From NCBI GenBank assembly GCA_011364905.1, contig RDNZ01000024.1:1-43269 (forward strand): a stretch of 43,269 nucleotides of DNA, in the 5' to 3' direction. The stretch comes from Candidatus Thorarchaeota archaeon (lineage in GTDB: Archaea; Asgardarchaeota; Thorarchaeia; Thorarchaeales; Thorarchaeaceae). Of this stretch, positions 1-43,269 are shown piece after piece (the first letter of the stretch is position 1; the number at the start of each line of letters is the position of its first letter). Under the pieces are notes generated by a model, which ran no database searches, was not told the origin of the DNA, and was given only the letters and a program-made list of their open reading frames with translations. The position numbers were made by a program, and so were the translations under genes.

Positions 1-336
1 TTGAAATGCTTCATCTGTGGTCATGTCACGAACATCCAAGGGAATAAGATCTTTCTGAGCATCAAGCCCTACTTTTTGAAATGCATCTCGAAATAGCTTG
101 TATTGCATCGCTGGAGCACATCCTGCGATGATGACTTTTTCACCAGCATTGAGAGTGCTTTCCAGATATCTATCTCCATCTTCCTCGCACAACTGTGGAT
201 GTATCACGCCATATTTCACCGGGAGTTCCATTCGTACACGATTGATGAAGTCCCACATATCCATTTTCGCGAAACCAGGACATTTTCCTGTACAGACACA
301 GAAGAGGAATGCGGGACTGTCAGTTCCGTCTGTCAT
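1..336 (-). CDS. HdrA N-terminal-domain-like Fe-S protein (heterodisulfide reductase subunit A-like); 3' end runs off the window
   Basis: Not in the ORF track because it has no stop in the window. My translation from ATG 336: MTDGTDSPAFLFCVCTGKCPGFAKMDMWDFINRVRMELPVKYGVIHPQLCEEDGDRYLESTLNAGEKVIIAGCAPAMQYKLFRDAFQKVGLDAQKDLIPLDVRDMTTDEAFQ. The CxC...LC...IIAGCxP...FR...GL...DVRD pattern matches the HdrA N-terminal domain. GGTGG RBS upstream. Confidence 0.75.
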   Translation of the reverse strand, partial: MTDGTDSPAFLFCVCTGKCPGFAKMDMWDFINRVRMELPVKYGVIHPQLCEEDGDRYLESTLNAGEKVIIAGCAPAMQYKLFRDAFQKVGLDAQKDLIPLDVRDMTTDEAFQ

Positions 337-360
337 CTTGATTGCCACCGAATTCTAATC

Positions 361-390
361 AAATATCGAATAATCTCGATATTTAAATAA
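361..390 (-). promoter_or_regulatory. TATA-like box with an adjacent perfect 9-bp inverted repeat (candidate operator) upstream of the HdrA-like gene
   Basis: AAATATCGA(361-369)-N6-TCGATATTT(376-384) overlaps an AT-rich TTTAAATA element at about 381-389. Confidence 0.45.
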
Positions 391-508
391 TTAGGTGGTG
401 CTAATCACATTGATCGATAAAACTTGTTATTCGATTGAATATTTGTGAAAAAAATCGAAACTGTGAGAAAGAGTATTGCCACTTCTACAAAGGATACCAA
501 TCCTGAAC

Positions 509-1240
509 CTATTCGATTTTGATTTGTTCACCGATCTCAAGTGCAAGAAAGTCTGTGGCAGGTCTATTCTTTGAAGCAATCTCTAGAGTTTCGTAGCTCC
601 CAACGACTAGGAAAATACCACCTTCAGAACCGTATTCATACGTTTCAAAGAAGGGTAACTCTCGTTTTTCATTCCGAATCGAGACCTGATATCTCGATTT
701 TTCAAGAGAAGGTATGTTTGTGATGATGTTGCCAAACTTGTCTATCCGGACCACCTCGCCGACTCTCCCTTCCTGATGAAATACTAACGCCTGATCAAGA
801 CCCGGTTTTGGTTCGGTCGACATGACATCCAGGATGCCGGCTTCGTGATACGCCGCAGCCTTGGCAAAGACATCTCGACCGTGGAATGTATTAGACACGC
901 CTTCGTCTATGAGTATTTTATAGACTCGCTCAATGCCATCATCTGAGGCAGCTGGGTAGAGTAGACCGTTGTCAGGACCTATGTGGATGTAGTTCTTCGT
1001 CACGACAATGACAGCATCCCTTGCGGTTCCGACCCCAGGATCAATAACAGACACGAATACCGTGCCCTGTGGGAAGTACTTATAGCTCTTGAATAGTATC
1101 CATGCGCCTTCACGAATAGACTGAGATGGGATTGAATGAGTCAGGTCCACAACCGTAGCATCCGGACAAATGGAGTAAATTACACCACGCATGACTCCAG
1201 CATACTCAGAGACTCCGAAATCCGTCAGTAGCACAATCAT
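509..1240 (-). CDS. SAM hydroxide adenosyltransferase / SAM-dependent chlorinase-fluorinase family (DUF62)
   Basis: LLTDFG, DLTH, VIDPGVGT, GPDNGLL, SNTFHGRDVF and IDKFGN motifs. Confidence 0.92.
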   Translation of the reverse strand: MIVLLTDFGVSEYAGVMRGVIYSICPDATVVDLTHSIPSQSIREGAWILFKSYKYFPQGTVFVSVIDPGVGTARDAVIVVTKNYIHIGPDNGLLYPAASDDGIERVYKILIDEGVSNTFHGRDVFAKAAAYHEAGILDVMSTEPKPGLDQALVFHQEGRVGEVVRIDKFGNIITNIPSLEKSRYQVSIRNEKRELPFFETYEYGSEGGIFLVVGSYETLEIASKNRPATDFLALEIGEQIKIE

Positions 1241-1253
1241 GTCGGGTCCTCCT

Positions 1254-2390
1254 TTATTCGATCTTGATCAAGCGCATCTCGTTGTAGTCGGTTATCACTC
1301 TGATGTATCCTCTGAGCATCTTATCAACTTCTAGATTCCCGGTGTCAACCCGGAGGGTCTCTTCTGCGATTCCCTTTAGTTTTGAAGGAGTACTAATAAC
1401 CATAATCTGGTCTTTTCCAACACGTTCGATAATCCCTGGACTAATCTGTTGATTGCCCCTACCAAAGAGTATCCCTTGATGTCCAATGGGAGAAACGATA
1501 ATCCAGACCTTACTGAAGTCGTCAACGAGAGCTAGAATACGATCCTCATTGACATCATTATATATCGAACCTTGCTTGTAAACATCAACACCTAATGTCG
1601 TCTTCTTCACATTGAGTAAGTCAGTCACTGTTTTTACAGTAGTCCCTGGTCCAAGGATGTAAATCCCATCAGGGTCCATCTCTTCGACCACATACCTTGC
1701 GATTGCCTCTTGGGCTTCTTGTTCGTCAGAGGTCTCGGGACTTGCCTGTTTCGTACCTTGGAATCTAGCAGGTACGGATGGGCCTAATAGATAGCCATAG
1801 AGATTGATCATGAACTGGTCCTTTCTGATTGCCCGCTCATCTGCATCCATGATCTCGAATTCTGCAGTCTGCGCCGTCCCATCATAGACCATCTTAACAA
1901 CCTCTGCGGCATCTGCAGGATTCACAACAAAGATCCCACTATACATCTTGACACCGGCGGGAACTCCAAGCACAAGGAGGTCGTCCAACTCGTAAGATTT
2001 GACTGCATCCATGATGTCTCGGGCAGTCCCATCTCCACCCACGAAAACGAGAAGTCGGACCTCATCTTCATAGAGTGCCAAGACACAGTCCTTTGTGTCT
2101 TCGGCATCTGTAGAGTTCTCAATATCAATCTTAATGACCTCATGCTTCAGACCTGCCTCCTGAACTACATCCTCTCCCATTATTCCAGGACAGGTCACAA
2201 TGCGGATTGCATCTTTCAGATTAGATGCTATGATGATTGACTCGAAAGCTGTGAGAAACTCGAGTGCCCGACCGGGAGCTACCGGTGTAGCGCCTCTCTT
2301 GATGGCCTCTTCAACGACTCCGTCCGTCCCTTTCAGACCAACGCGACCGCCCATTCCAGCGATGGGGTTCACAAGCAGGCCAATGTTCAT
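1254..2390 (-). CDS. ATP-NAD/AcoX kinase family protein (COG3199-like)
   Basis: NPIAGMGGRVGLKGTDG, GGDGTARD, GVPAGVKMYSG, GPGTT and GRGNQQIS motifs. Confidence 0.9.
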   Translation of the reverse strand: MNIGLLVNPIAGMGGRVGLKGTDGVVEEAIKRGATPVAPGRALEFLTAFESIIIASNLKDAIRIVTCPGIMGEDVVQEAGLKHEVIKIDIENSTDAEDTKDCVLALYEDEVRLLVFVGGDGTARDIMDAVKSYELDDLLVLGVPAGVKMYSGIFVVNPADAAEVVKMVYDGTAQTAEFEIMDADERAIRKDQFMINLYGYLLGPSVPARFQGTKQASPETSDEQEAQEAIARYVVEEMDPDGIYILGPGTTVKTVTDLLNVKKTTLGVDVYKQGSIYNDVNEDRILALVDDFSKVWIIVSPIGHQGILFGRGNQQISPGIIERVGKDQIMVISTPSKLKGIAEETLRVDTGNLEVDKMLRGYIRVITDYNEMRLIKIE

Positions 2391-2459
2391 AAAATTGATA
2401 CAACCTCAAACTCTGACAGACAAACATACTCTAAAGCAGTTTTGATTGGACAAAATCCT

Positions 2460-3041
2460 TCATTTTAAAGCGCCAACCTGGTATGCAGACTGAATCCAGA
2501 ATGAAACTCTGACGAGCACTTCCTCAATGAACATGTCCCGTTTGTCTGGCGTTATTTCCTCAGGCCAACGATTTCTTCGATACTCATCGAACTTCTGGAA
2601 GGTTCGCCCATACTTGGTTGTCAGGGGGATCTCTACACGGTTGTCGCAGACTGTATTGAGTGCTCGTATGAATGTGACAAAATCGAGGTCAAGACGCATG
2701 ACCCACTTTCGAAGAGCCTTGAAGAACGTGTCACTTTTAGCCTCACCCCAATTGAGTTTCTTTACGGCCTCTCTGTCTGCTCCATCGATTCTCTCCGAAT
2801 TGAAACTGCACTTCCTATCATAGTCACATCTTGCACGGAGACTGATCTTGCCCTTTGTGAACCACATGTAAATGTCGTGAGTCCCTTTCTTCATCAGTTT
2901 CTCCCGATGGTCCTGGACAGGAAAGATGAGCTCCACTGACTTGCCCTCCTTGTACTTTCCTCCAGCCTTCAGGTACAGCTCCAGCGCCCAAGCTAGAGGG
3001 GGAATTGCATTTACTGGGTGTAGCTCATCTGGTTTGCTCAT
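2460..3041 (-). CDS. Hypothetical soluble alpha/beta protein (193 aa)
   Basis: Clean ATG ORF, co-oriented with and tightly packed between recognisable genes; protein-like composition; no motif recognised. Confidence 0.7.
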   Translation of the reverse strand: MSKPDELHPVNAIPPLAWALELYLKAGGKYKEGKSVELIFPVQDHREKLMKKGTHDIYMWFTKGKISLRARCDYDRKCSFNSERIDGADREAVKKLNWGEAKSDTFFKALRKWVMRLDLDFVTFIRALNTVCDNRVEIPLTTKYGRTFQKFDEYRRNRWPEEITPDKRDMFIEEVLVRVSFWIQSAYQVGALK

Positions 3042-3110
3042 TGTTCTAACTCACACGATGTAGTTCTCACTGATATTCGTTGGGATGGGGACAAGTCACA
3101 AAGAATTAGT

Positions 3111-3659
3111 CTAGTAGTTGTTGCCCTTTTCTCGCTGAGCCACTAAGACCTCTGCGAGATTTTGAAAGATGTCAACAATTCCCTCGCCAGTCTTGGCTGA
3201 TGATTCGATGTAGGGCATTCCGTGTTTGTCTGCAAACTCATGACCCTCAGATGGTTCAACCACTCTGTCAGGAAGGTCCGTCTTATTCGCAACTAGTACC
3301 AGCGGAATCTCCTTGTTGATGGCTTTGTGGAGCTCATCGAGCCACTCTTCAAGCACGATGAAGGTCCGTCGTCGGGTCACATCAAATACCAAGAGACCTC
3401 CACTCGACCCACGGTAGTACATGGGCCTTAGAATCTGAAAACGGCTCTGCCCGGCTACGTCCCAGATCTGTAACTTCACTGTGACATTGCCAGTGTCGCG
3501 TTTGATGTCGACGTTCTTGACTGCGAACTGACTCCCTATCGTGGTCTTGTAATCTGTACGGAAGAATCCGTGAGAGAACCTGGTGACTATAGCTGTCTTT
3601 CCTACGGCTCCTTCGCCCAAAACGACTATCTTGAACAAGTAGTCGTAGCTCGAGCTCAT
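3111..3659 (-). CDS. Rab-like small GTPase (Ras superfamily)
   Basis: YDYLFKIVVLGEGAVGKT (G1), TIGSQF (G2), KLQIWDVAGQ (G3), YYRG, NKTD (G4), ESSAK (G5). Start set at ATG 3659, which follows a GGAGG. Confidence 0.95.
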   Translation of the reverse strand: MSSSYDYLFKIVVLGEGAVGKTAIVTRFSHGFFRTDYKTTIGSQFAVKNVDIKRDTGNVTVKLQIWDVAGQSRFQILRPMYYRGSSGGLLVFDVTRRRTFIVLEEWLDELHKAINKEIPLVLVANKTDLPDRVVEPSEGHEFADKHGMPYIESSAKTGEGIVDIFQNLAEVLVAQREKGNNY

Positions 3660-3810
3660 AGAACAAACCTCCGATCGGACAAATGCACCTGGGCCCCATG
3701 CGAGCTGCTCATCTTGTAAAGTCACCTGAATGTGATAGGCGGTTCAGCAACAAAGCGATAACAAGTTGATGCCACTAATAAGGTTTCGTAAGATTTAGCA
3801 AAGGTGTGAG

Positions 3811-4539
3811 TCATGGTTTGTTTAGGATTTGAAGCTCATTCTCACGAGGGATTACGACGGTTGTTTCGGGAAGTTCTCTTTCAACGAGTTCCTTAAACTT
3901 CCGATGTTGATGGTCCTCACCATGAACAGCAACTGCGAAGGTGGGTTTCATGTCCATTGCCATTGCGAGAGCCACCCCAGGAGCGCAAGTTGGAGAAGGA
4001 TCTCCTGTTGGGAGGAATGCTACATCCACCTTGTCTTTGCTAACGGGCCAATACCCGGAGTCAGCAGCATGAAACGCTCTGAGCCGACCAATCTTAACTC
4101 GATATTGAATGATGGGTCGAGGATGAACGCCTCGATGCAGCTCCACCTTGATGCCATTGAGATTATACTTCGGTCCGTCCCGTACACCTTGAAACACCTC
4201 AGGTCCGGAGAGAACGCTCTCAGGTGGAATTCGCGACCGTAATTCTTCGACCATGCTGAACTCGCTGATGATCTGCGCTTGGGTCTTTTTGTATAACGCA
4301 ACTGCGTTGCTGAGGTTGTAGTGGTCGTGATGGCTGTGACTGTAGGTGATGAGATCAAGGGACTGGATGTGTGCCTTTGCTTTAGAGAAGAGGTCTGCGG
4401 GATCAAAGAGGACTACTCTATCTCTGGCGCGAAAGAGGATACTTGCATATCCAGCATAAATGAATGCAAACTCATTCGGACTCAATTCAGTTCCATAGAG
4501 CTTATCGACATTTTCTACAAGACTGCTCTCATCGGACAA
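3811..4539 (-). CDS. Metallo-beta-lactamase fold hydrolase (UlaG/UPF0173-like)
   Basis: LFDP, SHSHHDH (HxHxDH), FHAADSG and AVH motifs. GGTGA RBS before the TTG start. Confidence 0.85.
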   Translation of the reverse strand: MSDESSLVENVDKLYGTELSPNEFAFIYAGYASILFRARDRVVLFDPADLFSKAKAHIQSLDLITYSHSHHDHYNLSNAVALYKKTQAQIISEFSMVEELRSRIPPESVLSGPEVFQGVRDGPKYNLNGIKVELHRGVHPRPIIQYRVKIGRLRAFHAADSGYWPVSKDKVDVAFLPTGDPSPTCAPGVALAMAMDMKPTFAVAVHGEDHQHRKFKELVERELPETTVVIPRENELQILNKP

Positions 4540-4607
4540 GGATTTTCACCGCAATTCTTCATGCCTTTAGGTTATAATAATCAGAGTTTGCGTTTGCGCA
4601 AAGCCCA

Positions 4608-5402
4608 TCAACGGTTCTTGACTACCCACTCAACGAACTCCCTGAGCAGTCGGTTGAACTCTTCGGCATTTTCAACCATAGGAATATGATCAGCATTCCT
4701 CACAACTGCAATGTCTGCCCGTTGAAACTTTTTCTCTAGCTGCGAGGCCATAGCGGGAGTGATGATGTCGTCGTGTTCTCCAACAAGAATGAAGGTTGGG
4801 AGGTCAATCTCTCCGACTCTGTCAGCAATACTGAAGTCTCTGCATGCAGCCATGTCTCGAGCCATGATTGAGGGATGTGAGATTCGGATATCGTCTTCCA
4901 GTTTTTTCAACTGATAGGACTCAGTATAATCCTCGTAGACTTGATGCTTGAAGAAATATATTCGGTCATCAATTGTTTCCTTTATGAGTCCGGTTCTGAG
5001 TTTTGATAGTTGAAGCTCGTAGGATGTATCGACCAAGACAAGAGCCATGGGCTTCGGCACATTCGCTCTCAGAGCATAGGACATGACGATTCCCCCACCC
5101 ATAGAGTGACCCACAAGAATGAAATCATTCAGGTCCAAGTGCTTGACGAGAGAGACAATCTCTGCTGTGAAATCCCCCTCAACTGATGGCTCACTCACTC
5201 CATTCTCAGATTTCCCATGGCCTGAAAGATCTAAAGCAATCGTTCGAAACGTCTCTGAGAACTCACGGATTTGGAGCGACCATATCAGATGAGAAGAACC
5301 AGCACCATGGACAAAGACCAGAGAAACACCAGATAGTTTGTCAGCTCTTTTGTCAACATCCACGTAGTGAATCTTTGTCCTGTTATGTTCGAAGAAAGGC
5401 AT
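4608..5402 (-). CDS. Alpha/beta fold hydrolase
   Basis: FVHGAG, DLSGHGKS, GHSMGG nucleophile elbow, GEHDDI, ADH. Start moved to MPFFEH at 5402 to avoid overlap with the divergent gene. Confidence 0.9.
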   Translation of the reverse strand: MPFFEHNRTKIHYVDVDKRADKLSGVSLVFVHGAGSSHLIWSLQIREFSETFRTIALDLSGHGKSENGVSEPSVEGDFTAEIVSLVKHLDLNDFILVGHSMGGGIVMSYALRANVPKPMALVLVDTSYELQLSKLRTGLIKETIDDRIYFFKHQVYEDYTESYQLKKLEDDIRISHPSIMARDMAACRDFSIADRVGEIDLPTFILVGEHDDIITPAMASQLEKKFQRADIAVVRNADHIPMVENAEEFNRLLREFVEWVVKNR

Positions 5403-5490
5403 TGTTCGCAGCCAACTACGGTCATCAATATAGAGGTTTTTGGCACAGCGAGAATGTTCACCTGTAGGTATCTTTTTCTCCATCACTGCA

Positions 5491-6888
5491 ATGAATAGAA
5501 TTGTGATCCCCGTGACCGAAAAGCTGTTTGGGACAACAGGCGTTAGAAAAATCTACGGTGAGGAATTCGACCTTGAGATGGCGTTGAATCTCGGAAAAGC
5601 TCTTGGTACACATTTGGGCAAAGGAACCGTTCTATTGGCACGGGATGCTCGGATAACAGGTCTCATGGTGGCCAATGCGTTGACTTCAGGTTTAGTGTCA
5701 ACAGGCATCGATGTCATTGATGCTGGAATCATTCCAACACCAACCCTCGCATTCATCACCATGAAGCAAAAGTTCGATGCGGGTATTATGGTCACAGCCT
5801 CCCACAATCCACCAGAATACACGGGTGTTAAGTTCTGGTCTCGCAATAGCATGGGATTCACTCAAGGGGAGGAAAGAGAACTCGAGAAGATATATGACTC
5901 CAAGCAATTCAATGTAGCTAGATGGGATGAGCTGGGCAAAGTCAGTCACAATGAAAGCGCTGTTGATGAGCATATCGACGCGCTTCTTGAAATGTGCGAT
6001 GTGGATACCATTCGCAGTAAGTCATTCAGAGTCGTTGTTGATCCCGGAAATGGAGCTGCTTGTCTTCTTACTCCCTATTTGATGCAACGTTTGAACTGTC
6101 AAGTTGTGACAATCAATGGTCAGTTAGACGGACACTTTCCTGGAAGACGGTCTGAACCAGATGAGGATTCTCTTGGAGACCTTATCCAGATGATCAAGAA
6201 GACTGGTGCGGCCCTTGGGATCGCTCATGATGGAGATGCTGACAGAATTGTCTTTGTCACAGAGAAAGGAGAAGTAGTGAGAGGGGATCGGACCATCGCA
6301 CTATTGGCACAGCAAGCGCTTTCTACATCAAAGAGCAAAACTGTGGTCACAACCGTTGACAGTTCACTAGTGCTTGATGAGACCGTTGAGAGAGCTGGCG
6401 GGAATACGATTCGTACACCTGTGGGAGATATTCAGGTCGCAGTTAAAGTGGTTGAATCAAAGGGAGTCATTGGCGGAGAAGCATGTGGAGTGTTCATTTT
6501 TCCTGACGCTCATCTCGCCCCTGAACCATTTCTTGCAGCCTGCAAGGTCCTTGAACTAATGGCGAGGACTGGAAAGTCATTTGGTGAGTTGGTCACGACC
6601 ATTCCTCAGTACCCTCTCCTCAAGAGCAAAATTGCTTGTCCAAACGATAAGAAAGAGAGTGTGATGTCCAAAATTGCTACTGTTCTCCCAGAAAAAGTGG
6701 GTGACGTGAAGGAGGTCCTCACTGTAGATGGATTGGGAATCACTTCCAACCAGGGATGGGTATTGGTAAGGCCTTCAGGAACAGAACCAGTGATCAGGAT
6801 TACCTGTGAGGGACAGTCCAAAAATGCTGTAGAAAAGATTCTAAAGATAACAGAGGAAGTAGTGAGTAGCACTGTAGCCTCTGCCTGA
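5491..6888 (+). CDS. glmM: Phosphohexomutase (phosphoglucosamine mutase / phosphomannomutase family)
   Basis: LFGTTGVR, TASHNPPEY phosphoserine loop, HDGDADR metal loop, GGE, VRPSGTEP. Start is ATG 5491 or GTG 5512. GlmM versus PMM specificity is uncertain. Confidence 0.85.
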   Translation: MNRIVIPVTEKLFGTTGVRKIYGEEFDLEMALNLGKALGTHLGKGTVLLARDARITGLMVANALTSGLVSTGIDVIDAGIIPTPTLAFITMKQKFDAGIMVTASHNPPEYTGVKFWSRNSMGFTQGEERELEKIYDSKQFNVARWDELGKVSHNESAVDEHIDALLEMCDVDTIRSKSFRVVVDPGNGAACLLTPYLMQRLNCQVVTINGQLDGHFPGRRSEPDEDSLGDLIQMIKKTGAALGIAHDGDADRIVFVTEKGEVVRGDRTIALLAQQALSTSKSKTVVTTVDSSLVLDETVERAGGNTIRTPVGDIQVAVKVVESKGVIGGEACGVFIFPDAHLAPEPFLAACKVLELMARTGKSFGELVTTIPQYPLLKSKIACPNDKKESVMSKIATVLPEKVGDVKEVLTVDGLGITSNQGWVLVRPSGTEPVIRITCEGQSKNAVEKILKITEEVVSSTVASA

Positions 6889-6968
6889 ATCGATGCAGGT
6901 ATTACGATGCAAACAAGGTTTATAGAGGAAACTCACGATTCCTTTCTGAATATTGGGGTCAAGAAACA

Positions 6969-7352
6969 ATGCCAGATGAAAGAAAAGAGCTTGAAGCAGA
7001 AATTATGGATGAATTCGAGTGGGCTCTAAAGGACCCCAATGAAGAAAAAATCCGACAGCTGGGAGAAGTTGTCAGCATTATCACTACCAAACTCACCGAG
7101 GCTATTACTAACATCCAGATCGCAATCATGGATCTAGAGAGCAAGGTCGATGCCTTGGAGAGTAGGATGTCCTCAGCGGCTGTTCGAGCCCCTGCCGGAG
7201 ATGCAGCTTCAGCAGGCGCTGGAGGAGGACCAATCCCAACAATGGCGAGAGCGCCCACACCAAAACCAGCTGGAACTCCTGGCGGCCCAACAACAATGAT
7301 GGGAGAACTAAAACAGCTCTTGGCCGCTCGTAGAAGAAAAGCAGATGGCTAA
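6969..7352 (+). CDS. Small coiled-coil protein with Pro/Gly/Ala linker and a C-terminal Ena/VASP-FAB / WASH-C-like motif; candidate actin regulator
   Basis: Heptad helix (about residues 28-68), low-complexity linker, C-terminus GGPTTMMGELKQLLAARRRKADG. TATA-like AAGGTTTATA at about 6915-6924. The CDS is well supported; the function is inference. Confidence 0.7.
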   Translation: MPDERKELEAEIMDEFEWALKDPNEEKIRQLGEVVSIITTKLTEAITNIQIAIMDLESKVDALESRMSSAAVRAPAGDAASAGAGGGPIPTMARAPTPKPAGTPGGPTTMMGELKQLLAARRRKADG

Positions 7353-7366
7353 GGGTCGGCTTTCAA

Positions 7367-8035
7367 CTAAATCAGTCTGTCTACACTGTTCTTTTCATAA
7401 AATGGACCGGCATGCTCTGGAAGCGTAATCGCAAAGGCTTCAGCCCTTTTGCATTTTGCTTGAACTCCGCGTAGTCGTGTTCTAGCGTCATACAGTTGTG
7501 TGTAGAATGAGTCAGCCTTCTTGACTTGAGATTTGTGTTTCTTTAGAGCTGCGAGAGCTGCATCGTAGGATGCGGAGATATCAACGAGAACATGAGGGTG
7601 GGAGATCATTGTGTTGATTTCCATGTTATATATGCGTTCTACCCTGTGAGCATCATCAAAGACGGTCTTGTGTGATGCCCACTCCACAGCCTGTTTCACA
7701 ATGAGTGCACACTGCTGATGATTTCGATTGTAGTCATCTTCATGATGGGTAATGACTATTGTTGGCCGGGACTTCAGAATTGCTCCAACTACTTCGTTAA
7801 TGAGTTCCTCGCCAATCGCAAAATCGTCCCTCTCGCTCAGGTACAAGTTATGAGCACCAAGAATGCCACAAGCAGCCTTCAACTCCTCATTCCGCTCCTC
7901 ATTTCCAGTCATACAGTGGATATCGACCACAATACCTTCGTCAGCATGTCTTCGTATAGTGCCACCAGCTCCTATTGACTCATCGTCAGGATGCGCTACT
8001 ACAACAAGGATCTTTCCCTCATCTGAACCGCTCAT
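7367..8035 (-). CDS. bshB: PIG-L/LmbE family deacetylase, BshB-like
   Basis: VAHPDDESIGAGGT, VDIS, HKSQ and RG...AEAF motifs. Divergent from bshA. Confidence 0.8.
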   Translation of the reverse strand: MSGSDEGKILVVVAHPDDESIGAGGTIRRHADEGIVVDIHCMTGNEERNEELKAACGILGAHNLYLSERDDFAIGEELINEVVGAILKSRPTIVITHHEDDYNRNHQQCALIVKQAVEWASHKTVFDDAHRVERIYNMEINTMISHPHVLVDISASYDAALAALKKHKSQVKKADSFYTQLYDARTRLRGVQAKCKRAEAFAITLPEHAGPFYEKNSVDRLI

Positions 8036-8142
8036 AGAGTCACGTTAAATACACCTTCTAATCAAGGTTTGGCAGCATTGCAGTTGTCCAGACCATTTGC
8101 CTTAAAGGGGATGCAGGATAATCAGAAAAGAAGGTGCACTAT

Positions 8143-9306
8143 GTGAGGATTGGAGTCAACCTGTACCCCACAGTTGGTGGAAGTGGCTATCTTGCAACCC
8201 GTCTGGGGCAGGAATTGGCTCGTCGGGGGCACATTATTCACTTCATCACCTATCAGAGACCTTTCTCTCTTATGTGGGAGCAGACCACTGGCGTCTATGT
8301 CGATCTAGTCGACAGCATTGATTACCCACTCTTCAAAGCCACAGGTCCGCCTTACACCATGGCTTTGACATCAAAAATCATCAAGGTTGCTACGGACTCT
8401 AAACTTGACTTGCTTCACGCTCATTATGCAATTCCTCACGCAATGGCAGCATATATGGCAAGGGAGATTTCAGGTATCCCCTATGTCTTGACTTTGCATG
8501 GTTCGGATGTTCATACTCTTGGGCAAGATCCCGCTTACAGACCTGTCGTAAAGCATACAATAGAGCGGGCAGATGCCGTCACAGCTGTTTCCGAATTCCT
8601 AAAGAAGAAAGCACATGAAGAATTGGGAATTGAGAGAGAGATTCAGGTAATCCCCAATTTCATTGATACATCTACATTCAGGCATCTTAACGGAGTACGA
8701 CTCTTTGTAGAGAGCGGGTGTGTGGGACTTAGAAAAGCCGATGAGGCAGTTGAACTGCAGCCTGAGGAGAAGATTCTCCTTCACGCCTCGAATTTCCGTG
8801 AAGTGAAGCGAGTTGTTGATCTCGTAGAAATAATGAGAATCGTTGCAGACCACTTTCCAAAGGCAAGGTTGATTATTGCAGGGGATGGGCCAAGTCGTAT
8901 AGAAGTCGAGAGAAAAATTGAGGCATTGGACTTGTGTAACAATGTTCACCTACTAGGGGTAAAGAGCAATATGCAGGAAATAATGTGTTCAGCAGACCTG
9001 TTTCTATTGAACTCAACCCTGGAGGGAATGCCGCTGGTCTTGCTTGAAGCGATGTCGTGTAGTCTTCCTGTCGTGACTACGCCGGCAGGAGGCATTCCTG
9101 AGCTCGTACGTCCGGGAAAAGATGGAGTAGTGACCAAAGGATTCGGACAGGAAGAATACGCTCAGGCAATCATCGAAATGCTTGAGAATGATGAAAAACG
9201 AAAGAACTTAGGGAAGGCAGGAAGGAAGCGCGTCGAGGAATCATTCTCTGCTAAGCAAATTGTAAAAATGTATGAGAAAGTATTCGAGGAAGTAGTTTCA
9301 AAATAG
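8143..9306 (+). CDS. bshA: N-acetyl-alpha-D-glucosaminyl L-malate synthase (GT4 glycosyltransferase)
   Basis: BshA-specific segments YPTVGGSG..AT.LG..LA.RGH.IHFIT, PPY..AL.SK, LDLLHAHYAIPHA, TLHGSD...G.DP, H.SNFR.VKRV.D. Start is GTG 8143 or 8134. Confidence 0.92.
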   Translation: MRIGVNLYPTVGGSGYLATRLGQELARRGHIIHFITYQRPFSLMWEQTTGVYVDLVDSIDYPLFKATGPPYTMALTSKIIKVATDSKLDLLHAHYAIPHAMAAYMAREISGIPYVLTLHGSDVHTLGQDPAYRPVVKHTIERADAVTAVSEFLKKKAHEELGIEREIQVIPNFIDTSTFRHLNGVRLFVESGCVGLRKADEAVELQPEEKILLHASNFREVKRVVDLVEIMRIVADHFPKARLIIAGDGPSRIEVERKIEALDLCNNVHLLGVKSNMQEIMCSADLFLLNSTLEGMPLVLLEAMSCSLPVVTTPAGGIPELVRPGKDGVVTKGFGQEEYAQAIIEMLENDEKRKNLGKAGRKRVEESFSAKQIVKMYEKVFEEVVSK

Positions 9307-9322
9307 GAGGCGGAGAACTTCT

Positions 9323-11038
9323 TTGAACCCGAGTGTCTACGAAGTCTACGAGAACTTCATCTGGAAAAACCAAAAGCCCGATCTTGCAAAAACGCTCTAT
9401 GGCACACCCCCAATAACACTTGACGGAGTAGTAGATGAAGTTCCAAATCTAGTGGGATTATACAAAGACATGCTCTGGCATATTCCAGAGAGGATGGACA
9501 TTCTGAAGAAAACTCTCGTTGAGAGCAATAGGAAACTCGGTTCGTTGACACCAAAAGTCAGAGAGAGCATTGGAGCTCTTGAGAGTGGGGCTGTGGAATC
9601 CGCCCACCAGACTGTTGTGATGGGAGGCGCGGCCTACGTATTGAACAAGGCAGTGACTGCTGTGCAAATATCTGCTCTCGCCGCCGAAAAAGGGACACAG
9701 CTTGCACCATTCTTCTGTGTAGCAGACTACGACACAGTGCAGGCAGAGCTGGTCAATATCCGTACGCCTTTGATGGGACACGCTGGAAATCTAATCAGTA
9801 TGCCAGTTCCACAGGGATATGAGAATTCTCCAGTGAGTGTTGTCCCACTGCCAAGCAGCAATTGGCTGAGCCAAGTTGAGGAAGACACTCGGAACAACTA
9901 TCGTCCCATGTTCAAGAGCTTGGAGCGTCATCCAAGGATACTCGTCGAGGAACGACTTGAACAAGCACTGACTATTACCAGACGCGCATTCCATAACTCA
10001 CAGACACTCGGTGAGTGGTCTAAGAGAATCATGGCGCACCTTTTCAATATCGTGGGAGACCTGGGAATTCCGCTATTAACAGCCTCCGATCAAGGAATAC
10101 GCGAGCTTCTTGTTGAGGGTATGGAGTTCTTGCTTGCCAGAGAGAACAGAGAGCGATTTCTCAAGGCATTTGAAGAAACAACAAACCTCATTGAGGAGCA
10201 GGGCTATTCCCCAGGAATTGGACAAAGAGGTCCGGACTATGTTCCCTTCTTTTATGAGTGTCCCGGGAAAGAGTGCAACAGAAGCAGGATCGAACTTCAC
10301 TATGAGGACCTTGGGAGTACCGCAGTTCTGACTGGAAAGTGTCCGTCCTGCTCAGAAACAGTCGAGATTGAAACTCCCGCTGACGACCCATATCTGGGGG
10401 AGGTTGCTGGATATTTGTCACCACGTGTTGACTCCAGACAGATTTTGATAGACACCATTGTTCCTACAATCGCACATGTTGGAGGCCCTGGAGAAACCGC
10501 TTACTATGCGCAAGTCATCCCTTCTGCGAGGGCAATGGAGGTGCCTTTCCCACTTTTCATCAAGTATCCACGAGCCTACTTCAACACTCCATGGAATGAG
10601 GAACTAGCCAAGAGTCTGGAAAAGGAAGGATGCGAGGTTCTCCATCGAAAGGAAATGTTTGGCACAATGGGTAGTATTGCAAAGTTCAGAAGAAAGAATC
10701 AGTTTGATGAGATGAATGACGCACTTACGAAACTCAAAGAACTGATTCTCAGTACACATTCCTCAATTAACAAATGCTTGGAGGAAATCTCAGTAGAAAT
10801 CGATAAAGCATCCAGACAGGACATGGAGAAACTACAACTCAAAAAGCTGGATGTGGAACGGTATTTGTCCTGGGTCTTTGGTCAATACGCAGAGAACAAA
10901 CTCGGGCAGGAATCATCTTGGTCATGGATAGAGTGGGCAATCAACTCTGGTTTTTCTGATCTGTTTGGACCCTACATTAGGGCATACGTTGGTCCTATGA
11001 AAAACGGTGCAACCGTATTCGTGAACTTCTCATTGTAA
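9323..11038 (+). CDS. bshC: Bacillithiol biosynthesis BshC-like putative cysteine ligase with a Zn-ribbon-like insertion
   Basis: HQ...GG..Y..NKA, PFF.VADYD....E, LSPRV..R, PTIAHVGGPGETAYYAQ, YPR, a C-terminal coiled coil and QE motif, all collinear with BshC. Lies 16 bp after bshA with a GGAGG RBS. Confidence 0.85.
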   Translation: MNPSVYEVYENFIWKNQKPDLAKTLYGTPPITLDGVVDEVPNLVGLYKDMLWHIPERMDILKKTLVESNRKLGSLTPKVRESIGALESGAVESAHQTVVMGGAAYVLNKAVTAVQISALAAEKGTQLAPFFCVADYDTVQAELVNIRTPLMGHAGNLISMPVPQGYENSPVSVVPLPSSNWLSQVEEDTRNNYRPMFKSLERHPRILVEERLEQALTITRRAFHNSQTLGEWSKRIMAHLFNIVGDLGIPLLTASDQGIRELLVEGMEFLLARENRERFLKAFEETTNLIEEQGYSPGIGQRGPDYVPFFYECPGKECNRSRIELHYEDLGSTAVLTGKCPSCSETVEIETPADDPYLGEVAGYLSPRVDSRQILIDTIVPTIAHVGGPGETAYYAQVIPSARAMEVPFPLFIKYPRAYFNTPWNEELAKSLEKEGCEVLHRKEMFGTMGSIAKFRRKNQFDEMNDALTKLKELILSTHSSINKCLEEISVEIDKASRQDMEKLQLKKLDVERYLSWVFGQYAENKLGQESSWSWIEWAINSGFSDLFGPYIRAYVGPMKNGATVFVNFSL

Positions 11039-11039
11039 T

Positions 11040-12317
11040 CTAGCCGAGCTCTTTTGATAGGAGCTTACCTAGACGTTCTATTCCTTCTGCGATAATGTCA
11101 GGCGGCGCATATGAGAATCCAAGGCGCATGGTGTTATGTTCAGGAAGACTTGGTCGGACATCTTTATTGTCCTTTGTCAGACGGTGACCGTTCTGCGGGT
11201 AGAACGGGGTTCCAGGAACATAGAGAAGGTCATTTGGAATTGCTACTCGTTCCATGAACTCTCGAGCATCGAATTTCTTGTCCTCACTCTGCCACCAAAT
11301 GAAGAATCCGCCAGTAGGGTCTGTCCGTACGCCTGGCGGGAATGAGGCATCAATTGCTTTGGCCATGGCCTCATAACGAATCTTGTACTTAGGGATACCG
11401 GCACGCATCGCATCATCAATATGATTCGTGTAATATTCATCGAGAATTCGTTGGACCAGTGTTGTTGTACATAAATCGAGGTATCCCTTGTCCTTGAGAA
11501 CCTGCTCTCGAACATCAGAGGGTAACACTGAATATCCTACCCGCAGGACTGCAGCCTCCTTACTGCTTGTCCCCAGATAGGCAACACGACTGTTCTCTTT
11601 GTCGAGCGTTTTGATCGCTTTGGGAGTCTTCTTGAACTGGATTTCTGCATAAGCAGAGTCTTCTATTAGGAGAATATCATTTGCTTCTGCAATATCAAAA
11701 AGAGCTTGGCGTCGTTTCATTGGGAGTGTTGTTCCTTTCGGATTATCTGAGTCAGGGACCACATAGATGATATCTGGGCATTTACCAAACTTCTGCTTTG
11801 ATACTTCAACTGCGTGTTCTACCTCTTCTGGAATAATGCCATCCAAGTCAGTTGGAATTGTAATGACGCGGCCACCGAGTTTCTCAGCAGGGGATAGGAA
11901 GCCAAGGTAAGCAGGAGAGGGTGTGATTATTACGTCACCTGGATCAATCATGGTATCGAGAAGTGCGTAGATTGCTTGTTGGGACCCATTTGTAATAGAA
12001 ACATGGTCCCATTGGGTTTGCGGATCAATTGGGATATCTCTAACGTCATGGAGGCGTTTCGCGAGCGTTCTCAAAAACCAAGACTCGCCACCAGTTGGCC
12101 CATAGTTCAGGTCCTCAAGTGCTAGACGAGGATTCTTCTTGTAATTGGCACTGAGGTCCCCCATAATGTTCGCAAAGACATCGGTGGGGATTATTCCAGG
12201 TTTCCCACCAGCGAAGTAGTACTTGACCTTATACTTCAGTAGAGCCCTTATCTGAGACTCTGCAATAAAAGTGGTCCAGGTAGCAAAGCTATAGCCGTTG
12301 CCTATCGAGTTTGCCAT
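11040..12317 (-). CDS. PLP-dependent class I/II aminotransferase (2-aminoadipate/aromatic transaminase, MocR/ARO8-like)
   Basis: FAGGKP, NYGPTGG, ITNGSQQA, NPKGTT, IEDSAY, GTSSK...LRVGY, GGFF, MRLGFS. Start set at MANS, 12317. Confidence 0.9.
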   Translation of the reverse strand: MANSIGNGYSFATWTTFIAESQIRALLKYKVKYYFAGGKPGIIPTDVFANIMGDLSANYKKNPRLALEDLNYGPTGGESWFLRTLAKRLHDVRDIPIDPQTQWDHVSITNGSQQAIYALLDTMIDPGDVIITPSPAYLGFLSPAEKLGGRVITIPTDLDGIIPEEVEHAVEVSKQKFGKCPDIIYVVPDSDNPKGTTLPMKRRQALFDIAEANDILLIEDSAYAEIQFKKTPKAIKTLDKENSRVAYLGTSSKEAAVLRVGYSVLPSDVREQVLKDKGYLDLCTTTLVQRILDEYYTNHIDDAMRAGIPKYKIRYEAMAKAIDASFPPGVRTDPTGGFFIWWQSEDKKFDAREFMERVAIPNDLLYVPGTPFYPQNGHRLTKDNKDVRPSLPEHNTMRLGFSYAPPDIIAEGIERLGKLLSKELG

Positions 12318-12499
12318 AATGTACCAGCTCCGGAGGACTCGCAGCCAATCCCCAGGTTGAGAAGCATGGACACTTCTGTACATGAAAAAGATAGAATGTC
12401 CTTTATCCTTTTCCACCTAGACATATATTTTGGTGTTCCTTTCGGACCGGTGATGTACACAAGTGGACGTCTTTACCGTGCATTTGCACAGACTGAGTT

Positions 12500-13291
12500 C
12501 TACCGCATCTCTGCCGCAAATGACTCGGCTGCAGCCGCGGGATCAGCTGCCTCCACAATGGAGCGAGCAACAATGACGAAGTTCGCGCCTGCATCGATGG
12601 CTGCTCGGGCACTTCCACCTTGAGCTCCAACTCCTGGACTTATAATCGGAATTTCGTCACCCAGAATTTCGCGAATCTCTCCAATCTTTTCGGGATATGT
12701 GGCCCCAACAATCACTCCATCTGTGTCCCACTTTCTTGAAATCCGGGCAAAGTAGTGGTAGAAAGGCTCAGGCTTTTGTTTGCCATCGGGAGAAACATAG
12801 ATACCATAACCCTCCTTGGCACCGGGATGCGACATGTAGCAGAGCGTGATAATCCCCCGTTTTCCCTTGATAGCCATGTCAAAAACACTATCCAATCCGC
12901 CCTCCATTCCAACGAGAGGATTGACAATGATGGCATCAAAGCCCGCATCAAAGTAGTACTTTGCAATCTGCTTGTTGGTGTCACCAATATCATTGAGCTT
13001 TATGTCAGCGATAGCAGTGATACCAGCATCGTGAACTGCATCTATGATCCGTGGTATTCCTTCAAAAAGGCCGACTGGTATAACGAGATGGCGGTTAATT
13101 TTGAAAGCAACAGCATGCTCAGCTGTCTGAGAAACGATCCGAAGGGCCTCTTTCTCCAAGCGATCTTTCTCTGCTTGCACATCAGGACCAACCTTTCCCT
13201 TCATATCAGCGACCAAATCAAGGCCGATGATTAGCTTGCTCTTTCTCACAAAACTTGAAGCTGTAAGTTTTCTCTTGTACACGCGACTCAC
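12500..13291 (-). CDS. pyrF: Orotidine-5'-phosphate decarboxylase
   Basis: IIGLD, AFKIN, DIKLNDIGDT (DxKxxDIxxT), MSHPG, VGATYP, SPGVGAQGG, IVARSI. Start estimated at GTG 13291. Confidence 0.93.
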   Translation of the reverse strand: MSRVYKRKLTASSFVRKSKLIIGLDLVADMKGKVGPDVQAEKDRLEKEALRIVSQTAEHAVAFKINRHLVIPVGLFEGIPRIIDAVHDAGITAIADIKLNDIGDTNKQIAKYYFDAGFDAIIVNPLVGMEGGLDSVFDMAIKGKRGIITLCYMSHPGAKEGYGIYVSPDGKQKPEPFYHYFARISRKWDTDGVIVGATYPEKIGEIREILGDEIPIISPGVGAQGGSARAAIDAGANFVIVARSIVEAADPAAAAESFAAEMR

Positions 13292-13370
13292 ACCTAATCC
13301 TTGGGAACTCAAACTTGCTCTAATGAAGTGCATACACACCCCCTACTCTTCCAAATAAATCTTATATCAA

Positions 13371-14450
13371 GTGCTGGAATTAGAAATACAGATTAATGGA
13401 GAGGCTGAATTGAGTCCAGACTGGTTGGCTACTCGTCTAGCAGTAGTCCTGCTTGCAGTGGTGGGTCCTGTTTACTTCTTCCTATTGATGTTCTTTATAC
13501 CTGAAATGCAGCCTTTTGGAGACCCATTTCTTAATCTTCTATTCCATCATCTTGCAGTCCCAATTGTCTTCTCCGCACCTTGGCTTGGCCTTATCTACTA
13601 TCAGCGTTATAGGCTAGCAAACACTGTGTACATAATGGATGGTACTATCTCGAGTGTTCCGCTTCGTTGGAGAGTGTTCTATGGGATCAATGCGGCCTTC
13701 GTGCTGATGCTATTTGTTCTGCCAATGACTACTCCCATTCTAGCCATAATTCTTGGGCTTTACGTGGCTGGAACCTTGTTCTACAGAATCGGAGTAGGCA
13801 AGTTCGGAGGGGGAAGGATCGGAGCCGCACTTGCAGTCCTAGGAGCCTTAGCACTGTGTGTTCTTCCCACATTTGTTATGCTTGAGTTCCTACCAAGCTA
13901 CATTGTTGTATGGCAGTATATCCTCTCAACATGGGAGTCATTCTGGTTGCAGGTTGTGTATGGTTTTGCTCAATGTCTCGTAAACTCGCTCAGTTTTGGT
14001 GCGCCTATCTATTTCATCTACTTCGGAGCGCAGGAGTATGATAAAGGACTCTATGGCGAAACCTATACAAAGACACCAACAAAGTGGATCCGAATCGGCG
14101 AGTTCATCCTTTTCGTAGTGTTCCTAATACTATACCTTCCGCCGATCCCAACCCCAGTGGGAACCATTTACTTTTTGAATCAGTCAATCCTGTTCACTCT
14201 CTACATCAACTGGATCTCTTTGTCTATAGTCGGAATCATGTACATAGTGAAATTCGCACTCAAGGTTAGCAACGACACGACAATTGGGGGAGCATCAAAC
14301 CTCTTTGTGATTGGTCTGTTTTTGGTTGTCGAGCTTTTCTTCAAGACGAACTTGTTGCTAATCACAGCAATAATCTGGCTGGCATTTCTTATTTATGCGG
14401 GACTCTCAGTTTTGAGTTTCCTCAGAGCATCTTCGCGTGAGATATACTGA
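13371..14450 (+). CDS. Uncharacterised polytopic membrane protein (about 9-10 TM)
   Basis: Long ORF with repeated hydrophobic segments of about 20 aa. The start may be TTG 13410. Confidence 0.75.
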   Translation: MLELEIQINGEAELSPDWLATRLAVVLLAVVGPVYFFLLMFFIPEMQPFGDPFLNLLFHHLAVPIVFSAPWLGLIYYQRYRLANTVYIMDGTISSVPLRWRVFYGINAAFVLMLFVLPMTTPILAIILGLYVAGTLFYRIGVGKFGGGRIGAALAVLGALALCVLPTFVMLEFLPSYIVVWQYILSTWESFWLQVVYGFAQCLVNSLSFGAPIYFIYFGAQEYDKGLYGETYTKTPTKWIRIGEFILFVVFLILYLPPIPTPVGTIYFLNQSILFTLYINWISLSIVGIMYIVKFALKVSNDTTIGGASNLFVIGLFLVVELFFKTNLLLITAIIWLAFLIYAGLSVLSFLRASSREIY

Positions 14451-14681
14451 TTTCGAACGCATATTGAGTTATATCCAGCAAGACCCAACCATTTCTTTAT
14501 TGCTCATCTTTCGTTTCAGCATTACAACTGAAAAGATTCCTAATTCAAGTATATACTATTGATAATGGTTATAGGCAAATTTGTCGTTAGGCATATCGAG
14601 ATAGCCGGGAAACCGAGAAATCGTCAATAGAAATCCGGATACCCCTTGAAGAATTCTGTTTGTTTCGGAGGTTAAGTCATT

Positions 14682-16097
14682 ATGTCAGATGATAAATTTA
14701 GAGACCTGCAACTTTCTGATTCAGCCTTGATCATTGAGAAGCCTCCGGGTCCCCGGTCGAGAGAGCTTCTTCAAAAACAAGACCAAACTGAAAGCGCCGC
14801 TGTTTCATATCCAAAGGCAATTCCAGTGGCCTTCGAGGAAGGAAAAGGTGCAACCCTGAAAGATGTGGATGGCAATATCTACATTGATTTCTTTGCTGGT
14901 GCCGGAGTTCTGAACACAGGTCACTGCAATCCTGAGATTGTGGAGGCAGCGAAAGCGCAAATGTCGAAACTGACTCATAATCTAGATTTTCCAACACCTA
15001 TTCGAGCAGAGCTTGTCGATGAACTACTCTCACTCCTCCCTGCCAAACTGAGGAATACAGCCAAGCTGCTCTTTGTAGCACCAACTGGTTCGGACACAGT
15101 TGAGTCAGCCGTGAAGCTTGCAAAGTTCAATACCGGACGGATTGGGATGATATCCTTCGAAGGTGCATACCATGGAATGACCGCGGGCGCAATATCATTG
15201 ACCGCCAATAAATCACTGAAGGAGAATCTTATGCCAATGCTGCCCGAGGTCCATTTTCTGCCATATGCATATTGTTACCGCTGCCCGTTTGGAAAAGAGA
15301 GCTCAGACTGCGGTCTCGAGTGTGCAAGATATCTAGAACACGTATTGGAAGACCCCAAGTCAGGTATAGTAGATCCAGCAGCCATCATCATTGAGGCCGT
15401 TCAGGGAGAGGGAGGATCATTGCCCGCACCGGATGAGTTCTTGAGAGAAGTCAGGAGACTTTCAGGTGAATACTGTATTCCTCTCATAGTGGACGAGATT
15501 CAGGCGGGAATGAGTAGGACAGGTAAGATGTGGGCCTGTCAACACTCTGGCATCACCCCGGATATCATGACGGTTTCGAAGGGAATCGGAGGAGGACTTC
15601 CGCTATCTGTGCTGGTCTTCGATGAGGAGCTTGACGTGTGGGAGAAGGGTGCACATGTGGGAACCTTCAGGGGAAATGTTGTGGCTGTCGCTGCGGGAGT
15701 TGCAGCATTGAGATTTATTAAGAAACATAAGCTGTGGAAATACGCCGCCCGATTAGGTGAGGATGTCTTCCTTCCCAGACTTCGAGAACTGCAAGATGAG
15801 AGTAGATTCATCGGAGATACACGTGGAAAGGGTTTGATGCTAGGCGCTGAATTCGTCATGGACAAGAAAACCAAGAGGCCATGGACTGAGTTTGCGAAAG
15901 ATGTCAGAAAAGCCTGCTACCGGAGAGGACTCATTATTGAGATAGGTGGACACTTCTCCAATGTTGTCCGGTTTATGCCCCCACTCGTCATAACCAGAGA
16001 ACTTGCAGAGGCAGGGCTGGAAATATTCGCAGATGCAGTAAAAGAGGTTGAAGACGCCAACAAGGATACTGCAGTAACTATCGCATCTTCAAAATAG
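14682..16097 (+). CDS. Class III PLP aminotransferase (diaminobutyrate--2-oxoglutarate / 4-aminobutyrate transaminase-like)
   Basis: YIDFFAGAGVLNTGH, PTGSDTVESAVKLA, AYHGMTAGA, EAVQGEGG, DEIQAG..RTG, SKGIGGGLP, HVGTFRGN. GGAGG RBS. Confidence 0.9.
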   Translation: MSDDKFRDLQLSDSALIIEKPPGPRSRELLQKQDQTESAAVSYPKAIPVAFEEGKGATLKDVDGNIYIDFFAGAGVLNTGHCNPEIVEAAKAQMSKLTHNLDFPTPIRAELVDELLSLLPAKLRNTAKLLFVAPTGSDTVESAVKLAKFNTGRIGMISFEGAYHGMTAGAISLTANKSLKENLMPMLPEVHFLPYAYCYRCPFGKESSDCGLECARYLEHVLEDPKSGIVDPAAIIIEAVQGEGGSLPAPDEFLREVRRLSGEYCIPLIVDEIQAGMSRTGKMWACQHSGITPDIMTVSKGIGGGLPLSVLVFDEELDVWEKGAHVGTFRGNVVAVAAGVAALRFIKKHKLWKYAARLGEDVFLPRLRELQDESRFIGDTRGKGLMLGAEFVMDKKTKRPWTEFAKDVRKACYRRGLIIEIGGHFSNVVRFMPPLVITRELAEAGLEIFADAVKEVEDANKDTAVTIASSK

Positions 16098-16138
16098 GTT
16101 GCCTCCTTATCGATGGCTATTCTCTGAAACAGGTCAGG

Positions 16139-17773
16139 TTAGGCATTGTTTCTGAGAACCTTTCCTGGAAATATATCAAACTGCGTAGAGCCTTCCACTA
16201 TAATACTCCCGTTAACAATCACATTTTGTATTCCAACTGGAAACTGATGTGGTTTGAGAAAAGTTGCTTTATCCTGAATTGTTTGGGGGTTGAAAACGAC
16301 TAGATCTGCATAATATCCTTCTCGTATCAAACCTCGATCTCCAAGTCTGAGGCGTTCAGCAGGAAAGCCAGCCATCTTCCAAATGGCCTCTTCGATTGAT
16401 AGAACGCCCTCTTTTCGGACATACTTGCCTAAGATTCGTGGATAAGTCCCATAGGATCGAGGATGTGGTCTACCATGTCTAAAGACACCAGTTGGAGAGA
16501 TACCCCACCCATCTGTCCCAATCATAGTATGTCTGTCTTTCATGATACGTCGAATGTCACCTTCATTCATACTCTCGATCGTCATGGATGTTTCACCAGC
16601 CTCATCAAGAAGAATGTCGAAGAGCAGCTTGAATTTGTCCGAGTATCCGTACTCCTCTGCAATCTGCTCTAGGTTTTTCCCTTCAATAGGCTTCCACTTG
16701 TCAGACTTGACTGAGGCGATGTAGATCCCTTGCCAGCCTATTTCGTTGATGATGTTCTCCCACCCCTTAATCCCGCTTGCAACATCACTTCTAATTCGCA
16801 CTTGAGACTCAGGAGTTTTCAGGTGGTCCAAGAGGCTATCCATTCCGCCCTCATGAACCCACGGAGGCAACAATGATATTAATGAGGTCATTCCTCGGTT
16901 GTAGGGATACTGGTCACATGCAATATTGAAACCGCGTTTGTTTGCCTCTGCTATTAGCTTGAGTGTGTCTTTGCTTGTTCCCCAATAGGGCCGTCCAGCT
17001 ATTTTGTGGTGGGCAATCTGTCCCCCTCTGCAGCCGGATTTCTCCACAATATCAATCAGTTCCTGAATCGCTGGGACAACAGATTTCCCCTCACCTCTGA
17101 TATGCGAAAAGTAGAGACCTTTGTATTCTGCTGCTGTCTTTGCTAATTCTAGTATTTCATTGAAGGATGCGAATGACTGTGGTGGATAAAACAGTCCGGT
17201 ACTCAGACCAAATGCCCCAGCACTCATAGCCTCTGCAACATTAGCCTTCATATTCGTCAGTTCCTTTTTTGTGGGTTGTCGGTTCTCAAAAGCTGGACCT
17301 GTTGCGATTCTAATAGTCCCAAAACCAACAAGTGGAACCACATTGATTGGAATGGGAGTCCTCTCTATTGTCGCAAGATATTCACCAAATGTTCGCCAAG
17401 TTATGTCAAGTCTATGGCCAGGAGGCGAAAATACATCGATATCCTTCTGCATAAGATCAATTGTGTCGTCACTGATAGGAGCAAGAGAAGACCCACAGTT
17501 TCCCATGACTGATGTAGTGACTCCTTGGCGCACCATTGACTCGATGCGATTATCAAATGGTATGCTCATATCGGTGTGACTATGAATGTCGATGAAGCCT
17601 GGGCAGACTATTTGCTGTTTTGCATCGAGAGAATATTTGGCATCAGCGGAAATGTTTGGCTTGACCTCTAAGATTCGACCAGCACTTACCCCTACATCTG
17701 CTTTGAATGGTTTTTCACCAGAGCCATCAACTATTGTACCATTTCTAATTAGAAGGTCAATCTCTTCATTCAT
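16139..17773 (-). CDS. N-acyl-D-amino-acid deacylase (D-aminoacylase) family amidohydrolase
   Basis: NGTIVDGSG, PGFIDIHSHTD, GNCG.S.AP, GLSTGLFYPP, SHIRGE, DQYPY, HPRSYGTYPR, ADLVVF. Start set at MNEEID. Confidence 0.92.
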   Translation of the reverse strand: MNEEIDLLIRNGTIVDGSGEKPFKADVGVSAGRILEVKPNISADAKYSLDAKQQIVCPGFIDIHSHTDMSIPFDNRIESMVRQGVTTSVMGNCGSSLAPISDDTIDLMQKDIDVFSPPGHRLDITWRTFGEYLATIERTPIPINVVPLVGFGTIRIATGPAFENRQPTKKELTNMKANVAEAMSAGAFGLSTGLFYPPQSFASFNEILELAKTAAEYKGLYFSHIRGEGKSVVPAIQELIDIVEKSGCRGGQIAHHKIAGRPYWGTSKDTLKLIAEANKRGFNIACDQYPYNRGMTSLISLLPPWVHEGGMDSLLDHLKTPESQVRIRSDVASGIKGWENIINEIGWQGIYIASVKSDKWKPIEGKNLEQIAEEYGYSDKFKLLFDILLDEAGETSMTIESMNEGDIRRIMKDRHTMIGTDGWGISPTGVFRHGRPHPRSYGTYPRILGKYVRKEGVLSIEEAIWKMAGFPAERLRLGDRGLIREGYYADLVVFNPQTIQDKATFLKPHQFPVGIQNVIVNGSIIVEGSTQFDIFPGKVLRNNA

Positions 17774-18014
17774 CCTAAATCTCTCCGTATATGGATGTAA
17801 CAAGTTCTAACAATGTCAGAGGGATAGGCCTCGATTCTGTAGATACTTACTTCGATTCCGGAGTTAGTATTTGAGTATACACTCCTAAGAAAGAACTACT
17901 CCTTGTTCTTCCGTGAAACGCAGATGCTCTTAAGCATAGTTAAGGGGATACGAGCAACAACGATTTCTTGAGATGTTTAAGTCAGACGAGGCACGAAGTC
18001 ACTGAATGCAATCT

Positions 18015-18443
18015 CTAAACGAGAATAGTCACAACAGGACAGTCAACATGTTGAATTACGTTTTCGGTGACACTCCTAGAGAATCGTCCAAGTAGACCCT
18101 TCTTTCTGCGTCTCTTCATCATAAAAACCATTGAATATTTGGAGGTGCTTGCTTCTTCAGCTATTGCTGAAGCGACATTTCGAGCTGCGACGATTTTTAT
18201 CTCAGCAGCATATCCTTGCTTGTTCAGCCAGTCTTTAAGTGGCTGGATCTTCACCTCTGAGCTTCTAAGTATCTCATCCATGCCCTCAGATTCAAGAGGA
18301 GTCGAAACTGGGGTCTCAATGACATGAAATAATGTGATATGACTTGTTTGAAACTTCAGGAGCGGAAGCATTGCGGCAACCATGTCTGAATACTCAATTT
18401 GGCCAGATACGGGCATTAGAACAGCATCATTATTCGTACCCAT
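18015..18443 (-). CDS. Universal stress protein (UspA domain)
   Basis: VLMPV, ITLFHVIE, VASAIAEEA and SVTENVIQHVDCPVVT pattern; the ATP-binding G-x2-G loop is degenerate. Confidence 0.85.
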   Translation of the reverse strand: MGTNNDAVLMPVSGQIEYSDMVAAMLPLLKFQTSHITLFHVIETPVSTPLESEGMDEILRSSEVKIQPLKDWLNKQGYAAEIKIVAARNVASAIAEEASTSKYSMVFMMKRRRKKGLLGRFSRSVTENVIQHVDCPVVTILV

Positions 18444-18459
18444 TTATCACCCTCCCGAG

Positions 18460-18726
18460 CTAATTTACTTCCATACCATCCTTTTTGTGAACATACATAA
18501 TGACACTCGAAACAGTGGTCTTCACACCGGCAATCTTCAGAATCTTATTCTTTAGCATGTTTCTGAAGTCTACTACATCATCAGCCTCCACGATAGCCAC
18601 TATATCTGACTCTCCTGTCACTTCATAGACATCAGCAACCTCAGGTAATTCTGCGAGCGCTCTTGAAACATCATCAAGGTCCCGCGACTCTATTGTTACA
18701 CTAAGAATAACACGTATCTTCGACAT
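18460..18726 (-). CDS. Stand-alone Lrp/AsnC ligand-binding (RAM) domain protein
   Basis: LPEVADVYEVTGESDIVAIV...IAGVKTTVSS; no HTH. The ATG overlaps the permease stop codon (TAATG). Confidence 0.9.
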   Translation of the reverse strand: MSKIRVILSVTIESRDLDDVSRALAELPEVADVYEVTGESDIVAIVEADDVVDFRNMLKNKILKIAGVKTTVSSVIMYVHKKDGMEVN

Positions 18727-20645
18727 TATCTTCGCACCACCATTAGTTTACCAGGAGCCACAGCAGACACAAGGGATATCATGTCCTCAAAGCCATTTCT
18801 CTTTCCCTTCTTAAACCCCTTTCCACGCAGTACTATGATGAAATCGTATTCTTCAGATGTTGCTTTTTCAGCCACGATTCTTCTCAATGAGCCCAACTGG
18901 ACGCTCAGCTTTGTATCATATCCTGATGACTCGAGGCTTGAGGCAACCTTCTCCAAGTCTGATTCAAGGAGGCGCCTGTACTCATCAGCTTTTTCTAGTG
19001 ATAGATCCCACTTGTCAGTGGAGATTATACTCATCAGAGTTAGCCTAAACCTTGCATCCAGACTGTTAGATATTGACTCGCATACTTCTTCCTTTTCTTC
19101 AGGTCGCAGAAGAACCAAGGCGTTCATCTTGTAAGTCATTGGTTTGATTGTCGCGCCAATATCCCTGCTTAGAAGAGGCTTGTCAATGTGTCGCCTATGT
19201 AGCGTATATATGATGATTCCTATGCTCATCCAGCTGAAACCCAAGAGTCGACCCATTGGATGGTAGAGTACTACGAGGATCCAAATGGAAGAACAAGCTA
19301 TCATCCCAAGAAAGCTTGGAAGTGGAATCTCGTATTGTATGCCTCTCACATTCAGTTTGAAGGAGAAGGGTACTCTCCAGGAGCGATAGGTTTCACGGTC
19401 TGTGTGTCGCAGAATGATGAGAGAAATGTTGACCATCAAATAAGAGAGGAGAGCTCCAAAGTTGTAGAGGTCTGCCACCCAGTCTAAGTGTCCAATCAGT
19501 GCCATCAATGCGCCGATGGAACCAAACACAATAATTGTCCTGACAGGTGTCCTAGTTTTGGGATTGATCTTAGAGAACCACTTTGGAAGTAGATCAAAGT
19601 TGCTCATTGAAAAGACGACCCTTGATACTCCGATTATTCCTGTATTAGAAGACACGAGACAGATGGCAAATCCTGTGAATGCGATAATAGCAAGGAAATA
19701 TACAGATTGCCCAAAGATGGGGATTGTCTGAACGAGAGCCGAAACAGGATCGGACAGGCTCGCTCCCAGAGATTCCCATGGAATCATTCCTAGACTTATG
19801 AAGGACAGACCTACCGCGAATACAAGTACCGATACGATTGACATCTTTGTTGCGCGGGGGATTATTCTGTCAGGACGCTTTGTTTCTTCAGCAGCCTGTG
19901 CAATTGATTCGATACCAATGAAAGAGCTCATCGCCAAGGTGACTGCATAGAGAAAGTTCTGATTACCATAGTCAGCGCTCCAAAGATACGAAATGTGCCC
20001 AACCTCTTCTGGCAGTCCCCTGATTACAATCTGCGAATCGAACAACCCGAGGTTAAAAGCCATGAACAAGCCAAGGATGATGATCATGGAAAGCACTCCA
20101 ATATTGAGAGCAACCATGGCTATATTGAGATTCGACGCTTCTTTGATTCCGACAATATTGATACAGATGAGGCTCAGCACAATCACAAAGGCGATGACAC
20201 CAATGGCATTCACTGACATGTGAAACCCTAGAATTGTGACAACGAAACTGGTATGTGCAAGAATAGGAAAGAAGAATGTGAGATATCCAGTTGTGGCTAT
20301 TGCGAAGAGCGCTGTACAGACTGTGTAATCCAGCATCACCAGCCAACCCGCAAGGAATCCTGCAAAGTCATTGATTGCCTTCATTGAATAGACCTGTGCA
20401 CCACCTGCGTAGGGGTATGCTGTGGCCAGCTCAGCGTATGCAAGACCGGTGGCAATGTAGGTAATTGATGCAATGATGAAAGCTATGGGTGCCCAACCAG
20501 CTGCATACGCAGCCACAAGACCAAGGGCAACGTAAATGTCAGCACCTACGTCGGCGTAACCCATAGAGAAGGATCCGAACCAACCAATATCCCTCTTGAG
20601 AGCCGCCCGTGCTGGTTGAGTTTTAGCTTCTTCACTGGAACCCAC
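18726..20645 (-). CDS. APC superfamily amino-acid/cation permease with a C-terminal USP-like domain
   Basis: GYADVGADIY, YAELATAYPYAGG, GIESIAQAAEETK.P, SR..FSMS...LP, TP; about 12 TM followed by a cytoplasmic alpha/beta tail. Start is likely GTG 20645, 8 nt after GGAGG; the track gives TTG 20660. Confidence 0.88.
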   Translation of the reverse strand: MGSSEEAKTQPARAALKRDIGWFGSFSMGYADVGADIYVALGLVAAYAAGWAPIAFIIASITYIATGLAYAELATAYPYAGGAQVYSMKAINDFAGFLAGWLVMLDYTVCTALFAIATTGYLTFFFPILAHTSFVVTILGFHMSVNAIGVIAFVIVLSLICINIVGIKEASNLNIAMVALNIGVLSMIIILGLFMAFNLGLFDSQIVIRGLPEEVGHISYLWSADYGNQNFLYAVTLAMSSFIGIESIAQAAEETKRPDRIIPRATKMSIVSVLVFAVGLSFISLGMIPWESLGASLSDPVSALVQTIPIFGQSVYFLAIIAFTGFAICLVSSNTGIIGVSRVVFSMSNFDLLPKWFSKINPKTRTPVRTIIVFGSIGALMALIGHLDWVADLYNFGALLSYLMVNISLIILRHTDRETYRSWRVPFSFKLNVRGIQYEIPLPSFLGMIACSSIWILVVLYHPMGRLLGFSWMSIGIIIYTLHRRHIDKPLLSRDIGATIKPMTYKMNALVLLRPEEKEEVCESISNSLDARFRLTLMSIISTDKWDLSLEKADEYRRLLESDLEKVASSLESSGYDTKLSVQLGSLRRIVAEKATSEEYDFIIVLRGKGFKKGKRNGFEDMISLVSAVAPGKLMVVRR

Positions 20646-20761
20646 ACTGGTAGCCTCCAAAAAAAAGGCGAGTTACTCGAAATAGACTTACCTATGAACC
20701 CCACAATAGAACTTTGAATAGTACTCAAGGATGTAGATGTTCTACACTCAATGGACCTTCA

Positions 20762-21121
20762 CTACATATCAAGAATCTCAAGCTTTCCAGCCAGCTTGAT
20801 AACGGGGAGATGGACTGTCATAGGTTCAGAACCTTCAAGATGTTCTACCCAATCAAGTGACTCCTTTGGTCGAGCCTTGTAAGCGAGGAAACTACCCTTA
20901 GGTGGACCATCACCCTCTGCATGTACCCAGAGAGGCATCCCATAATATTGATAGTAACCATGATTGGAAATCAACGTTCCATAGATGTGTTTGCCATTGT
21001 GTTCGAAGTAGAGCATACTTGCTGGTCTGTCTCTTTGCGACCAAGATACAAGCATCCGTGCCAAATCTATCATTGAGGCAATTTTCAGATTAACAGGAGG
21101 TTGAATATCATCCCGTGTCAT
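20762..21121 (-). CDS. Hypothetical protein (119 aa), resembling a small conserved TACK/Asgard protein family
   Basis: Clean ATG ORF with GGTG RBS. The DLAR...YYG.P...LPVIKL pattern is recalled from crenarchaeal conserved hypotheticals and is not verified. Confidence 0.65.
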   Translation of the reverse strand: MTRDDIQPPVNLKIASMIDLARMLVSWSQRDRPASMLYFEHNGKHIYGTLISNHGYYQYYGMPLWVHAEGDGPPKGSFLAYKARPKESLDWVEHLEGSEPMTVHLPVIKLAGKLEILDM

Positions 21122-21189
21122 TTTCTTGCACCGTTGTGCCGACAGCTGTTATAGCCTTATAAGAACAAGCATTCAGCGCAAAACAACTT

Positions 21190-23370
21190 CTAGTCTGGTA
21201 AGATGCTTCGTATCTTGCTTGCCAACTTCGCGACTACCAGTTTATTTCCGCCAATCACCACAATGGGGAGCGACACTTTGTCGTCACTGACTCCTATTGT
21301 AAACGCTGCTCGAAGACTATCAACTCTGAAGCAGACAAAGGTGAAGTCATTCTCATGAATCAACTCATGGAGTGTCATTCCTGCGGATTGCAGTCCAGAG
21401 GTGACCTCCTCAGCCAGCTCAAGTGGATCAACACCCTCTCTCTCCACAAGAAGAGTCTCTCGAACATCCTTCTCAGAAGTGAATAGAAACTTATGTGAGG
21501 CACGGCTATAGAGAACCTGCCTTGTCATTGCCTTTCCAAGAAGTAGTGCTGAAAGCGGCCCAAATTTCTTGATACGAATCTGATCAACATCTAGTTCAGT
21601 TATGGGAACACGCTCAAGCTCCCACTCCATGTCTGTTGATTTTGGTTCAGTAGGAGGCTCTTCAACCCGAGGCGCAGGTTCATCAGTGATGTCATAGTCC
21701 TGCTTTTGCTGGTCAAAGAGCGTCTTGATATAATCCTTCATCCAACCATCTAACACCTTCCAGTCTTCCTTACTGAGTTTCAATGGAGGTCTAGGGACAT
21801 CTGGAAGGTCCTCAGTAGTTGTCTCCGCAGGTTCGGGAGGCATTTCCTCAGATTCTTTCTCTTCAGGAACGGGTTCAACTTCGTCTTCTACATCCTCTGG
21901 AACCAGAAGTCGTACAGCCTCGAAAAGACCAGACAGTCTATCAGATCCTCCGTGTTTTGAAAGCCGTGGCCTTGCTTGCATGATGAAACCACGCTTGTTC
22001 TCTGTTGTCTGGTCAAAGACAAGGGCAACGCCTCTTGGCAAGCTGCTGATGAACACCTTGTCCCTAAACTGCTCAGGCATAACCGCAGGAGCTCTTTGCT
22101 GAAGCGCTCTGATATCATTGTCATGAGACAATGAATGAGAAACTATCAGGTCAGCTTGAGAGATGGCATCGTCAGATACTGCCGAAGGCTGCTGTGTACA
22201 TAGGACAAGACTGCAACCAAACCTGCGACCAAGCTTAGCATATGCAACTATGGCATCCTTGGCTGGTGTATGCCCGGACCTCGGCACAAGCGTGTGCGCC
22301 TCATCAATAATCAACCATGTTGGAGGCAGTTCCTCACGAGCGCTGGTTCCTTCATCAGTCCAAGACATCCTGTAAGTCAGGACCTGCCGACAGAGCATGT
22401 TAGTTAGAATAGCAAGCACCGGTTCTGCATCTGAACCAAGCGGCGCAACATCAATGACTGTGATCTGTCCAGCGATGGCAAGGTCCTGAGCACTGGTTCC
22501 TCCTGGATGAAACACGCCTAGCCGATCAGCCCGTTTCAGTCTTTGAATTAATGCAGTCCGTGTCGATGGCTTATAGAGCTCTTCTATAGCTGGATTAGCC
22601 TCGATGCAACGAATCATGTCCTTGATACTGAAATCACGCTTCAGGGAAACCTTCTCTCCTGAGTCCAATGCGTACCCCTTGCGAATACTATCAAGGGTCT
22701 CTCCGATGAGATTCTCCATGGTCGTACTCAGAGACCCACCTTTCTCAAGCACATAGCCCCAGTCTGACACATTCAGCTCTCGGGGACCAATGGATAGCGG
22801 AAACAATCTTGCTTTCTTCTTAACTTCGTCAGGAAGGCCCACATAGGTTCTGCGAGGAATATACACTGATACAGGAAATCCTTTGGCCTCCAGGTTCCAC
22901 TTCTTCAGGAGCTCGGCTTGGTCATCATTCTGATCTACCATCTGTCTGAACACATCGACAGTGTCAACAACAACAGCTGCAACCTCAATTTCCCTGCGTT
23001 CCATTGCAAGAGCAAGCTCTTCAGCTATGATGCCTAGTGTGTAGCTCTTTCCTGAACCTCGTTTTCCAGCCACAAACATCACATGGGGGCTCATGAGATC
23101 TAGATTGACAGGCATTCCCATCAATGATGTGAGAATATCATCTGAGGTCTCTGCAACTCCTCCAATAAAGCCTAGACCTCCCGTATAGTATTTCCTGTGG
23201 AATGACTCTGAACGGCCCAGTACAATCCCTACGCTGAGATCAACCAGTAGATCCAACGGGTCACCTATACGTGGATGATAAGAGAGCGCGGACTTGGGTA
23301 ACAGCTCCACTGGTTTGTCCAAATTGGCCGTATCAATTTCATCTTCATCTGGCGTGGATGGTTTTCTCAA
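21190..23370 (-). CDS. HerA/FtsK-superfamily ATPase (DUF87) with an acidic Pro-rich linker and a C-terminal alpha/beta domain
   Basis: Walker A GKRGSGKS, Walker B LIIDEAH, GRRFG, TQQPS, HGG. GGAGG RBS before the TTG start. Confidence 0.88.
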   Translation of the reverse strand: MRKPSTPDEDEIDTANLDKPVELLPKSALSYHPRIGDPLDLLVDLSVGIVLGRSESFHRKYYTGGLGFIGGVAETSDDILTSLMGMPVNLDLMSPHVMFVAGKRGSGKSYTLGIIAEELALAMERREIEVAAVVVDTVDVFRQMVDQNDDQAELLKKWNLEAKGFPVSVYIPRRTYVGLPDEVKKKARLFPLSIGPRELNVSDWGYVLEKGGSLSTTMENLIGETLDSIRKGYALDSGEKVSLKRDFSIKDMIRCIEANPAIEELYKPSTRTALIQRLKRADRLGVFHPGGTSAQDLAIAGQITVIDVAPLGSDAEPVLAILTNMLCRQVLTYRMSWTDEGTSAREELPPTWLIIDEAHTLVPRSGHTPAKDAIVAYAKLGRRFGCSLVLCTQQPSAVSDDAISQADLIVSHSLSHDNDIRALQQRAPAVMPEQFRDKVFISSLPRGVALVFDQTTENKRGFIMQARPRLSKHGGSDRLSGLFEAVRLLVPEDVEDEVEPVPEEKESEEMPPEPAETTTEDLPDVPRPPLKLSKEDWKVLDGWMKDYIKTLFDQQKQDYDITDEPAPRVEEPPTEPKSTDMEWELERVPITELDVDQIRIKKFGPLSALLLGKAMTRQVLYSRASHKFLFTSEKDVRETLLVEREGVDPLELAEEVTSGLQSAGMTLHELIHENDFTFVCFRVDSLRAAFTIGVSDDKVSLPIVVIGGNKLVVAKLASKIRSILPD

Positions 23371-23484
23371 GAAGGCAACCTCCGGACGACTCCTTTTTGA
23401 GTTCGGATAAAGTTTAGCCTGATAGTATTCGGAGGCGCGATTTGATTCTGGAGTGGATTAGTTTGTAGGCAAGACCCATATTAA

Positions 23485-24372
23485 CTAGACATCGTTATAA
23501 TTAATTCCAAGCTGCAACCAAACTTCTGAGTCTTGGGGAAATGCACTCTTGAAGGCCTTCAGCGTTGTGCTGTCTTGATTGAGGTATGCCAGAGCCTTAG
23601 CGAGTAGCGGCCAAGCAGCGAATCTGCTGGGATTAACTTCTATTGCTGATTTGAACGATTCAACACAATCTTCAAACAACTCAAGCTGATAGGCCACAAC
23701 ACCACGATTGTTCCATGCATTGGAGTTTTGCGGATCTAATTCTGTAGCGTGAATCAATACTTCCATCGCTTCATCGTTTCTTTTAAGCCGACTGAGTGAG
23801 TTTCCAAGACTGCTCCAACTTGCCGCCAACCTTGGCTCAATGGCCAGAGCATGCCTGAACGCATCAACTGATTCTTCTATTTGTCCCAAATCCTGCAAGG
23901 CAGTTCCAAGATTGTGCCAGGTTTCATGATTCGACGGATCCGCTTTCGCAGACATTCTGAATGCGTGGAGAGCATCCTCATGTTTAGCAAAATGAATGTA
24001 AAGGAATGCTAGATTGTACCAAGCCTTAGCATCTGAAGAATCTACTTCAGTAGCCCTTTCGGCTGCAATCGTCGCCTCGACTGGCATGCCCATTTGAAGG
24101 TAGCTACCAGAAAGATTCCGCCAGTTTTCTGAGTTGTTTGGTTCCACTTCAGTTGCTTTCTTGAAAGCTACAAGTGATTCACCAGTCCTTCCAAACATTG
24201 TCAGAGTCATTCCAAGAAAGGACCACGCATGGGCATTATTTGGATCAATCTCTGTTGCCTTACGGAGTAAAACAAGAGCATCATCAGGTTTGCTCTGGGA
24301 CAGCATCACTATACCTTGAGCTGTGAGTTCGTTGGCATCTTCCAATTTGTCGTTCTTACGTTTAAACATCAC
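23485..24372 (-). CDS. Tetratricopeptide repeat protein (about 7 TPRs)
   Basis: 34-aa periodicity of the form A.E.DP.N..AW.NLG. Confidence 0.9.
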   Translation of the reverse strand: MMFKRKNDKLEDANELTAQGIVMLSQSKPDDALVLLRKATEIDPNNAHAWSFLGMTLTMFGRTGESLVAFKKATEVEPNNSENWRNLSGSYLQMGMPVEATIAAERATEVDSSDAKAWYNLAFLYIHFAKHEDALHAFRMSAKADPSNHETWHNLGTALQDLGQIEESVDAFRHALAIEPRLAASWSSLGNSLSRLKRNDEAMEVLIHATELDPQNSNAWNNRGVVAYQLELFEDCVESFKSAIEVNPSRFAAWPLLAKALAYLNQDSTTLKAFKSAFPQDSEVWLQLGINYNDV

Positions 24373-24478
24373 AAACCCTCACAGGATTGATTGTAGCTAT
24401 GATACATATTTCTTCTGGGACATGCATATATCGAGTCGTTTAGAAAGAATCAAAACATGAGCGAGTGGGAGAAAACCT

Positions 24479-25264
24479 ATGCAAGACCGGATTCAGGATG
24501 GCAGTCATATCTTCATATTCCTAGATGGAAAGAGGAACTGGATAAGAAAGGTTGTAGCTGGAAAGGAGTTCCACTCAAACAAAGGAATCATCAAGTATGA
24601 TGATATCATTGGAAGGCCATTCGGAATCAGAATCGAGAGCCATTCAGGAACGGTCTTTCAAATACATAGACCAAGTCAAACTGACATTCAGATTGCTATG
24701 GGAAGAAACACGCAGATTGTGTACCCAAAAGATGCAGGTACAATCCTGGTTGAAGCCGGAATCAGTGCAGGGATGAGAGTAGTTGAGTCTGGCACCGGAT
24801 CAGGAGCATTAACAAGCATCCTCTCCAGAGCAGTTGGCCCGTCTGGACAGATCTTTACCTACGAGATCAGAGAAGACATGTTCAATGGAGCTAGGAAGAA
24901 TCTGGAAAAGTATGGACTCACAGAAAACATCACGATGCATCATCAAGACATTCTTGAGGGTATCAAGGAGGAAGATATCGACGCTGTCGTACTTGACCTA
25001 GCCACGCCATGGGAACTCACTGACGAGGCTCACCGAGTGCTGAAACCAAGTCGCTATATTGCAAGTTATAGTCCAACCATCGAACAGACCATGAAGACAT
25101 GCAAGGCGTTGGGGGAGAGTGGTAAGTGGGGCATGATAAAGACGCTCGAAGTCTTGGAGAGAGAGATTATGGTACGTGAGAACAAGACACGACCCACAAC
25201 TTGGATGGTCGCTCACACGGGATATCTCACATTTGCGAGAACCATGGTTGTGGATGATGAATAG
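24479..25264 (+). CDS. trmI: tRNA (adenine-57/58-N1)-methyltransferase
   Basis: RNTQIVYPKD, VVESGTGSGALT, YEIRED, LDLATPW, YSPTIEQ, TRP...HTGYL. Confidence 0.95.
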   Translation: MQDRIQDGSHIFIFLDGKRNWIRKVVAGKEFHSNKGIIKYDDIIGRPFGIRIESHSGTVFQIHRPSQTDIQIAMGRNTQIVYPKDAGTILVEAGISAGMRVVESGTGSGALTSILSRAVGPSGQIFTYEIREDMFNGARKNLEKYGLTENITMHHQDILEGIKEEDIDAVVLDLATPWELTDEAHRVLKPSRYIASYSPTIEQTMKTCKALGESGKWGMIKTLEVLEREIMVRENKTRPTTWMVAHTGYLTFARTMVVDDE

Positions 25265-25336
25265 AAAGATTAACATGGCTAAAGGCTTATATGCGTACGC
25301 GCTCATTTTATGTTGGTTGTCGATTATTGTTGACGG

Positions 25337-25675
25337 TTGTCGGAAGAAATGACGTATCACCATAAACGAGCTTCTTGTTGCAGGGAAACGAAAGAGATCC
25401 TCAACAATATACTGCAAATGAAGAAATCTGAGTATGACCTGTTTGAATCTACTCCTGATTCTGCGCTTGTGAAATCTGGCAATGAACAACGAGACGAGGT
25501 CAATGTCCTATCTAGTAATGAAACAGAAGATGTGGACGAACCAATGGAAGACATACAGAACTACGAGCCAACACAAGAGATGGACTTCAAGGCGGATGAG
25601 ATAAAGGACTGTTTAGAGAAGAAGAAAAAGAGAAGGAACTACATCGAGTTCCGTTCAAACTACGAAAAGGACTAG
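25337..25675 (+). CDS. Small acidic, probably disordered hypothetical protein; start uncertain
   Basis: Fills the gap between trmI and the wHTH gene; its stop lies directly before the next gene's GGAGG RBS. Confidence 0.55.
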   Translation: MSEEMTYHHKRASCCRETKEILNNILQMKKSEYDLFESTPDSALVKSGNEQRDEVNVLSSNETEDVDEPMEDIQNYEPTQEMDFKADEIKDCLEKKKKRRNYIEFRSNYEKD

Positions 25676-25686
25676 GAGGGGTATTA

Positions 25687-26064
25687 ATGCAAGATGAAAA
25701 GGAATTAAACAAACTCCGAAAGGAAGTTAATGAGTTACGAGAAACCGTCTATACTCTAAAGGATACGATTGTAGAACTCACGAGTAAATTGAAACTCACA
25801 CCTGATGCTGGAACGCCATATGACAAAGGCCAATACAATGTATTTAGTGATCGTGGAAATTGTTTGGAAGGAGACCTAAGTTGGAATCGGTTGATGAACC
25901 TACTGAACGAGGAGGATTTTGGCCTTACAGCGACGGAGCTTGCAGAAAAATGGGGGAGGTCTCGCTCTAGGACCAGCGAGGTCTTGAACAAGCTTGTTGA
26001 TGAGGGACATCTCGTAAAGATTCGCGATGGTCGTCAGATAAGATTTAGAACTGCAGACGAGTAG
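25687..26064 (+). CDS. Coiled-coil + winged helix-turn-helix DNA-binding protein
   Basis: N-terminal heptads followed by LTATELAEKWGRSRSRTSEVLNKLVDEGHLVKIRDGR. Confidence 0.85.
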   Translation: MQDEKELNKLRKEVNELRETVYTLKDTIVELTSKLKLTPDAGTPYDKGQYNVFSDRGNCLEGDLSWNRLMNLLNEEDFGLTATELAEKWGRSRSRTSEVLNKLVDEGHLVKIRDGRQIRFRTADE

Positions 26065-26204
26065 GCCACTCAGGTTATTTCACTCTTTGTCAAATGTTGT
26101 TGACGCGCAGGTAGGCGGCAGAAGCTACCAAAGTCAGCGCAAGTACGCTTAAGTAAGAGTAAGTTGCTTTTTCATGGTGCGCGACTTTCGAGGAGGTAGC
26201 TCAA

Positions 26205-28553
26205 TTGAGTAATGTCGTTCGAGGCTCAAAGAAGAAGGCAAGTGTATCGGAAGAGAAAGATGAAGAGGATACAACAACTATCTACACAAGTCTTCTCTAC
26301 GAACTCAACATCAGGGCACAGGATGCTGTGAGAGAATTCGCGTTGCATGATATCGATGACAGAGCCGGTCTTGAGCAGAAACGTATTGAGATGCATGATG
26401 CGTTCACTGAACTATATGACACAATTGCTACCTTCAATGAACAGCTTATGGTTGATGACTTTGATCTTGCATATCTCAAGAACAGAGCTGCACAGAGCGA
26501 GGGAGAAAACAAGGAACAGCTTGAGAATGCACTCGAAGACCTGAAGGTCCAATCTCAGAAGAATCTAGCAGATGTCTGGATGGCGCGGGTAATGTCGTGG
26601 CTTCATCAGGCTGCAGCTGCAAGCGGGCCTTTTGTTGAGGAAGAACATGAAGACAAGCTGAAGAGCGCATCCAAACATATGGCGGCAGTCTATACCATGC
26701 TTGAACGACCTTTCTCTGCAGTTCCCAGTAAGGTAGATGGAACTCAGAAACTGAGACGAGTCGCGTTAGGTATGCAAGCATATTCGCTTCTCAAAGAAAG
26801 TCTGGAAACAGACAATGCTGAACTCAACTCAATTCTCGGAAAAAACAAGAGCGCAGAAGCCGAGTTCTATGACGAGTTTCTTAACGAACTGATTGGACAA
26901 GAAAGCACATTCCGGCAAGCATTCAATCCATTTGATGAACTTGTGTGGCGTGATATCATCAGCTCCTTCATCTTTGAACAAGCGACAGACCTCTACAATG
27001 AGGCAATCCCATATTTTGGGAAACGACGTGAGCATAAAGAGCAAGTTTCTATGATGAAGGCATGGAAGCAGAACACAGCAGGTCTCTGCGAGGTGTATCT
27101 GGCAATGACTTACACAGACATTGCTGATGCACAGATGCGTGCTGGTAATCTGGAAGATGCATCCAAACTGTACAATGTTGCCTCTGAGGCATTCAGCAGG
27201 GCAGAGAAGTGTTTCCGAGAGGTAATTGCGCTTCAAACAAATGCGGAGCAATCGCGAATTGACAAAGAACAGAAGAAAGCGCAGTCACTCTATTGCAGTG
27301 TGGAATCAGCGGTACGCATCTTGTCGGATTTGATTGTGATTAACAACAAAACAGAGGCCAACATTGTTTTGAAGGACATATTTAGCAAGCTGGAAAAGGC
27401 CGAGAAGCTCGCAAAGACAAGAGAACTGACAAGTGCGATCAAAGAAGATCTCAAGACATATACGTTTGTTAAGGAACTGCTTGCTAAACGTAAGAGAAAG
27501 ACTGACGATATAAGTAGCATAATTGACCAAATTGACTTTGCGAAGGACCTTAGAAAAACAGGACTCATTCAAGATGTAGGTAAGGATCTTGATGAGGCAC
27601 AAGCACAGATGGCTAATGACCCAGCTGAGGCGCTGGACTCAATTCGTGAGGGCCTTAATAGCCTTGGCTTGCTCCTCAGTCTTGAGGCAGAGGACGAGGA
27701 GGTCGGAAACCTTCGAAACAGGACTCTCGCGCTCTTAAACAATGTGAAGTATATGATTCAGTTTCAGGTTAGCTCGAATTTAGACCATGGCGTGAAATTC
27801 ATCATGTCACGAATTCTCGAGAATCTCCACGCAGCAGAGGCTGCTTCCTATTACAAGGTCATTGGCGAAAAGGAGCCTGCAAGAGAACTCACAGATCTGG
27901 GAAAACTCGCCCTCGCCACGGCATTTGCATCAGAGGCACAAGTGTATTCACGACAATCCGAACAGTGGTCGTTCAGGGCTCAGGTTGAAAGAATAAATGC
28001 CCTTAGGAAGCTGGATGATGAGCTCGCCCAGCTTGAGGATGAGAACCCCATCGAGGATGCCTTGGAGGTCCATGATGGTGCGATTACGAGGATAAAACAG
28101 GCAGTAGCGTCATTTGAATCTGCAGCAAACGAACTCGACAGCGTCAAAGGAAAGGAGGTCCGGACGAAGAACAACGTTGAGATTCAAGTGAAGCAATTGC
28201 ATGGAGTTGTGATGAAGTTCAAGGGAGACCTCTCAAGAATCGAAGGTGCCAAGAGCGATTTCATCGCAGAATACATGTTCAAAACCGGAGAGAAATCAAA
28301 GGCTAAGATACACTATTCTGAGGCAAGCGATGAGCTTCGGGAGGCTGTTGGCAATTACACCGTGGCTGCACAGGTCTTCCAGCAGCTTGGTGATAGCCAA
28401 GCAGCGCAAAATGTTGATGGACGCGCAAAGACCACTGACCTATTGGCTAGGAGCATCTGGGACAACAGACAACGGCTAGAGAGAGACCAGGAACCAAGTG
28501 AGAAGGGAGAGGCTGAGCTGGTAGCGCTATATCTTGGCTCATCTGGTCAATAG
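26205..28553 (+). CDS. Large all-alpha helical solenoid protein (TPR/SNAP-like repeats)
   Basis: 782 aa rich in A/E/K/L with few Pro; repeated G...A...Y..AS..(F/L)..A helical hairpins; GAGGAGG RBS. Confidence 0.75.
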   Translation: MSNVVRGSKKKASVSEEKDEEDTTTIYTSLLYELNIRAQDAVREFALHDIDDRAGLEQKRIEMHDAFTELYDTIATFNEQLMVDDFDLAYLKNRAAQSEGENKEQLENALEDLKVQSQKNLADVWMARVMSWLHQAAAASGPFVEEEHEDKLKSASKHMAAVYTMLERPFSAVPSKVDGTQKLRRVALGMQAYSLLKESLETDNAELNSILGKNKSAEAEFYDEFLNELIGQESTFRQAFNPFDELVWRDIISSFIFEQATDLYNEAIPYFGKRREHKEQVSMMKAWKQNTAGLCEVYLAMTYTDIADAQMRAGNLEDASKLYNVASEAFSRAEKCFREVIALQTNAEQSRIDKEQKKAQSLYCSVESAVRILSDLIVINNKTEANIVLKDIFSKLEKAEKLAKTRELTSAIKEDLKTYTFVKELLAKRKRKTDDISSIIDQIDFAKDLRKTGLIQDVGKDLDEAQAQMANDPAEALDSIREGLNSLGLLLSLEAEDEEVGNLRNRTLALLNNVKYMIQFQVSSNLDHGVKFIMSRILENLHAAEAASYYKVIGEKEPARELTDLGKLALATAFASEAQVYSRQSEQWSFRAQVERINALRKLDDELAQLEDENPIEDALEVHDGAITRIKQAVASFESAANELDSVKGKEVRTKNNVEIQVKQLHGVVMKFKGDLSRIEGAKSDFIAEYMFKTGEKSKAKIHYSEASDELREAVGNYTVAAQVFQQLGDSQAAQNVDGRAKTTDLLARSIWDNRQRLERDQEPSEKGEAELVALYLGSSGQ

Positions 28554-28568
28554 ATGATAGATTGCCCG

Positions 28569-30737
28569 TTATGATGCTGAAATGCTGGACTCAACTGCAT
28601 GTTGAGTGACTTGAACTGTGTGCAGACGTATCACGGAGAATGGATGGAAATCAATGCCTCCAGCATGGTAGAACTTGCTGAACCACTCAACGAAATGAAG
28701 TCTTAGTGTATGCAGGAATCCAATTAGCCCTTCAAGAATCCCCACAATTAGTGTCCCGATGAATGCACCAAGGAGAGGAATAGAGGCAGGACCGTACGTG
28801 TGAGTTGCTTCATAGAAGAACTCGTGAGGGACTATTTCGACTCCAAACAGCGAGAATCCTGGAATCGGGATGGTGATCAGAGCAGGAAGCATGGTAATGA
28901 ATACACTACTTAGGATCACGTGAACCGTATTGAGGGCAAAGATACGTGCATAGCTGACTGTGTGACTAATCATCCCAATAACAGACTCCAAGAAGTGGAC
29001 AATTCCATCCATTTTTCCCATGAGAGATGTAACTAGCATGATAATGAGCGGAGCAACGAACATGAGTAGTGTGAAAATCATTGGAGGTATTGGAACCGTA
29101 GGATAGAATGGATTGTGTGCCCCGGTGCCATAGCCAATGCCAATGATGGGAACCCACAAAGACACACTGCCGGATGCTTGGAACCACTCCCCGATACTGC
29201 TGTAGCTGACACCGAAGATGAGGTTGATGAAACCAAGATACATCCACAGATAGGCCACTGCAACCAAGGCCTTCTTCATATCTCTATGTTTCAGTTCATT
29301 GTATAGACTCATGATGATTCCAAGTGAAATTTGGATTACACCAACTTCGATTGAGAGTTTGAGCATGTGTGTTGCACGATTCGGATCAGAGTGAGCAAAC
29401 ACGGGCCATAATGGTTCAATAACAGTTTCTGCGCCAAAGAAGCTCCCAAACAAAAAGCCTCCCAGCATGGCAAATACACCCATCATCATAAGACCCTGAG
29501 CGCCATTTTGGATGTACCCAAGGATGGAACCCCAGTCCTGACCTTTTTTGTTTGCTCTGACTGCAGCATAGCCTATGAGAAAAATGATGAAACCCTGCCC
29601 AACGTCTGAAAACACAAGACCGAAAATAAGTGGAAATGAGAAAGCCATGATCTTCGTGGGGTCGAGGTCGTGGCGAGAGGGGATTCCATATGCTTTGACA
29701 ACATCCTCTGTTGGTTTCATAAACTTAGGGTTTGAGATATAGGTAGGTGCTTCTACCTCAGCGAAATCAGGTCTGTCAAAGGTCACCTCCAAGGCAGGCC
29801 CTACATTATCACTTAGAATCGATTGAAGTTCCTCTTCCTTGCCCTCAGGAATCCATCCCCACATCTTGATTGACTGGTCAGTGTAGACAATGTAGCTTTT
29901 GATGTCAATCCTCTTTCGTTCGATGTCTAGGGTTTCCCAGGCCGCGAGAATTCTTTGGCCCCACTCTTGTGCTATGTGCCCTTTTCGCTGCTCCAGTTGG
30001 TCAATCTCTTTTGTCAATTCAACAATCTGATTTTCAGCACCTGCGACGACTTCCTCAGGACTTCCAGCAGCATCTTCTGGAATAGTAAAAGCTTCAAACT
30101 GCATAGCTGAGAGGATACGCTCAACAGCTTCTTTCAGCTCAATAGGAACAGTAATGATACATGCAGAACCACCTCTCTTGAGTGGAAGAGACCCAATTGT
30201 AAATGCACCATCTGTGACCTCGTTTATGCTCCACCGCAGTTCTGACTCCCTTCCTGAGGGAATGATTCCGGCGGTGGTGAATGTGAACTCAGTTGTACCA
30301 ATGAAACTTGGATCGACACCAAGAGGCTTGAGTGACATCACCACATCAGCAATGCCTCTTTGGCGTTCCATCTCAAGACGGGCGATGGTTATCTTAGAGT
30401 CAATATCAAGAACTTCTTCTTCAACAGCAGAGATTACCTCAGACGCCATATTGAGCGAGTTATCAAGAGTGGAGTCATCCACATCTGTGTATGCACCAGT
30501 TCGTTTTGCTTGGTCAATCTGTAGAGACTCGAGCACCTTTGCAAGCCGTTCAAGAGCAGAGTATACCGTTTCTTCCTGACGAGTCCGCTTCACATCAACA
30601 ATGCCAGCTTGTCGTCTAACGTCGATGAACTCAAAGAGAGAGAATTTCTCAAGCGACATCAAAACTTGCCTCTCGAAGTCTCTATGAGATACGACCTTGG
30701 CTACAATCATTTCCCGAGGACTCATCTGAATGTCCAT
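28569..30737 (-). CDS. atpI: A/V-type ATP synthase subunit I (a)
   Basis: GWIP, YGIP...LDPT, FGLVFSDVGQG, SHTVSYARIFAL (essential Arg), LHTLRLHFVEWFSKFY. Confidence 0.95.
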   Translation of the reverse strand: MDIQMSPREMIVAKVVSHRDFERQVLMSLEKFSLFEFIDVRRQAGIVDVKRTRQEETVYSALERLAKVLESLQIDQAKRTGAYTDVDDSTLDNSLNMASEVISAVEEEVLDIDSKITIARLEMERQRGIADVVMSLKPLGVDPSFIGTTEFTFTTAGIIPSGRESELRWSINEVTDGAFTIGSLPLKRGGSACIITVPIELKEAVERILSAMQFEAFTIPEDAAGSPEEVVAGAENQIVELTKEIDQLEQRKGHIAQEWGQRILAAWETLDIERKRIDIKSYIVYTDQSIKMWGWIPEGKEEELQSILSDNVGPALEVTFDRPDFAEVEAPTYISNPKFMKPTEDVVKAYGIPSRHDLDPTKIMAFSFPLIFGLVFSDVGQGFIIFLIGYAAVRANKKGQDWGSILGYIQNGAQGLMMMGVFAMLGGFLFGSFFGAETVIEPLWPVFAHSDPNRATHMLKLSIEVGVIQISLGIIMSLYNELKHRDMKKALVAVAYLWMYLGFINLIFGVSYSSIGEWFQASGSVSLWVPIIGIGYGTGAHNPFYPTVPIPPMIFTLLMFVAPLIIMLVTSLMGKMDGIVHFLESVIGMISHTVSYARIFALNTVHVILSSVFITMLPALITIPIPGFSLFGVEIVPHEFFYEATHTYGPASIPLLGAFIGTLIVGILEGLIGFLHTLRLHFVEWFSKFYHAGGIDFHPFSVIRLHTVQVTQHAVESSISAS

Positions 30738-30824
30738 AGTGTCATCACCAATGTCACAGACTCAGAAATGGCAGTCCAATCGCGTCCTTTTCCGAGCTGT
30801 GTAAGTACTTGACGCTTTCCACGC

Positions 30825-30871
30825 TATAAATAACCTTTACGACGGAGGTTAATGAAGGTCAATCTTTAAAG
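30825..30871. promoter_or_regulatory. Divergent promoter region between subunit I and subunit H genes
   Basis: TATAAATA (30825-30832) and CTTTAAAG (about 30863-30871) with a short inverted repeat TAACCT-N9-AGGTTA (30831-30851) between them. Confidence 0.35.
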
Positions 30872-30920
30872 GGGAGAGTTATTGGTGGTGGACTACTACC
30901 GTGTACCTTGAGGTATAGTG

Positions 30921-31244
30921 ATGAGTACGGCACACGATGAGATTGACCAGATTCACGAAACCGAAAAAGCAGCCAAAAAGAGAATTGACGATGCTCAGTT
31001 AAAAGCGCGTAAAATCCATGATAAGGCGGATGAAGAAGCAAAGAAGATTGTTGAGGTTGCTGAAAAAGAGGCGAATGAAACCGCCACGAAAAAGCTCAAT
31101 GAAATCCAGAGCAAAAAGGTAGAGATTGAATCACAGGTCATCAAGGAAACCGATAAGGAGATTAAGACGCTACAAGCAGACGCTCAGAAAAAGCGGGATG
31201 TCGCTTATCAAGCTGTCATCAAAATCCTACTGGGGGAGGCATGA
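30921..31244 (+). CDS. atpH: A/V-type ATP synthase subunit H (G-like peripheral stalk)
   Basis: Charged helix I..I.E.E..A...I..A...A..I...A..EA, located directly upstream of subunit E. Confidence 0.85.
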   Translation: MSTAHDEIDQIHETEKAAKKRIDDAQLKARKIHDKADEEAKKIVEVAEKEANETATKKLNEIQSKKVEIESQVIKETDKEIKTLQADAQKKRDVAYQAVIKILLGEA

Positions 31245-31248
31245 AACA

Positions 31249-31878
31249 ATGAGCGGAATGGAGAATATAATTGAAATCATTAACTCCAAGACTGCAGAGA
31301 AAGAGAAGTCAATCCTTGAAGAAGCTGAGGCGCTGAAAGAACAGAAGCTGAAAGACGCTCGTGCCAAGGCAAGACAAATCACAGATTCAATAACTGGCAA
31401 AGCAGACAACGAAGTGAACGCAGAGATTTCCCGATACGAAGCTAGCGCTAAGCTGAAAGCAAAGTACAAACTACTAGAGGCAAAGGAGGCGCTTATCCAA
31501 GAAATAATGGAATCTGCAACGGAATACCTTGAGGAATCGGTAAAGAAGAAAGCCTATGAGCAGACTCTTGAAACTCTGATTATAGATGGAGCAAAGTCTC
31601 TCGAAGACAATGACTTGGAGATTTTAACGCCAAAGGGGCATGAATCAAAAATCGACCTGAAGAATGTTGAAGCTGCAATCGCGAAACAAATAGGTAAGAA
31701 AATAAAATTGAACATTTCAAAGGAGAATGTTCGTGCAACAGGTGGAGTGATCATTCGAAACAAGGATTCAACACGGTGGGTCGACAACACCTTTGAGGCA
31801 AGATTGGAGCGCTTGCAAGGCAAGATACGTGACTCAATTTCATCAATCCTATTCGGTACTGAAGAAAAGAAAAAGTAG
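31249..31878 (+). CDS. atpE: A/V-type ATP synthase subunit E
   Basis: MSGMENII..I, a long charged helix, then GGVII....VDNTFEARL. Start corrected to ATG 31249. Confidence 0.93.
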   Translation: MSGMENIIEIINSKTAEKEKSILEEAEALKEQKLKDARAKARQITDSITGKADNEVNAEISRYEASAKLKAKYKLLEAKEALIQEIMESATEYLEESVKKKAYEQTLETLIIDGAKSLEDNDLEILTPKGHESKIDLKNVEAAIAKQIGKKIKLNISKENVRATGGVIIRNKDSTRWVDNTFEARLERLQGKIRDSISSILFGTEEKKK

Positions 31879-31900
31879 AGGGAGGAAGATCACCTCTACT
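31874..31900. terminator. 8-bp inverted repeat between the convergent subunit E and K genes; possible terminator or RNA-stability hairpin
   Basis: AGTAGAGG(31874-31881)-N11-CCTCTACT(31893-31900). Confidence 0.3.
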
Positions 31901-31920
31901 GGTTTCTCTATGGCCTTCGA

Positions 31921-32328
31921 TTAAGGGAGAATCGTTGGAATATATCCCAGAAGAAGGAATGCAATAACGAAACCGTAGATAGCTACAGCTTCAATGAATA
32001 CAACGTAAAGAATACTCTTTCCGAAAGTTTCAGGTTTCTCGGTAATAGCTCCAAGCGATGCTGCAGAAGCCGTACCCATACCAAGGCCTGCACCAATAGC
32101 AGCCAGACCCAATGCGAGTCCTGCGCCAAGACCAAGGCCGAAGATAGCCCAACCATCACCATCAGCAAGATTTGCCTGTGCAGGCACATATCCATTGTTG
32201 GCTGGAACACCAAGCGCCCTTAGAACCGTTGAAGCATCAGCGATGGAAATTGCAAATACTGCAAGCATGAGCAGTGCTATGCCCATCATCATCATGGCCA
32301 TGAACTTGATTTGTTTGTCGATTTTCAT
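31921..32328 (-). CDS. atpK: A/V-type ATP synthase proteolipid subunit K (c), single hairpin with an N-terminal hydrophobic extension
   Basis: GLAAIGAGLGMG..SAASLGAITEKPE.FGKS..YVVFIEAVAIYG. Start is ATG 32328 after GGAGG. Confidence 0.93.
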   Translation of the reverse strand: MKIDKQIKFMAMMMMGIALLMLAVFAISIADASTVLRALGVPANNGYVPAQANLADGDGWAIFGLGLGAGLALGLAAIGAGLGMGTASAASLGAITEKPETFGKSILYVVFIEAVAIYGFVIAFLLLGYIPTILP

Positions 32329-32348
32329 GTGATCGTTTCCTCCGAATG

Positions 32349-33413
32349 TCACCAGATTGTAATCATCTTTCTAATATCTTCAGCTGATTGTCCGCGCTCA
32401 ACCCCTACTGCAATCGAGCGGATGTTTCGAATCTCGTAAAACTTGAGACTAAAAAACCCAATGATTGTGCCCAGATGAAATGGGTATGCTGTCAGCTGCT
32501 GTTTTACTCTCTGAGCTAAATAGTCTTCAATTGCCAGCTCTACATCTGAGAGATCCTCGGTTTCTTCAAAGAGCCTGGCGATTCTTCCCGCAAATTCACG
32601 ATACCGTGTTGTGTCGAGCCTCGTGATAACATCCCGCCAAGTGTTCACATTCTTCAGTGATTCAGTGAATTCACGCGTTTTGGCGAATCTGATGAGGGAC
32701 TGTTCTAGAGCGTGTGACTCTAGTTGTAGTGTGACGGCTCGAAGTGCTGTAAGGGCATTCCTCAGGATTACCCTGGTCTCAAGAATGTCTAACACTCTTC
32801 GCGATTCATCACTTGAGAATTCTTTGAGCGATTCGGAAACCTTCTTGAGATACCATTCTTCAATCGCGACCTCCAAGGGGGCTGGAGAGTCGAATGATTC
32901 ATAGCTCGGAAGCTTTGTCAGAAGCGCCACCCTAAGGTCCCATTGGGGAAGGAGATCTATCAGCTTGCTTACTGAACCAGCATCAACAAGTGCTTCAAAA
33001 AGCACCTCCTGCTCAGGACTCTGCGGTACTGCAAAGCGCAGAATCTCCTCCTTGTCAAGACCAGTGTGGATACCACGAATTATCGACTTTACACTCTCAG
33101 CCATAAAGCTCTCAAGATAGGTGGTCGTGAAATTCCGAATCCTCCCAGTGAGAGTGCGCGATAAATTCGTACTTACATCGGCAAAGTCTTGGGATAGAAG
33201 GAGCGCAAGGTCCTCAGGACTAGGCTTGCTGGTTGTTGAGCCTCTACTGATAATCTGACCATAATAAGTTCCAGAGAGAATCTTGATGAAATCATCGTAA
33301 CTGCCACTAGAAAGGAGGCTCTCATAGACGCCAACTGTGAGAAATCGAGACTTCATAGCTCGTATTCTCGCATTGACAAAGCCATATTCATTCGCAGATT
33401 TGGATGACATCAT
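32349..33413 (-). CDS. atpC: A/V-type ATP synthase subunit C (d)
   Basis: YGFVNARIRAMKSRFL and PF..GTIIGF...K.YEIRNIR.IA.G. Start is 33413 or 33410 after GAGGAG. Confidence 0.93.
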   Translation of the reverse strand: MMSSKSANEYGFVNARIRAMKSRFLTVGVYESLLSSGSYDDFIKILSGTYYGQIISRGSTTSKPSPEDLALLLSQDFADVSTNLSRTLTGRIRNFTTTYLESFMAESVKSIIRGIHTGLDKEEILRFAVPQSPEQEVLFEALVDAGSVSKLIDLLPQWDLRVALLTKLPSYESFDSPAPLEVAIEEWYLKKVSESLKEFSSDESRRVLDILETRVILRNALTALRAVTLQLESHALEQSLIRFAKTREFTESLKNVNTWRDVITRLDTTRYREFAGRIARLFEETEDLSDVELAIEDYLAQRVKQQLTAYPFHLGTIIGFFSLKFYEIRNIRSIAVGVERGQSAEDIRKMITIW

Positions 33414-33553
33414 AGATTTCTTGCTCCTCACAATCTGATGAGGACTAGGGTTTGACAATGTATGCACGATATAAGCTTGACGAACGAGCGTCTTTACTAT
33501 GTGAGTAGAAGAATTCATATAACTAACACGCTACATCGGTCTTGTTGGTGAAA

Positions 33554-34120
33554 ATGACAGCAGATCGTGAGGATTACATCAATCTTGGAAGCCTCTTCAG
33601 AAGCTCAGCGACAATCAGTTTTGTGATACAGATTGTTGCTGTCATCATGATGATTGGGTCGTTGTCGGCCTATGCAGTAGGAGACTTGGTTCTTGAACTA
33701 AACAGCCAACTGAAGATACTGGTTCTTCTTCTAACCTGCATCTTAGCCCTGCTAATCTTCCTCGCAGCAATGAGTGTGTTCATTAGATTCTCAAGACGGA
33801 TTGGTGATGCTGTCGTTGGACCGGGCGTCGAAGAAGTGAAGATGAACACACCCAGAGTGAAGCTGGTAGTCGTGACATTCGGTCTTCTTGTTGCCCTGAT
33901 GGGGATAACTGGTGTCTATGTCTGGTATCTCCTTGACTTGTACTATCTTGCTCCATGGGCGGCGTCGCTGAACTCCGTCTCACTCAGAGTCTTTGGAATC
34001 GGGCTTGGAATGTTCTTCATTGCGTTACTTGTACAACTAATCATCGCAGCTGTTGGCAGGAGTGCAACAAAAGTCATACTCGAGGTTCTTGATGCAGACG
34101 ACTCAGAGTTTCTGGATTGA
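33554..34120 (+). CDS. Four-TM membrane protein of unknown function, apparently a duplicated hairpin
   Basis: Four hydrophobic segments; LNSQLKIL and LNSVSLRV fall at equivalent loop positions; divergent from subunit C. Confidence 0.7.
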   Translation: MTADREDYINLGSLFRSSATISFVIQIVAVIMMIGSLSAYAVGDLVLELNSQLKILVLLLTCILALLIFLAAMSVFIRFSRRIGDAVVGPGVEEVKMNTPRVKLVVVTFGLLVALMGITGVYVWYLLDLYYLAPWAASLNSVSLRVFGIGLGMFFIALLVQLIIAAVGRSATKVILEVLDADDSEFLD

Positions 34121-34128
34121 AGTATCCA

Positions 34129-34482
34129 TTACTCGTCATCTGATTCATCATCGTTAGTAGAGTCTAGGTCGAAGACAACATCCTCAAGTATCTCCTCCAT
34201 GGGAGGCATGTATACTCTCGACTTCGGGATTTGAGTTTCGAGCCGATCAAAGTATCTGATGGTGGCAAACACACTATACACACCAAAGAAGAAACCAAAG
34301 AGAGCCCCAAGAAGTGCTCCCAAAATTCCCCCAGAGGGCCCTGAAATAGAGCTGCCTATAATCTGACCGACTAAGAGGAGGGCAATAACGGCACAAGGCA
34401 ATTCGGATGAAACTGCAAGCCATCGACCCATGCTTGCCATACCGTCATCCGATCTCTTTGCTCTATTATCCGACTCGTTCAT
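34129..34482 (-). CDS. AtpZ/AtpI (ATPase gene 1)-like two-TM protein
   Basis: Two-helix pattern W.AVSSEL..AV.....VG..IG...G.LLG.LFGFFFGVYSV...I; acidic tail; next to ATP synthase genes. Confidence 0.65.
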   Translation of the reverse strand: MNESDNRAKRSDDGMASMGRWLAVSSELPCAVIALLLVGQIIGSSISGPSGGILGALLGALFGFFFGVYSVFATIRYFDRLETQIPKSRVYMPPMEEILEDVVFDLDSTNDDESDDE

Positions 34483-34594
34483 GGGTCAGGACTTATTCCT
34501 TCTGCAATATCTGTTTTGGTGTCGACTGCCACTGAGTGCAGCATGGTGAATGTTTTTGTGAGTGTTCCTCATATCCAAAGGCGAGGCAAAAACA

Positions 34595-35887
34595 TTGGAT
34601 GTTCATGTGACATACGGCGACGGAACAATTAGTCTCAAGATTCCAGAGGGGAATCTAGCAGGCATTATTAAGCCAAAACCATCAAAGACGCAATCTAATG
34701 TTCAAGCCGGGATTGAAAGCGTACTTGACAACCCTCATGGCCCACTGCTATCCGACATCTCCCAAAGCAAGAGCGTGTGTGTGTTAGTGGAGGATCATAC
34801 CCGCGATGCTCCGCACAGGGATATGATAGCAGCAGTGGTTCCTAGACTCAGAGATGCCAATCACGTCCAGTTTATTATCACCACCGGATCACACGAGGTC
34901 AACCATCCTGGCAATCTCGAAATTGTGGACATGATTAGACGCGCTGCAGGTGATGCCAAACTTGCCAGCTTTGATGTCATCATCCACGACTGCCAATCCT
35001 CTGATATGGTAGATATTGGAGTGACAAGTCGAGGGACACCAGTCATTATCGATTCCCCTGCAGTGGGGCACGATGTCTACGTGAGCCTTACTGATATGAA
35101 AGCGCATTACTTTGCAGGCTATTCAAATGTCGTGAAAAACTTCCTACCCGGTGTCTGCGCGTTTAAGACCATTGAAGCAAATCACTCCCTAGCACTAAAT
35201 CCTCGCTCAACATTTGGAATCCATCCATTCCACCCTGACAAGTCTAGGCAAGACAATCCACTAGCTCAAGACATGAAAGAAGCGATGGAAATGATTACCA
35301 AAGAGGCGAAGATATTCCTTATCGCAATTGTATCAAGTAGTGGGAAACTCGTCTGGGCGGATGCAGGACAACCGGAACCTGTGACAGCTCGTGGCATGGA
35401 AATACTTGATGAAACCTCTAGTTTCACAGTCACTCCCCAAAGTAGAATTGTTGTGTCTCCAGGCGGCTATCCACAGGATGAGAGTCTCTACCACGCTCAG
35501 AGAGCGATTGAACTCACAAAGAACGCAGTCTTAGACGATGGTCAGATACTAGTCCTTGCAGAATGCAGGGATGGCATAGCTCCTGAGTCAGCAATCGAGA
35601 ACTTCTATAACAGACTGACTGCCCCACTTGATGACGTGATCAAGTCAATCAGCGGGAAGTATCATCTCTACGAGCATAAAGCATACAAGTTTGCTGAGCT
35701 TATGAAGCGAGTATCAAGAGTCCGTCTGTACTCAAAACTGGACCAGACAACCGTTGAAGCAGCTCATCTCGAGATGGTAGATAATCCTCAGGCGGTAATT
35801 GATGAGTGGATTGAAGAGAACCCGGACGTGAAGATCCTTGTGCTGGACAAGGGAAACAAGATTGCGGTCTATGCTGACTCTTCGTAA
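34595..35887 (+). CDS. LarA-family nickel-pincer-dependent hydroxy-acid racemase/epimerase
   Basis: M.V..TYG, EDHTR, TGSH, IHD, GVTSRGTPV, HYFAGYS...K..LPG, ANH, GGYP.D..LY, AEC.DG. Start is TTG 34595 or GTG 34562. Confidence 0.88.
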   Translation: MDVHVTYGDGTISLKIPEGNLAGIIKPKPSKTQSNVQAGIESVLDNPHGPLLSDISQSKSVCVLVEDHTRDAPHRDMIAAVVPRLRDANHVQFIITTGSHEVNHPGNLEIVDMIRRAAGDAKLASFDVIIHDCQSSDMVDIGVTSRGTPVIIDSPAVGHDVYVSLTDMKAHYFAGYSNVVKNFLPGVCAFKTIEANHSLALNPRSTFGIHPFHPDKSRQDNPLAQDMKEAMEMITKEAKIFLIAIVSSSGKLVWADAGQPEPVTARGMEILDETSSFTVTPQSRIVVSPGGYPQDESLYHAQRAIELTKNAVLDDGQILVLAECRDGIAPESAIENFYNRLTAPLDDVIKSISGKYHLYEHKAYKFAELMKRVSRVRLYSKLDQTTVEAAHLEMVDNPQAVIDEWIEENPDVKILVLDKGNKIAVYADSS

Positions 35888-37398
35888 TCAAGTCTAAGTC
35901 CAGATATCGCGGAATAGAGTTCCTTGAATTTCTTGTACCCCTTTTGATAGACCTCAAGGGTTTCTTTTGTCGGTTTTAGAGGAGGAAGTGTCCGGACCAT
36001 CTCTTCAGCCGCTTCCGCAACTGACTTGAAAACACCTATTCCTTTGCAGGCAAGTATTGCAGCGCCCACGGCAGTGGCCTCCTCCATTTGCGTTCTGATT
36101 ACAGGCATTCGGAGAACATCTGCTTGTATCTGCATCCATGTTTCACTTCTTGCAGCGCCTCCAGTGACACGTACCTCTTGAGATGGCAGACCAAGTTCTC
36201 GCATTACCTCTACGTTTGTCCGAATCTCATACGATACCCCCTCTAGAATCGCTCTGATTATGTGAGCACGAGTATGGCCTAGTGCGAGGCCTGCAAAGAC
36301 TCCTCTTGAATACGGATTCCAATTCGGGGCTCCTGCACCAACAAAGTGCGGAATGTGAATCACCCCCTCAGATCCTGGAGGGATCTTATCGGCCTCTTCA
36401 GTGAGAACCTCGTAGGGATCAATGCCACGATCATCAGCAATAGTTCGTTCTTCGCTACCAAGGTTGTCCCTGAACCATTTCAACGCAGAACCCGTTGTGA
36501 ACATACTTGCTTCCACAACGAATGCACCTGGAACAACATGACGGCTACATAACACCCGATGACCTGGATCAAGTCGCACAGTCTTGGAGTACGCGAGGAT
36601 GAAGGTTCCAGTTCCGGTTGTTGATTTCAGCCGTCCTTCTTTTACGACACCCACACCCAGAGCTGCGCATTGCTGATCGCCACCTCCAGCAATTATGGGA
36701 GTCCCCTCTTTCAACCCTGTTTCAGCAGCAGCCTTAGCTGTAAGTTCGCCAACCTTGGTTCCTGACTCAACTGCATCAGGGAGTTTCTCATTTGGAATTC
36801 CAAAACTATCAAGTAGTTTCTCTGACCAACCTGTCCTTCGTAAATCAAAGAGCATTGTTCTGCTGGCATTGGAGAAGTCTGTCACAAACGCTTCCGACAA
36901 CCGATAGATAAGATAGTCATGGACCAACAGGAACTTGCGGGTCTTTTCGAAGATCTCCCTCTCTTTCTGCTTAATCCAGAGAATCTTGGGTGCAGAGAAA
37001 TAGGGGTCGACTGTGAGTCCTGTGATGGAATAGACAGCGTTCTGTGTGATCTCTTTCTTTATCCATTCGCATTGTGGCACTGTTCGACGGTCCTGCCAGA
37101 CTATTGCATTCCGGAGAGGAGTCCCATTCTCTCCAACTGGGACTATTGTTTCTCGCTGATTAGTCACACTAATACTAGCAACTTTTTCTGGATCCAAGCC
37201 AGTCTTTGATAGAGCGCTTCTAATGGTTTCACAGGACTTGGTCCACCAACTCTCAGCATCTTGTTCAACCCAGGATGGGTGGGGAAAGGAGCTCAGATAC
37301 TCTGCATACGCTCGCCCCAAGACATTACCAGCGGTATCAAAGAACATTGACCGAACGCCGGTGGTACCGGCATCGATGGCAAGCACAATCTCTGTCAT
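35869..37398 (-). CDS. FGGY-family carbohydrate kinase (xylulokinase/glycerol kinase-like)
   Basis: AIDAGTTG, WVEQD, TNQRET, AIVWQDRR, TDFSNASRT, GGGDQQCAALG, TGTG, RAILEG, TGGAARS. Confidence 0.92.
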   Translation of the reverse strand: MTEIVLAIDAGTTGVRSMFFDTAGNVLGRAYAEYLSSFPHPSWVEQDAESWWTKSCETIRSALSKTGLDPEKVASISVTNQRETIVPVGENGTPLRNAIVWQDRRTVPQCEWIKKEITQNAVYSITGLTVDPYFSAPKILWIKQKEREIFEKTRKFLLVHDYLIYRLSEAFVTDFSNASRTMLFDLRRTGWSEKLLDSFGIPNEKLPDAVESGTKVGELTAKAAAETGLKEGTPIIAGGGDQQCAALGVGVVKEGRLKSTTGTGTFILAYSKTVRLDPGHRVLCSRHVVPGAFVVEASMFTTGSALKWFRDNLGSEERTIADDRGIDPYEVLTEEADKIPPGSEGVIHIPHFVGAGAPNWNPYSRGVFAGLALGHTRAHIIRAILEGVSYEIRTNVEVMRELGLPSQEVRVTGGAARSETWMQIQADVLRMPVIRTQMEEATAVGAAILACKGIGVFKSVAEAAEEMVRTLPPLKPTKETLEVYQKGYKKFKELYSAISGLRLDYEESA

Positions 37399-37455
37399 CC
37401 ATCTCACTCTTGACACTGAGAGCAAGTCCTCGATAAGAAGCCTTCGAGAGCAGCA

Positions 37456-37743
37456 TCAGCGGTAGCTCAACTCTGAGTCAATGACCTCTCTAATATCTCG
37501 TCGAGGTCCTATATGCGACATCTTGAACTTGTAGTCCTTCTTTAACTGCTGCTCAAGTTTCATCGCATCACGCCGTGTTTCACATTCGGTCAAATAGACC
37601 ACATATGCAGGTTGGTGTGTTTTGAGGTATGCAGCAGAATGGGAGTTGCCTGAGAGATGTTCCTGAAATCGTCGTGCGACATCATTGGTCATGCCAGTAT
37701 AGTAAGTCCCATCCTCAGTTTCAATAATATAGACGAAATACAT
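37456..37743 (-). CDS. GIY-YIG nuclease family protein (UPF0213-like)
   Basis: YFVYII...DGTYYTGMTND..RR..EH..G and A..LE..LK. Confidence 0.88.
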   Translation of the reverse strand: MYFVYIIETEDGTYYTGMTNDVARRFQEHLSGNSHSAAYLKTHQPAYVVYLTECETRRDAMKLEQQLKKDYKFKMSHIGPRRDIREVIDSELSYR

Positions 37744-37934
37744 CGGAACAACTAGAAAAGACGCTCTATAGGACATAAAGGTCTTTGTGAAATAACATGT
37801 CATATGTTCGCAGTAGAAAGAAGAGAAAGGATGGAATCAGGCTAAGTTGCAAAGCCGGCTTGTATCAGGAGTAATGGGACGTTCACTATATAGATATCAA
37901 TCAAAACAGGTACAATTCTTACTTGTGAATTTCA

Positions 37935-38888
37935 ATGCCAGGACTCATTGCTCGGAAAGTCAATGGCGATTTGAATTGGTTCCCTCTGTTTGACTATGAA
38001 AACAATCATTCGTTTTGTCCACCACCAGGAGAAGAAACAGGAACATTGGTCGGTGAAGACTGGTTTCCAGACAAGACTCTCTCAGGATACTGGACGCCCG
38101 AGCAGTCACAAGGTCAGAAGAGGAGGATTGGCGGTGGTTCATCATTCATTGTGTTGCAGGATGGAATGCTTAGGTACTTCCCCTTCAAGGACCATACATT
38201 CTTAGTCCCAGATGCTGGGAGGATTGTTGGGAAGAATTTCAGACCCACTCTTGACTACTACGTAGCTGAATGGACAAACAATGGAACATCAGACCTACTT
38301 GTAAGGGATGAAGACGGAGACCTCAGACTCCATCCTTTTGATGGCCACTCATTTATTGGTCTTGGAAAAAAAGAGAAGATTGGCCGTGGATTCACAAAGG
38401 AATTTGCTCCGGAAATTTACCCCGGTCATTGGACAAGCGAGAACAATCCAGACCTACTTGTGAGAATGGACAATGGAACTCTTGTTGTTTACCCATTTGA
38501 TGGAGAAATGATTTGCGACGGGAAGAAATTCGAAGTTGCAACGGGATTTGGCAAAGACTATTCTCTACTTTTAGTTGATGAATGGTTAAGAAATGGTAGT
38601 CCAGACATAATTGCATTACGACATGGAAGTCTAATCCTTTTTCCATATGTTTTCAACTCCTTCAAAGGGAATCCACAAGCTACAGTGGGGACAGGATTCA
38701 GTTCAGATTGGATCTATACTACAGGCCATTGGAGAGCCGCAGGTCGTCCCGATTTGGTTGTCTGTGATCCAATGAAGAGAATCAAGTTCTATCCATTTGA
38801 TGGAGGGAAAATGGTCGATTTAGGGCCAAGCGCACAGATTGAAGCCAAATGGAAGGCGACTCATTTCTGGGATTTCTATCCAGTCTGA
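37935..38888 (+). CDS. Six-repeat FG-GAP/VCBS-like beta-propeller protein
   Basis: Six repeats of about 50 aa with consensus W(T/R)xxGxPDLLVRxxxGxLxxYPFDG...VGxGF. Confidence 0.8.
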   Translation: MPGLIARKVNGDLNWFPLFDYENNHSFCPPPGEETGTLVGEDWFPDKTLSGYWTPEQSQGQKRRIGGGSSFIVLQDGMLRYFPFKDHTFLVPDAGRIVGKNFRPTLDYYVAEWTNNGTSDLLVRDEDGDLRLHPFDGHSFIGLGKKEKIGRGFTKEFAPEIYPGHWTSENNPDLLVRMDNGTLVVYPFDGEMICDGKKFEVATGFGKDYSLLLVDEWLRNGSPDIIALRHGSLILFPYVFNSFKGNPQATVGTGFSSDWIYTTGHWRAAGRPDLVVCDPMKRIKFYPFDGGKMVDLGPSAQIEAKWKATHFWDFYPV

Positions 38889-39012
38889 TATGTCTGAAAC
38901 GGAATGTAGGTGTATTCAGGAAAAGATTCAGAAGCAGGGATCTCAAAATGGGTCACAACCACAGAGGTTAACGGAAGGATTAACAGGAAAGCACCAAATC
39001 AAGAGGATAATC

Positions 39013-39960
39013 ATGATAGGAACAGCAGTTGTGACAGGAGCTGCAGGATTCATTGGCAGCTGTCTTGTTGACCATTTATTGAGAGATGGCTTCTCCGTAA
39101 TAGGGCTGGACAATCTCAGGACTGGTACGAAGGAAAATCTGACGGAAGCCTTGAGCCACAATAACTTCAGATTCGAACAAGTGGATATATGCAGCAAGGA
39201 CATTGCAAGTGTAGTAAGAGAATCAGTCGATGTCGTTTTTCATCTCGCCGCTATTTCGTCAGTCAAATTCTCACTCGAGAATCCCGTCGAGGTCAACAAA
39301 GTGAATGTATCGGGAACACTGAATGTCCTGGAATTGGCTCGAAAGCTTGATGCTAAACGGTTTGTTTTCAGCTCTAGTGCAGCTGTATACGGTGATCCAA
39401 AACGCCTACCTGTGAAAGAAGACACGCCACTAAGCCCTTTGAGTCCGTATGCCGCCTCCAAGATTGCTGCTGAGATGTACTGCCTATCATATGGCGGATT
39501 ATACAAGATGACCCCAACCATCTTTAGATATTTCAATGCCTTCGGACCTCGACAGGAGTACTCTGAGTACAGTGGTGTGATTCCAATCTTCATCAGTCAA
39601 GCACTCCAAAGCAACGAAATCACGGTAGATGGAGATGGAAGACAGACAAGGAGTTTCATCCATGTGGATGATGTGGTAAGGGCAACATACTTGGCAAGCC
39701 AACAAGAGAACCATTTGGCATCCACCTTTAACCTATCGGGAAGCGAGTCAATTAGTGTTTTAGACCTAGCTAGGATGGTCAAGGAGCTAGTCCCTGAGTC
39801 AACTTCGAATATTGTCTTTCGTGATGCGCGTGAGGGCGATGTGAGAGACAGCATTGGGAGTATGGAGAGAACCTCCAAAGTCCTGGGATTCTCTCCAACA
39901 ATCCCATTCAAGGTGGGTCTTGACCAGACTGTATCATGGTACCGCTCTCGCACTAGGTGA
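39013..39960 (+). CDS. NAD-dependent nucleotide-sugar epimerase/dehydratase (GalE/WbpP-like)
   Basis: VTGAAGFIG, FHLAA, SSSAAVYG, SPYAASK, RYFNAFGPRQ, GDGRQTR.F. Start is ATG 39013 after GAGGA. Confidence 0.93.
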   Translation: MIGTAVVTGAAGFIGSCLVDHLLRDGFSVIGLDNLRTGTKENLTEALSHNNFRFEQVDICSKDIASVVRESVDVVFHLAAISSVKFSLENPVEVNKVNVSGTLNVLELARKLDAKRFVFSSSAAVYGDPKRLPVKEDTPLSPLSPYAASKIAAEMYCLSYGGLYKMTPTIFRYFNAFGPRQEYSEYSGVIPIFISQALQSNEITVDGDGRQTRSFIHVDDVVRATYLASQQENHLASTFNLSGSESISVLDLARMVKELVPESTSNIVFRDAREGDVRDSIGSMERTSKVLGFSPTIPFKVGLDQTVSWYRSRTR

Positions 39961-42900
39961 TCGTCAAAGGCAGATTGACTTGATCCACTGCGCCAGCATC
40001 AGTGCGTAACACAACAATGATCAGATACTGTATCAGAACTGTGCCAGAAGGCAGGAATGCTGTCAACATGGGACTGGTCCCGTAAAGGTCACCTGCGCCT
40101 ACAGATCCGATGTCCATCGTGAATGTCTTATTTGTTGCAGAGATGTTTGGCACGATATCTAATCCATGCCAAGACACTGAGATGTTGGCTACTGGGGAGA
40201 AAATGACAATGTCCAGATACAAGTGCTGTGTGATGTTGTCATTGTTTCGCATTAGGGTGACTAGACTTGAATGTTCCCCAGAGTTGATTGTGACGGGATC
40301 GAGGGTGACACTTTCAAAACCAACCGCACCTGCCTCTACAACGGTCTGATTCAGAAGTCCAAACATCTTGTAGTATGCTTCAACAACGGTTTCACCTAGC
40401 TCAACCCGGTCACCAGTCTTTACATCGACCAGTCCGACGCCACCCAGCTTCTGGATGACTCGATTTGTGGAGGTTTCAACTTCCAGGAAAACTGGTATTA
40501 CGAAGAACAGATCTCCACCAAGCTGATAGAGAAGTCTGTTTCCATACCGATGGTCACCCCATAGCTGCAGCTGAGTTCGTACAACGTCAACCGTTTCGAA
40601 GGCCTGAACCGCGGCAGTGGGGCCCAGCCAGCTGGAATACCCATCCTCGCCAGCCTTGTAAAAAGTGAAATTGCCGAAGTCAATGTTCCCGCAACCCATG
40701 ATGTAGACTCCTGCAAGGTTATGAGCTGCGGATTGAAGGAACTCGGCATTGTGATATGCAACGAAGCGCTGCACGCCTTCAATGTTCATTACGACATATC
40801 GGGTGTCTGATCCATCAGGGCTCTGATGGAAATCTACACCAGTACTCCACTGTTCTCCTGAGGTGACATGGTAGATATAGGCAACATCTAGCTGCCGCTC
40901 GTAGAGGTCCTCAGGCCACTTCAGCTGTGATTGAAGCCAATCAGGCGTATCAGACCAGTTGTAGTAGTTTCTATATGTGATATCTAGGAAGAGAGCTTCG
41001 TTTTCGGTCGGTGCCAAATGAAAGGTCATCTCTCCAGTTTCAACATCTACGAGACACACTCCCATGAACCGCATGTAGTTCTCATGCGCATAGCCGGTTG
41101 ATAGAGGATAATCGATGTATATTGATACAGCGTAGTAGATGTTTCCTGAGGGATCAACTACAATGTATGGATCTTGATCAATAGAGAGACCTTGAAGCAT
41201 GATAGATTGAACCCTGGAAACAATGTTCCTCTCCACCAGCATATCCATGTCTCTACCTAGGTATGACCACGCCTTTGGGCCCATGGTCAGGATGTAGTAG
41301 AATGACTCAAACCCTCGAAGTGTGTAATCGGGGGTTCCTTCAAATGTGGCATTTCCCACCTCTTGAAAGTTAGGAACATTAACGAACACAACATCACTGA
41401 ATCCCCTGTCCTCGCCATAATAGAAATTGATGTCTGCAGTCCGATTGAAAAGAGAAACGAGGGGTGCATCTTCGATAAGCTCTCCACTGAATGCATCAAG
41501 AACCAGAAGGCCTTCGGTATGTGTGTAGAGGATATGTTGATTGATGAAACTCGTCCATGTCGCTGTTGTATCGAATGTGAGAGGCGCTATCCAATATTCA
41601 TGGTCTTTCAGAAAGACTATATCCGAGTCTGCAAGCTGCATCCAGTTAGTTCCTATTTGATTGCGCATTCGCAAACTGCTCGCGGTCTGGTCCCACTGTC
41701 TAACATTAGTGAGCCGCTCTACATCGCTTGCTGGAGATGCATTCAGTGTCAAATCCGTGATTGGCTTTTCTTCAAAGTCACTTAGTCCAGCAGCCCAATT
41801 TGTGATTTCAATCTCCTTGTTAGTCTGTAAGTTGAACTTCCAATCGATGTAATGGTCACCATTCATTTGGATACCGTAGTAGAGTCCTTGAACAATTGGA
41901 AGCATAACAACAATCGCAATTAGGAGGATAGAAACCATTGCAAAGGACTTCTGTGAACCTCCCAGTGGGATAAGTCGTTCAATTTTCAGCCGTCGAAGTT
42001 CATTCGAGATGTTCACACGATCTTGCATAAGGAGATTGACGCGTTGTCTGTAATCTTCCGCACTTATAGCACCAGCTTCGTATTCCTGACGCAGAGAGAG
42101 AAGCTCACCTTGCAGTCTTGCCAAATCTCCCTCAAGTGATGCAATTTTGCTTCTGAGACGTTGATGGACATCTCCTGAGCGAACTCTCACTAGCATGAAG
42201 ACTACCGAGCCAACGATGCTTGCGCCAAGAGCTATAATCAAGGCCAGATAACTCATCCATGTACCAGCATTGACCGTCCAAGTTGGTACACTGAGTATCT
42301 CCAGAACCAAAGCTAATGAAACTACAACAAGACCTTTGGAAACAATTACAAAAATATCGCGACGTTGAAGCATCATGTCTGTGATTATGCTCAAGACAAG
42401 TCGGACCGCTGTCGCAACAATCACTGTAGAAACAAGTCCTACATAGAGCTGATAGGCCTCCATTGCTGGAATCAGACTCTGGATTGAAGCAGCGGTGGTT
42501 CCCGGAGCAAAAGGCAATGAGAACATAGTTGCAACCTCACCAGGAGTTACTGAAATAGACCCATCGGCTGTAAGCATAAGCAAGAACGCCACATTTTGTC
42601 CAGTGACTGCGTATCCTCCAATGGAAACGTAATAGACAAAGAAGCCTCCCAACTCGAGAAGTCTCCACAGGACTCCTGTGCGGATATCCAGTCTCTTCAG
42701 ATGTGTCCCGGTCTGCGAGAGAGCTGAGATGAAGGATAACGAAGTTGAACGAGTCCATAAAGTGAAGAAACTACTGAGGATAGCAAGAAGAAGGGATGCA
42801 GTGAAAACGTTGTTCTTAAGCGTCCAGGTCTGCCAGAAATCAACATGCGCTTTGTTATTGAAGGTGTGGAGGTAGATCTTCTGTCCGAGCCACCAGCCAT

Positions 42901-42973
42901 ATGCAGCGCCTCCAGCAACTATTCCCACTACGATTATTATAATCAGAACGACTAGCATCCGAAGGTACTTCAT
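39953..42973 (-). CDS. UPF0182-family membrane protein with a coiled-coil/SHOCT-like insertion and a C-terminal Ig-like domain
   Basis: Several N-terminal TMs, then VRQWD, FINQHILYTH..G, YYGE, DPYIVV, VD..TG, P..L...Q....YHVT, GN.L. Confidence 0.85.
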   Translation of the reverse strand: MKYLRMLVVLIIIIVVGIVAGGAAYGWWLGQKIYLHTFNNKAHVDFWQTWTLKNNVFTASLLLAILSSFFTLWTRSTSLSFISALSQTGTHLKRLDIRTGVLWRLLELGGFFVYYVSIGGYAVTGQNVAFLLMLTADGSISVTPGEVATMFSLPFAPGTTAASIQSLIPAMEAYQLYVGLVSTVIVATAVRLVLSIITDMMLQRRDIFVIVSKGLVVVSLALVLEILSVPTWTVNAGTWMSYLALIIALGASIVGSVVFMLVRVRSGDVHQRLRSKIASLEGDLARLQGELLSLRQEYEAGAISAEDYRQRVNLLMQDRVNISNELRRLKIERLIPLGGSQKSFAMVSILLIAIVVMLPIVQGLYYGIQMNGDHYIDWKFNLQTNKEIEITNWAAGLSDFEEKPITDLTLNASPASDVERLTNVRQWDQTASSLRMRNQIGTNWMQLADSDIVFLKDHEYWIAPLTFDTTATWTSFINQHILYTHTEGLLVLDAFSGELIEDAPLVSLFNRTADINFYYGEDRGFSDVVFVNVPNFQEVGNATFEGTPDYTLRGFESFYYILTMGPKAWSYLGRDMDMLVERNIVSRVQSIMLQGLSIDQDPYIVVDPSGNIYYAVSIYIDYPLSTGYAHENYMRFMGVCLVDVETGEMTFHLAPTENEALFLDITYRNYYNWSDTPDWLQSQLKWPEDLYERQLDVAYIYHVTSGEQWSTGVDFHQSPDGSDTRYVVMNIEGVQRFVAYHNAEFLQSAAHNLAGVYIMGCGNIDFGNFTFYKAGEDGYSSWLGPTAAVQAFETVDVVRTQLQLWGDHRYGNRLLYQLGGDLFFVIPVFLEVETSTNRVIQKLGGVGLVDVKTGDRVELGETVVEAYYKMFGLLNQTVVEAGAVGFESVTLDPVTINSGEHSSLVTLMRNNDNITQHLYLDIVIFSPVANISVSWHGLDIVPNISATNKTFTMDIGSVGAGDLYGTSPMLTAFLPSGTVLIQYLIIVVLRTDAGAVDQVNLPLTIT

Positions 42974-43170
42974 CGTCAGTTTCCTCTCTCGTTAATGTAT
43001 TTCCACTGAAAGGGAGACATAAGAGGATGTTGTTTTTCATGCACTTCGTACTTGAGGTCAATGTGATTTCAATAATATCATAGGAAGACGCCATTAAGCA
43101 CACTCAAATCCACTTCAGTATAACAACTGAAGTTCTTAGGAGATATCTTCATTCAACGAAAGGAGGCGCT

Positions 43171-43269
43171 TTAGATCTCTATCAATGTTCCACGATTCAC
43201 CGGTGTACAGGTAATGTCGCCAATGACGTTTACAGATTCAAGTCGTACCCAATAATAGCCTGTCGAAAC
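43171..43269 (-). CDS. Possible 3' end of a gene entering from beyond the window
   Basis: Minus-strand frame open from the window edge: ...VSTGYYWVRLESVNVIGDITCTPVNRGTLIEI*. Only 33 codons are visible. Confidence 0.35.
   Translation of the reverse strand, partial: VSTGYYWVRLESVNVIGDITCTPVNRGTLIEI

Follow-up and report, generated by a model that had tools for sequence, protein, structure and literature searches.

Does a 127-residue protein encoded on a Thorarchaeota contig act on the actin of its host? The question was raised by a first-pass annotation of a stretch of 43,269 nucleotides from a Candidatus Thorarchaeota archaeon (contig RDNZ01000024.1; we refer to the whole stretch as the window), which proposed that one small gene encodes a minimal Ena/VASP- or WASH-like actin regulator made of a coiled coil, a flexible linker and an F-actin-binding-like tail. 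Eukaryote-like actin, profilins and gelsolins occur in Asgard archaea, whose cultured members crawl and grow actin-filled protrusions (PMC12050087, PMC13716822). Within the available text of these papers, no filament elongator, bundler or nucleation-promoting factor is named for Asgard archaea (PMC12050087, PMC13716822); in the corresponding parts of the reviews and of the 2026 motility paper, profilins and gelsolins are the only named Asgard actin regulators and known polymerases are lacking (PMC13716822).

The gene, its promoter and its neighbours

The open reading frame at 6969..7352(+) has 127 codons, includes its stop codon within these coordinates and encodes a protein of 127 aa that we call P0001. 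The reading frame and translation quoted in the first-pass annotation match the window sequence exactly, and the quoted tail, GGPTTMMGELKQLLAARRRKADG, is found at 7281-7349. The features of the locus are as follows.

6910..6924, plus strand: archaeal promoter, a BRE-like purine-rich stretch followed by the TATA box TTTATA (6919-6924), assigned by sequence conservation
6955..6959, plus strand: putative Shine-Dalgarno-like purine run GGGGT, 10-14 nt 5' of the start codon, read from the sequence
6969..7352, plus strand: coding sequence of P0001, supported by its translation, by homologues down to E 1e-70 and by its presence as one copy per genome in 79/85 family genomes

We regard the gene as real because it has 331 close homologues, because the family profile finds one copy in 79 of the 85 genomes of the window's own Thorarchaeota family and because positions are conserved along its length. 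The TTTATA box lies 50 nt 5' of the P0001 ATG, and of 66 Thorarchaeota loci, 60 have a TATA-like hexamer between –46 and –50 as part of a conserved AAGGTTTATAG block. Since the box recurs at this position across Thorarchaeota loci, the gene has its own promoter, as had been suspected from the window alone. Other Thorarchaeota loci listed have GGAG or GGGG about 12 nt 5' of the start. Many database gene calls use an upstream start ('MQTRFI') that is out of frame in the window; this peptide is the translated TATA box, and the start is thus a mere artefact of the promoter sequence.

No actin, profilin or gelsolin gene is found on the window's contig; actin is on contig C35 at 4452-5555, profilin on C23 at 21426-21761, and gelsolins are on C35, C68 and C27. 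The P0001 gene is preceded by glmM (5515-6888) and directly followed by a bacillithiol-type cluster (7367-11038) that holds a PIG-L deacetylase gene (bshB-like, minus strand), a GT4 glycosyltransferase gene (bshA-like) and a gene for a BshC-domain protein. The order glmM-P0001-bsh genes is fixed in Thorarchaeota, in 57-74 loci depending on the gene (the two genes next to P0001 keep their place in 72-74, bshA and bshC in fewer). In Lokiarchaeota, the neighbours of the family gene are instead Pelota, a radical-SAM gene, a gene for a 206-aa protein of no known kind and Elf1, and the long-form locus described below is surrounded by housekeeping genes. Because the neighbours are conserved in Thorarchaeota and different in these other two settings, we read the Thorarchaeota neighbourhood as inherited (frozen) gene order and not as functional linkage. 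A small GTPase of the Ras/Roc family (Pfam Ras E 1e-49) is encoded 3 kb upstream, at 3111-3725 on the minus strand, and occupies the same position in 47 Thorarchaeota loci.

A coil, an arm and a conserved end helix across Asgard archaea

We built an AlphaFold2 model of P0001 with a 27-sequence family alignment. In this model, a helix (residues 2-21) is joined by an invariant D-P turn to a long helix (residues 25-73, pLDDT about 90), which is followed by a disordered stretch (residues 74-109, pLDDT below 50) and a final helix (residues 110-126, pLDDT about 77). These parts map onto the window as follows.

6972..7031, plus strand: helix 1, residues 2-21, with the invariant motif FEWAL-x-DP (AlphaFold2 and alignment)
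7041..7187, plus strand: helix 2, residues 25-73, heptad coiled coil, presumed oligomerisation stalk (AlphaFold2 pLDDT about 90, heptad register, PDB profile matches)
7188..7295, plus strand: Ala/Gly/Pro linker, disordered, residues 74-109 (AlphaFold2 pLDDT below 50; the most variable part)
7230..7268, plus strand: conserved island PIPTMARAPTPKP in the linker, residues 88-100 (57% identity amid variable linker)
7296..7346, plus strand: C-terminal basic helix MMGELKQLLAARRRKAD, residues 110-126, family signature and putative docking helix (AlphaFold2 and conservation)

The N-terminal domain is acidic, with 17 D/E and 9 K/R, and residues F16, E17, W18, A19, L20, D22 and P23 are invariant among close relatives of P0001. 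The heptad helix claimed at the outset holds up: residues 25-73 have a clean register in which the a positions are E, G, T, I, I, V and M and the d positions are I, V, L, I, L, L and A. In the PDB, the family profile matches hundreds of generic coiled coils, most of them trimeric. The Ala/Gly/Pro linker of about 35 residues is likewise present, as predicted-disordered residues 74-109. Across Thorarchaeota, linkers are 33-58 aa long and consist of 30% A, 19% P and 17% G, with no Pro run longer than 3. The linker island has the consensus PIPTM-x-[KR]-APTPKP, in which T91, M92, A95, P96 and P98 are invariant among close relatives; from its sequence, it is possibly a second short linear motif. The C-terminal helix has a net charge of +4, a hydrophobic moment of 0.19-0.27 and a mean hydrophobicity of –0.32.

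To see how conservation is distributed over these parts, we measured identity to the window protein region by region in 66 Thorarchaeota species representatives. Tail residues 110-124 show 91% identity (entropy 0.35 bits), both N-domain helices 59% (1.0-1.4 bits) and linker residues 74-87 28% (2.1 bits), so that the tail is the most conserved segment of the protein, as the actin proposal had predicted. Such a pattern, a near-invariant tail on a variable linker, marks a short linear docking motif. Beyond Thorarchaeota, we compared 24 tails from all Asgard lineages sampled and found that the E-L-K core is invariant and the next Leu nearly so; the core E-L-K-x-L-[LF]-x-x-R/K is kept where the remaining sequence is only 25-35% identical. 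At high score, the tail motif occurs once per genome.

The linker behaves differently in different lineages. The expectation that linkers expand to poly-Pro was borne out in Loki-type relatives outside Thorarchaeota, where runs of 4-5 Pro occur, and not in Thorarchaeota, where runs do not exceed 3. Outside Thorarchaeota, the linker has a greater length, with a median of 64 aa, and contains 26% P; 8 of 10 have 4-5-Pro runs, e.g. GGPPPPPGGPPGG, and tracts of the GPPPPPG type lie between the coil and the tail. The suggestion that the arm recruits profilin is accordingly doubtful for P0001: because the arm of the Thorarchaeota member is without true polyproline, recruitment of profilin-actin by this member is not expected.

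The family is confined to Asgard archaea in the searches that we made. The named proteins among the 331 close homologues are all from Thorarchaeota. We searched 1.84 billion cluster representatives exhaustively with the single sequence and obtained only 12 clusters, which share the same plan except for one weak match to a long insect protein and two members with unrelated C-termini. A pattern scan that covered 185,579 prokaryote species, each by one genome, gave 74 loci, every one of them in an Asgard metagenome-assembled genome (MAG), and matches in the ESM Atlas are to unnamed Thorarchaeota and Promethearchaeota clusters only. Across a sample of 400 genomes of the Asgard phylum, 246 have matches to the family profile; in most other Asgard families these are weaker full-length matches (E 1e-9 to 1e-15) to ORFs of 125-180 aa. 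Such distant members keep the plan: the N-terminal helix ('AEEFxxFL...') is followed by a coiled coil and then by a Pro/Gly arm, and the C-terminus reads '...P-x-S-L-R-G-A-I-M-G-E-L-K-x-L-F-A-K-R-K'. Full-text literature searches found no description of the family. We conclude that the P0001 family is real, novel and previously undescribed.

We compared this range with that of actin. Among the same 400 Asgard genomes, 359 have actin at E 1e-60 or better, as do 88 of 90 high-quality ones, and actin was found at E about 1e-130 in all five tested carrier genomes whose lineage label was lacking or different (two of them labelled 'archaeon'). The sole carrier without an actin match is a 1.4-Mb MAG; it is 82% complete and its congeners have actin, so we do not take it as a refutation. 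With the queries used, homologues are therefore found only in Asgard archaea, nearly all of them actin-bearing, and are not common in actin-less prokaryotes. In Asgard family f11, actin is present in 18 of 22 genomes and the P0001 family was found in only 1 of 22, which speaks against an actin partner.

A second size class, the long form of about 270-320 aa, was found in Asgard family f8 (27 of 31 genomes), and families f7, f9 and f10 have divergent copies of it.

L109:1501-2457, minus strand, and L110-L135 (alignment A6): long-form members (profile search, alignment)

When a long form is used as the query, its best matches in Thorarchaeota and Lokiarchaeota are the short-form genes themselves. 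By profile comparison, the N-domains of the two forms, helix 2 included, are homologous (hhalign probability 88%, E 3e-6). The long-form arm is Ala/Pro-rich with GAPNLSAAP repeats and is followed by two or three short helices that end in L-x-K-[VA], 'GISSADLMKAAANLQKAPE' and 'SATDIQDVKAGLTKVDPDEHRKER', plus 'TASAILEAKAKLKKV' in one genus. Next comes 'SMPASMALNMEVKDALAKRKSR', a basic helix that can be aligned with the tail profile of the short form (E 2e-4, probability 44%). On its 3' side are an acidic run in which a Phe is conserved and a strongly conserved terminal helix, 'KQMKEALQGELRDAFSSLLESD', that has an acidic end. AlphaFold2 predicts a short helix on each motif of the long form and disorder between them. 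In proteins of the L109 type, the LxKV helix precedes the basic helix by about 20-25 residues. A short-form member, L142:1129-1584(+), in genome G138 (6.0 Mb, one contig) ends in ...SLRGSIMDELKTLFSKRRTDDDDDD, so that this short form has acquired an acidic tail 3' of the basic helix.

The same ending is also found on GTPases. Genome G179 (Lokiarchaeota) encodes three Arf-like GTPases, 420-500 aa in length, whose C-terminus is a coil-arm-tail module, e.g. '...RVLDELKDLFAKKKRLDL'.

L143:1492-2748, minus strand, with L145 and L146 (genome G179): Arf-like GTPases with coil, Pro arm and ...ELKxLF-basic tail (sequence)

In Lokiarchaeota MAGs, one such GTPase cluster bears the annotation 'ADP-ribosylation factor-like protein'. 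The presence of the module on Arf-like GTPases implies that it is portable. On the GTPases inspected in three other genomes, we saw no coil-arm-tail ending. A search for longer fused forms in a set of 5.8 billion proteins gave only a glmM read-through gene call among the matches listed; this apparent glmM-P0001 fusion, P0190 (JGI contig, 472 aa), is most likely a read-through or frameshifted call of adjacent genes and not a real fusion.

Comparison with known actin-binding families

Human VASP has, in its EVH2 region, a G-actin-binding block (GAB, residues 223-239), an F-actin-binding block (FAB, 259-278) and a tetramerising coiled coil (343-380) (PMC10340426). The FAB sequence that the first-pass annotation quoted is correct, agreeing with residues 259-278 as printed (PMC10340426). 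The accompanying statement that the P0001 tail shares this pattern almost residue for residue is overstated: in the best local alignment, MMGELKQLLAARRRKA against a 15-residue VASP stretch, there are 9 identities and one gap, with a BLOSUM62 score of 34. As background, we aligned the human 20-mer to 15,143 ORFs of at least 60 aa from the same genome. The tail's score of 34 is tied at rank 5 to 8 of the 15,143 ORFs, unrelated ORFs reach 36-46, and the scores of GAB and FAB on P0001 relatives are within background. The likeness to the VASP motif alone is within chance.

Searches with profiles of known families point the same way. P0001 and 14 relatives have no above-cut-off match in Pfam, and for P0001, NCBIfam and PDB also gave sub-threshold coiled-coil noise. 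The WH2 model (PF02205) matches neither P0001 nor the 14 relatives at E up to 10, and when this model was run in six frames over five genomes, it did not pick P0001-family loci. The best WH2 matches in three Asgard genomes (sub-threshold, 13-16 bits) are at G015:C1:2474611-2474688(+), G138:C1:4228155-4228208(-) and G135:C1:3989012-3989077(-), in ORFs of 390-490 aa that are unrelated to the P0001 family. A search of the tail against known profiles, which had been put forward as a check, gave no support either: a tail-only profile run against the PDB returned one designed peptide and no WH2 or VASP match. Foldseek with the AlphaFold2 model returned designed helical bundles only (E above 5). The family profile has 564 generic coiled-coil matches, of which BRK1 (3p8c_E) is one, at 18 bits and E 0.03, and the Pfam CCDC53 model reaches E 5e-4 and 21 bits, under its cut-off of 24.6, in one long form only, with no match to P0001. 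Taken together, Pfam, the six-frame WH2 search, PDB profiles and peptide alignment detect no homology to VASP, WASH or WH2 and no clear homology to BRK1 or CCDC53. The likeness is accordingly one of motif and architecture and not a demonstrable homology, and every defining test for membership in the Ena/VASP, WH2 or WASP families comes out negative for P0001.

The architectural likeness to Ena/VASP consists of an oligomerising coiled coil (predicted here for P0001), a flexible region that contains Pro, and a basic helix that is short. The helix type common to the VASP FAB and the P0001 tail can be written hydrophobic-M-x-E-hydrophobic-x2-hydrophobic-L-A-RRRKA. P0001 differs in that it has no EVH1 domain; its N-terminus is a two-helix coiled-coil domain. 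In VASP the coil is C-terminal and forms a right-handed tetramer, whereas in P0001 it is N-terminal, and the Pfam and PDB searches gave no VASP tetramerisation match. The Thorarchaeota member also has neither a GAB nor polyproline, and its likeness to VASP is not statistically significant. The long form comes closer, as its LxKV helix followed by the basic helix mirrors the order GAB then FAB of VASP (PMC10340426). WH2-like helices are seen in the long form, where LxKV motifs lie 5' of a tail-like helix, and not in the Thorarchaeota members, in which LKK[VT] is present in 0 of 66.

With the WASP-family WCA region and BRK1/CCDC53, the family shares an N-terminal coiled-coil helix, a proline-rich region and short C-terminal helices, and the long forms add an acidic run and a conserved Phe 3' of the basic helix. 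In contrast, the Thorarchaeota member lacks LKKV, an acidic region and Trp, and Thorarchaeota genomes lack ARPC4-like genes. In the 66 Thorarchaeota members, we counted LKK[VT], acidic runs and Trp in the last 40 residues 0 times each, which agrees with the earlier observation that there is no acidic Trp tail. ARPC4-like genes (Pfam PF05856, above cut-off) are present in 26 of 31 genomes of family f8, 3 of 3 of f9, 21 of 22 of f11, 6 of 6 of f16 and 4 of 4 of f29; they are present in 0 of 85 genomes of the Thorarchaeota family and in 1 of 149 across two Lokiarchaeota families. No ARPC2 gene turned up in five genomes that were searched for it. The absence of ARPC4-like genes from all 85 Thorarchaeota genomes fits the prior expectation that P0001 does not activate Arp2/3, and the distribution of these genes tracks that of the long form only in part.

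The sole experimentally shown archaeal case of actin binding by a C-terminal helix is arcadin-2. In Pyrobaculum, the last 17 residues of arcadin-2 bind a hydrophobic groove of crenactin with a Kd of 31 nM (PMC5173319). P0001 is like arcadin-2 in that both are archaeal, and in arcadin-2 a conserved alpha-helix at the C-terminus by itself carries the interaction with the actin homologue (PMC5173319). The two differ in that the arcadin-2 gene lies beside crenactin in the arcade cluster and its product is a sequestering depolymeriser that relies on Trp, whereas the P0001 gene is unlinked to actin and its product has no Trp in the tail.

Two further candidates were rejected. Some members carry the JGI label 'outer membrane murein-binding lipoprotein Lpp', after Braun lipoprotein; we found no Cys, no hydrophobic N-terminus and no signal peptide or lipobox, and the Lpp model PF04728 matches one relative only (E 0.013, 16 bits, cut-off 29). 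The label is a coiled-coil artefact. The second candidate was an ESCRT-III MIM1 tail, the ligand of the Vps4 MIT domain, which follows the pattern [DE]xxLxxRLxxL[KR] at the C-terminus; neither a strict nor a relaxed form of this pattern is present in any of 111 family sequences.

Candidate partners of the tail

The best explanation of the data is that P0001 is a small cytoplasmic scaffold protein of an unnamed Asgard-wide family. Our leading reading, given a probability of roughly 0.4, is that P0001 may be an oligomeric stalk on which a conserved docking helix is presented in several copies, with actin as the most probable partner. The N-terminal two-helix domain would form a coiled-coil oligomer, probably a dimer or trimer, and each chain has a flexible arm, about 35 residues long, with the near-invariant, basic and modestly amphipathic helix at its end. 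Eukaryote-like actin would be bound multivalently, with the hydrophobic face M110/M111, L114 and L117/L118 placed on actin and the RRRK patch on its acidic surface, and several tails per oligomer might tether, bundle or feed filaments. The models for such tail action are the FAB block and coiled coil of Ena/VASP and the C-terminal helix of arcadin-2 on crenactin. The original proposal of an oligomeric archaeal actin regulator is thus consistent with the conservation of the tail, the poly-Pro of relatives, the Asgard-only range and the LxKV helices of the long form, and it is set back by the lack of homology and of linkage to actin genes. In the main text of a Lokiactin co-immunoprecipitation study, profilin, gelsolins, an ARF GTPase and BAR proteins are mentioned and no P0001-like protein is (PMC13716822), which is weak evidence against the actin reading.

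A docking partner other than actin is nearly as likely. Here P0001 would be an oligomeric adaptor whose end helix docks on a conserved Asgard protein, e.g. a small-GTPase, membrane-trafficking or ESCRT component, and the resemblance to actin-binding motifs would be coincidental. The portability of the coil-arm-tail module and its fusion to Arf-like GTPases argue for such an adaptor, as do the Ras-family GTPase gene 3 kb upstream in the window and the fact that the tail has no statistical link to actin-binding motifs and its gene no synteny with actin genes. However, the MIM1/Vps4-MIT version of this explanation fails (0/111), gene context indicates no alternative partner, and the LxKV helices and acidic runs of the long form are hard to explain without actin-type partners.

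It is rather improbable that the end helix, basic and amphipathic as it is, docks on acidic lipids in the manner of a membrane-targeting sequence, which would make the protein a membrane-associated coiled-coil tether and not a factor that docks on other proteins. A charge of +4, a hydrophobic stripe and a position at the extreme C-terminus after a flexible arm would suit such a helix, and the GTPase fusions suggest membrane-proximal biology; the hydrophobic moment (0.19-0.27) is only modest, however, the mean hydrophobicity is –0.32, its hydrophobic residues (Met, Leu and Ala) include no aromatic anchor, and the invariance of G112, E113 and K115 goes beyond what lipid binding usually demands. 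We think it very unlikely that P0001 is a generic structural coiled coil ('Lpp-like lipoprotein') or carries a nucleic-acid-binding basic tail, with no cytoskeletal role, since, although some members bear the JGI 'Lpp' label, the family profile weakly matches Lpp along with many coiled coils and RRRK patches can bind nucleic acids, the protein has no signal peptide, lipobox or Cys, the Lpp matches are generic and below cut-off, the N-domain is acidic (17 D/E vs 9 K/R) and nucleic-acid binding does not need the conserved hydrophobic face of the tail.

Returning to actin as the partner, a more far-reaching version can be put forward, although we consider it doubtful: the P0001 family would be the long-sought Asgard actin-assembly factor, in which the short form acts as a VASP-like polymerase or bundler and the long form combines WH2-type helices, a basic central-like helix and an acidic tail. 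The family would then be a prokaryotic forerunner or a convergent analogue of the logic of Ena/VASP and the WASP-family WCA region, predating eukaryotes.

A small, phylum-wide and highly conserved protein that combines a coil, a flexible (poly)proline arm and a conserved basic helix, and that has WH2-like long forms, makes a concrete candidate for the missing Asgard actin regulator. If the tail binds another partner, the family is still a new portable docking module that has been reused on Arf-like GTPases. If it binds actin, multivalent short-helix actin regulators arose before eukaryotes, and the family would provide a handle on how Asgard archaea build their protrusions.
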